In this document: positions 1-64,000 of the stretch, piece after piece | Position numbering within the stretch: the first letter of the stretch is position 1 | Layout of the letters: every line of letters begins with the position of its first letter | NCBI GenBank assembly: GCA_964016885.1 | Contig: OZ024753.1 | Span: forward strand, 44,206,001 to 44,270,000 | Length of the DNA stretch: 64,000 nucleotides | Direction of reading: 5' to 3' | Source: Eledone cirrhosa | Taxonomy: Eukaryota | Translations under genes and position numbers: made by a program | The notes under the pieces: generated by a model | What the model was told of the DNA's origin: nothing | The model's database searches: none | The model's input: the letters and a program-made list of their open reading frames with translations, nothing else

Positions 1-269
1 AGTACTCATACATATATATGTAGGTGTGTGAATACACACAGTCAAACACACACACACACACTCACACATATATAAACAGAAAATCCTCACAGAAAGACAC
101 TTACATAATACAGAAAGACAGACTGACAATGCGACATGCTAGTTCTCAATATATATATATATGTGTGTGTGTGTGTATATATGTGTGTGTATATATATAT
201 ATCATCATCATTATCAATTAACGTCTATCTTCCATGCTAGCATATAGATAGATATAGATATATATTTAT

Positions 270-390
270 CCTGGGTTCAATCAGGGGTAACCGCAGTAAG
301 TAAGGGACTCAATACATAGCAGAGTATAAATATATAATATAGAAATGGCTTCTACAGGACTAGAACTGTTTCATTCGGAAGAAATCATCA
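270..390 (-). mobile_element. (TA)n-associated short repeat, family B, with hammerhead-like motif
   Basis: Shares CTCAATACAT..AGAGTATA..TTCTACAGGACTAGAACTGTTTC..GAAATCATCA with other copies; minus strand TGATGA-TTTCttccGAAT-GAAAC..GTC. Confidence 0.65.
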
Positions 391-577
391 TGTGGGTATG
401 CTATGCATTCATGCAAATAGAGTTTAGCTGTCTTAATATGGGAAAAAAAACTTATAGACATGTCATATTGAAGCCTTTCTGAACAATTTCCCTATATCAT
501 CATCATCATCACATCAGACCATTTTTCACATGGTGGAGAATAGAGTCCAGGGCTCATGGCTGGCTGTGAAAGTGTCT

Positions 578-810
578 AGAGTGGCACCCCAATGACTGGC
601 TGTACGAGTGGCACTCCAACAACTGGCTGTACGAGTGGCACCCCAATGACTCGCTGTACGAGTGGCACCCCAATGACTGGCTGTACGAGTGGCACCCCAA
701 TGACTGGCTGCATCTGTGGCACATCTAGAGTGACACTCCACTGACTGGCTGCACCAGTGACACACCTACAGTGACATATCTAAAGTAGCACCCCAACGAC
801 TTGCTGCAAC
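578..810. repeat. 27-bp minisatellite, ~5 clean units plus degenerate units
   Basis: Unit GAGTGGCACCCCAATGACTGGCTGTAC. Confidence 0.9.
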
Positions 811-2219
811 AGTTGCGGTAATGTAAATAAATGAATGAATAGCTAATTTAACACACCTTTTTCTCACACAATTTATTTAAGCCTACATCCAATGTTTTTA
901 TACTCTCCTCAAATTTATCTTTTAATAGTTCATATAGCTTCCCTAGCTTTTAATTTATGAAAATTTTCCCTATCTCCATTTTAATTACTCTAATTTAAGC
1001 CTTTCAAGCTAAATTCATATGTCAACTCCACATCTTTCTATTTTTCTCAACTAATCTGTCATTTCTCTCCTCTATAGCACCAGAATGTATTGTATTTATT
1101 TATCATACTTTAAAATTCTTTATATATTTCATTTTCTCTACCTATTTAATTACTCATTCCAGCTCTTTGAGGTTCTCGTTAATCTAATGGATCTAACTTC
1201 ATTCTCTCGTCACCAATATTTCTCTTTATCCTGCCTTATCTTTAGTTAGTCGACCTCACCTGAAACCAACTTAATTTTAATCCTAACTCATTGCATTAAT
1301 CCCATAATTCTCTTCTTATCTTTCTTTTAACTAACTCTCCAGTTTAATTGATTTTTCATGCAATAGAATATCTCATACAATTTATATGTTTAGTCTATGT
1401 ATAGTTATTACACATTCACACAGGTAGACCACTCACATATATCAATATAAATGCATGTATGTGTGTATATATATATATATATTTATATGTGTGTGTAGAA
1501 ATGTGTTTGTATGTGTGTATGTATATATATGTGAGAGCATATGAATATGTGTGACTGTGTATGCATATATGTGTATGCGTATATCCTCCCTACAAATATA
1601 GTGTTATGTTATAATGTTTTTTTTTGTAATAATAATAATGGTTGTTACCATACCAGTAATACTGAGAATATTTTTAGTTAGAAAATAGAAAAGTCTTTGA
1701 ATGGTAATATGTTTGCCAGAATAAAACTGAAGTTCAACAGCCTGAGAAGCAAACGATTGTTTAGATTAGAGAAAGAAATGACGTTATTTCCTGTTGTAAA
1801 AGAATTACTCTGTTTGAATTTTTAATTTTTTTTATTCAAGATTTTTCCAAACCACATTTTTAGTTTTTATGTTGTTTAATTTTTGTTTTACTTCATAAAA
1901 TTTGTTGTCAAGGTCCCTTTAAATTTCAACGCAATTCTAATCTTATCTCAAAGAATCAAATACTTTTACTGGTAATTGATTTTTTTCCCCCCATTTTTTG
2001 CTGTAGGCAAGAGCAATGGGAGTGCTTGTTAGAGTAGTTCTCATTAGCCATCATCATCTCACCACAAACATCGATAGCATCATTGTGGAAACAAACTAAT
2101 ACTAGATACTAAACTATTTGCCAAAATAATTCCCTATTGATGACGCAAAACTGATGTCAGTAGGGATCTGATAATTTACAATTGGATGATAAAAAGTAAG
2201 ATAGAATATAGTGTTCTAT

Positions 2220-2778
2220 ACAGGATTCCAAACTACAGTAAAAACAGTAATAACTGTGATAACAGCAATAACAACGACAATATCTATAATAAGAGCAATA
2301 ACTGTGATAACAACACTAATAGCAGTAATAACTGTGATAATAACAACACCAATAACAACTAATAACTACAGGATTAATAACAACACCAATAAAAACAATA
2401 TTAACTACAGCAACAACAATGACAATATCTATAATAAGAGCAACAACTGTATTAACTACACTAACAGCAGTAATAACTGTGATAATAACAACTAATAACT
2501 ACAGGATTAATGACTGTAATAACAACAATAACAACAATATTAACTACAGCAATAACAATGACAATATCTATAATAAGAGCAACAACTGTATTAACTACAC
2601 TAACAGCAGTAATAACTGTGATAATAACAACTAATAACTACAGGATTAATGACTGTAATAACAACAATAACAACAGTATTAACTACAGCAATAACAACTG
2701 TAATAATAACAACAGAATAACAACAATAACAACAGTAATAATAACAGCTACAACAACTGTAAAAACAACAATAATAAT
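2220..2778. repeat. (AAC/AAT)-derived higher-order repeat, ~133-148 bp period
   Basis: CAGGATT anchor at 2221, 2369, 2502 and 2641. Confidence 0.85.
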
Positions 2779-2960
2779 GGTTTGTGGTTTAGGCACAGTC
2801 CACACTGTAACGTGGTTGGTGTTTGGAAGGGCATCCAGCCATAGAAACCAAGCCCAAACACAGATCCTTATGAGGAAGATGTGATCTCTACACCTGAATT
2901 GTCTCATAACGTGACAACTCGTCTAACCCATGCAAGCATGGAAAGTAAGTAGTAAGTAAA

Positions 2961-3286
2961 CATTTTTCGTCCGCTTTTTCCCTGCTTGCAAGGGTGGGAC
3001 GGGAACTGATTCAGGCTTGATTTCTATAGCTGGATGCCCTTCCTAACACCAACCTCATTTACAGTGAGTGCTGGATGCTTTTTTGTCGTGGCACCTCTAC
3101 GACCACTTTACAGTGGAATGATAGGGACAGCAGTCCTATCATCTCATTTCTACAGCTGAGTAAACTGGAGCAATGTGAAATAAAGTGTCTTGCTCAAGGA
3201 AACAACACATCACCCGGTCTGAGAATTGAACTCACAACCTTTCGATTGCAAGGCCAATGCTCTAACCACTAAGCCATGTGCCTCCA
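2961..3286 (-). mobile_element. SINE family A copy
   Basis: Reverse complement of 10885-11210 along its length. Confidence 0.9.
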
Positions 3287-5659
3287 TGTAATAGATGTTA
3301 AATGGTGATGATGATAATGATATATATATATACACATTCAAATGTGTGTATGTGAGTATGTATTTGTATGTGGGTATTTCTACTTGGAATAGAAGCTTCA
3401 GTAATGTGAGGAAAGACTTTAATTATCTTTCACAGACAATGGTATGGTGGGGGTGAGGAAAAACATGAACATTTATTAAGATATTTACAGTTGTTGTATA
3501 AAATCCAGAAATGAAATCTTAGCACTTCAGGTAATTCATTGTCAGGAAAACAAATAATTTCTTTTGACAATTTTATACATTATTTTGAAAAATGTTTTAA
3601 TTATTTATAAGATTAAATTTCAATATCAAATAGAAGGGTGAAAAGCAAAGTTGATCTTGGAAAAATTTGATCTCAAAATGTTAAGGGCAGTAACTAAACG
3701 CTGGTGTACATTTTGTTCAATATTGTAAGAATTCTGTTAATCTAATGACCTGAAAAGAATTTTAAAAATGTTAATTACTACAAAATAGATGTATTTGAAT
3801 TGCGATAGTCTTTTTTTAAAAATTTTATCTGATTTAAACCATTTGATACTATATTACTTAAAATGGCCCCCTGACTCTCCAATAAGCTGTTTGTTTTAAA
3901 GTGTTTATTTTTATTTAAAAGACTTCCATTATAATTACTACAAATTAAAAAGTCACTACCAGCAAACAACAATACAGTTATAATGATTTAAAAAATTATT
4001 TTTATCTTTATAAATGTTGAGAACTAAAACCAGCTGAACATGTGAAGAATGGTGTAGCTAGACTCCAAATAGTTTTATAAAACTGACAAGTTGTTAAATA
4101 TATCCTGGACAATTCCATATAATCAGTCGAGTACTTACACAAAATTGTATTTACACCATCAACAGGTTCTAATGTACAGAACGCTATTAATACAATATAA
4201 AATTTCACTTATTATATTCATTTATTTTTTCTGATAAAAAAAAAAACTCAAATTCTTCTGAAAAATTATTTACAAAATTTTTCACTCACAAACATTATCG
4301 ACAAAATCGCATTCTCACTCTGTTCAATTCTTTCTAGTATGTCAAGATATAAAAAAATATCTGATATTTTCTTCTTATTTTCTACACTTATAGACATAAA
4401 CATATACACACAAATACATATATATATATACATCAGTAAAATTTCATGTCCACACACATACACACACAAAAACATATACATGTACATGTGTATTAGTAAA
4501 ACTCATGTTCACACATATACACAAACAAAAAACACGTACATATGCATCAGTAAATCTTCACATTCACACACAAATATGCACACAATACACATACATACGC
4601 ACACAAAATTATATACATATGAAGCAGTAAAACTGGTGCTAACACACACACTCACATATACACATATGCAGGCAAGCAAACAATGGAAAATAAATAAAAA
4701 AGTAACAAATAAACCTCTAATCTTTCCTTTCTTTCATGGGCAACATTCTCAAGTATTAAACTTTGGTTAAGATACTTTGTTACAAAGTCTTCAATCATTT
4801 CTTCCATGGCAATGAATCCTTCAACACTGTCACAATAATATCAGAAGAATTGACATCTCTCAATAGTGTCTGGAACCACTTCACTATTGACAGCTTTGGA
4901 ATCTCTACAAATACTGCCTTATAAATTTAGCAGTTTTCTCAATTTAACATTGGCAAACTTCTTCTCTATGTCTGAGGTGTAGTAGTAGTAGTAGAAGCAA
5001 TAGTATTGGTCAGTAATGTGACTAGCTCTTCTGTTTTATTCGTAAAAAATATCCTATTCCTTTAACACTTTTGAGAACAACCATGGGCTCTATGATACAA
5101 GGTTGTTTCATTCATCATAATGTTATGTAAGAACCTTTGTTATGTTCCAAACAGCAGTTTGATAATGAGAAAGTTGGTTATATTAATTAATCTATCCATA
5201 TTCTTAATTATTTAAAAAATTATTTGAAAATTATTGGCAGTGTCTTATATAAAAATATGGTAACATAGATTAAGACTATGTCTTATATTTATAAGGATAA
5301 GGAGTATGGAAATATATCATAAGACAGAAACACCATTGTAAAGTAGAAACATCATTGCAATATTAAAGATACCATTACAGATGTTAATTCTTTCATTACA
5401 ATATTTCTAATAAAAGGAACTGCCTAGGATTTCCAAATAATGTTTTATATAATCCAGAATTTGGAAGGTTTTAGTAATATAACTAACTTTCTTGTTATTA
5501 AGCTGGTGTTTGGAAAATAACTTAACAAAGGTTCTTACATAAAATTATGATTGAATGTTTTTAGATGAAAATAAACACTTTAAAACAATTGACTTAGAAT
5601 TGCAGAGTTAGAACTAATTTCAAGCAATTTAGAAGGGAATAGTTTAAGCCAGCATTTTC

Positions 5660-5945
5660 ATTATAGCCTTCTATGTTTTGAGTTCAAATCCCACCAATGT
5701 CAACTTTGCATTTCATTCTTCAAAGTTGTTAAAATAAAGTACAAGTCAAGAACGGGGTTCGATTTAATAGACTTCCCCTCTCCATGACTCATACACTATT
5801 CACTTCCCTGACATTTGTATATTATTCTATGTACTATACATGCACCTTTGATGAGTTGTAGTGCACCTGAGCACTGTACACAATAATTTCATTATTATTA
5901 TTATATAAAATTGCAGGCTTTGTTCCTAAATTAGAAACTATTATT
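5660..5945 (+). mobile_element. Old SINE family B interrupted by a CR1-type 3' tail fragment (~5783-5903)
   Basis: GAGTTCAAATCCC..CTTTGCATTTCATTC, then GTTGTAGTGCACCTGAGCACTGT..(ATT)n, then GGCTTTGTTCCTAAATTAGAAAC. Confidence 0.7.
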
Positions 5946-7549
5946 AGTAGAATAGGAACTGCCAATTTATTAGTTGTTTTTTTGCTGTATGAATTTGTTG
6001 ATTTTCACTGAAATTTAATCTAAAGAAAATAACCTTTTAACTAATCCTACTTAATCCTGTTGATTTTTCTCCTGCTTGTAACACACTTATGGTTAGTTTA
6101 ATTGGTTAAGTCTTTTACTTACTTAAAAAACATATCTTTTCAGAACTTCAAACCTTGTCTCTACTTCACTCTATCCCGATACCAGATATAATTTAATTCA
6201 ACACTATCTCAATTCTAATACATCTCTTTTGAGTTGGACTAACAACAGAATGCTCAGTGTCAAAATCGATGGAGAACTCATCATGATCATGCACTTGATG
6301 AGATCAAACAATAGATCTGTGAATTAGGTTTTCAGTCTATTTAATCAGAACTGTTTAGTGATTAAACAACATCTAGTTATATAGTAAAATATACAGAACT
6401 AAGTGAAAGTTTATGGTTTCATCTCATCCATAAACTTTGTTTAGTCATATTTATATTTATCGTTCTCTTGTTTTTACAAATATCAAATAACCAATTTATT
6501 AAATCTAAATGTATTATTGATACTTTTATGAAAGACCTCCTCTTAAATGAAAGGCTATGCCAACTCATGTGGGATTTAAACAAAAATGTAGGTATACTAA
6601 ACAAAATTTTATAAAATATCTAATTTCACCAACACATAAATACCTCATAGTTTAGCTTCTATATAATGTATACAATTTGTAATTAATAAAGTTGGTTTTA
6701 GTTTTTAAAAAAATAATATATTTTTAAAATGTCAATTTGCTTGAAAATACAGCAATATTTTTTCGAATTTTTAATAGCCAATAAAAGTCAATTTTACTTG
6801 AGAATATAGTCAATATTATAATTTTATTGATCAATCACTTCTCATTCATATTTATATTGTATTTCTTTATTACTGTTTTCATTTTTTACAGATAAAACGC
6901 AATTTAATTTCAACCATCTTTACTTTCCTATTGATATCGCAGTTTTATTCCATTCAATTCTCGCTGGTATTTCTCACTTTTTCAATGTTTTCTTATCCTT
7001 ACTTTTAATGAAGTTCTCTATGATAACTATATATTTATTTGGTTGGAATTCTTTTTTAAGAATTTTATTGAATTCCTTAATATTTTTGAATGGTGAACCT
7101 ATATTTCATTATTCTATATCTAAAATAAAATCTACATTTTTTCAGTTTATTTTGTTTGTATCACAAAATAGAAGGGAGATAAATCTAACATTTGAGAAAA
7201 GAAAAGGAAAAAGAAAAAGCCAAACAGACTAAGAAAGCAATGCTTCTATTGGTCTTACCATTGTTGTTGCCTTTTACCAATCAGAAAATCAGACAGAAGA
7301 AGGAGTTGATTGTCAGAGCAGACTGAGAACGCAATGTTTCTATTGGTCTTTCCATTGGTGACACTATGTAGCAATCAGAACTCCAGACAGATCAAAGGAG
7401 TCAATTGTCAGATTGTTATGCCTATACACATCACAGCTCTTCCCATCACCAGTCTTTTGAATGAAACATTGTCTATTATCCATTCAAGGGTCTAAGAAGT
7501 TCCTTTTATACAAAGAATGTTCATGTGTTTAAGTGACGGCAAGATAGAA

Positions 7550-7750
7550 AAAGTATGCTAGTGTGTATGAACGACAAAGCAGAGATAAGTTGAGAGAAAA
7601 TTTGCTTCATAAAGAATTGAATGTTACTTGCAAGACTGCACAGGTATGGACATGTAATGTGTACTGATGAGGACTGTTAAGTAAAAAATTGACAGGAGTT
7701 CCAATGGAAACGAAGTAAAGGAAGAAAAGTTGAAGGACGATATAAGAAAT
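7550..7750 (+). pseudogene. Decayed RTE-clade LINE ORF, C-terminal fragment
   Basis: Translates SVYERQSRDKLRENL..RLHRYGHVMCTDEDC*VK, resembling the RLRWYGHVxR motif. Confidence 0.7.
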
Positions 7751-7789
7751 GGTGAACATTTATTTCAGAAAGGTGCTCTGTAAAGTGAT

Positions 7790-8088
7790 GTTGGTACCAC
7801 AACATCCAGTCCAAAATAAATGAGGTCGCGTAGGTGTCATGACAAAAAACACACAGTCCACGCTGTAATGTGGCCGTGTACGTAACATGGTAAAAAGGTC
7901 CCAGTCCACACTGTAAATGTGGTTGGTGTTAGGAAGGGCATCCAGCCATAGAAAACCTGCCAGATAGTCCTATACGATTGAGGCACAGTCACCCGACCAA
8001 TCTTGTCTCAAGTGGGACAATTCCTGTCTAACCTCATGCTAGCGTGGAAGATAGACATTAAACGATGATGATGATGATAATAATGATG
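7790..8088 (+). mobile_element. Family C copy
   Basis: Matches 10545-10835. Confidence 0.85.
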
Positions 8089-9852
8089 AACCTCACAAAG
8101 GAGAAAACAAATAAACTCAAAAAGTGACAATCTAATATTTTGGAAAGGATCTTATCCTAAACGTGATAAAATGAATGCAAAATTGATGATGATGATGATG
8201 GGGGTGATGACGATGGTAATGTTGATGTTGTTGATGATGGTGGTGGTGGTGGTGGTAATGTTAATGATGATGGTGGTGGTAATGTTGATGATGTTGCTGA
8301 TGATGGCAGCATTGTAGAAAATATGGAATAGGTGGAAATAATGTCAAAGTATATTATTAACACATTTCAAATCTTCTCACCTGAATTGCACTCTTGTTTA
8401 GTTCAACCTTTATTGATAGTATAAATAGAAAATACTCTCTGTTCTTTGTTATTAGAGAGGTAGGTGAGGGGTAGATAAGCCACAACCTTGAGATAAAAGA
8501 TAAATCAAAGCTGTTTTCAACTGTTTTTTCCTTCTTTGTTGTCATTTTCTCAGTTATTCATTTATCTCATCATCATTATCATCACCGTCATCATTATCAT
8601 CGTCACCATCATTATCATTACCATCATCATCATTACCATCATCAACATCATCACCATCACCATCATCATCATCACCACCACCAGCACCATCATCACCACC
8701 ACCATCACCATCACCACAAGCCACCCATTAATTCATTTGTTTATCTATATCATTATTTGTTAAGATGACACCTTTCTCTAAATCTGAGAAGAAGAAAGTA
8801 AAATAAAGTAAAATAAAATAAAATAAAGTAAAATAAAGTAAAAATAAAGTGTAAAACAATATATAAATATAAAACCTAAAAAAAACCTGATAAATTACTG
8901 AAGAGTCTTTCATTTTCCAGAGGTATGTTTTATACTGAAGTGAATTAATCTAATAACTTATCTGTATTCACAGGTAAGTCCCACAAACTGATAACATGTG
9001 TCATCACTTTTGTCATCATTAATATTGTTATTATTATTATTATTATTATTTTTATATTGTTGTTGTTAGTGGTGGTGGTGGTAGTAGTAGTAGTAGTCGT
9101 AGCAGTTGTGGTGATGGTGGTGGTGGTGCTAGTAGTGGTGGTTGTGGTGGTGGTAGTAGTAGTAGTAATAAGTGTGGTGGTGGTAGTGGTGGTGGTAGTA
9201 GTAGTTGTGGTGTTAGTAATAGTGGTGGTAGTAGTAACTAGTTGAAGTAATATCGATATTATAAATATTATTTCCTCAAGTTGCCTCCATTATATAAATA
9301 AGTACATTGTGGAAGTAAATTTAATTTTCTGTAAATCCTAACATAACAGAGTTACGTGCCTTAACTTTGGGAGCTCTCTAACAACAGAGATAATTTTCTT
9401 TTTTATCTGACAAGTTTACCATCTATCCAATCTAAGGGATAATATAATATTGTCTTACATCTACCCTACTTTAAGCATACTGATATTTCAATATTGCAAC
9501 AAATGGCATTTTATCTTTGATAATTTCCTATACAATTCTACAAAATAGATATATGAAATATTAATATATTGTAAGAATATTTAATGTGTGATATAGGATT
9601 GCACATTGTTGCTTTATTTTATCTCTTTATTATTATTATTGTTATTTTTATTAGTTTTTTATCACACTCACTTTGCTCCGTGTTGTTTAGAATTCACTGC
9701 TTCAGAATGGTTTTTTTCTTTCTTTCTTCTCAAATAATTCTCTCTTTTGTTCCATATCTCTGCCTTTCCCTCATTCTCTCATTCTCTGCTCTCATTCTGT
9801 ATGTAAATATTATCATTTTCTATAAATATTGCCCCCCCCCCCACACACTCAC

Positions 9853-10008
<156 letters not shown>

Positions 10009-10134
10009 GTAGGAGGTGAGTTTTATTGTAGTACAATAAAGCAATGCAGATATCGGATAAGAAGCACTCTACAGTTTGTAGGACTGGAGTATACATAATA
10101 TATAAGATCAAAAGATGGTTAAAAGAGTTCCATG

Positions 10135-10205
10135 TATTTTATTATGCGCATTTCAAAAACAAATATCATCATGCAATAATATTTGTGTTTACATCAGATA
10201 AAATA
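10135..10205 (-). ncRNA. Hammerhead ribozyme, family 1, inverted copy with core mutation (CUGAUGU)
   Basis: Reverse-complement copy of 10319-10389; core reads CTGATGT (A9 to U), helices retained. Confidence 0.75.
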
Positions 10206-10318
10206 GGAAGACATGATATGAAGGTTAAAAACACTTGTGGATAGTGCAGTTGATTCAAAACTGTTGATTCAAAACTGCACTATTCACAAGTGTTTTTAAC
10301 CTTCACATCATGTCTTCC

Positions 10319-10389
10319 TATTTTATCTGATGAAAACACAAATATTATTGCATGATGATATTTGTTTTTGAAATGCGCATAATAAAATA
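10319..10389 (+). ncRNA. Type I minimal hammerhead ribozyme (intact core), family 1
   Basis: TATTTTAT-CTGATGA-[AAACACAAATATTAT tgcatg ATGATATTTGTTTTT: ~15-bp helix II]-GAAA-TGCGCA-TA-ATAAAATA. Helix I is 8/8 Watson-Crick, helix III is the palindrome ATGCGCAT, predicted cleavage after AUA at 10381. Confidence 0.88.
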
Positions 10390-10439
10390 CATGGAACTCT
10401 TTTAACCATCTTTTGATCTTTTTTATATATATATACTCA

Positions 10440-10835
10440 GTAACAGAGAAGACCCGCCTTGCCAGTAGGCATCTCTCTAACAAAATACACCCCGTCCCGC
10501 CACCACCCCCACCCCATCCACACCACCCCGTTCTATGTAAAGTTATGTTGGTGCCGCGCCATCCAGGCCGAAACAAATGAGATCGTGTAGGTGTCACGAC
10601 AAAAAAACACACAGTCCACGCTGTAATGTGGCCGTGTAGGCAACACGGTAAAAACCTCCCAGACCCACACTGTAAATGTGGTTGGTGTTAGGAAGGGCAT
10701 CCAACTGTAGAAAACCTGCCAGACAGTCCTATGCGAGCAAGACAATCACTCTTGCCTCAAGTGGGACTACCCCCGTCCAAACCCATGCAAGCGTGGAACA
10801 CGGACGTTAAACATTGATGATGATGATGATGATGA

Positions 10836-10838
<3 letters not shown>
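10440..10838 (+). mobile_element. SINE-like family C with RTE-type tail
   Basis: CACAGTCCACGCTGTAATGTGGCCGTGTAG..GGTTGGTGTTAGGAAGGGCATCC..GGACGTTAAA(GAT)n; shared with five other loci. Confidence 0.85.
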
Positions 10839-10884
<46 letters not shown>

Positions 10885-10886
<2 letters not shown>

Positions 10887-11235
10887 GAGGGACATGGCTT
10901 AGTGGTTAGAGCATTGGCTTTGCAATCGAAAGGTTGTGAGTTCAATTCTCAGACCGGGTGATGTGTTGTTTCCTTGAGCAAGACACTTTATTTCACATTG
11001 CTCCAGTTTACTCAGCTGTAGAAATGAGATGATAGGGACTGGGGTCCATATCATTCCACTGCAAAGTGGTCATGGAGGTGCCACGGCAAAAAAGCACCTA
11101 GTACTCACTGTAAATGAGGTTGGTGTTAGGAAGGGCATCCAGCTGTAGAAATCAAGCCAGAACCAGTTCCCGTCCCACCCTTGCAAGTAGGGAAAAGCGG
11201 ACGTAAAATGATGATGATGAAATGATGATGATGAT
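10885..11235 (+). mobile_element. tRNA-derived SINE family A, full length, RTE-type 3' tail
   Basis: A box TGGCTTAGTGG, B box GAGTTCAATTC, CCTTGAGCAAGACAC body, GGAAGGGCATCC segment, (GAT)n tail. Confidence 0.9.
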
Positions 11236-11599
11236 ATATATATATATATTCCACCCCCCTCTCTCTCTCACATACACACTCTCAATCCTCCTATCACTCT
11301 CCACTGCTCTCTCTTTAAAAACGTATGGTATGTATATTAGTTGACACAAACATACACATACACCCCTGGATATTTTCATTCATCTATATAACGGAATATT
11401 ATTTTCATATATAATCCCCTTTGCTTTCTCTCTCGTTCTCTCTCAATTTATGTTTGTCTCTGTCTGTGTGAGTATATATATAATTATATATATATATATA
11501 TGAAGACCAGATACTACAACGGCACCATACCAAGTACATGTGTTTCATTAGCTCCGAAGACCAACTTGTTCAATCTGTGCTGATGAAAATGAACCGGAA

Positions 11600-11722
11600 A
11601 ATCTTGGATATTTTTATGCATCTATTACTACTAAGAACCGTGACGAATGGAGAGCTGCTGAATAGGACCTCTCCCACCCTTGCAAACAGGGAAAAGCGGA
11701 TGTAAAATGATGATGATGATGA
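11600..11722 (+). pseudogene. RTE LINE extreme 3' end with tail
   Basis: TKNRDEWRAAE* followed by CCCACCCTTGCAAACAGGGAAAAGCGGATGTAAAA(TGA)n, the same tail as SINE A. Confidence 0.7.
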
Positions 11723-11747
11723 TATATGCCTTTTTATATGTCAGAAA

Positions 11748-11860
11748 GGCATGGGCAGAAATTCCAAGGTGCACACAGTATAATCTATGGACACACAAGA
11801 TATGTAGCTAGGCTAAAGGAAAAGATAGACTTCATATGTGGCAGATGCAAAGGAGAAGTA
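11748..11860 (+). pseudogene. RTE LINE Cys-rich segment, frameshifted
   Basis: GMGRNS..RCTQYNLWTHKICS..RLKEKIDFICGRCKG. Confidence 0.65.
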
Positions 11861-11904
11861 ACCTCTCTAGGATGATGCCAATCTTTGTTTTGTTTTGGCT
11901 CACC

Positions 11905-12439
11905 TTAAACCTTTCCTGACCCCATTTCTAATGAAATACACTCCGTTTTAATTAAGTAATGAAGAATTTTGAAATATATATTAACATTATTAATTATAAA
12001 CAATCTATGGAGCTGAACTTATAGCATTTCTGCACTGAAGTACTTTCACTTTCACTATACTTATACAATTACCAGGGCGGTGGATTGGCAGTATCGGTAG
12101 AGGGTCGGACGCCATGCTTTGACGTATAGAGTTACGGCCCTTGCCATTCTGAGTTCAAATCCCGCCGAGGTTAACTTTGCCTTTCATCCTTACGGGGTCG
12201 ATAAAATAAAGTACCAGTAATGCACTGGGTAATTTCTGGCCTTGTGCCAAAACTAGAAACAACTATACTTATCCAATTACATAATAGATTATTTCAATAC
12301 TAAGATAGCAACTGAATGTAAGGTTCGTATATAAAATTATTTTGTAAGATTTTAATTTAAATTGGAAACCTTTAAACTGGGTGGATTTTTTTCATAGAAC
12401 CAGAGCTGGTTTTGGCTGGGTTGATAACTAAAGGGTTAA
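11905..12439 (+). mobile_element. TTAA-flanked MITE family 2, containing a SINE insertion
   Basis: TTAA-ACCTTTC..CATTTCTAATGAAATACAC ... CTAAAGGG-TTAA; related diverged copies near 5390-5640, 22510-22740, 26150-26400. Confidence 0.65.
12073..12262 (+). mobile_element. tRNA-derived SINE family B, full length, with TSD
   Basis: A box TGGCAGTATCGG, B box GAGTTCAAATCC, CTTTGCCTTTCATCC..GGGGTCGATAAAATAAAGTACCAG body; 19-bp TSD ACTATACTTAT(A/C)CAATTAC at 12054 and 12262. Confidence 0.92.
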
Positions 12440-13003
12440 TGCACGCAATAACTACAGTGCATCAAAGAGTCTGACAAAGTAAGGATGCATCTGTTGTGTC
12501 TCCTGTGAAACTGTGTGCATCTTCTGCTGAAGTTGCATTTCTATATCACCATTTCAACATGCATCTACTTTGATAAACGTAATTACATATATTTTTTTTC
12601 ATAGAGAGTTCTGGCCTTTGCTATATTTACTGTGTAAGTCTGTGTGTATAGGTATATATATATGTGATATATATATGTATGAATGAATGTTCATATACAT
12701 GTGTGTGTGTGTCTATAACTTGACAGTTCTCTCAGCAGAACATAAGTCAATTTCTTTGATGAGAAAGAGATAGAGAGAGAGAGTATATATATACTGTGGA
12801 GCTGATATTTATTGTGCTTAATTGCAGCCTTGCTTGCAGACACTGTGCAGTAAAACCTACATCATGACACGCATACTGCCTTATACAAACATATACACAC
12901 AGACACACACATACAACCACATATACATTTCTATGTAAATATATATAGATATATATGTGTGTGTGTGTGTATATATATATATGTGTATGTGTATGTATAT
13001 ATT

Positions 13004-13053
<50 letters not shown>

Positions 13054-13169
13054 CATATATATATATATATATATACAAATATATATATACATATGTATGT
13101 GTGTGTATATATATATATATATATACATATTTATATATGTGTGTGTATATATATATATATACACACATA

Positions 13170-13201
<32 letters not shown>

Positions 13202-14164
13202 CATGCATAAATGCATTTCATTCTGTCACAGCTTCCTGTATTGTATTTTCTCACTGCTATTTTGCTATTTTTGTTATTGTCTTTATTATTTTCTTGTTGA
13301 TATTGTTGTTGTTGTTGATATTGTTGCTTTATTAACTTTAGATTTTTTTTAAATACCTGCCTTTTCTGTGTCTCTTGGCTCTTGGGGAGACTATTGAAAG
13401 CGGAATAAAATGTGATGTGTGGGAGGTGAAGAGAGAGGAGGGATTACTGTTGTTGGAAAATGTTGAATTCAGGAAACTCACAATTTACAAAGATAAAAAA
13501 AGCCAATATAAACATGGCAGCTATAAACGTCAATAAAAGCAAAATCCCGCAAACAAATATATTTTATAAATATATATATATATATATACACACATATATA
13601 TATATATATGTAAATATATATATACATATGTAAATATATATATAGATATGTAAATATATATATATATATGTAAATATATATATAGATATGTATATATATA
13701 TATAGATATGTATATATATATGTATATATATGTATATATAAATATATGTAAATATATATATACAGATATGTATATATATATATAGATATGTAAATATATA
13801 TATATAGATATGTATATATATATATAGATATGTATATTTATATATATGTAAATATATATATAGATATGTATATATATATGTAGATATGTATATATATATA
13901 TATATGTAAATATATATATAGATATGTATATATATAGATATGTAAATATATATATATAGATATGTATATATATATATGTAAATATATATAGATATGTAAA
14001 TATATATATAGATATGTAAATATATATATATAGAGATGTAAATATATATATATATATATCTGTAAATATATATATAGATATGTATATATAGGTATATATG
14101 TATATATATATAGGTATATATGTATATATATATATAAATACATATCTATCTATTTATCCATCCA

Positions 14165-14239
<75 letters not shown>

Positions 14240-15034
14240 GCATGTGTGTGTGAGTTTGTCTATATAGTTTATATACACATATACATATATATATACATAT
14301 ATAAAAAAAGTGAAGGTAGGTGATCCTCTCCTTGAAGTGTATTGCCAACACAGTGAAGCTTAGGGAATTACCTTGAGAGAGTGGAAAGCCACAATAAATT
14401 GGCATGAAGATATGTATTCTATGCCAATTCTTGTGACATTCTTCTTCCTGGTGATTGCCAAATTACTACTGATGGATATGATTGGAGTAATTCTTCACAA
14501 CATACTCTCAATATCTCTCTTCTGCCGGAAAAGCAGAAGTCGGCTTCTTTGGCACATGATGTCTGCAACATTTTCTTCACTAATCATGGTCTATAGAAAC
14601 TGAAAACTTTTTACTATTTATAGCATGAAAACTTCAACAAGGAAATTGACTCTGTATTTTTATAGTTTTTATAATTTTTATTTTTGTTGTTGTTGTTGTT
14701 GTTAGAAGTTGTATTTAAAAAAAAAAAATTATCTTAATTATTTATTATTCTTTTCAAGTTTTTTTTGTTTTTTTTAAGTCTTGTTTTTGTCTGTCTCCAT
14801 GCACATATCACCCTTCCTTTATCCATACCTTCCACCCCTCTCTCTGTCTCTCTCTCTCTATACATATATACATATATGCACACATATATATATACATATA
14901 TGCACATATATATATATATATATACATACACACACATATATATGCACATATACATATATATATATGCACATATATATGTATGCACACATATATATATATA
15001 TGCACATATATATATGCACATGTATATATATATG

Positions 15035-15093
<59 letters not shown>

Positions 15094-15656
15094 TTCCTTG
15101 CCTCTTTTCTCACTATTGCTTGCTATGACATCTATTAATTGGTGTTATTGAAACATGTTGCTTTATATCATTTTGTAAGTCTATTTACCTTTTTAATCAA
15201 TTATTTGTATCATTCCCATGTCATGTCGTGTCATTGCACCCCCATCACCCCTGCTCTGTTACTATTACATATTGTATGTCAGACAAATGGAGGGTAGAAG
15301 TAATTATTTATTGTTAAATGTATAATGTAAGTTTCATCCATAACAAGTAAATACCTCAGTAAATTTCAATGAAATCTCACCCTCTGGTTAAAATAACAAT
15401 CACAAAAACATTGAACTATTTCATCGTCATGAACATTGTAATCTAGTTGTCTGATAAGTTCATTAGAACATTGACTTTCTTGCCTAAGGATCACTAGTTC
15501 ATAATAACTCACTAGCTTACCACTGTAACTACCATAATGATAGTTAAAATTTAATGGCTCAAATCCATGTCGCTGTAAAATAAATACTATCTATTTTTAT
15601 TCAAATAAATTTTTTCTGAGTAAAAAAGGATGTCAATATCTTAATCCTTCTATAAT

Positions 15657-15780
15657 AATTGTTTCTACGTTGGGCACAAGGCCAGCAATTACCCAGTGCA
15701 TTACTGGTACTTTATTTTATCGACCCTGTAAGGATGAAACGCAAAGTTAACCTCGGCGGAATTTGAACTCAGAATGGCAA
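15657..15780 (-). mobile_element. SINE family B, 5'-truncated
   Basis: Body and B box present. Confidence 0.85.
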
Positions 15781-15785
15781 TTTTA

Positions 15786-15905
15786 TAATAATAATAAAAA
15801 ATTATTGTGTACAGTGCTCAGGTGCACTACAACTCATCAAAGGTGCATGTATAGTACATAGAATAATGTAAAAATGTCAGGAAAGGCAACAGTGTATGAG
15901 TCATG
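15786..15905 (-). mobile_element. CR1-type LINE 3' tail fragment
   Basis: Reverse complement of 5783-5903. The repeat is seen directly; the CR1 assignment is from recall. Confidence 0.65.
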
Positions 15906-15984
15906 ATATACACACCTGCCAAACCTGGCTGTGGTTCTATAGAAATAAAGTCACCATTTGGTGGATTTAACTGAGTTGAATCTG

Positions 15985-16835
15985 TTTCAAACGTTTGAAG
16001 CTGTCACCCAATTTAACTGTGTCTGGTCCCTGGGTACCTTTTGCAGAGTTTCAAATATTTGAAGCTGTCACCCAATTTAACTGTGTCATTTGGCCCCTGG
16101 GTACCTTTTGCAGAGTTTCAAATATTTGAAGCTGTCACCTAATTTAACACTGTCATTTGGCCCCTGGGTACCTTTTGCAGAGTTTCAAATATTTGAAGCT
16201 GTCACCTAATTTAACACTGTCATTTGGCCCCTGGGTACCTTTAACAGAGTTTCAAATATTTGAAGCTGTCACCCAATTTAACAGTCATTTGGCCCCTGGG
16301 TACCTTTAGCAGAGTTTCAAATATTTGAAGCTGTCACCCAATTTAACAGTCATTTGGCCCCTGGGTACCTTTAGCAGAGTTTCAAATATTTGAAGCTGTC
16401 ACCCAATTTAACACCGTCATTTGACCCCCTGGGTACCTTTAGCAGAGTTTCAAATATTTGAAGCTGTCACCCAATTTAACAGTCATTTGGCCCCTGGGTA
16501 CCTTTAGCAGAGTTTCAAATATTTGAAGCTGTCACCCAATTTAACAGTCATTTGGCCCCTGGGTACCTTTAGCAGAGTTTCAAATATTTGAAGCTGTCAC
16601 CCAATTTAACAGTCATTTGGCCCCTGGGTACCTTTAGCAGAGTTTCAAATATTTGAAGCTGTCACCCAATTTAACACTGTCATTTGGCCCCTGGGTACCT
16701 TTAGCAGAGTTTCAAATATTTGAAGCTGTCACCCAATTTAACACCGTCATTTGACCCCCTGGGTACCTTTAGCAGAGTTTCAAATATTTGAAGCTGTCAT
16801 TTGAACCCTGGGTACGTTTAGCAGAGTTTCAGACA
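15985..16835. repeat. 65-68 bp tandem repeat, ~13 units
   Basis: Unit GAGTTTCAAATATTTGAAGCTGTCACCCAATTTAACAGTCATTTGGCCCCTGGGTACCTTTAGCA. Confidence 0.97.
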
Positions 16836-17289
16836 TTTGGACTAATGAAAAGAAAACTAATAAGACTCGATTCTCTCAAGAAAAGCAATGTATCAATTCA
16901 GACTAATATAAACAATCTGATCATTTAGAATTGTTTTATGGTGTTGGTATTATATTAGTTTGAATACTAAATTGACAAGAAGTAAAGACTTTAAATTGTA
17001 TAACAATGCCTGAAAGACAAAGAGAAAGGTTACATCTAACATAGTAATTTATATTACAGTCATATGTTTCCTCCTAAACTGATTTATAATTAAGAAACTT
17101 TGCCAGAGTCATAATAGGGTAATCAATTTTTAATTTGTAATACACTTGGCTTCAAATAAGATGGCTGTACAGTAGTAGTATTAGCCATTATGTAATTGTG
17201 AAGGAATCATTTCTATTAAATCCTGGAAAATGACAGAAATAGAGAGAAGAGAAAGAAGCTGAGAGTGGAAGAGGGACTATAATGGCTAT

Positions 17290-17825
17290 AGTGAGAGAGA
17301 GTGAGGTGGGGGTGAGGAGAGAGAGGGGAGTATCGGTAGAAAAGAGAGGAGGGAGGAGAAAGAAGAGTATATGTGGAAAAGAGAGAGGGGGAGGGGAGAG
17401 GAGTATCTATGGTAAATACAGAGGGAGGAGGGGAAAGAGGAGTATCTGTGGAAAAGAGAGAGGGGGAGGGGAGGAGTACCTATGGTAAATACAGAGGGAG
17501 GAGGGGAAAGAGGAAAAGAGAGAGGGGGAGAGGAGAGAGGGGAGTATCTGTGGAAGAGAGACAGGAGTATATGCGTAAAAGAGAGAGGGGGGAGGGGAGA
17601 GAGATGAGTATCTGATAAAGAGAGAGGAGTACCAATGGAAAATACAGAGAGAGGATGAGGAGAGAGGAGTATCTGTGGAAGAGATGGGGAGAGAGAGAGG
17701 AGTATCTGTGGAAGAAAGGGGGAGAGAGAGAGGAATATCTGTGGAAGAGAGGGGGAGAGAAAGAGGAGTATCTGTGGAAGAGAGGGGAGATAGAGAGGAG
17801 TATCTGTGGAAGAGAGAGGAGGGGA
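17290..17825. repeat. Purine-rich degenerate minisatellite
   Basis: Recurrent GAGGAGTATCTGTGGAA in a GA background. Confidence 0.85.
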
Positions 17826-17870
17826 CTCAGTTATATAAAGAGAATGTTTAAGGTATGAAACGAAGAAGAC

Positions 17871-17990
17871 CTGATGATGACCCTGTAATAAAGAAACTCC
17901 AGAGTAACAAGACTCACTATTTAGCTTTAATAAACGAATATTTAATCTCTATTATGGCATTGAATCCTCCTTTCTCTTGTCCGTCAATTA
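17871..17990 (+). mobile_element. Degenerate hammerhead-like element ending in (TA)n
   Basis: CTGATGA..GAAACTCCAGAGTA (helix III ACTC/GAGT, GUA triplet), downstream AATAAA, then (TA)n; helices I and II do not pair well. Confidence 0.45.
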
Positions 17991-18076
17991 TATACAAATA
18001 TATATATATATACATATATATGTGTGTGTGTATATATATACATACAAATATCTATCTATCAGAGAGAGAAAGGAGA

Positions 18077-18135
<59 letters not shown>

Positions 18136-18153
18136 CATATATATGTGTGTGTA

Positions 18154-18187
<34 letters not shown>

Positions 18188-18259
18188 CATATATATGTGT
18201 GTGTATATATATATATACATACAAATATATATATATATCAGAGAGAGAGAGAAAGGAGA

Positions 18260-18301
<42 letters not shown>

Positions 18302-18306
18302 GTACG

Positions 18307-18406
18307 TTATTCCGGGTTGAGTCAGAGGTAACCACAGTAAGTGAGGTACTCAATACATTGCAGAGTATAAAAGTTTTAATATAGATGAGATTCTACAGGA
18401 CTAGAA

Positions 18407-18410
<4 letters not shown>
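18307..18410 (-). mobile_element. Family B copy between (TA)n tracts
   Basis: Homologous to 270-368; (TA)n on both sides. Confidence 0.65.
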
Positions 18411-18436
<26 letters not shown>

Positions 18437-18441
<5 letters not shown>

Positions 18442-18700
18442 GATATTAATAAATGGAAACTATATTTATAAAACCATATTTATTTCATTATACATATTTC
18501 AGGGATACCAAATTAAATTATGGTATGCCTTCATCAGACAAAATACAATATATAACAGTTTTACAAATAGGTTTGACGTACCCTTTAAAATACAACCATT
18601 ACTTTTGGAGGCTGTCTAATTTAATGTGGTATCCCTGAAATATGTATAATGAAATAAATATGGTTTTATAAATATAGTTTCCATTTATTAATATCGTATA
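18437..18700. mobile_element. Hammerhead family 2 element with partial inverted duplication
   Basis: 18437-18520 and 18617-18700 are reverse complements; the right arm starts inside the helix II loop; the left end abuts (TA)n. Confidence 0.7.
18481..18545 (-). ncRNA. Type I minimal hammerhead ribozyme (intact core), family 2
   Basis: Minus strand: TATTTTGT-CTGATGA-AGGCATACCA taatttaatt TGGTATCCCT-GAAA-TATGTA-TA-ATGAAATA. Helix II 9/10 pairs, helix I 8 bp with two G.U pairs, near-palindromic helix III. Confidence 0.85.
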
Positions 18701-18811
18701 TCTACTCCAAATATTTGTCGAGTGCTTTATATCAGTTATAATAATATTTACTTGTTGTATCCCAACAATTTTAAATAGAACTTTTGCATATATATATATA
18801 TATATATATGA

Positions 18812-18842
<31 letters not shown>

Positions 18843-18858
18843 TGAGAGAAAGGAGAGC

Positions 18859-18890
<32 letters not shown>

Positions 18891-19482
18891 CAGAGAAAGG
18901 AGAAAAGCGGAAGAGAGTTCCGAGAGAAACAAATAAGAAGATAAATCGAATGATACAACAAATGTAATATGAAAAGTCATTTGAGTAAGAGTAATATGGA
19001 AACTGCAGGATTAGCGGAAGAACGGAATAATGTGTATGATTGATGAGGTTGAGCTTATTGAAGAGAGAGAAGAAAGAAAACAGAAAATTTGTTAACTGAC
19101 AATTAACACAGATGATTGCAAAATCAGACAGAAACTTTCTTGAATGTTCCATGGAAAAACTCCAATTAGTAATTTACCAATTATGGTCATGATTTTTTTT
19201 GTTTTTTGTTTTGTATATTTTATTTTGTATATTTTTATTATTTTTTATTATTTTTTATTATTTTATATGTTTGATATTTTACTGTTCTCAGTTATTATAA
19301 GATTGTGGCTATCATATAGCATTGCCTTAGAGAGATGTGAGTTGATTATTATATCAAACCCTGTATTTATTTTAATTGTTGCATGACAGGTACTTTACCA
19401 TTTTCTTGTTTTTTTGGGGGTTTTGTTTTTTTGGTTTTGGTTTTGTTTTTGCAAAACTGCTAAGTTAAATGACATAATGCAA

Positions 19483-19550
<68 letters not shown>

Positions 19551-19553
<3 letters not shown>

Positions 19554-19617
19554 TTATTCCGCAGAGTATAAAAGTTTTATGATAGAAGAGCTTATACAGG
19601 ACTAGTCCTGTAGAACT
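19551..19617 (-). mobile_element. Family B fragment with terminal fold-back (ACAGGACTAGTCCTGT)
   Basis: GCAGAGTATAAAAGTTTTA..ACAGGACTAG then an inverted copy; (TA)n on both sides. Confidence 0.6.
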
Positions 19618-19746
19618 ATATATATATATGTGTGTGTGTATGTATATATGTATATATGTGTGTGTATGTATACATGTATATATATATATGTGTGTGTATG
19701 TATACATGTATATATATATATATGTGTGTGTGTATGTATATATATG

Positions 19747-19777
<31 letters not shown>

Positions 19778-19808
19778 ATATATATAAGTATGTATATATA
19801 TATGTATG

Positions 19809-20020
19809 TCATCATCATCATCATCATCATCATCATCACCGTTTTACGTCCGTTCTTCCATGCTAGCATGGGTTAGACGGGTTGTCCTGTTGTGGGCAGT
19901 GTCCAGTCAGCTAACCTTGTCTTGCTCATACAGGAACTGATGCTGGCTTGATTTCTACAGCTGGATGCCCTTCCTAACACCAACCTCATTTACAGTGAGT
20001 GCTGGGTGCTCTTTTTCCAT
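19809..20020 (-). mobile_element. SINE/RTE-type 3' fragment
   Basis: (CAT)n, GTCCGTTCTTCCATGCTAGCATGGG, GGATGCCCTTCCTAACACCAACC. Confidence 0.8.
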
Positions 20021-20029
20021 GGTATAAGT

Positions 20030-20060
<31 letters not shown>

Positions 20061-20110
20061 TATTTATATATATGTATGTATATATATATGTATATATATA
20101 TAATATGTAG

Positions 20111-20243
20111 GATCCTGAGGTATTTGGGAGGCGACCACTGTTAAAAAAAGTGCTCAATACATTAGTAGAGTATAGGTATATTCAATCTAATATAGAAATA
20201 AATTCTACAGGACTAGAAATGTTTCATTCATAAGAAATCATCA
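20111..20243 (-). mobile_element. Family B copy
   Basis: CTCAATACATTAGTAGAGTATA..TTCTACAGGACTAGAAATGTTTCATTCATAAGAAATCATCA; follows a TA tract. Confidence 0.65.
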
Positions 20244-20369
20244 AAAAGGACTTTCCTGGTGATCTTATGAATCTTCTGTGAGATTTGAATTCAGATTATA
20301 AAGGGATGTAACTATATGCCACAAAGCATGTTGTCCAACATTTTACCGATACAAGCAAGCCACCACAAT

Positions 20370-20580
20370 CAATAATTGTATCTACTTTAGGCACAAGGGA
20401 AGGGGAAAGTCAATGAAATCGACCCCAGTTCATTACTGGTACTTTATTTTTATCAACTCCTGTGACGACAATAGGCAATGCTAACCTCAGTGGGATTTGA
20501 ACCCAGAACATAAACGAACATAATAATATGTCACAAAATATGCTGTCTGATGCTCTACCTATTACTGCCAATCTACCACA
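20370..20580 (-). mobile_element. SINE family B, older copy
   Basis: GGCACAAGG..CTGGTACTTTATTTT..GGATTTGAACCC..TACTGCCAAT. Confidence 0.75.
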
Positions 20581-20584
20581 ATTC

Positions 20585-20721
20585 ATCTTCTTCTTCGCCC
20601 ACTTATTTCTGAGAGTGTCATGGGATCAGAGACCTCAGACACCCCTTCTAACAGGTCCTGTCAGAAGCCACCGTCCCCCAACAGATCCAGCTGGATCTCC
20701 AAGATTTAACCTAAAGGTATT
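20585..20721 (-). repeat. Dispersed repeat D, probable retroposon 3' end with (GAA)n tail
   Basis: Homologous to 45342-45471. Confidence 0.7.
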
Positions 20722-21165
20722 GTAGTAAGACGCCTCACGCCTCTTGATAGAACAACGCTGGTTGAGAACGCGAGAAAAAAAAACAGACAGCCACTGGAAA
20801 GCCGACTGATCACACACGCCAGAAACCAGCCTCTGTACCACACCATTGTTTGTGCTACATCAAAAATAAAAAATAAACATATATTTCATCTCTAATTTCT
20901 GCTGTTGAAATCATTATTATGTCACTCGTGCCTCAATAACATCTATAACTAATACTGCTAAAGTATAATTTGAATGCAGCATTATAAAATAGAGGTGAAA
21001 ACCTTCTCCACTTTCATACTACCAAGTAACGTTTAATTCCAGCTTTTCTGTATTGTGCGACCCACCAGCCGAGCTCATGGATGTTGTCTAACCATACTAC
21101 CAAGTAACGTTTAATTCCAGCTTTTCTGTATTGTGCGAGACCAGCCGAGCTCATTGATGTTATCC

Positions 21166-21690
21166 AACCATCTTGCTCAGACTCTACCCCTGGGTCTCTC
21201 GCCAGTTGGTTTTGCCCATAAAATCTGTCCAGCGATTCGGTCCTCAGACATTCTAACCACAAATAATAATTGTTTCTACTATTGGCACAAGGCCAGCAAT
21301 TATCCCAGTGTATTACTGGTACTTTATTTTATCGACCCCCCCGTAAGGATGGAAGGCAGAGTTAACCTCGGCGGGATTTGAACTCAAACCATAAAGGGCC
21401 GTAACTCTTTGCTGCAAAGCATGGCGTAACCATCTTGCTCAGGGTCTAGCCCTGGGCCTTGTGACAGTTGGTTTTGTCCATAAAATCTGCCCAGCGATTC
21501 TTTCCTCAGACATTCTAACCACAATTAATAATTGTTTCTATTTTAGGCACAAGGCCAGCAATTACCCAGTGCATCACTGGTACTTTATTTTATCGACCTT
21601 GTAAGGATGAAAGGCAAAGTCAACCTCGGCGGGATTTGAACTCCGATCGTAAAGGGACGTAACTATGCTGGAAAGCATGGCGTCTGACAT
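21166..21690 (-). repeat. Tandem ~262-bp duplication, each unit containing a SINE family B copy
   Basis: AACCATCTTGCTCAG..CAGACATTCTAACCAC..SINE..GCATGGCGT occurs twice, starting at ~21166 and ~21428. Confidence 0.85.
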
Positions 21691-22318
21691 AATAATGAAA
21701 ATCTAAAAGATATCTTTGTATTCAACGAGATTTTAGTTTAAACTAATCTCACTTTAAAAGAAAAAAAATAATTCCAAAAGACATTTATCTATTTTTTTAT
21801 CGCCTCCTTTCATACTAGAAGAGTCCCAAAGTTGACTACCTTATTTAAAATTTAATGTGAACTAGTTAACACTCATTTATATAACTAATCAACCTTAATG
21901 CTAGACTTTCAACATTTATTACTGTGCGGCGCTCTCATGATAATCCGATTCTGGTATTTATTGACAGTGTTAAATTAAAAAAAAACTGAATAAATATGAA
22001 TTTAATTCTTCATCTCTTATGGTTACTTTTCAGTTATTAAACATACAAAACAAACAGAGCTATTTCGAAGTTTTCAATTTGAATAATAAACTTTACAATG
22101 TGTACCCCTGGGTAAAAACGAGGTCAGTTATTCAAATTTTAATTTTGCACATTAGGTGTGTAGTAGATTCATTGCGATTTGGATTAATTTCTCAAATTGA
22201 ATAAATGTATCACAATTATTACAATTTTTATCTGTTTTTTCATCATTTACTGTTTATAAAATGTAAACAAAGGTAATAAATAACCTTTGTCAGTGGAAAA
22301 TATCTTTCTCTCTATCTT

Positions 22319-22349
<31 letters not shown>

Positions 22350-23545
22350 CCATCTTTCTCTATCTTTCTCTCTCACTATCTCTACCTTTTTCTATCTTTC
22401 TCTATGTCTCTCTATCTATCTTTCTCTCTATCTCTCTCCCTCTCCCCCTCTCTCTCTATCTCTCTCTTCCCCTCTCTGTGTCTCTTTGTCCATTTTTTTT
22501 ATATTAACTCTTTCATTGAAATATTTCTAATGAAAAACACTGCCAATAGTTTTCAATTAAATTTTGAAAATAATTAAGAATTAGAGGGATTTAGAAATAT
22601 AACTAACTTTCTCATTATTAAACTAGTCTTTGGAACATAACCCTTTTATTACCATATTTCTAATGAAACACACTGTCATCTATGATTTTCAAATATTTTC
22701 AAAAATAATCAAAAATTTAGAGGGACTTAATAATATGATTTTGAGTTAAAATTCCTTTGAGGTCAATTTTATTTTTCATCTATTCAGGGTCAGTAAAATA
22801 AAGAACCATTGGAATAATATAATCCATATAAATGACTTTCTCACTCCCCTGAAATTGTTGGCCTTGTGCCTAAATTAGAAATTATTATCATTCTTGAGCT
22901 GGGGTTTGGAACGTACCTTAACATAGGTTCTTTAAAATACAACAACTAAACTATCTTTAATGTGCATATGTGTTTGTGTGTGTGTGTGTGTGTGGGCATG
23001 TTTATGTGTTTGTGTGTGTATGTTTGTGCGCGCACATGTTTGTGTGTGTTTTGCGTGTGTATTATTTTATCAGGTTTGAAAAGTTAACGATAGAAATTGT
23101 TCCCTAATATGTCATCCATCTCGTGATCCCAGCCAACAGGATGGAGAAGTCACAGCCTGGAGGACAAATATAGAATTACCTCACAATAGGATAGCTCGTC
23201 TAACCCATGCTAGTGTAGAAAATGGACATTAAATGGTGATGATGATGATGATGATGTCAGGTGTTTTAGATAAGTATAAACAGTGTAAAATAAAGTGTTT
23301 TGTATCATAACAAGGAAAAGTTTCAGGTGGTTTGCTATTGAAATGTGTGATCAAGCTATGCAGTGAAGTTGAGATTTCCATAAATGAATCTATAAATTTA
23401 ATAATCCGGTTGATGAGGTAAAATATATATGATAAACATCTATCAATTTAATTATTCACTAAATTTATTTCCTCTGTTCATAACATTAAAGTCTTTAATA
23501 ATTTGTGTCACTTAGATTCTACAGAAACTTCATCAAACTGTAATA

Positions 23546-23807
23546 TTAACCCTTTCATTAGCATATTTCTAACAAAAGACACTTCCCATGATTTTCAAAT
23601 AATCTTTTGAAATAATGAAGTATTTGGAGAGATTTAATAACAATAACTAACTTCCTCATTATTAAGTTGGTGTCTGGAACATAATTTAACAAATGTTCTT
23701 ACATAGAATTATAATGGATGCTTTTTAGAGAAACATAGACTTTTAAAACAATTAGTTTTATATTATAAACAAGTCGTGGTTTCAGGCAGTTTCGTATTGA
23801 AGGGTAA
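23546..23807 (+). mobile_element. MITE family 2 copy
   Basis: TTAACCCTTTCATTAGCATATTTCTAA ... GTATTGAAGGGTAA. Confidence 0.7.
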
Positions 23808-24032
23808 TAATGTGGTGGAGTATGGTTTTTAGGGAGACACATTATGTTAAAATAATATTGATTTGTATGTATCTTATTACTATGTCTGTGCTTTGTTCAA
23901 ATCCAAGATATACCTTTTGCTCAACGATGAGGTATTCATAACATTGAATAGGGTGATGTTTAGGGGCCACATGAATGATTCAACAATTTATTTTTTATTT
24001 TTGTTGTAATTGGGTGAGAAATAGAAGTGCCA

Positions 24033-24154
24033 GAGGGTTCTGGTCCTGGTCGACAGGATGGAGAATACATTGTCTTGGAGGATGGCAAGGAGACACACTA
24101 GAACAGCCACTCCACCTCCTGGGGCTCATACCTGCAGGCAGCCAACTCTGCTCT
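24033..24154 (+). repeat. Dispersed repeat E
   Basis: Homologous to 62085-62220 (GATGGCAAGG..GAACA.CCACTCC..GGGGCT.AT..TGCAGG.AGCCAACTCTG). Confidence 0.65.
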
Positions 24155-25029
24155 GATAGCAGTGAGTATATTAAATTACATGTGTGGTTCTCGTATAAAA
24201 TTATGCTGAATTATTTTAATTTTAATTCAAATCAAAACCCTTTAAATTTGGTCATTTTGTTTCATAAAACCAGCACCAGTTTTGACCGGGCTGGTACCAA
24301 AAAGGTTAACAAGTTTGTCAAACTGCAGTCTTTGAATCTAACTCATTATTTCCAAGAAAATCACATTGATTCTTCATCTTTCTCATAATCTGTAATTATC
24401 TTAAATTTGATGGGTGATTTGACAGAAATAGCTTTAGTCCATATTTTGTCAGTGACATCTATTTGTGCTGATCTTCTAGCTGGATAAACAAATAGGTATT
24501 TGATTGACAAATATATGTTAGAAAAATTATAGTTTAAAATTATCATTATTATTTGTTTTAATATGAATTTGTGAGTATGTTAGTGCAGCATAGAATTTAT
24601 TAAGACAAAAAGGTTAAAAGCTAAAAGTGTAGGAACAGTTGTAAAGAAAGAGTAAAATATTGAAAATAGTCAGACAATTAAAAGATTATGATCTAAGCTA
24701 AAACTGTCAGAATATTCCTGAAATAGGAGAAAATAAATGATTAAAAAGGAAAAAAATAATATTTAAAAAAAATCACATTGAACATGCAAAGAATATTCTA
24801 GAAAGAATGTATTGATGTATAATTAAAGTGTAGGCAGAAGTGGACTGTAACTTGAAACCAGTCCTGGCCTCCAGGTGATACTAACCAACAGGCTTCCGAT
24901 TACTGGGGGCCAGCTAAGACAACACCCATTAGCTGATTGCCGAGGAACAAATGTTTGTCAACACTGTTATTGTTGTTACAGCTCACACTTATGCAAGGTG
25001 TTTTGTTGGAGGTGTTTTGGGGGATTTAA

Positions 25030-25189
25030 TGATAGGGACCCCAGTCCTATCATCTCATTTCTACAACTGAGTAAACTGGAGCAACGTGAAATAAAGTGTC
25101 TTGCTCAAGGAAACAACACATCACCTGGTCTGAGAATTGAACTCACAACCTTTCAATTGAAAGTCCAATTCTCTAACCACTAAGCCATG
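25030..25189 (-). mobile_element. SINE family A, 5' part
   Basis: Matches 3119-3280. Confidence 0.85.
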
Positions 25190-26400
25190 CTCGAGTATAA
25201 TGACAAATTAACAGATTTCTCACTGTACTTTATTAATTAGATGTGGCAGAGTCATTAGAACACTGGATAGAATGTCTGTGCTATTCGTTTTAGCTCTCTG
25301 CTCTCTGAGTTCAAATCCTGCCAAGGTCAACTTTACCTTTCATCCATATAACATAGATTGATTCTGTTTGATCTGTTTGCGATAAAATGTAATTCAATGG
25401 TATATATCCAGTTTGAAACCAACATAGTCTTTTTTATTTACATACATTCTAATACTTTACAGAGGTACATTTTATCATGGTACCAGGGCTAGAGAGTGTA
25501 TCATGTCAGTGACAAACCTGAAGAATCCTTTCAGTGCTATCCTAATAGTTGATAAACAAGCATTGAAGTAAAAGCTGGGACATGCTTTTGACATTGCAAT
25601 AGATACAGAGCAACAAACTGAGTTCAAATTACTTTCTTTGTTGGTGATTTTGATGCCCCCAGAAAGACATATTTCAGCTCTAAGGCCTATTGAATTTGAG
25701 GAAACATGTTTAGATCAACCAGTTTTCATTGTTGCATCTATAGGACAGGCTATATTGTTCTACAATAGTCCTTCTGTAGTTTATACAACCTTTCTGTATT
25801 CCAATATCTATTGACAAATATTATATTTCCAGCATTGATGTGACAGGATTGAACCCATAAATATATGACTTATGAATTGGGTTGATTTTCTGTTTTGTGT
25901 TGGTTAAGAGAGAGAGAAATGGACTCATTGTTGGCCGAACTTAGCTTGCTAATAGTGATGAAGTAATATTAAATGGATATGACTCTATAAATCAAGGTTT
26001 TTGGCATCCTGCATTGGATCCTACCAATTCCATAGACTGAACAATGCTGTCTCCTATCAATGATGTTGTTGATTATATTTGAGGAAGATATCATCATATT
26101 TGGTTATGAAAGCACTTATAGAAGCTTTAATATCTGTGATTATGAAATTCCTAAACCCTTTGTGACAATATTTCTAATGAAAGACAGTTTATGTCTCTAC
26201 TTTCATTACCATATTTCTAATGAAAGACACTGCTTATAGGTTTTAAATATTTAGCAAAATAATCAAGATTATATATGTATTTAGTAATACCTACAAATAC
26301 ATAACATCTTTCTCATTATTAAGCTGCTGTTTGGAGTGTAACTTAACAAAGGTTCTTCCATAAAATTATGATGGAAAGTTTTTAATCAAATATATACACT

Positions 26401-26652
26401 TTAAACCTTTAACATTTACATTACTCTATATATACTATTGTAATTTCACGGTAAAGGCTTTATCTGATGCAAGTAGTTTTTTCCATGGTTCAGCAACTCT
26501 GAGCGTGAAAAAATGTTTCCGAAAGTCATGGGAGCTGTGCTGTTTTCTGACTGTAAGATAAAGCCTTTTATGACTTCTGATTATGTAAGATAAAGCCTTT
26601 ACCACAAAAATACAATAGTATATATAGATTAATGTACATGCTAAAGGGTTAA
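26401..26652. mobile_element. Symmetric MITE family 1 derivative (two right ends) enclosing a CR1 fragment
   Basis: 26401-26464 and ~26588-26652 are inverted copies of the same MITE end; the interior translates (-) VRKQHSSHDFRKHFFTLRVAEPWKKLLAS. Confidence 0.7.
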
Positions 26653-27574
26653 TCAACATCCACCCACCCTCCCTTAAAATTGCTGGCCTTGTGCTAAAAG
26701 TAGAAACAATTATTTTCTTGCAGTTTGTTTAATATTGCAGTAATGTTTCAAATTTGGTTCATGTAATTTAGAATTTAAAATATACCCCAATAACTCTATA
26801 ATTCTGGATTATACATGTTGGAAAGTTTGTTTATTTTTAATATCATAGAAATATTTTCTTTTTCTTTTTCGTTCCCTTTTTATTTTTTCTAGAAAATGTT
26901 TTGATTTCATTACATAAAAAAAATCTCCTTAATCAAATTCCTTACCATATCTTTCTGTGGTTTCCTAAAACATTTGAAATTAAAATCTATTATACATTCA
27001 GATTGTTGTTGTTCTCCCTTTCTTTTATTTTCTCCTGCATTTCATTTTCAAGGTTCAAAAAACACTTTTTATTTGAATTTGCTTTTGTGAAATATATTTC
27101 TCTTATTATTTTAGTTTCTTTTCACATTTCAAATTCCTATAACCAATTCCGAAATTCTTGTTTAGCTTTATAACCAAAAGCAACATTTTCTCGAGTCATT
27201 TGCATTGCTTCAAAATATGGCATAATTTTATCAACTAAAATTATTTTTTCTCCTTTCTTCTGTCTTAAGTATGCCAGCAATATTATCTGGTAATGCCTCG
27301 CTCTTTATTTCTGTCTTTATCACTCTCTATCTTCTTCTTCTTCTTCTTCTTTTTCTTTTTTTTCTTTTTCTTCTTTTTTTTTCTTCTTCTTCTTCTTCTC
27401 CCCCCCCCCCACCATCAGTTCTGCTCCTCTTTGTACACCCCCCATACACATTTCTGTACCTTACTCCATAACTCATGTCATACCTTCTCCCACAAACCCA
27501 CTATTTCATTCTCTCTCTCTCTCTCTTTCTATACACATATATATATTCATATATAATTCTTTCTCTTTCTACAA

Positions 27575-27641
<67 letters not shown>

Positions 27642-27749
27642 AATAAATATAAATAAACATATATGTGTGTGTGTGTATATATATATTATATGAATATATA
27701 ATTATATACATTCACACACATATATACATATGCTTATATGCATACACCT

Positions 27750-27839
<90 letters not shown>

Positions 27840-28274
27840 ATATATGTATACATATATATATATTTATTCATACATACATACATACATAAATTCATATACA
27901 CATTTTTCTATTTTCACTCTTTATTCCTTATTACAATATTCAAATATGTCTCTCCATACAACTCATTACCATACCATTTCAATAAAAATCCTGTCATCAT
28001 AACACCACATTTTACAATTATTTTTATTTTACCTTTCATTTTTATTTAGTTATTAATTTTTTTTTTTTTTTTGGCCTTATACTTATATGTTTAGTTTTAA
28101 GTTAACTGCCAGTTGTGATATGGTGCAGTGGGTAGAGTGTTTGGCTCAGGATTGTAAGGTTCTGAGTTCAATTTCTGCTAGTATGTTGTCATGACAAATA
28201 CACCCTGTCCAAAATGTCAAAATTGCATTAGGAAGGGCATGCAGCTGTAGAAACTAAACTAGAATCAGTTCTGT

Positions 28275-29002
28275 TTAACCCTTTAATGTTCAAACTGGCC
28301 AGAACTCTCTACCTCTTTCTGTTGAAACTGGCCGAAACTGGCCCTTCATACTGATGTTAAGGTATTGTTCTCAAAATAAATACTTTCAAAATCTCATAGA
28401 TTTCATATTATGTGAGATAATTATGCTAGGTAAAGCCTTTACCATGAAAATATAATAGTATATATAGAGTAATGTAAATGTTATGTGAGATAATTATGCT
28501 AGGTAAAGCCTTTACCATGAAAATATAATAGTATATATAGAGTAATGTGATTGTTATGTGAGATAATTATGCTAGGTAAAGCCTTTACCATGAAAATATA
28601 ATAGTATATATAGAGTAATGTGATTGTTATGTGAGATAATTATGCTAGGTAAAGCCTTTACCATGAAAATATAATAGTATATATAGAGTAATGTGATTGT
28701 TATGTGAGATAATTATGCTAGGTAAAGCCTTTACCATGAAAATATAATAGTATATATAGAGTAATGTGATTGTTATGAGAGATAATTATGCTAGGTAAAG
28801 CCTTTACCATGAAAATATAATAGTATATATAGAGTAATGTAAATGTTATGTGAGATATTATGTGAGGTAAAGCCTTTACCATGAACATATAATAGTATAT
28901 ATAGAGTAATGTGATTGTTATGTGAGATAATTATGCTAGGTAAAGCCTTTACCATGAACATATAATAGTATATATAGAGTAATGTGAATACTAAAGGGTT
29001 AA
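28275..29002 (+). mobile_element. piggyBac-like MITE family 1 with 8 x 72-73 bp internal tandem array
   Basis: TTAA-CCCTTTA ... CTAAAGGG-TTAA; AAAGCCTTTAC at 28432, 28505, 28578, 28651, 28724, 28797, 28869, 28942. Confidence 0.85.
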
Positions 29003-29129
29003 GAAAGACATGGTTACCTGATCTGGCATTGTTCACATAGAGACAACTTGTCTAATTAATGCTAGCATGGAAAAATAAACGTTAAACGGTGATAACAATC
29101 ATGATGATGCTGTGTTGTTCAGCAAGACA

Positions 29130-29438
29130 CAGGGCCGGATTTAATGGAGGGGTGGTATAGGGGGTAATTCCCTCTCCCCCTCCTGCAGTGAGGGCAGCCA
29201 CCACCAGTGATGGTCGTAGCAATTTATTTGTACCCTCAGCTGGGCTTTTTAGTTTTAGGATGGTGACATTTTTTAAATTTATACCTGTATGTATAACTTT
29301 TCAATTCCAATTACTTGTACCAAGATAACTTTGGATATGTAAAATTGGGAGGTTTGCTGTGTATTCTAATTCTTTGTGTATGAAGGGGCCCACAAACCTG
29401 AAATTCCCCAGGGCCCCTAAGGTCTAAATCGAACCATG
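29130..29438. mobile_element. hAT-like MITE, decayed
   Basis: CAGGGCCGGATTTA ... TAAATCGAACCATG imperfect TIRs, subterminal GGGCCC motifs; TSD only partly retained. Confidence 0.55.
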
Positions 29439-30510
29439 GCAACATTTTGGTTTTGCCAGGGTTGGTACCAAAAGAGTTAACATTGTACAGATTCACATTT
29501 GTCTGTTTATTGTTTCTTTTCTATAATATTTGGTAATATTTGAAGACCAATTGAGGCCCCAATCAAATATGAACTTAAGGTTTTAACTATAACAAATGTA
29601 CACCAACATTAATATAATAAAAACCACTTCATATTTCTATTCTTCGCATTAATGGTTTTTCGCGTAATTGCTTGTAATTATTTGAATTTGCAAACTTATC
29701 AAATAAACACTCAAGGATAAGCTGTATATTTCAAGTATTAAACAAAAATATAACTGAACTCACAAGAAAAAAATTTATATAGACTTTTTATTTATCTTCA
29801 TTTTTCATTATAAAAGGTGATTTTTTTTTCCATTGGGAAAATTACTCACCTCTTGCATAATTCTTGCAAATAAAAGTCTGAAAGAAAACATAATTAATAT
29901 AATTGTTGATGTTGTTGTTGTGATTGTTGATGTTGATGTTGTCATTGTTGTTGTTGATGTTGTTGTCATTGTTGATGTTGCTGTTGTCGTTGTTGTTGTT
30001 TCATTAAGCATCTCCTCTCTCATCGTTTGTAAAGTGTGGCCATTTAATATCAAGTTACTTTCATATATGCCACTTCTGTCATTCTTCTTCATACTAATTC
30101 ACTAATTAATTATCCAAGTAATCAAGGCACTAAATACTAATTATTAAATAATCAGAATGTAGAAATTCTCTACAATCTTTCAATATGCAAGGTGTTTAAT
30201 TTACAGACATAAGGTCATGAGTTCGAATCCCAGCAATCACTTACCTGGAACAAATGATAAGATTGTGAGGGTCTGGAAACATCGATAAAATTTTGGACTT
30301 TGTCATTTCTTGTTCCAAAAGAACTAAAGAAGCCTTACTAGAAAATATGTGAAGGTCTAATAAAGATACTGTAACTCAAAAATAGTTATGTCTTCAACAA
30401 CACAAGTTAGTAACAAAAGTAGGTTTTCCTCATATATTTACACACACATATATATATGTATATATGGCCTTCACTATATTTACTGTTCTCTCTCTCCCTC
30501 GCCTCTCTCT

Positions 30511-30511
30511 C

Positions 30512-30590
<79 letters not shown>

Positions 30591-30594
30591 ATAC

Positions 30595-30644
<50 letters not shown>

Positions 30645-30669
30645 ATACATATATATTATTATATATATG

Positions 30670-30732
<63 letters not shown>

Positions 30733-30837
30733 ATGTATATATATATATATATGTATATACATATATATATGTATATATATATGTATATATATATGTATAT
30801 ACATATATATATGTATATATATATGTATATACATATA

Positions 30838-30881
<44 letters not shown>

Positions 30882-30920
30882 CATATATATATGTATATAT
30901 ATGTATATATATACACACAC
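30511..30920. repeat. Long compound (TA)n microsatellite, representative of many such tracts (e.g. 9893-10008, 12945-13205, 13570-14240, 36283-36825, 49720-50275)
   Basis: Direct inspection. Confidence 0.98.
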
Positions 30921-32469
30921 ATGTTGTAAAAGCACTTATGTGTGTGTATTTTTCAACCGAAAGAGAATAAAAAAAAAAAATCCTATTGTATAAATTATTT
31001 ACTTCAAAGGAAAACAAGAATCTTGTGCATATGAAAAGTTAATAAAGTTAAAAATTGTTTTAAAAATAACTCTCAACATTTTATTTTTTTATATTTTAGT
31101 TTTTGAATGTTAAAAGTGATTTATACCAACAAATGTAAAAAAAAAGACCACATGCTATTATGAATCAATTTTGGTAAATTCTGTATAAAAATAGGAAATA
31201 TCAAAGTGTTAGGATTAGCTTCTAAAGGAAACCCAAATTTACATTTTCGCAGTGTTTTAGCAATTTTTCTTCTCAAAATAGGAGACATATAAAGAACACT
31301 TAAAATCCTGAGTTATTCTGTTATTTTCTTAGTAATATCACTATTATCCAACAAGGTTGGGCTGAGGGATTGTGGATAAAAAGGTTTGTTATGGAAAAGC
31401 TGATCTTGCTAAGTGCTCCCAAGTACATCATATTTTAAATACCCTAAAATATGGTATTAGTTATAAGGAAAATATTTTTAAAATAAAATGGTTTAAACTG
31501 TTATATCTAATGACCTACTAAAATATATTTTGTATTGAAAAATGTATTTAAGTGGTTCTGAGAAGCTGACAAACACGTATGTTCCAGAATGATTTAGTTT
31601 CTTTATTAAAAACTAATAGCAAATAAATAATTACTATATACGATTGTGTGTGTGTTACACCAATAAATAAGTTATTTATCCATTTTATATTCAATATTTA
31701 CAATGTACCATATATTTTTAATTGAAATTGTGCGTGTCCACTAGATACCTCATACCTATATATGGCTTATACACTATTAACAATGTACCATATAGTTGTG
31801 ACTGGTAGATAGTACTAGCAATGGAAATACCAATGGAGACATCGTTTCTTTGGTCCGATTATAGATTTCATATCTTAAGAGGTCATCTCCAAAATATATT
31901 TACTGCCAGAGCACACCAATTATAAAATTAAGTTTGAACATCAGGCATCTTATATTTACATCTCTATCATACTAGAACATGAGATATTGCTTTTAAGCAT
32001 TTGATCTGCTGTTTCCTTTATATGTGACTAGACTGCTTACATAAAGCTGCCGATGGATAATTAGTGACAACAACAACAACAGCAACAATAATAACTATTT
32101 CTCAGATCTCAATATTAAAATCTTTAATGCTAATTAATCAGAAGAATGCAACGGCTTTAATAATCATTCACCACTTGTCACAACTTACATCATTAAATAT
32201 TTTGGGCAAGCACATTACCAATTTCTTGAAGTATTTAATTAAAATTTTCCCAGTATACTACAAGTATCTGTCTGATAATGAAAATCATTAAAACAAATAG
32301 GAATCACATTTGAGTGAATTGTAAGAATTTCACATTGTAAATCTTACTAGAAATGTCTTTGGGATTATGACGGCACCGTTTCCAATCTTTCAAGCACCTT
32401 TCTAGACTCACGTGTGGTTTGGAGAATTTAAGAAAGATTATTGAAGTATTTGAGATAGGCATGGAATAA

Positions 32470-32825
32470 TTATAATGTTTCTACTTTTGGCACAAGGTCA
32501 GCAATTACCCCAGTGTATTACTGGTACTTTATTTTATCGACCCCGTAAGGATGAAAGGCAAAGTTAACCTCGGCAGGATTTGATCCCAGAATGTAAAGGG
32601 CCGTAATTCGATGCTGCCAAGCATAAAATACGACCCTCTACCGGTACTGCCAATCCACCACCCTGTAATAATAATAATGATTTCTACTATATGCACAAGG
32701 CCAGCAATTTTGGGAGAGGGGAAAGTCGATTAATTTGAGCTCAGTGCTAAACTGGTGCTTTATTTTGTTGACCACCCTCTCCCCCTTCTGGAAGGATGAA
32801 TGGCAAAGCTAACCTCAGCAGGATT
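32470..32825 (-). mobile_element. Two adjacent SINE family B copies
   Basis: Full copy at 32470-32664 and an older partial copy at 32675-32825. Confidence 0.85.
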
Positions 32826-32959
32826 AAAAAACCACACCGTGCTTACATTAAGAAGACAATAAATACAGCACAGGATGGTTCTGATCAATTTTATCAATTG
32901 AAAGCTTTTGGTAGGGTCAACTGTCAATACTCAGAACCTATCCTCAACATAACTAGTGT

Positions 32960-33340
32960 TGGAAAAAACTTAAGACAGATATATTCTTCTATGGTTTATC
33001 CTTATCAACTATTTCAATTTCCCCTCTAATTACTATATGGTTGTGATGTGAACACCTTAACTACACTGTCAAGACTGTTCCTTTAATCAATATATAATTG
33101 TCTTCTCATTTGATGACAAGACACTTTGATTTAATAGATATCTTCTATTGCATTTACGTCCATCAGTTTGATTTCTCCTCACATCCAAGTGGAAAATATT
33201 CCCCGACAGTGAGCCAATTCCTGGTTAGTCCTGACTAATCTTCCCCAAAATGTCTTTCCGCTTCAGCAACATTCTTCACAGTTCTTGCTTCACCTAAATA
33301 GAATGCCATGTAATTTATCTCAGAATAAGTCTATTAATTA
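32960..33340 (-). pseudogene. Possible heavily decayed LINE ORF2 fragment
   Basis: Weak residual motifs (CNRRYLL..SNE; LEGKLK) with many stops. Confidence 0.3.
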
Positions 33341-34083
33341 TCGTGAAGAAGAAAACTTCCAGTATGTTCTATTCTTACAACATTATTCTTGGAACTTGGA
33401 GTGACATCATCACCACTATCATCATCATCATTGTCACCACTATCATCATTGTGATCACCATCATCATTATCATCATCATCATTGTCATCATCACCACCAT
33501 CATCATCACCATCAACATCATCACCAACATCATCATCATTACTATCACCAGCACTACTAGATTTTAGTTAACTAAGATTTACATTCTAATAGAGAACTCA
33601 CATGATGCACAGTCACACACACACATACACACACTCACAGACACATACACACACACACACACAGACACACACTCACACACTCACAGTCACACACACTCAC
33701 AGTCACACACACACTCACACAGACACAGACACATACTCACACACACACAGACACACACACAGACACACACACAGACACACGCACACACACACATACATAC
33801 ACACACACACACTCACACACACACACACACTCACACACACTCACACATACACATACACACACTCACATACTCACAGACACACACACACTCACAGACACAC
33901 ACACACACACACACAGACACACACACACTCACACACACACAGACACACAGACACACACACACTCACACACACTCAGACACACACTCACACAGACACACTC
34001 GCACAGACACACACTCACACACACTCACACACACAGACACACTCACACAGATACACACACAGTCAGACACACACTCACACAGA

Positions 34084-34283
34084 NNNNNNNNNNNNNNNNN
34101 NNNNNNNNNNNNNNNNNNNNNNNNNNNNNNNNNNNNNNNNNNNNNNNNNNNNNNNNNNNNNNNNNNNNNNNNNNNNNNNNNNNNNNNNNNNNNNNNNNNN
34201 NNNNNNNNNNNNNNNNNNNNNNNNNNNNNNNNNNNNNNNNNNNNNNNNNNNNNNNNNNNNNNNNNNNNNNNNNNNNNNNNNNN
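34084..34283. other. Assembly gap (200 N) inside a CA-rich tract
   Basis: Run of N. Confidence 1.
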
Positions 34284-34776
34284 CACACATACACACATAC
34301 ATACATACACACATACATACACACATATACACATACATACACATATCCATACACACACACACATACATACACACACACATACATACACACATATACACAT
34401 ACATACACATATACATACAAACACCAGAGATACTCCTACCACAACCCTTGTGGGAGGTTGAAATAAAACTTATGTTTTATTTTAACTAATACGTCAACAA
34501 TATCTGTCTCCGTCTGCTTATCTCTCTGTATGTATGTTTATGTGTGTATGTGTGTGTTTGTGTGTGTATGTGTGTGTTTATGCGTGTGCCTGTCTCCCTC
34601 TCTCTCCATCCCATTCTCTCAATGTGTGTTTGAGTGTCTTTGTGTGTGTATGTGTATGTTTGATTATGTGTATGTATGCATGTGTGTGTGTAATAAGACA
34701 ATGACATTGGATTGAGACCTTTGGTGCCATACAGTTGTACAGAAGACCTGACTATCATTGCATACAAACCTACAGT

Positions 34777-35916
34777 CAGTAGGCACCTCTTAACTCAATG
34801 TACACCCCACTGCCACACCCTACCACATCCTCCCACTCCCGTTCCATCCACTGTGTCGATGACACAACAGTCCACATTGTCAATGACACAACAGTCCACA
34901 TTGTCAATGACACAACAGTCCACACTGTCGATGACACAACAGTCCACACTGTCGATGACACAACAGTCCACATTGTCAATGACACAACAGTCCACACTGT
35001 CGATGACACAACAGTCCACATTGTCAATGACACAACAGTCCACATTGTCAATGACACAACAGTCCACATTGTCAATGGCACAACAGTCCACACTGTCGAT
35101 GACACAACAGTCCACATTGTCAATGACACAACAGTCCACACTGTCAATGACACAACAGTCCACACTGTCGATGACACAACAGTCCACATTGTCAATGACA
35201 CAACAGTCCACACTGTCGATGACACAACAGTCCACATTGTCGATGACACAACAGTCCACATTATCGATGACACAACAGTCCACATTGTCAATGACACAAC
35301 AGTCCACATTGTCAATGACACAACAGTCCACACTGTCAATGACACAACAGTCCACACTGTCGATGACACAACAGTCCACACTGTCGATGACACAACAGTC
35401 CACATTGTCGATAACACAACAGTCCACACTGTCGATGACACAACAGTCCACATTGTCAATGACACAACAGTCCACACTGTCGATGACACAACAGTCCACA
35501 TTGTCGATGACACAACAGTCCACATTATCGATGACACAACAGTCCACATTGTCAATGACACAACAGTCCACATTGTCAATGACACAACAGTCCACATTGT
35601 CAATGACACAACAGTCCACATTGTCGATAACACAACAGTCCACATTGTCGATAACACAACAGTCCACATTGTCGATAACACAACAGTCCACACTGTAAGG
35701 GGGCCGTGTAGAGACACGGTAAAAAGGCTCCCAGTCACACTGTAAATATGGTTGGTGTTAGGAAGGGCATCCTGTAAAAAACCTGCCAGAGAAAAACTCG
35801 CCGTCCGTGAGCGAGACATGGTCTCTCGACCATTCCCACATCAAATGGAGCAAAACCATCTAACCCATGCTAGTGTGGAGAGATGGACGTTAAATGATGA
35901 AGATGATGAAGATGAT
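34777..35916 (+). mobile_element. Family C copy containing an expanded minisatellite
   Basis: 5' part resembles 10463-10520; 3' part (35685-35916) matches 10610-10835. Confidence 0.75.
34851..35696. repeat. 24-bp minisatellite, ~35 units
   Basis: Unit GACACAACAGTCCACA(T/C)TGTC(A/G)AT. Confidence 0.97.
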
Positions 35917-36157
35917 GTGAGAAAAATACATTTAAAAACAAGATGGCTTTCTCAGAAAATGGTCAGAAAATGATTCAATATTAATTGGAGCTATGACAAC
36001 AATATATGTCCAGTCATAGAAACGATGTCAAATATGGAAGATGTGAGCTGGATGAGGTCACCTGAATAGTTTAGCTTAAAAGTATGATAACCCATCTAAC
36101 ACATGCAAACATGGAAAAATGGTAAACGGTGATGATATATATATATATATGTATGCA

Positions 36158-36193
<36 letters not shown>

Positions 36194-36277
36194 GATATAT
36201 GCATAGACACACACATATATATATATATATAGTATGTATGAGAGAGTAATAAACATTTATACATAATACATTCGCAC

Positions 36278-36332
<55 letters not shown>

Positions 36333-36334
<2 letters not shown>

Positions 36335-36394
36335 AGAAAGTATGACCCCGACGGCAGAGCTCAAGCCGTTTCGACGGACTAAAGTAAGAGTTTT
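36333..36394 (-). mobile_element. 3' half of a hammerhead-like motif inserted in (TA)n
   Basis: Minus strand C-GAAA-CGGC-ttGAGCTCt-GCCG-TC-GGGGTC; CUGAUGA half absent; TA tracts on both sides. Confidence 0.5.
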
Positions 36395-36471
36395 ATATGT
36401 ATATGTGTATATATATATGTGTGTATATATATGTATATGTGTATATATATGTATATGTGTATATATATATG

Positions 36472-36509
<38 letters not shown>

Positions 36510-36540
36510 CACATACACACATATATACATACACACACAC

Positions 36541-36580
<40 letters not shown>

Positions 36581-37249
36581 ATACATACATATGCATACAT
36601 ACATACATACATATATATATATATATACATACATATACATACATAAATACATACATACATATAAATACATACATACATACATATATACACACATACATAT
36701 ATATACATATAAATACATACATAAATACATACATAAATACATACATACATAAATACACACATACATATATATATACACACATACATACATACATATATAC
36801 ATATACATACATATATATTTATACATGAATATAAAGATGTTGACATGATAAGAATAGGATGTTATCACCGTTGTCGATTATAACAAAATCTCTGATATTC
36901 TAACATTGAAGGAAGCTAAAGATGAAACAAAACTGTTGACATTATCTGTAACAGTTAAAGTAATTTATGTTGGAAATACGCAATAGAAATCCTGTATCAA
37001 CGAAGCAGAAAATTTAGTAATTTATCTTTCTTGTGCAGTGACCACATCTAGTAGATAGACTCCGGTGTGGAGTGTATAAGGAAGCTATATCTTTGAACTA
37101 AGCAGTTTAACTATTTTCATTCTGTATTGACCAGACATGATGATGACTAAATCAATCGAATAAAATTATATAATGATATTGTAACACAAATGGATAACAT
37201 AGTGACCCTGTTAGTTCAGCTAAACAATACCTTGGTTGGCTATAAAGTT

Positions 37250-37645
37250 AGAGAGGGAGTGAGTGAGGGATTGGGGGAGAGAGATGTATATATGTATATA
37301 TGGAGAGAGAGTGGGAGAGAGTGAGGGAGAGATGTATATATGGAGAGAAGAGAGAGGAAGTGAGAGAGAGAGTGAGTGAGTGAGGGAGAGATGTATATTT
37401 GGAGAGAGAGTGGGAGAGAGTGAGGGAGAGATGTATATATGGAGAGAGAGAGGAAGTGAGAGAGAGAGTGAGTGAGTGAGGGAATGAGGGAGAGATGTAT
37501 ATATGGAGAGAGAGTGGGAGAGAGAGAGAGAGAGAGACTGATATATATATATATATATGGAGAGAGAGAGAGAGTGAGTGAGTGAGGGAATGAGGGAGAG
37601 ATGTATATATGGAGAGAGTGGGAGAGAGAGGAAGTGTGTGAGAGA
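37250..37645. repeat. GA-rich compound tandem repeat
   Basis: Recurrent GAGGGAGAGATGTATATATGGAGAGAGAG. Confidence 0.85.
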
Positions 37646-37754
37646 GTTACACACACACACACACAGATATATATATATATATAGAAAGAGAGAGTGTTGA
37701 GACAGTATATATATATATATCTCACTCTCTCTCTCTATATATATATATATAGAG

Positions 37755-37789
<35 letters not shown>

Positions 37790-38017
37790 ATTCTCTCTCT
37801 CTCTCTCTATATATATAGAGAGAGAGAGAGTGAGACATATATATATATATCATCCCACCCTTGCAAGCAGGGAAAAACAGATGTAAAATGATGATGATGA
37901 TATATATACACAGAGAGAGAGAGAGAGAGCGAGAGAGAGAAAGGATGAGAGAGAGAGAGAAAGGACAAGAGAGAGAGAGAGAAAGGACGAGAGAGAGAGA
38001 GAGCGAGAGAGAGAAAG

Positions 38018-38061
<44 letters not shown>

Positions 38062-38269
38062 TGAGAGAGAGAGAGAGAGAGAAAGGACGAGAGAGAGAGA
38101 GAGAGAGAGAGAAAGGACGAGAGAGAGAGAGAGAGAGAAAGGACAAGAGAGAGAGAGACAGAGCTTGCCTTCTATATTGTTGTTTTTCTCAGCTCAACTG
38201 AGAGATAAGTCAATAGTTAAACCTCTCTTCAGTATAAACTTTTACATGAAATCAATTGAAGGACTATCT

Positions 38270-39172
38270 GTGTATGTGTGTGTATGTGTGTAGGTGTGTA
38301 GCTGTATCTGTCAGTATGTGTGTGATTGTGTGTATGATTATGTGACTGTGTATGTGTGCAGGTGTGTAGCTGTATCTGTCAGTATGTGTGTGATTGTGTG
38401 TATGATTATGTGACTGTGTATGTGTGTAGGTGTGTAGCTGTATCTGTCAGTATGTGTGTGATTGTGTGTATGATTATGTGACTGTGTATGTGTGTAGGTG
38501 TGTAGCTGTATCTGTCAGTATGTGTGTGATTGTGTGTATGATTATGTGACTGTGTATGTGTGTAGCTGTATCTGTCAGTATGTGTGTGATTGTGTGTATG
38601 ATTATGTGACTGTGTATGTGTGTAGGTGTGTAGGTGTGTAGCTGTATCTGTGTGTGATTGTGTGTATGATTATGTGACTGTGTATGTATGTAGGTGTGTA
38701 GCTGTATCTGTCAGTATGTGTGTGATTGTGTGTATGATTATGTGACTGTGTATGTGTGTAGGTGTGTAGCTGTATCTGTCAGTGTGTGTGTGATTGTGTG
38801 TATGATTATGTGACTGTGTATGTGTGTAGGTGTGTAGCTGTATCTGTCAGTGTGTGTGTGATTGTGTGTATGATTATGTGACTGTGTATGTGTGTAGGTG
38901 TGTAGCTGTATCTGTCAGTATGTGTGTGATTGTGTGTATGATTATGTGACTGTGTATGTGTGTAGGTGTGTAGCTGTATCTGTCAGTATGTGTGTGATTG
39001 TGTGTATGATTATGTGACTGTGTATGTGTGTAGGTGTATAGCTGTATCTGTCAGTATGTGTGTGATTGTGTGTATGATTATGTGACTGTGTATGTATGTA
39101 GGTGTGTAGGTGTGTAGCTGTATCTGTGTGTGATTGTGTGTATGATTATGTGACTGTGTATGTATGTGTGTG
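38270..39172. repeat. ~68-bp GT-derived compound tandem repeat, ~13 units
   Basis: GTAGCTGTATCTGTCAGTATGTGTGTGATTGTGTGTATGATTATGTGACTG recurs at ~68-bp period. Confidence 0.95.
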
Positions 39173-39643
39173 TTTTAAGTCCTAAAGGAGAAGTTACGTT
39201 AGATATAGAAATATTGCTAGAAAGCTAATTAAACCATTCTTTGGTGAGATTTGTCGCTAATCATCATCATCACCATCATCATCACCATCATCATCACCAT
39301 CATCATCATCATTATCATCACCATCATCACCATCATCACCATCATCATCATCACCATCATCACCACCATCATCATCATCACCATCATCATCATCCTTATA
39401 ATCACCATGGGATCACCAAATGTGGTTTATTTTTCAACATGATTCCTGCGAAGAAACAATGTAGTTATTAATAAGAAGAGTTGAAATTAATGCATGCAAG
39501 AATTCACAGCTTTAGCATCACTCATTCATAGTCAGCCTATGAAATTTTCAGCCCATCTCATACATATATATATAGTAATAATAAAATTGAAGACTAAAAT
39601 CCAAAGAAAAATATATATCAAATATATAAGAACCGTAGAGCAA

Positions 39644-39747
39644 ATATTTATTAAAATAACAGATTAAAGTTTAAGCAAAGAATCGCTGCTTTCACCCTTA
39701 AGGGTGAAAGCAGCGATTCTTTGCTTAAACTTTAATCTGTTATTTTA

Positions 39748-39755
<8 letters not shown>
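39644..39755. repeat. Perfect 112-bp palindrome with no spacer
   Basis: 56-bp arms centred on CCCTT|AAGGG, checked base by base. Confidence 0.97.
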
Positions 39756-39787
<32 letters not shown>

Positions 39788-39862
39788 GTAAATTACATTT
39801 ATTTATATATATATAAATATATATATATATTTATATATATATATAAATATATATATATAAAT

Positions 39863-40170
39863 AAATGTAATTTGAGTTTTTCGAATATTAATAATAATAT
39901 TCGATTCGTTTGCAATTATGCAAACAAACCTCATTTTTAAAGCCATGTCAGTAGAATGAGCCCCTCATTCTTGCTCTTGTGTTGGCATGTAAACATCTAA
40001 CGAGGCTTGTTTCCATAATTGCAAATGAATCGAATATTTAAAGGTTAACTTTGCCTTTCATCCTTACGGGGTCGATAAAATAAAGTACCAGTAATACACT
40101 GGGTAATTTCTGGCCTTGTGCCAAACGTAGAAACAATTATTAATATTCGAAAAATTCAGATTACATCTAT
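39863..40170. mobile_element. Fold-back/MITE-like element with ~70-bp inverted arms, right arm split by a SINE B fragment (~40040-40140)
   Basis: TTTTTCGAATATTAATAAT-AATATTCGATTCGTTTGCAATTATG vs CATAATTGCAAATGAATCGAATATT [SINE] ATTATTAATATTCGAAAAA. Confidence 0.7.
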
Positions 40171-40331
40171 TGTATATTCAGCCATGTAGAGAGAAAACTA
40201 TATATTTATATATATATATATATATGGCTGTCTTTCATACAGTTTCACTTTACTAATTTTACTAAAGTTCATTCTCAAGGTATTGGCTGGTCCAAGGATA
40301 TAGTAGAAGATGCTATATTATTTTTGTGTTA

Positions 40332-40777
40332 TTAACTATTTAGCATTTAATCTGGCCTTATCCGGCCAGAATTCTCTCACCTCTTCCTGTTCAAACTGGT
40401 TGTAACTGGCCACTCATACTGATGTTAAGGTATTGTTCTCAACATAAATGATATCGAAATGTCATAGATTCGATATTATGTGAGATATTATGTGAGGTAA
40501 AGCCTTTACTGTGAAAATACAATAGTATATATAGAGTAATGTAAATGTTATGTGAGATATTATGTGAAGTAAAGCCTTTACTGTGAAAATACAATAGTAT
40601 ATATAGAGTAATGTAAATGTTATGTGAGATATTATGTAAGGTAAAGCCTTTACTGTGAAAATACAATAGTATATATAGAGTAATGTAAATGTTATGTGAG
40701 ATATTATGTAAGGTAAAGCCTTTACTGTGAAAATACAATAGTATATATATAGAGTAATGTAAATGCTAAAGAGTTAA
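40332..40777 (+). mobile_element. piggyBac-like MITE family 1 with 4 x 72 bp internal array
   Basis: TTAA-CTATTTAGCATTTA ... TAAATGCTAAAGAG-TTAA; units at 40499, 40571, 40643, 40715. Confidence 0.85.
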
Positions 40778-41412
40778 GGCAAAGGTCTTATCCCCCCAGT
40801 AATCAACGAGATTTTGATGAAGTTATTGTTTATTTTTAGAATGATATCTTAGTTTGGGTGTCTTTGGCTTGATTTGGCAGGTTTTGATTCTAAAGGGTTA
40901 AGGCGCCATTAACTGGAATAGAACCCCGAACCATATGATTGTAAAGTGAACTTATTAAATACATGGCCAAATTACATTTCAATATACAAACATATAGATT
41001 TTAAATTCAAATATTTTATGGGTATTGTATTGTATATTTGAGAAGTATCCTAATTCTGAATCGCTCAGTTTTAAATCTTTGCTGTGAATATGGTATCAGA
41101 TTCTTTTGGAAATATTACCTAAGGTCAACAGGTGTTCTTTCAAATGGAAGATTCACTTCTCCTTAATGCCAAGAGATCAGAACAAATCACCAGTTTTAAA
41201 AATTTCTTCAGATTTAAGAAACGTTGACATTTTCCCTTTCATTATTTGTATCATGTGTCTATTCAAAGTTGGGGCTACTTGATAATCCTTGCAATCACAA
41301 CAACTGGACAGTTCATCTTCTGTGTAACACACAGGTATATAAGATCTCTCAACTCACAAGTATAGCAACACGTTTCATTTCACTTACATTATATAATGAT
41401 ACTGTAGCTTAA

Positions 41413-41606
41413 ATAATTGTTTCTACTTTTGGCACAAGGCCAGCAATTATCCCAGTGCATTACTGGTACTTTATTTTATCGACCCCGTAAGAATGAAAGG
41501 CAAAGTTAACCTCGGCGGGATTTGAACACAGAATAGCAAGGACCGTAACTCTATGTGTCAAAGCATGGCATCCGACCCTCTACCGATACTGCCAATTCAC
41601 CACCCC
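41413..41606 (-). mobile_element. SINE family B, full length
   Basis: TGTTTCTAC..GGCACAAGGCC..TACTGCCAATTCACCACCC. Confidence 0.9.
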
Positions 41607-43769
41607 TAATAATATAATAATAATAATAAACATGTGCTTTCCCTCAAAGAAATCAATATCCTGGTTAAAAAATCTCTTTAATTACGCTTTACTTTAAAAT
41701 AACTTAAATTCATTAAATTTCACAGACCAATGGATCTACACTGCTGATTCATAAATTATAGAATTTGTTTTGTATGTTTTGTTTCACGAGACTATTTTTT
41801 ATGTTTTATTTTTAATTATTGTTTTCTGTTTATTTATTTATTTGTTTGTTTATTTATATATTTTTGAGCTATGTACTTTTGTTTACAAAATGAAGTAGAT
41901 GGAAAAAGAGGGGAAGATGATAGATTAGTGTGAGGGGGGATACAGGTATTTAGAGGGAAGGAGATAGTGGATGACAGAGAGATAGGGGGGATAGAAAGTG
42001 ATAGCTTGTTGGGAATAGTGAGAGAATAACAGGTATTTAGAGAGAAGGAGAGAGAGAGAGAGTGAGAGTGAGAGAGAATGGGGGACACGGGTAGAGAGAG
42101 AGAGAGTGTGTGAAAGAGAGAGAGGGGAGTGTGTCAAAAAGACAAAGAGAGAGAGAGGGAGAGAGAAAGAAAGAAATGCAGGCCTGAAGGCAGAAAGACA
42201 GAGAAATAGAAAAAGAGGAAAATATATAAGAACATATAGAGAGGTAATATGGTGGAGGTGGGGGTGGGGTGGCGTGGCGTGTGGTGGTGTGGGGTGGGGG
42301 TGGGCGTGCTGATTTGCTCCAGCAGGTTCTGATAGTCAGTTTATGATTTGTAAAACTAATGAAAGTATTTTGAAAAACTAAAACTAAAAGAAAAACATTG
42401 GAAGTAATTTCCTACAAACATGAGGAATGGTGTCCAGTCAGAAAGAGCCGTAGTCATCATCATCATCATCATTTTACATCCGCTTTTCCCTGCTTGCAAG
42501 ATACAAGAATTCTTCATCTCTTCTAAATATATGAGTCTACTACAGCCATCACTTGCAAATGGGTATGACTTGGTAGGATGTACCATGCCTTCACTAAAGA
42601 TTTTAGATACCAATTGTTGTTGTGAGCAGACACTGATACCTGCTCGAGTCTCTCTTCTTTGATATGGTAGAACTAATATCCAGGATGTGACAGCTGGGAG
42701 GAGAGAAAGGGCTGCTCCTAGGCAGGGATGGTTTGATCCAGCGTAACACACATCCAGGATGTGTCAGCTGGAAGGAGAGAAAGGGCTGCACCAGGGCTGG
42801 GATGGGGCTTGCTGATACTGACTGTCAGTCACAACTCCTGGTAGAAAAAAGAAGCTGATCATCAGATCTGACCAAGGAAAGAATGTTTCTATTGGTCTTC
42901 CCATTGCCGATACTACTTATTAACTGCAACTCTAGGTAGAAGAAAGAAGAGGAGCTGATTGTCAGACCAGATCAAAGAATCTGTTTCCATTTGTGTTTCC
43001 ATTGCTGATTATATTTGCCAGTCACAACTTTGAGTAGAAGGAAGCAATGTTCAAACTCAGAACACACAAAGCCAGGTTAGATGTGCCATAAAGAGTCTTC
43101 TCCAACTCTTCCACAAGACTGTCAACCCACCATCTCCTCGACTGGACTGTTACATTATTTAATGACCTCAAAGGGATGAAAGGTAAAGTTGACCATGGTA
43201 GAATTTGAATTCTGAGCACAAAGAGCTGTAATAAATTCTGAGTCATTTTCTTGCACCATTCTAACAGCTCAGCCAGTTGTCTGTCAGTTGTCTGTCATTA
43301 TAGGAGAGGAAATGAAATACTTTACAGTTATTATTTCTTAACGAGCATTAGCTCTGCAGATGATATTGGCAGCTTCAATTAAAAATGAAAATCACATCAC
43401 AAAAATAACTCAGCAAAAGCTTATCTTTTAGTGTACAACTCTTAAAATGAGGTAGAAAATATCTTAATAACTAACACTATGATGTTGGATAATATTCAAT
43501 AAATATAAATTAATGTATTGAACAGTTATGGGGAAATATGAAATTTGTTTATGGCAATAACATATTTTATCTACTAAATATAACGTATAAAACTGGCTAG
43601 TTACTCATTACGAAATATAGATTTCGGTAATAATGAAATGGAATAAAATGGGCCTCTGTCGGTCTCAACAATGATTATTTCCAGTTTTTGCACAATAGAA
43701 CAGTTGTTTAGGAGATTCAGCACCACATATCACGTGATAAGGCTGGCCGTTTGAATTACATGTACAGTC

Positions 43770-43920
43770 CAAATAATGGGCTTCTATACAGCTTCTGTCA
43801 ACCAATTTCACTCACAAGGCATGGATCAACCTGAGGCTATGGTAAACAACACTTGTTCAAGATTTCACACAGGGAGATAAAACCTGGTTTCAAATGAGTG
43901 TGACACAATTCTCTTAACCC
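43770..43920 (-). mobile_element. Old tRNA-derived SINE, diverged
   Basis: CACTCACAAGGC..GAGGCTAT.GTA..ACACTTG..CAAG; a related copy is split at 40225-40313 and 40880-40970. Confidence 0.55.
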
Positions 43921-44112
43921 CAGATCAAAGATCAAATGGTTACATAGAATACTCTAATCAAACCTCTTCTGATTAAGCACAATTGTTATATGTTGCCAGT
44001 TTATTAAGCCCACCCTATAGCTATAACAGCTTCTCTCCATCAGAGAGAGCTTGTTGCATATACCAGCCACGGTTGCATCTCTCCTCTTTTCCCCTCTACT
44101 TATATCCTACAA

Positions 44113-44357
44113 TAATCCTTTCATTACCATATTTCCAATGAAATACTCTATATTTCAATTACTTATTGAAGAATTTTGAGAAATTTACTAAAACTATTAA
44201 TTATTTTATTACTAAGGCAGTGTTTGTAACATAATAAATTGTTCTAATATAAAATTATGTTGGAAGATTTTAATTTAAATAGGAATCTTTTCAAATGTTT
44301 GTTTTGTTTTGTAGAATCAGATCTGGTTTGAGGGCAAGTTTATATCAATATGGTTAC
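44113..44357 (+). mobile_element. MITE family 2 copy, diverged
   Basis: TAATCCTTTCATTACCATATTTCCAATGAAATAC ... TATCAATATGGTTA. Confidence 0.6.
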
Positions 44358-45341
44358 TCATGTATTCTAATCTTTCTACATCAGAACAATGACTGTATAC
44401 ACTCCTACATACCAACTACTTTATATAAAATGCACTGAATTTAAATTATTATGGCATTATCCCAGTAAGACACCAGGACTGTGATCCCTTTGGAATTCTT
44501 TCCTCACTCTCACACACCCTTTCTCACTGTAGATGTCAATGTACGGAAGTTCAACTACAATAATCTCACCAGCCCAGAAGGATCTACAAAAGCCTTCCTG
44601 TTTTTCTTCTTCATATTGCCAAAAAGAAAATTAAAAAGAAGCAACAGCCTAAATTCTAAAATTGCTAAACTGAATCAAATTAAATGAATGACAGACGAAA
44701 TAATTTTTTTTTCCCCCTTCATTCTAAATGACCTTTACTCTTTATTTTCCTTATATTTGAGACTAAAATAGACATAATTTTTTTATGATGATTTACATTA
44801 AGATAAACATTTCCTGTTTATAAAAGAAATTTTCCCTGGGGAGTTATAATAAAGAAAATATTTAGTGTATTCTATTCAGAGCTACATTTATTTGGTTTAT
44901 TTTACATTTTGCTGGTTTCAGAAAATATGAAATGAATGTCTTTTTATTTTTCATAAACTAATAAAGATGGTTATGAGGTACGGTATAGGCTGACACATAA
45001 GGAATGGTTGAAATTTATTATTATTATTATTTATTGTATATAGTCACTTAATTTGGTTTCATAATAAGCTAATTAATATTTTATACTCCCGGGTCCCATT
45101 CAGGTTGGTTTTGCCCATAACAAGTCTGGCCAGCAATTCTTTCCCCAAGACCTTCTAACCATAGTATCAGAGATATGATCTCTTAATTTGGAGAAACAGT
45201 GGCTCTACCTCGAGCAACTCTTTGATCCCTGAGCAATGCATTCTATCAAGTAATGTTATTCCAAAGATTCTTCAGAGGAACCCATTTTAGTCGCTTGTAT
45301 TCGCAATCATATTGTTGGGTAAGAGATGACTTATTCTTTGT

Positions 45342-45471
45342 CTTCTTCACCCACTTATTCCTGAGAGGGTCATGGGGGGGGGGGTCTTCAAACACTCCTT
45401 CCAGCGGGTCCTGTCAGAAACAACTGCCTTCCACTGATCCGACTGGATCCCCAAGATTTAGCCTAAAGGTA
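45342..45471 (-). repeat. Dispersed repeat D, second copy
   Basis: CCCACTTATTCCTGAGAG..GGTCCTGTCAGAA..CTGGATCCCCAAGATTTAGCCTAAAGGTAT. Confidence 0.7.
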
Positions 45472-46145
45472 TAAACTGAATCATAAAATATAGCCGAAAA
45501 CCTTTTCCACTTTTATACCACAAAGTAAAGTTTAACACCAACTTTTATCTGTCTTGTGCTGCAGTATTTCAACTCCAATTTTTCTGAAGGATATATTCAT
45601 TGAGCTGAATCTAATGAGAAACCTAAACTGAACCAATATGTTCGTCCTTCAGGTGTTCACAGGTAGAGGATTTCAGTATTTATTCTTCACAGTTGTAACA
45701 TTCTTTCAATTTGATATGTGAGCAATTTAAGAGTAGATTTAATGACCAAAGAAAATGTATGATAATCTTCCTCAGCTGAAGGTTTCCCATTGATGATAAG
45801 TCTCCAAGAGAATCAAGTCACACGCCTGCATGCCCCCTCCACCCTGCCACACATGCACACACTTGTACACACACATAGACACACAGGCAGATACACACAC
45901 ATACACAAACATACATACACTCAGACACTGACATGCGCGCGCACACACACACACACACACAGAGAGATACCCAAACACATAAACAGATACACACACACAC
46001 ACATACTCACACAGACACAAACAGACATATATACACACACATGCATGCCCACAAACACATACATACACGCATGTACACAGATACACACACAGACAGATAG
46101 ACATGCACAGACATGCACACATGCAAACACACACACACACACACA

Positions 46146-46180
<35 letters not shown>

Positions 46181-46958
46181 TATCTTAAAAGCTGTCAGGA
46201 CTAAATGAAGTAATATTTGATGTGTAATACTGTTCATGTTTGCAGGCAGAATGAATTATGTCTGAAGCCATGCAGTAGATAAAATAGAAATTTTGGTAGC
46301 TGTGTCTAATCAATTATTTAGAACTGGTCATAGAAGAACACAATGCTTATTTCGGCTGATAAAGTTGGTAATTATCTTTAGCAGATGCAAAGAAATCATC
46401 AGAGGTTTCAGTGTGTTTTTAACAACAAATCACCACCATTTTATCCTTCGCTCTTCTCTACTCCACCTTCCACTCTACACCTTCCTTCCTCATCTGCCTC
46501 CTACTCTACACCTTCCCAGACACCACACAGAAGTTTGGCTACAATTCTAATTTAAAGCTGGATTGGATTAATGTTATATTCATGGTTCTTCATTTCTAGT
46601 TTGAAAGCAACAAGAGGAATTTGTTTTCTTGGTTCTATCAAAATTCTTATCTTATTCACTCATATATCCTTTATCTGAAGACAAGTTTCGTTGATGCCTA
46701 ATAGAAATTCCATGACACTCATGAGTTCTGATAGACAGGAGATTATTTTGTATGGGTTTGTTGTTGTTGTTGTTGTATTACCGATATTGTTGTTGTTGTT
46801 GTTACTGTTGTTTCAGCAATACTGCTTGGTACACACTTATAAAAATAAATTTCAACTGAATATTGCTGTGAATGGTGAATTTATGAATATTGAATATTTG
46901 GGAGAAAGAGAATATAAAGTTTATTAGAAAATACAGCATTAGATGTTACATTGCTGTT

Positions 46959-47172
46959 TACATGAGAAGAGAGTCAGCTGAAAAGTTCATAGGCTGAGTA
47001 TAAAGGATTGATGCTAGAGCTGTGAAATCTTGCATGCATTAATTTCAATTCTTCTTATTAATAACTGCATTGTTTCTTTTCAAGGACTATTATGTTGAAA
47101 AATAAACCTCATTTGGTCATTCCATGAGAGTATCATGGTCAGCCTCTGAACTTTTCAGCCAACCCTCATGTA
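46959..47172. mobile_element. Tc1/mariner-like MITE
   Basis: TIRs GCTGAAAAGTTCATAGGCTGA / TCAGCCTCTGAACTTTTCAGC; outer TACATGAG / CTCATGTA with TA ends. Confidence 0.75.
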
Positions 47173-47583
47173 TATATCAGTAAGTCAATGAGGTCTGGGA
47201 TCTTGTTAATTGATGTAACAACAACATAACAACTCAAGAAAATAGAAAGAATAGTTGACAAAGACAGCTACAGGAATTGAACCATGTAACTGTCATATAC
47301 GAGACAGGCTATAGTTTTGTAAAGCCACAAAACTGAGCTATGTATCAAGGTTTTTAAATTTGTTATTTGGTGTGTTTATCAACCAGCTTTGTAACTGAAT
47401 GACTTAAAACTGTTCCATCCCTAGTTTCACAATATAAAACTTTATATTTATTCATACAGCTTCTAATATAGTTTTATATAAGAACCTTTAAGTTATGTTC
47501 CAAATACCAGCTTAATAATGAGTTAGTTATCTTACTAAATCCTGCTTCCTTGATTTTATTTGAAAATATTTGAAAACCATAGG

Positions 47584-47723
47584 CATGGACACACTGGAAG
47601 AGGAAGACTGAGGTTAACATATGTTGATGCCCTAAAGACAGACACTGGTCTCTTGGAGACACAGGACATGGCAGCGATAATAAGGGACAGAGACCGCTGG
47701 AGATAACTCACCCATGGATCTCG
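47584..47723 (+). pseudogene. RTE-clade LINE C-terminal fragment (second family)
   Basis: HGHTGRGRLRLTYVDALKTDTGLLETQDMAAIIRDRDRWR*. Confidence 0.75.
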
Positions 47724-48979
47724 GGAATTTTACCTGCCATAGATAGGCAAGCAGTGTCTTTCATTAGAAATATAGAAACAAAAGGATTAATAATATCATG
47801 TGAATTGATCGGTATAATTTACTTCGATATTACATCACATAAATATGAAAATAAAAATACATTTTGGTGTATTATTTAATAGAAGAATTAATTAAACAAT
47901 GCATTTCAAAGTATAGACTACAATCTTAACTATATATATGTTACTTTCTAGAATACAATCATAGAATTAGGAGAAAAAATAAAGCTGGTGCTATGTATTA
48001 ATCTAATATGAATCTTCTGGATAAACCTCTATTTATTGTAAGCTATATTAAAAGAGAAAAGGTATGAAAATCTCACATGATATTGCTCTCACTCGCACAC
48101 AAAAGCTTTTTTAAAGGAAGAATATTAAAATTTTAAGGAAAACTTATTGGATTTTTAAAAACTTTCTTAATTTCATCTTGATTTAATAACAGTGTATAAA
48201 AATTCAATAGGTAATCTTTTGATAAAGTTCCTAAATATCTATAAACCTATAATAGTTTTTGATAAATGTATTTTATTAAAATTCTGAAAATAATTGTAAG
48301 CTTCCTTTAAAATAAATTTTATGCAAAAGGGTTTTTCTTTTCTTTTCGTTAGTGGAAATTTTACTCGGCCCTCATTAAAGTATGCTAATACAGCCAGGTA
48401 AAAGAGAGGTAGTACTAAGTTATCATGAAGTAATTTCAAGTTTACATTTTAACAAGTACATATACTTATATAAGTTTTTAGACAGTTTGTTTGAAAATGA
48501 TTTAAAATTTGAATGCAGGTGTAATTATAGCTGTAGGTAAAAGATGTATAATCCATTCTTTACCAAATTGCTTGATATGCTAGAGTAAACAGCCAAATCA
48601 TCCTCAAATCACACCTTACTGCCTTACATATCATTTCTTGTGAGGCAGAAGCTCTGAAATGGTTTCCAATATTTTCCCACTGACCACAGGTCTCTGTTCT
48701 TTGAGGTATTTTTGCCCATTGCTGTCTTTGATAGCATTTAGCTGCTTTAATGGCTGTTCTAGCGATGAGTATGTATATAATATGTAAATATATTTATTGT
48801 AAAGAAATATATTACATAAAATGTGGATTATACTTACAGGTAGGGGGAAAACATTGGTGTTGTATTTTAAATGTCTCTAGTACAAAACAATGATGAGGAA
48901 TAGAAGCAAATAAGTTGAAAACAAAACTAAGAAAATAGGGAAAAAGGAAATATATATAAAAATCGAATGTATATATATA

Positions 48980-49201
48980 GACAGTCCACGCTGTAATGTG
49001 GCCGTGTAGGCAACACGGTAAAAACCTCCCAGCCCCACACTGTAATTGTGGTTGGTGTTAGGAAGGGCATCCAACTGTAGAAAACCCGCCAGACAGTCCT
49101 ACGCGAGCAAGACAACCACTCTTGCCTCAAGTGGGAAAACTCCCGTCCAAACCCATGCAAGCATGGAACACGGACGTTAAACGATGATGATGATGATGAT
49201 G

Positions 49202-49203
<2 letters not shown>
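48980..49203 (+). mobile_element. Family C copy, 5'-truncated
   Basis: Matches 10611-10838. Confidence 0.88.
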
Positions 49204-49232
<29 letters not shown>

Positions 49233-49777
49233 TTTTTCACACAAATTTGCTATCAGGGAAATAAGCAGGTGTAAAACAATGATATATATATATGTAAAAA
49301 GTAAACAGAAATAACAAAGCAAATGACACAGTACTATATATATATAGAGAGAGAGAGAGACATTGTAGGGGGTGGGGTGTAAGTATTGTAGAAGTAACTC
49401 CTCTTACAGAATTCAAAACAGGGTTTAAAGAGGATACATTTGTGCTGGAACAGACAATGGATAAAAACAAACAATAAATATAATATAATATAATATAATA
49501 TATAGAAATAAAATGACTTAAAATGATCAACAAAATTGGAAGAATTAAGAGAAAAAAATGGTGCTGCTGTTATGTATTAAGCTAACATGAATCCTCTTGC
49601 AAAACATTTTATTTATTGTAAGCCATATGAATCTTTCATATCAACGATACACATCAGAGTTTTATGATGTTGAAAGATATCATTCTTAACGGTTGTCCAT
49701 ATACTTTGTTTCAACATACATACACACATAGACATATATAGTTACATATGTGTATATACACACATACACACATATAG

Positions 49778-49852
<75 letters not shown>

Positions 49853-50048
49853 GACACATATAGTATATATATATATACATGCATACATAGACGCATATAC
49901 TTATATATATATATATACATAGACACATATAGTACATATATATATATACATGCATACATAGACACATATACTTACATATATATATATTCATGGACACATA
50001 TAGTTACATATATATATATATATACATATACTCATAGACACATATAGT

Positions 50049-50080
<32 letters not shown>

Positions 50081-50095
50081 GACACATATAGTTAC

Positions 50096-50126
<31 letters not shown>

Positions 50127-52911
50127 CATATATACATAGACACATATAGTTACATATATACACATAAACACAGACACATATAGTTACATATATATACATA
50201 TATACATACATATATATATACATATATACATAAACACATATAGTTACATATATATATATACAGATACACATATAACATTGATTCATATTCACATATGTTC
50301 ATATTCAGTGATGTGTCTGTACACACAGCTGTTTAAACACATATAACTACATATACACACACACACCATTTTATTTACATATACACCTATACATATTCAC
50401 ATATATAGATGTATATACACAGCTACTTATACCGATATAACTGCATACGCATACACACAGCAACTTATTTTTATGTGCATTTATACATATTCACATATAT
50501 AGATGTTATACACAGCTGCTTATACACATGTACACTCATACATATTCACATATATAACTGCATATGTACACATATACATGTTGACATACACATGTATTTT
50601 AATGTTGAAGATGTGTTGTATAATATAATGTAAAGGATGCTGGCTGTTAACTAGTGAAGAATAGGGAACATTTTTAGTGTTTGGGAAAAGAAATAAATGT
50701 CTATATGTGTATATATATATGTGTGTATATATATATAAATATGTATGTATATATGTATATATATATATATAAACCTCTGTGTGTTTAAGAGAGAGAGAGA
50801 CAAAGTATAAACTATTGAACAGCAAACGAAATGAATATTTCTTCCTATTCAGACAAACATTTTAAATTTGGAATATGTGTCTCTGTTGTTGTTAGTGTTT
50901 GTTTTCACAAAGGAATTGAGAAAGTTTGCTGTTTGTTAGAAAGTGTGTGAATGATACAGTTTCAAACAATATTTATTGTATAATAAAATAGAATAATTTA
51001 CTAGAAGCTTCTCTAATATCTATAGTTGTCTTTTTTTTTTTTAAACTTAACCATGAATAAAGGCAAATAGACTCAAATACAGGTAAAAACAACACATCAT
51101 AAATATTCAGTACCTTTTTTCATACATTTACTGTCAATTTAATAAGTGAATAAGTGTTGATGTTCTCTCTCTTTCACTCACTGCCTCTGTCTCTCTCACT
51201 CTCCCCACCTCTCTCTGTTATCAGCAAATGGGAGGCCATGGGCTGGCTACCCCATGGCCCCAAAAGACAGAATAGAGAAGGCGTTTCCCCAGAGGAAATC
51301 AAACGTGGTGAGCTTAAAAACACTTCCAGTGGTAGCTAGATTTTGTGCTCTGCTATTCATGCACACTAACATTTCACATCCAATGGGGCATACTCATTTA
51401 ATTTCGTTTTTTTCCATTCATCACATACATGTCTCATGCCACACTAACATGTAGTATTGAACTTTGTGCTCAGGCAATATACAATCTACCTTTCATTCTA
51501 TGGGAGAAACTGGATTCCTTACAAAATAGGTCAAGTGTAGAGCTTGGTATTCAGCCAAATTCAACATTTTCACCAGTTCCTCAATAATATATTGAGATGG
51601 CTTTTAATGCTGTCAATAATAATGACAATACTTAACTTCTCTGAATACCAATTTAGGTGAACTCTAGTAGAATTTCACTTCACAAATATAAGGCAGCAAA
51701 ACTCATAAATTATTTCGTCTTGTGTTCTACTTTGAACCATCATTTCTCATTGATTAGTTTTCCATCTATTATACTAACTAGACATTTCATCTTTGAATAG
51801 AGTGAGTTGTGTGCAGTGAATACCGGTGTTTAAAAATCACAGCTATATCCATTGAAATGTTCCTACATTTAAAACATAATACATCATCCAACTCTAATTT
51901 GTTACATTAGCTGCAGACTTTCAATTTTAAAATCATTACAGACAATAAGTCTCCCATCAATACCATTTGCAGGAAAAAAAAAAAAAATCAAACAAACTAA
52001 ATAAAATAAAATAAAAAGGAATAAAGAAATTTACATTCTATTTGTATATTATTAATGAATCACATTTACATATATAGAGAGAATTTGGAAACCTTCTGAG
52101 CAATCTTGTGATAAAATACACTGAAATTAATTTCAACTTCCCTCTCAAGATAGTTGAGGAAATAATTATCTTTTAGCTCTACTATATTTCACTGGTGTTA
52201 GACAGCAGATATTAACTGTAGAATACTTACCAGTAAGGTGTCTGCTCTAGATTAAAATCTACAACAGCACATACAAACCAATCTTCTTCATTCCTTGCCT
52301 GCAGTGTTATATCCAGAAAACTAATCTCGAGATTTTCTGAATAAAATCACAAAATCTTCATACATGGATTGCGTATTTTTATCCAACAGTGATTGTTCAT
52401 GCTTTTACCTAAGCTGGCAAATTAATTTTTCTGGCCTTTAGGCTAAAATATAAAGGATTATATGTCTAGATGTTTATAAGGTGATAACTTACCAACTGGA
52501 AAAATATACTGAGAATTTGGATATTTACAAGAATTGTTGACATAACCATTTATGTATAAATAAATAAATAAATAAACAAACAAATAAAGGTATTTTCCAA
52601 TATGAAACTATTTACTGTTTGATTCAACAGAATTTGATATTTTCTATTAGATTTATTAAGGGTAGTAAGCTGCTGTTTTCACATGAAGTATTGTGAGATA
52701 TGTAATATGTGATAAAGAAGTTTAGAAAGCCAGTATAATTGTGATATGTAACAGATGCAATGAGGTTAGCAACAAACACACCAGCACGGAAGAATTCCAA
52801 AGAGTTCCAACTTCTCTGACCAAACATTAGTTAAATAAAGTAACTCCCAGTCCTTAGAATGTTTAATTTGTGGTCTTGTGCAAATGTTAGATATTTTGAT
52901 TTTATAGCAGT

Positions 52912-53140
52912 TTAACCATTTAGCATTTAAACCGGCCATATCCAGCCAGAATTCTCTCACTGCTTTTTGTTCAAACCAGCCATAACTGGCCACTCATACT
53001 GGTGTTAAGGTATTATTTTCAGCATAAATAATATCAAAATCTCATAGCTTCGATATTATGTGAGACAATTATGTGAGGTAAAGCCTTTACTGTGAGAATA
53101 TAATAGTATATATAGAGTAATGTAAATTCTAAAGGGTTAA
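52912..53140 (+). mobile_element. TTAA-flanked piggyBac-like MITE family 1, single-unit form
   Basis: TTAA-CCATTTAGCATTTA ... TAAATTCTAAAGGG-TTAA terminal inverted repeats. Confidence 0.8.
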
Positions 53141-54885
53141 TGTCTTCTTGAGGTCGTGGTGCTGGATTCATGATCATAAGGTCAGAGTTTTGGTTTCAGG
53201 GTTAAATAGTGTATTGCTTTCTTGAGAACATTACATTATTTCCTGTTGCTTCTGCTACTAGCAGTTGTAACTAACTGATTCTAGCAGTTATAGATGATCA
53301 ATAAAAACATTGTTTCATTGTTCAAATATAATAGTCAGCTCCTTTCTCTCCCCGGAAGCTATGACTAGCACACTGTAGCAACAATGGAGAAGCTTGTGGA
53401 AACATTTTGTCCTTGGTCCAGTCTGAAAATCAACTCTTTTCATCTGCCAGGAATTGTGACCAGCACATAATAACAACTATGGAAAGACCAATGGAAACTG
53501 TGTTCCCTCAGTCAAATATGACTACTGGCTCCTCTCTTCTGTCAGGAATTGTGACCAGCATATAACAACAACAATGGAAACAGTGTTTCCTTGGTCCTGT
53601 CTGACAATTGGCTCTTTTTTCTCTGCTTTTAATGTTCTCTAAGGAACACACTACTCTATATGATTCATACTATTATGTGCATGAAAAATAAACAGCTAAA
53701 ATAAAATACAAAAGGTGTTAAAATGTGAATGTCAGTGTATGTCTATGCATCACAGCATGTCATTGTGTGTATGCGTCTATGTGTCAGCTTGTGTCTGTGT
53801 CTCAGCAGGTGTGTGTGTATGTGTGCATCTGTCACAGTATATGTGTGTTTGTGCCTCAGTATGTGTACCTCGGTATGTGTGTGTTAGTGTGAGCCTCAGT
53901 ATGTATGTGACAGTGTGTATGTGTGTTTGCCTGTCTGACTATGTTACTTTGAAGTAGTCTAAGGAGAATTATATGTTGTTATTAATATATTTTCTTTTTA
54001 ATGATGTGTGTATATATTTGTTTCTGTATTTTTTTGTTATATTTTTGTTATTTATTTGTTCTTGGACAACCGTTCCCTATCCCCCACTTTATCTCCCACC
54101 ACAGACCCATTTCCCATCCCAACCTTGCCATAGTAACAGATTTGACAGGCATCAAATCTTGATATTTACCATTAAGTACGGTGGTGCCCAGCAATGCAGT
54201 AAGAATCCACCAAATCACAGAAGTTTTTGGAAGCATCAAGTAATTCTCAATAATTTCCAACGAAGAACATCAGCTTGAAGATGTCATTGAATTGCTCACT
54301 GGTGACATGGCTTCATATATCAATCTAGACAGCTTTTGTCACTCATTCTTTCACTCTCTTTCACTACACTTCTATTAATATTCACAATCGATTCATAAAG
54401 TAGAATCTTAATCAGACAACAACATTATATATTGATCAGTGTTACTGACCAATGCAGATGGATTGAATTTAATGGAAAATATTTGATGTTGAATCACATG
54501 TACAGTTACAGCGATTCTTTCTTCAGGCTACATCTGTTTTATATGGTCTTTAAGTTGAGCTAACGTTTTAACATGTTACAATTCAAGAGAGATAAAAATA
54601 ATTATAGCAGAGTGCTTAAAGTATTTGGTCCAGGCTGGTTAATATTTGATTTGCTTTCATTGTTTCTGTTTTATCAAATATAACATAAAACGCAGTGATC
54701 CAGTTGAATAACATGAGTAGGAGAAATAAATTGTGGCATATATTTATATGTAAAGATACTACATTTATATAGAGGATATTATATATTATATGATATTATG
54801 TTTATATGATATTATATATTATATGATATTATGTTTATATAATACATCTATCATTATATATATATATATATGTGTGTGTGTGTGA

Positions 54886-55045
54886 GACCCAGGTTCAATT
54901 GGCAGTAACCACAGGAAGGTACTCAATACATTAGTAGAGTGTAAAACAACAAATTTAATATAGAAATGGCTTCTACAGGACTAGAACTGTTTCAGTCAAA
55001 AGAAATCATCAGTCCTGTAGAAGCCATTTCTATATTAAATTTGTT
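54886..55045 (-). mobile_element. Family B copy with 35-bp fold-back enclosing a hammerhead-like core
   Basis: Arms 54948-54982 and 55011-55045 are perfect reverse complements; minus strand CTGATGA at 55012-55006 and GAAAC at 54993-54989. Confidence 0.7.
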
Positions 55046-55225
55046 ATATATATATATATATATATACATGTCTTAAATTTCTTTATACATATATGTGTAT
55101 ATATATATATAATTAATTTGAGTATGTGTTTGTTAATTACCGACACTTCAGTGTGCAGGTTAGATTAAACAGCATATATATGTGTGTGTATACATTTATA
55201 TATATATATACACACACACACAAAT

Positions 55226-55393
55226 ACTGTAAATGTGGTTGGTGTTAGGAAGGGCATCCAGCCGTAGAAAACCTTCCAGATAGTTCTATACGAGTGAGAC
55301 ACGGTCATCCAACCAATCTTGCCTCAAATGGGACAATTCCCGTCTAACCCATGCTAGCGTGGAAGATAGATGTTAAACGATGATGATGATAAT
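55226..55393 (+). mobile_element. Family C 3' fragment
   Basis: Matches 7910-8075. Confidence 0.85.
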
Positions 55394-55426
55394 GTGTGTG
55401 TGTGTGTATATATGTATGTGTGTATG

Positions 55427-55459
<33 letters not shown>

Positions 55460-55813
55460 AGAAATTCAGATATAATGAAGGAATTTAAGACATATTTATT
55501 AGGTCGGGAATGTGTTTTCAAAAAGGTTTAAATATGGAACACCTAGTATTGAGTACAAAATTGTTGAATTGAATGAAGTAATTAACACTGGGATGAGTTA
55601 ATATCAATAACCTGTATTTGTGAAATTTGTAAAGATCGACAAATATTAAGTGTTTTCTTTCTTCTTCATGCAAATATCATTCTGCTGTAGAAATGCTATA
55701 TCTCTCTAATTAAGGTAAATATCTTCATCTTCTCACACAACATAGCTTTGTTTATGCCACTTCTCTCTCTCTCTCTCTCTCTTTCTATCTCTCTCTCTCG
55801 CTCTCTCTCTCTC

Positions 55814-55882
<69 letters not shown>

Positions 55883-56196
55883 GCCTCTCTCTCTCATGAT
55901 AAACAGATATTCTCAAGCATGTTAAATAGAAATTTTAGTTTGTTTTTATTTTCATATAATGTATTAGTTGTATTTATTTTATACAAATAATAATAATAAC
56001 AATGATAATAACAATAATCATGATAATAACAACAACAATATTTATTATTATTGTTGTTGTTATTATTATTCATATTTTTGTTATCGTTTGTTATCACTAT
56101 TTAGATTACTTAACTCATTTTTCTATGTTTTCATTTGTGATGAAAATAAAAAAAAACATTATATCCTCCTCCTTCTCCTCCTCTTCCTCCTCTTCC

Positions 56197-56252
<56 letters not shown>

Positions 56253-57540
56253 CTCCTTCTCCTTCTCCTCCTCCTTCTCCTTCTCTTTCTCCTCCTCATT
56301 CTTCTTCTTCCACCACATAATAATAATAATAATACAATTCCACCATTGTCTTCCATAGCCAGTTGCCATCAACAGAACTAATGTCCCCACTCCACCCTCC
56401 ACCTCTTGCTATCCCTCTCTATTGTAGCCATTAGTTCTTCTGTCAGTTTTATAACTATGGGCATTTGTTGCAGATGTTAGTTTTCGCAGGAAGAGAATCG
56501 AGTGAATAGAAAGAATATAGAATATTTAAACAGAATGTCTGTCAGCATGGAAACTAATTTAAGATGGTCTGCTTAACGAATTCACATAAATATTGATAAT
56601 CATTCTGGAATTTACAAAATTTCCAGTCCAAATTGATTTTTAACTTTTATTTAATCAATGGAAATTTTGTTGTTTTTGCCCAGCTGAACAATTTATGTGT
56701 TTAAACAACTGCATCGATAAATCCAATTGAAACCATAAATCTAATTGGTGGTTAAGATTGTTTATTTAAATAATGAAGTAAACTGGCTTATCTGTATTTA
56801 TTGTCCCCAATGAATTTAAATTTGTTGGGAAATTCTCAAACTGTTTAAATTGTTGTAAAGCTTTGTACAAACCTTTCATTAGCACAAAAAAGCAATTATC
56901 AGAAGCCATTTACAGAAAAAGGAGAAAAAAAGAAGGAATAATAATAATGATGAAGATAAACAAAACTAAATAAAACACAGAGCAAAATAAAAGGTAAATA
57001 ACAAAAGTTTGTGAATAATAAAAAGATTAGTTCTGCCAAGTTGGCTTAGAAACACTCATACTTCGGTTTCCCCCATTAAAACACACAAACAATGATAACA
57101 CACGATATGATAATAAAAATGTGTGAAAGGAAATTTTGCAATTCCTGTAAAATAATTACTTTCACAATGGAGATTATCGGTATAAATTCCAAATGTTTGA
57201 CTTGCATATGGAATCTTCATGTATTTTAAAAGTTTATTTTTCAAGACTAGTTGGTTGGTTGTTTGTTTTTACAAACAAAATTCACCATCTTTTTATCTCA
57301 GACATGCACATAAAGTTAGAGAAAGCAGTGAACCTTGCATTCTGTCATGATACATCTGACATGAAGAGAACATCAAGTTGAGATGACAGTGATGAGGAAA
57401 AGTTTACGGAGAAAAAGAAAAATGTTATAACGCGGCATTAAAAGAGTTAAAAAAAAATATGGAATAGACTTTAGCAATTGTCTTAGATCCTCTATGAACA
57501 TACTGAAACAAAAACATTCCAAACAAGGACTGAACATAAT

Positions 57541-57725
57541 TGTTTCTACTTTAGGCACAAGGCCAGCAATTACCCAGTGCATTACTGGTACTTTATTTTA
57601 TCGACCCCGTAAGGATGAAAGGCAAAGTCAACCTCGGCGGGATTTGAACTCAGATCGTAAAGGGACGTAACTATGCTGGAAAGCATGGCGTCCGACCCTC
57701 TACCGATACTGCCAATCCACCGCCC
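57541..57725 (-). mobile_element. SINE family B, full length, with TSD
   Basis: Reverse complement of the 12073 copy; perfect 17-bp TSD CAAGGACTGAACATAAT at 57524 and 57725. Confidence 0.92.
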
Positions 57726-57970
57726 AAGGACTGAACATAATAGAATCAAATTCCCATTGTCACTGCTTCCATCCCTCTCGCTCTCTCCATCTCACACTAT
57801 TATAAGTAAATGGGGCGCAAGTGCTGGTCACCTCATGGCTCCAGTGGACAGAAACTTCACTCCTCAAACCCCCAACCACTAGTGTTGGTACTACAATATA
57901 ATGTACAGTTCACACTGTAAAGCAGTAGTGTTGGTGCCACAATAAAATATATGTAATAGTCGCTTCTAAT

Positions 57971-58118
57971 AGGGTACGTCAAAATTATTTATAAAACTGT
58001 TTATATATTGTATTTTGTCTGATGAAGTCATACCATATTTTAATTTGGTATCCCTGAAATAGGTATAATGAAATAAATATGGTTTTATAAATATAGTTTC
58101 CATTTATTTAATATCGTA

Positions 58119-58120
<2 letters not shown>
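57971..58120 (+). mobile_element. Hammerhead family 2 element ending in (TA)n
   Basis: Matches the reverse complement of 18437-18584 from AGGGTACGTCAAA to AATATCGTATA, followed by (TA)n. Confidence 0.75.
58011..58075 (+). ncRNA. Type I minimal hammerhead ribozyme, family 2, second copy
   Basis: TATTTTGT-CTGATGA-AGTCATACCA tattttaatt TGGTATCCCT-GAAA-TAGGTA-TA-ATGAAATA. Helix II 8/10 pairs; homologous to 18481-18545. Confidence 0.8.
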
Positions 58121-58168
<48 letters not shown>

Positions 58169-58169
<1 letters not shown>

Positions 58170-58201
58170 TAGTCCTGTAGAATCTCATCTATATTAAAAC
58201 T
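58169..58201 (+). mobile_element. Family B fragment within (TA)n
   Basis: CTAGTCCTGTAGAATCTCATCTATATTAAAACT is the reverse complement of ~18372-18404. Confidence 0.6.
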
Positions 58202-58719
58202 ATATATATATATATATATATAGGCTGAGTAGAACTGCATTCCAAAACAGAAAAGAAGGTAATTTGTAGCAGCAATGGCTTGTAATTTTTTCTGTAAATA
58301 GAAACTGTTTATAAATATTTCAGAATTTAATTGAAACAGACTGATGGTGTATAAGATCGATAACAATATTATAGAGAGCCATCAGTATGGCATGGCAAAT
58401 AATAATAATAATATATATATATATATATATGTTTTATAGATGTTCTTTTATTTTTAGCTTTTGAGTCAATTCGACATGAACAGAAATATACCAGTTATTA
58501 TGGTGCACTCACGCACACGCACACACACACATAAGTGTGTGCATATATATATATACACATGTGCAAAGAAATATTTGTGGTAAAAAATGAGGTTTAGAAA
58601 CAAATTAGATGTTACCTTATATATACAAACAGTTGAGTCTTGTAAGAAATCTGATTCATTCCTAAAACTCAGTCATTATTACAAACATTTCCTATGACAT
58701 CAATAATATATATATATAT

Positions 58720-58895
58720 TTAAACTGGCCATATCTGGCCAGAATTCTCACAACTTTCTGTACAAACAGGCCATATATGGCCAGGAATTCTCTCACCTCT
58801 TTCTGTTCAAAATGGCCGTAACTGGCCACCCAAACTGATTTTAATGTATTGTTCTCAAAATAAATGATATCAAAATCTCATAGATTCAATATTAT
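58720..58895 (+). mobile_element. MITE family 1, partial
   Basis: CTGGCCATATCTGGCCAGAATTCTC..ATCTCATAGATTC. Confidence 0.7.
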
Positions 58896-59836
58896 ATCAA
58901 GCTAGGAGCCTAAATCTCCCTTATATTTTCATTTTGGCATGGTTTCTATGGATGGATCCTTTTCCTGTCCTCAACCACATTACAGAGTGTATCTGGTGCA
59001 TTTTATCAAAACAGCAGTACTTGAAGTACTTCATGTCCTTGACATACACAATTGAAGAGTTCTTTTATTCAACTAAGAAGGTTACTTGTAAATATATTAG
59101 CATCCTATCCAGTGGGATATAGATCTATCATTTATTTTGTACAAGGCAACACTTGATCTAAATTGTGGCCTTTAAAAATACTTCATATTTTCAAGGGACA
59201 TTTTTCATTACATTCATCCACAACAGCTTGATTTACTGAAGCGTGAAATACTTGCAGGGAATTTGAACTTGTAGTCCAATACGATATTCATTCAGCTATG
59301 ACAAATGCAGCATTTGATTATATATTATTTTATTAAATGAAATTGTGAAAGCTGACAAAGAGTAACAGTGCACTCTGTTCAATAGCCCTCATGAAATTCC
59401 AGCAAAGCAGTATGTGAGTGTTGTGTTACATATATTTCTTTACTGCACAGCAATCAAACCATTTCACTGGATATTCACAACTGCATCAATGAATTACTTA
59501 AGGTTCATATGTGCTTCGGTTTTGTTTTATTACAATATCATGCAGTGATAACAGCATTGTTCTATACACTCCATTCATATATTATGCACTGCCATTTCAA
59601 AAGGTGATATTGCGTCCCATAACACATCACGTCATTGCAGAATCATCACATACACATAGACATACACATATACATGGACTCATGCATCATTTACATAAAC
59701 TTACAGATATAAACAGGCATATATACACACATACATATATAATACATATACACACACACACATATATATACATTTAAAGAAAAAGATATATATATATCTT
59801 TACACACATGAACACACACACATATACACTTAAAGA

Positions 59837-59873
<37 letters not shown>

Positions 59874-60101
59874 TTACACACGTGAACACACACACACATA
59901 TACACTTAAAGAAACATATATATATATATATATATATTTACACACATGATCACACAAACACTTACATATACAAATACACAAACACATATACACTTAAAGA
60001 AACACTGATATATATATATATATATATATAGATAGATAGATAGATAGATAGATATTTTTACACATATGCATACACACTATAGAAACAAACATATGCAAAT
60101 A

Positions 60102-60163
<62 letters not shown>

Positions 60164-60300
60164 TATTTGCATATGTTTATATATATATATATATATATAT
60201 AAGTATTTGCATATGTTTGTTTATATATATATATATATATATATATAAGTATTTGCATATCTTTGTTTATATATATATATATAAGTATTTGCATATCTTT

Positions 60301-60387
<87 letters not shown>

Positions 60388-61167
60388 TATGCACACACGC
60401 AGACGCACACTGGTTCTTGTAAACACAAACATATTTATTCAGTTAAGGCAAAAGGGATTTCATGGTTTAATGGTTTTCTCTTCACAACAAAAGTCCACAC
60501 ACATACATCTAGAAAGTCACACAACACATTCCACATACCCACATACACCACCCCACATCTCCACATACACCACCCCACATTGATTCCTAGCTAAAGCTTA
60601 GCCTGAAAGGATTTCATCGTTCACTTATTTCCTACAAGAATATTAGCAAGAGCAATCTGTCTCCGTCTCTCTCTAGTTCTTTCTCTCTATTTTCTCATCC
60701 ATTCTTTCTCCCTATATATATATATATATACACATATATAAATAAATATATCTCCATCACTCTCTCTCTCCCCATATATATATAGGGAATGTAACATAAC
60801 AAATCATCCTTTTATTTTATACACACACACATATATATACACACACACATATATTTACTTCCATCATTATCTCTCTTTCTCTTCCTATGTGTGTGTGAGC
60901 ATGTTTGTATATATATTTATTTATCTCTCCATTCGTCTCTCTCTCCCCCCCTACCTCTCATACTCTCCCTCTCATACTCTCCCTCCCTCTCTTTCTCCCC
61001 CCCTCTCTCATACTCTCCCCCCTCTTCTCTCTCTTTGTCATCTGCACAGATACATATAGCCACATACATACATGCACAAAGAAAAATTTATATTCCAAAC
61101 ACACCAAATATTAACCACACAAAAATACCTACGTAGTATACACAAAGACATAAACATATACTTACAA

Positions 61168-61225
<58 letters not shown>

Positions 61226-61349
61226 CACAAGACACACTTATATTGATACCAGCACCTACACACATTTAGGTATATATTATTCATATAAACATATATATAT
61301 ATATACAAGCAATCATATAAATATCAACAATTACATTCTGCACAGAGAA

Positions 61350-61384
<35 letters not shown>

Positions 61385-61647
61385 ACAATATATAGACATA
61401 TATTGTTAGATATTATGGTATAGATGATGGACATAATTCTAGAGAGGGGGAGGTAGACGAAAGTGTGACAATGAAATAAGTATATTCTACAGAAATAATT
61501 TCTGATATTTTAATCTTATAACTGAACTGTTTACTTCGTATGTGTGTATGTATTACATATGTGTGTGTATATATATATGCGTATGTGTGTGTATATATGT
61601 GTGTGTGTGTATATGTTTGTGAGTGTGTGTATATATATATGTTTGTG

Positions 61648-61988
61648 TCATCATCATCATTTCATTTTACGTCCGCTTTTTCCTTGCTTGCAAGAGTGGG
61701 ACGGGAACTGATTCTGGCTTGATTTCTACAGCTGGATGCCCTTCCTAACACCAACCTCATTTACAGTGAGTGCTGGGTGCTTTTTTGCCGTGGCACCTCC
61801 ACGACCACTTTGCAGTGGAATGATATGGACCCCAGTCCCTATAATCTCATTTCTACAGCTGAGTAAACTGGAGCAATGTGAAATAAAGTCTCTTGCTCAA
61901 GGAAACAACACATCACCCAGTCTGAGAATTGAACTCACAACCTTTCGATTGCAAGGCCAATGCTCTAACCACTAAGCCATGTGCCTCC
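61648..61988 (-). mobile_element. SINE family A copy, full length
   Basis: Reverse complement of 10885-11235 including head and (CAT)n tail. Confidence 0.9.
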
Positions 61989-62294
61989 TTTGTGTGTGTA
62001 AATATATATATATATATATATATATGTAAATATATATGTGTGTGAGAGAGCGAGAGATCTATATTTACTACTACACTGTTTAAGGGTTAGTCCACCACAT
62101 GATCCTGGCAGACAGAATAGGGAACACATTGCTCCGGTAGATGGCAAGGGAGAAATACTGGAACAACCACTCCCCACCACCACCATGGGGCTTATGCTTG
62201 CAGGTAGCCAACTCTGTCCCAGTGGCCTAATTGTTAGGGTGTTGAACACTCGATCATAAACTTTTTGATTTGGGGACCTTATCATTAAAAGCAC

Positions 62295-62505
62295 CTATGA
62301 GTTTCCAACTAATAGAAAGCCAGCTAATCCAATTCTCAGGGAGATCCTGTGGGATGCAGTGTGTGATAAGCTTGGCCCTTTGAAATACAAGCACAACACA
62401 CAAGCAATGAGAAATAAAGTGTCTTTCTCAAGGACATAATGCATCAATGGCAATCAAACCCACAACCTTATGATCATAAGACAAACAGCCTGACCACTAA
62501 GCTAC
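62295..62505 (-). mobile_element. Diverged tRNA-derived SINE
   Basis: AAATAAAGTGTCTTTCTCAAGG..AAACCCACAACC..GACCACTAAGC. Confidence 0.6.
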
Positions 62506-62529
62506 TTAATTACCTTCACAATGGGATAG

Positions 62530-62938
62530 TTAACCCTTTAGTATTTACATTACTCTATATATATATTGTATTTTCGCTGTAAAGGCTTTATCTCACATAA
62601 TTATTTCACATAATATTGAAACTATAAGATTTGATATTATTTATTTGGGAATTGGCAGTATCAGTAGAGGGTCGGACGCCATGCTTTGCAGCAAAGTGTT
62701 ACGGCCCTTTATGGTTTGAGTTCAAATCCCGCATAGGTTAACTTTGCCTTTCATCCTTATGAGGTCGATAAAATAAAGTACCAGTAATACACTGGGATAA
62801 TTGCTGGCCTTGTGCCAAAAGTAGAAACATTTATTTTCAGAGCATCAGTATGAGTGGCCAGTTACAGCTGGTTTGAACAGAAAGAGGTGAGAGAATTCTG
62901 GCAGGATATGACCGGTTACTGCCGGTTTAAATGGTAAA
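62530..62938 (-). mobile_element. piggyBac-like MITE family 1, interrupted by a SINE
   Basis: Reverse complement of 52912-53140 in two parts. Confidence 0.8.
62648..62830 (+). mobile_element. SINE family B nested in a piggyBac-like MITE
   Basis: ATTGGCAGTATCAGTAG..TAGAAAC interrupts MITE 62530-62938. Confidence 0.88.
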
Positions 62939-63594
62939 AAAAAATGACTGGAAATTTACAGACAACTTTGTCAATTTTTGTTAATTCTTCTCTGTATCAC
63001 ATTTTTCACTTCCAGTGGAGCAATGCCCTCTTGCTTTACATCAAATTGCTTCACTGACAGATCAATATATTGTTAGCACTGATTCACCAATTCCTTTAAC
63101 TTTAAATTGATTTATTCCATTTCACCCGAGGTCATTTTAATTTACTTTCAAATTCATTTTACCTTCAACTTTTGTAACATCTTTTTCACTTCCTATCAAT
63201 TTTTAAAAATCAATTTTTAATTTTATAATTTTTTCAAATTCTGTATGGTATAAATTTATAATGTCTCATATTTTCTTATCTTATTTGCCTCAGACAAACA
63301 AAAATGTTTTTTTACTGCCCACATAGCTCCTAAATATTACTTATTCATGACAATTTGTTCTTCATCTATCTTTAGCATCTAATGTTTATAATCAGGGTCC
63401 CATTGTCTAAATGTAGCAGGAGATTTGTTTGATGTAGGGGCAATGCTCGAAGAAGAGGTTCTATTCAGAAAGTCTTTTAAGTCTAAGGCAGTTGCTACTT
63501 ACCCTCTCCCTGAGAAATCTATGCTTGTGTTCATGTCACTCGTTTTAGCTTCTATCTTAACTCTCTAATGTCTGTCTCAAGCCTAAAAGCTCAT

Positions 63595-63840
63595 CAGGCT
63601 GGTGCTTATCCTGGTTTTCACGGTGTGAAGTGACTGAAATTACAAGACTTCTCCCGGGACAGGATGCCAGTCCATCACATTGTTAAATCTCCCAGCTACA
63701 GTTGGTATTTATTTTCTGCTGAATATAGTGAATCAATGTAAAATGAAGTCTTTTGCTCAAGAACACAACACACAACCCAACCCAGAAATCGAACCCACAA
63801 CATTATGATTGTAAGTCCAACACCCTTACCACTAGGCCTT
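63595..63840 (-). mobile_element. Diverged tRNA-derived SINE
   Basis: TTGCTCAAGAACACAAC..ATCGAACCCACAAC..ACCACTAGGC head on the minus strand with a different 3' body. Confidence 0.65.
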
Positions 63841-63924
63841 CATATCTTAACTGCATGTTGTAATAAATTAAATAACACTTTGTATTACAAATGCATCATG
63901 ATAAAATATATTATAATTCTAATA

Positions 63925-64000
63925 TAATTGTTTCTACCTTTGGCACAAGGCCAGCAATTATCCCAGTGCAATTATTTTATCGACCCCGTAAGGATGAAAG
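63925..64000 (-). mobile_element. SINE family B 3' end, cut by the window edge
   Basis: TGTTTCTACC..GGCACAAGGCC..ATCGACCCCGTAAGGATGAAAG. Confidence 0.85.

Follow-up and report, generated by a model that had tools for sequence, protein, structure and literature searches.

A type I hammerhead ribozyme motif with an unpaired C10.4 in a fold-back insertion of a Penelope-like element, predicted to cleave as a dimer

Results and discussion

The sequence at positions 10319-10389 (plus strand) of the window, by which we mean the whole stretch of 64,000 nt that was analysed, is confirmed as a genuine type I hammerhead, far beyond chance. Very probably it lies in the pLTR of a fold-back copy, non-coding and 5'-truncated, of a Penelope-like element from the Hydra clade, inserted in (TA)n, with cleavage predicted to take place only in a dimer and with the locus itself passive.

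The hammerhead motif and the insertion around it

Direct reading finds CUGANGA, GAAA and UH in type I order within 10319-10389, so that the type I hammerhead with an intact core, its coordinates and the cleavage site after 10381 are all as the original prediction had them. The features of the motif are the following:

10319-10389, plus strand: type I hammerhead motif with intact core, predicted cleavage after 10381
10319-10326 / 10382-10389, plus strand: helix I, 8 A-U pairs, read directly
10327-10333, plus strand: CUGAUGA core box, read directly
10334-10369, plus strand: helix II, made of 3 A-U pairs, the C10337.U10366 mismatch, 12 pairs (2 of them G-U) and a 4-nt loop
within 10334-10369, plus strand: unpaired C10337 (position 10.4) opposite U10366, seen family-wide
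10370-10373, plus strand: GAAA, read directly
10373-10380, plus strand: helix III, the 8-nt self-complementary AUGCGCAU, predicted to pair between two molecules
10381, plus strand: A17, which the predicted cut follows

This is neither of two known builds. The canonical fast monomeric type I build, taken as G10.1-C11.1, a 4-bp helix II, a stable helix III and a loop 1-loop 2 contact, is absent: the motif has A-U at 10.1-11.1, a 15-pair helix II and a monomer helix III probability of 0.0. The minimal hammerhead of Penelope-like elements (Cervera 2014), which the available part of PMC4209133 characterises by no helix III beyond the core, an extra base after A9 and G10.1-C11.1, does not fit, since an 8-nt palindrome is present, no extra base follows A9 and the 10.1-11.1 pair is loose.

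The motif belongs to the tail-less arm of a fold-back insertion that has a long (TA)n tract on one side and a short TA run on the other:

9894-10008, no strand: (TA)n tract, the insertion target
10009-10251, minus strand: main pLTR copy, 5'-truncated and tailed, which abuts the (TA)n tract at +134
10009-10095, minus strand: tail of about 87 nt between the two 3' end sites, with AATAAA at 10022-10027 and an ACTCC...GAGTGCT motif common to other families
10135-10205, minus strand: twin hammerhead, whose core departs from the family base at 10191 (A9 to U), a change private to this copy
10249-10276, no strand: arm junction, with a head-to-tail duplicate of a 14-nt unit, at the site where 5' junctions of the family commonly fall
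10262-10430, plus strand: inverted, tail-less pLTR copy, about -120 to +45 from the cleavage site, with a short TA run at its end

The two arms form an inverted repeat of 154 nt at 97% (10098-10251 / 10273-10426) and differ at 5 positions, including core position 9, which is U in the twin. The stretch is present in six sequencing runs from three organisms, none of them listed as RNA. Contigs of all four runs that were aligned to it read the family base and not the twin's U at 10191, and the A9U change is thus private to this copy. No coding piece of this family was found within the 64,000-nt window. The shared C10.4 mismatch, the inverted repeat and the minus-strand twin all go beyond the original prediction.

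Several other observations were made in the window. At 10135-10144, run X6 shows A>G and T>C at 5-19% of depth versus under 0.1% in run X1, an excess that may reflect either A-to-I editing of the hairpin RNA or a subfamily that has diverged. Another family is represented by a second fold-back Hydra-type unit at 18437-18787; its tail-less arm has an intact hammerhead (18481-18545, minus strand), and its tailed arm, on the plus strand, breaks off inside helix II. A solo tail-less copy of that unit's family at about 57970-58118 (plus strand, core at 58019) has a broken helix II pair and G.G at the centre of helix III. tRNA-derived SINE heads adjoin TA tracts at 10885-11200 (plus strand) and 61918-61981 (minus strand), with Rfam tRNA scores of 27.5 and 29.9 bits.

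The carrier element

Elsewhere in the genome, copies of the family continue upstream into a 3' UTR and then an ORF. One full-length copy (L049) reads (TA)n, an inverted tail-less copy, a pLTR with hammerhead, an ORF for RT plus GIY-YIG with a frame break in the endonuclease, a 3' UTR, a pLTR with hammerhead, the tail and (TA)n, which is the arrangement drawn for Penelope-like elements in PMC8557442. The hallmarks of such elements recur in the copies: a single ORF encoding RT, with GIY-YIG at the C terminus, between pLTRs in L049 and L047, and an inverted 5'-truncated copy with a one-sided tail, as in the legend to Fig. 2 of PMC8557442. Of the motifs by which the available text of PMC8557442 defines the Hydra clade, the element protein has DKT, the CxCX5C linker, no CCHH cysteine pair inside GIY-YIG, and CxxC and CxH; the RWK position reads RWI in L045 and RWK or RWR in most homologues. 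Insertion into (TA)n is also a Hydra-clade trait. The Neptune and Nematis clades were considered and dropped because the CX2-5CxxC linker and the CCHH motif are absent and the Hydra definition fits.

Pfam assigned no family to any of the four ORFs and a PDB sequence search returned no match, so that the putative assignment of the carrier to the Hydra clade of Penelope-like elements rests on motifs and on a by-eye comparison with Hydra-1_Obim, not on a tree. The element protein has 18 homologues at 30-37% identity; the nearest protein-atlas clusters carry HTH_animal, RVT_1 and GIY-YIG on varying shares of their members, RVT_1 and GIY-YIG being on under half of the members in most rows. Three other hammerhead families (L099-L102, L103 and L108) adjoin RT/EN ORFs 42-54% identical to that of this family, the stretches retrieved for the remaining families containing no ORF, and the pLTR hammerhead sits at a fixed position in several divergent families. 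At L037:5828-8129, units of this family, two of them in direct repeat, lie at the broken ORF end of a different Hydra-type element (44% identical).

Copy number and insertion ends

A tight pattern, CTGANGA-NNN-C-N14-34-GAAAT-NNNN-ATA, matched the 3.0-Gb genome 110,959 times versus 148 times for the reversed pattern, giving a motif density of one per 27 kb. Genome matches number 22,841 (exact) for 24 nt of this family's motif, 11,047 for the tail motif and 186 for the pLTR-ORF junction. The original prediction had presented this copy and its oddities as special; it is one of the 22,841 family matches, and the core was intact in 29 of 30 sampled family copies.

The 3' ends were scored at the first 30 loci along one contig, some of them insertions with both arms present and with alignments that run a few bases into TA: 15 fell at +133 to +137, 13 at +43 to +53, and one each at +33 and +13. 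Among the matches listed, the two 3' ends recur in families B, C, D and H, which also have the common tail motif. In the window the minus arm ends at +134 and the plus arm at about +45. The ACTCC...GAGTGCT motif, with a variable spacer, lies just past the short 3' end in the tails of at least five families (L001:1836, L099:4096, L119:1077; either strand), and could fold as a stem that acts as an RT binding or start signal.

No pile-up of 5' ends was seen at the cleavage site: there are 37 genome-wide joins at +1, 22 of which are a 3-nt deletion, and a start at +1 was seen in one of the 29 pLTR-ORF copies scored and in one of the 19 inverted partners. Microhomology of ATA with TA tracts could hide some joins at +1. 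The 5' joins fall at -118 to -124 in 12 of the 30 loci, and around -123 the genome holds 2,766 foreign joins, at a few offsets, versus 4,417 natural continuations; the junction in the window (10259-10262) is at this hotspot. That -123 is the transcription start of a full-length RNA is unsupported in its simple form, as none of the 29 pLTR-ORF copies begins there, and apparent 5' ends at -161, -380 and -522 proved to be alignment breaks caused by subfamily differences or internal repeats. GGTAYGTC recurs 35-45 nt upstream of the core in families B, C and H (some copies read GAT), is missing from this family, and looks like a splice donor or promoter element.

We propose that the two arms would be two cDNAs, primed from both cut target strands at two internal start sites, with a head-to-head join between them. 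Since the RNA that was copied extended across the cleavage site, the ribozyme had not cut it.

The clustering of 5' junctions could also be read as the mark of a self-propagating non-autonomous element, retrozyme- or MITE-like, in which the short fold-back unit would derive from a pLTR transcript that starts near -123 and is processed by the hammerhead. The two direct units of about 250 nt with a TA-rich spacer at L026/L037 would agree with this, as would a preprint (10.64898/2026.07.22.740005) that, in its available part, derives animal retrozymes from pLTRs. However, junction sequences vary between copies, as expected of independent insertions rather than of a master hairpin; the motifs occupy opposite strands instead of forming a tandem; the hairpin RNA is predicted to bury both of them; and the lack of pLTR-ORF copies starting at -123 speaks against such a transcript. 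We consider this origin improbable. The animal non-LTR retrozyme, which the original prediction had mentioned as another setting of such motifs, was set aside for this locus, where the partner is inverted and on the other strand, not a head-to-tail tandem; among the first 30 loci a direct dimer occurs only at L026/L037. The preferred reading stays with the 5'-truncated fold-back copy of a coding element.

Covariation and conservation across families

The original prediction had counted missing covariation of the helices among genomic copies towards its refutation; helices I, II and III do covary across families. In an anchored count, 128 distinct motifs gave 13 clusters at 70% identity, one of them a chance match (L033). 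Pair II.2 is formed in all 13 clusters and II.3 in 12 (as U-A, A-U or G-C), versus 1 of 13 for II.4. Both inner pairs of helix III are formed in 13 of 13 clusters, with shuffle means of 10.5 and 9.0, while the outer two are fixed by the search pattern. The innermost pair joins two adjacent bases, which is impossible in a hairpin, and its covariation hence points to pairing between two molecules. Across 18 hand-picked representatives, 86.7% of cells are paired versus 67.5% when shuffled and 31-50% in slid controls; two-sided changes occur at 17 of 21 pairs (7 of 8 in helix I, 8 of 9 in helix II, 2 of 4 in helix III), and none of 500 shuffles matched the percentage paired and the score, although most representatives come from a pattern that demands C10.4, AT..AT and A17, and the shuffle controls overstate significance because the families are of common descent within a single genome. 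With RNAalifold, helix II is recovered, again with a gap at position 4, and helices I and III are not.

Position 10.4 is C in 95% of matches. Motifs with another base there number 5,574 in the genome (control 428), and by eye the rows listed resemble either chance matches or the same families with one letter mutated. Motifs without A at 17 number 2,668 (control 1,719), A17 being kept in over 97% of matches before control subtraction. A descriptor scan that made no demand on 10.4 returned five families with C10.4, besides other hammerhead types without it. The only core position that varies is N7 (T 89, C 18, A 18 and G 3 of 128). The 10.1-11.1 pair is loose (GU 6, AU 4, GC 3 and unpaired 5 among the 18 representatives). 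A purely A-U helix I, which the original prediction listed as unusual, is indeed present, but it is a trait of this family, others having G-C pairs there. The other hammerhead types in the genome include a form with a 10-nt palindrome, present twice at L050 (minus strand, 9115 and 9600) in direct orientation at a distance of 485 nt, and minimal forms whose palindrome is 6 nt, at L058 (minus strand, 2325) and L067 (plus strand, 4732).

This pattern of conservation bears on whether the fold might be retained and yet rarely cut, being conserved instead for binding protein or for dimerising the retroelement RNA. Uncut templates, the looseness of the canonical G10.1-C11.1 pair, the finding that AUA was the slowest of four triplets tested (PMC1636495, available part), and the Anolis element, for which the accessible text of PMC11167929 describes insertion without need for cleavage and no reads ending at the site, would all accord with such a role. 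Against it stand the restriction of core variation to N7, the only free core position, over 128 motifs, the retention of A17, and relatives with U.U at 10.1-11.1 that cleave as dimers (PMC7229834, available part). We find a purely structural role quite doubtful, and the preferred reading remains a hammerhead that would cleave as a dimer.

Simple detection tests of the motif gave mixed results. The 71-mer alone is no stabler on folding than its shuffles (z -0.87; 34 of 200 equally good). The scan with hammerhead models that the original prediction had proposed gave no hammerhead match to the motif in Rfam at gathering or E-value thresholds, an absence that counts only against a canonical type; matches to miRNA families were rejected, as they merely reflect the long hairpin. 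In the window, a loose pattern of the core alone gives 24 overlapping matches, a number reached in 6 of 100 shuffles and so close to chance, whereas the tight pattern has 3 matches in the window versus none in 100 shuffles. With the same pattern, a helix test was passed by 29 of the first 30 own-genome matches versus 0 of 80 listed metagenome matches, and none of those 80 listed loci (of 116 stretches) folds as the C10.4-mismatch variant. That an A-U rich arrangement merely resembles a hammerhead by chance, as the folding score, the Rfam result and the loose pattern might suggest, is refuted by the covariation, the reversed-pattern and metagenome controls and the fixed pLTR position in several divergent families, and we give it practically no weight.

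Predicted folding, dimer use and the state of this copy

In the hammerhead fold the monomer is predicted at -6.4 kcal/mol, with a helix III probability of 0.0. The palindrome duplex is predicted at -10.5 kcal/mol (the palindromes of other families are weaker, -2.2 to -7.2), and a double hammerhead at -30.9 versus -13.9 kcal/mol for two monomers, a gain of 17 kcal/mol. The RNA would be cut after 10381 only when two copies pair via the 8-nt palindromic helix III. A full-length or tandem RNA would carry two pLTR motifs on one molecule, able to pair; at this locus the partner is antisense, so that cleavage would need a second RNA in trans. The covariation and the carrier element thus back the original view of the motif as a Penelope pLTR hammerhead expected to act as a dimer. 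For the isolated motif, cleavage as a dimer in vitro seems to us the more probable outcome, though this is a matter of judgement.

The copy in its genomic setting is another matter. A transcript that starts at the centre is predicted to keep helices I and II (pair probabilities 0.42-0.99), and a read-through transcript from either strand to form a 154-bp hairpin of -250.8 kcal/mol in which both motifs are buried. The description of this as a potentially active copy accordingly holds for the isolated motif only. Most likely this copy would be a passive by-product, cleaving only if transcribed outward from the centre and paired in trans with family RNA. Selection on the ribozyme would act in active parent elements, where tandem transcripts are probably processed slowly, with the aid of dimerisation or of a protein. 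A cellular role for this particular copy is, in our judgement, very unlikely.

A bolder proposal is that the motif represents a distinct dimer-only hammerhead class, in which the invariant unpaired C10.4, three pairs up a long helix II, would replace the loop 1-loop 2 contact or serve as a handle for the element's protein, and which would have spread in a Hydra-clade radiation to over 110,000 motifs in a 3-Gb genome. We regard it as speculative and on balance unlikely; if it were true, cleavage in trans between short RNAs that start at -123 would be conceivable.

Significance

Taken singly, the locus is ordinary retroelement debris; its C10.4 mismatch, the dimer-only covariation and the high motif density amount to a modest new variant. 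The hammerheads of Penelope-like elements are kept everywhere, cut poorly in vitro and are dispensable for insertion in the one reconstituted system. About a dozen divergent families in one genome amount to a natural mutagenesis of such hammerheads, marking positions kept by selection (the core, A17, the self-complementary 8-nt helix III and C10.4) and positions freed from it (10.1-11.1 and the length of helix II). The families offer cases, testable at the bench, for dimer use and for a possible new tertiary contact.

Comparison with known systems

The papers compared here are taken in their available parts. Close relatives are the Hydra-clade hammerheads of Craig et al. (2021, PMC8557442), which have the same clade motifs and (TA)n target, a type I hammerhead near the 3' end, a long palindromic helix III, a loose 10.1-11.1 (U.U closing helix II in many rows of File S2) and frequent A17; the Hydra-clade Penelope-13_HM also has an inverted 5'-truncated copy. 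They differ in that helix III starts AC.. and is mostly 9-10 nt, and helix II is short and uninterrupted; none of the Hydra rows examined shows three pairs, a C.Y mismatch and a long stem, or AU(N4)AU-A. The element described here is about 3.6 kb with a long 3' UTR, versus under 3 kb for most Hydra elements listed there.

The small-palindrome hammerheads of Penelope-like elements in D. willistoni, Aedes, M. japonicus and D. virilis (Cervera and De la Pena 2014, PMC4209133) are likewise type I motifs in pLTRs, with a palindromic helix III, a long helix II, low activity as dimers and opposite-strand pairs 100-700 bp apart. Two features that the original prediction called unusual are found among them in Fig. 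S3 (parsed from text with a displaced GAAA column): the D. willistoni row has AUA together with a palindrome of 8 nt, and in the M. japonicus row helix II is closed by an A-U pair. AUA is also the natural triplet of the ELVd(+) hammerhead (PMC1636495). Unlike these relatives, the motif described here has no extra base between 9 and 10.1 and no conserved G10.1-C11.1, and its 15-pair helix II has a conserved C10.4 mismatch where D. virilis has a helix II bulge instead. Copies are about ten times as numerous here as the 9,000 reported from Xenopus.

Poseidon PAc of Anolis (Frangieh et al. 2024, PMC11167929) resembles our insertion in its ends: both target strands are cut and extended from two internal RT starts that delimit a one-end tail, the target is AT-rich, and the hammerhead, which is protein-assisted, lies upstream of the starts. 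PAc belongs to a different clade and has a tail of 30-40 nt versus about 87 nt here, and in our element the hammerhead is about 190 nt upstream of the long frame's first ATG, without overlap. Animal non-LTR retrozymes (Cervera and De la Pena 2020, PMC7229834) share the type I fold, the palindromic helix III, dimer use and a similar total (126,247 motifs in axolotl), and U.U closure with dimer use is described in PMC3088659 as well as in PMC7229834; retrozymes differ in their head-to-tail tandems, loop 1-loop 2 contacts and circular RNAs, whereas the pair described here is inverted and, in other copies, colinear with a coding element.

Our literature search found no description of the C10.4 variant or of this carrier's hammerhead, the likeliest source, Luense et al. 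2017 on dimeric PLE variants, lying outside that search; no row examined in Fig. S3 of PMC4209133 or File S2 of PMC8557442 combines three pairs, C.Y and a long stem. For Penelope hammerheads, earlier publications already report AUA, closure of helix II by A-U or U.U, and palindromes in helix III. The part that seems new, judged by those two tables, is the shared build, three pairs followed by an unpaired C10.4 facing a pyrimidine and then a long stem, which would be a modest structural twist on a known kind.
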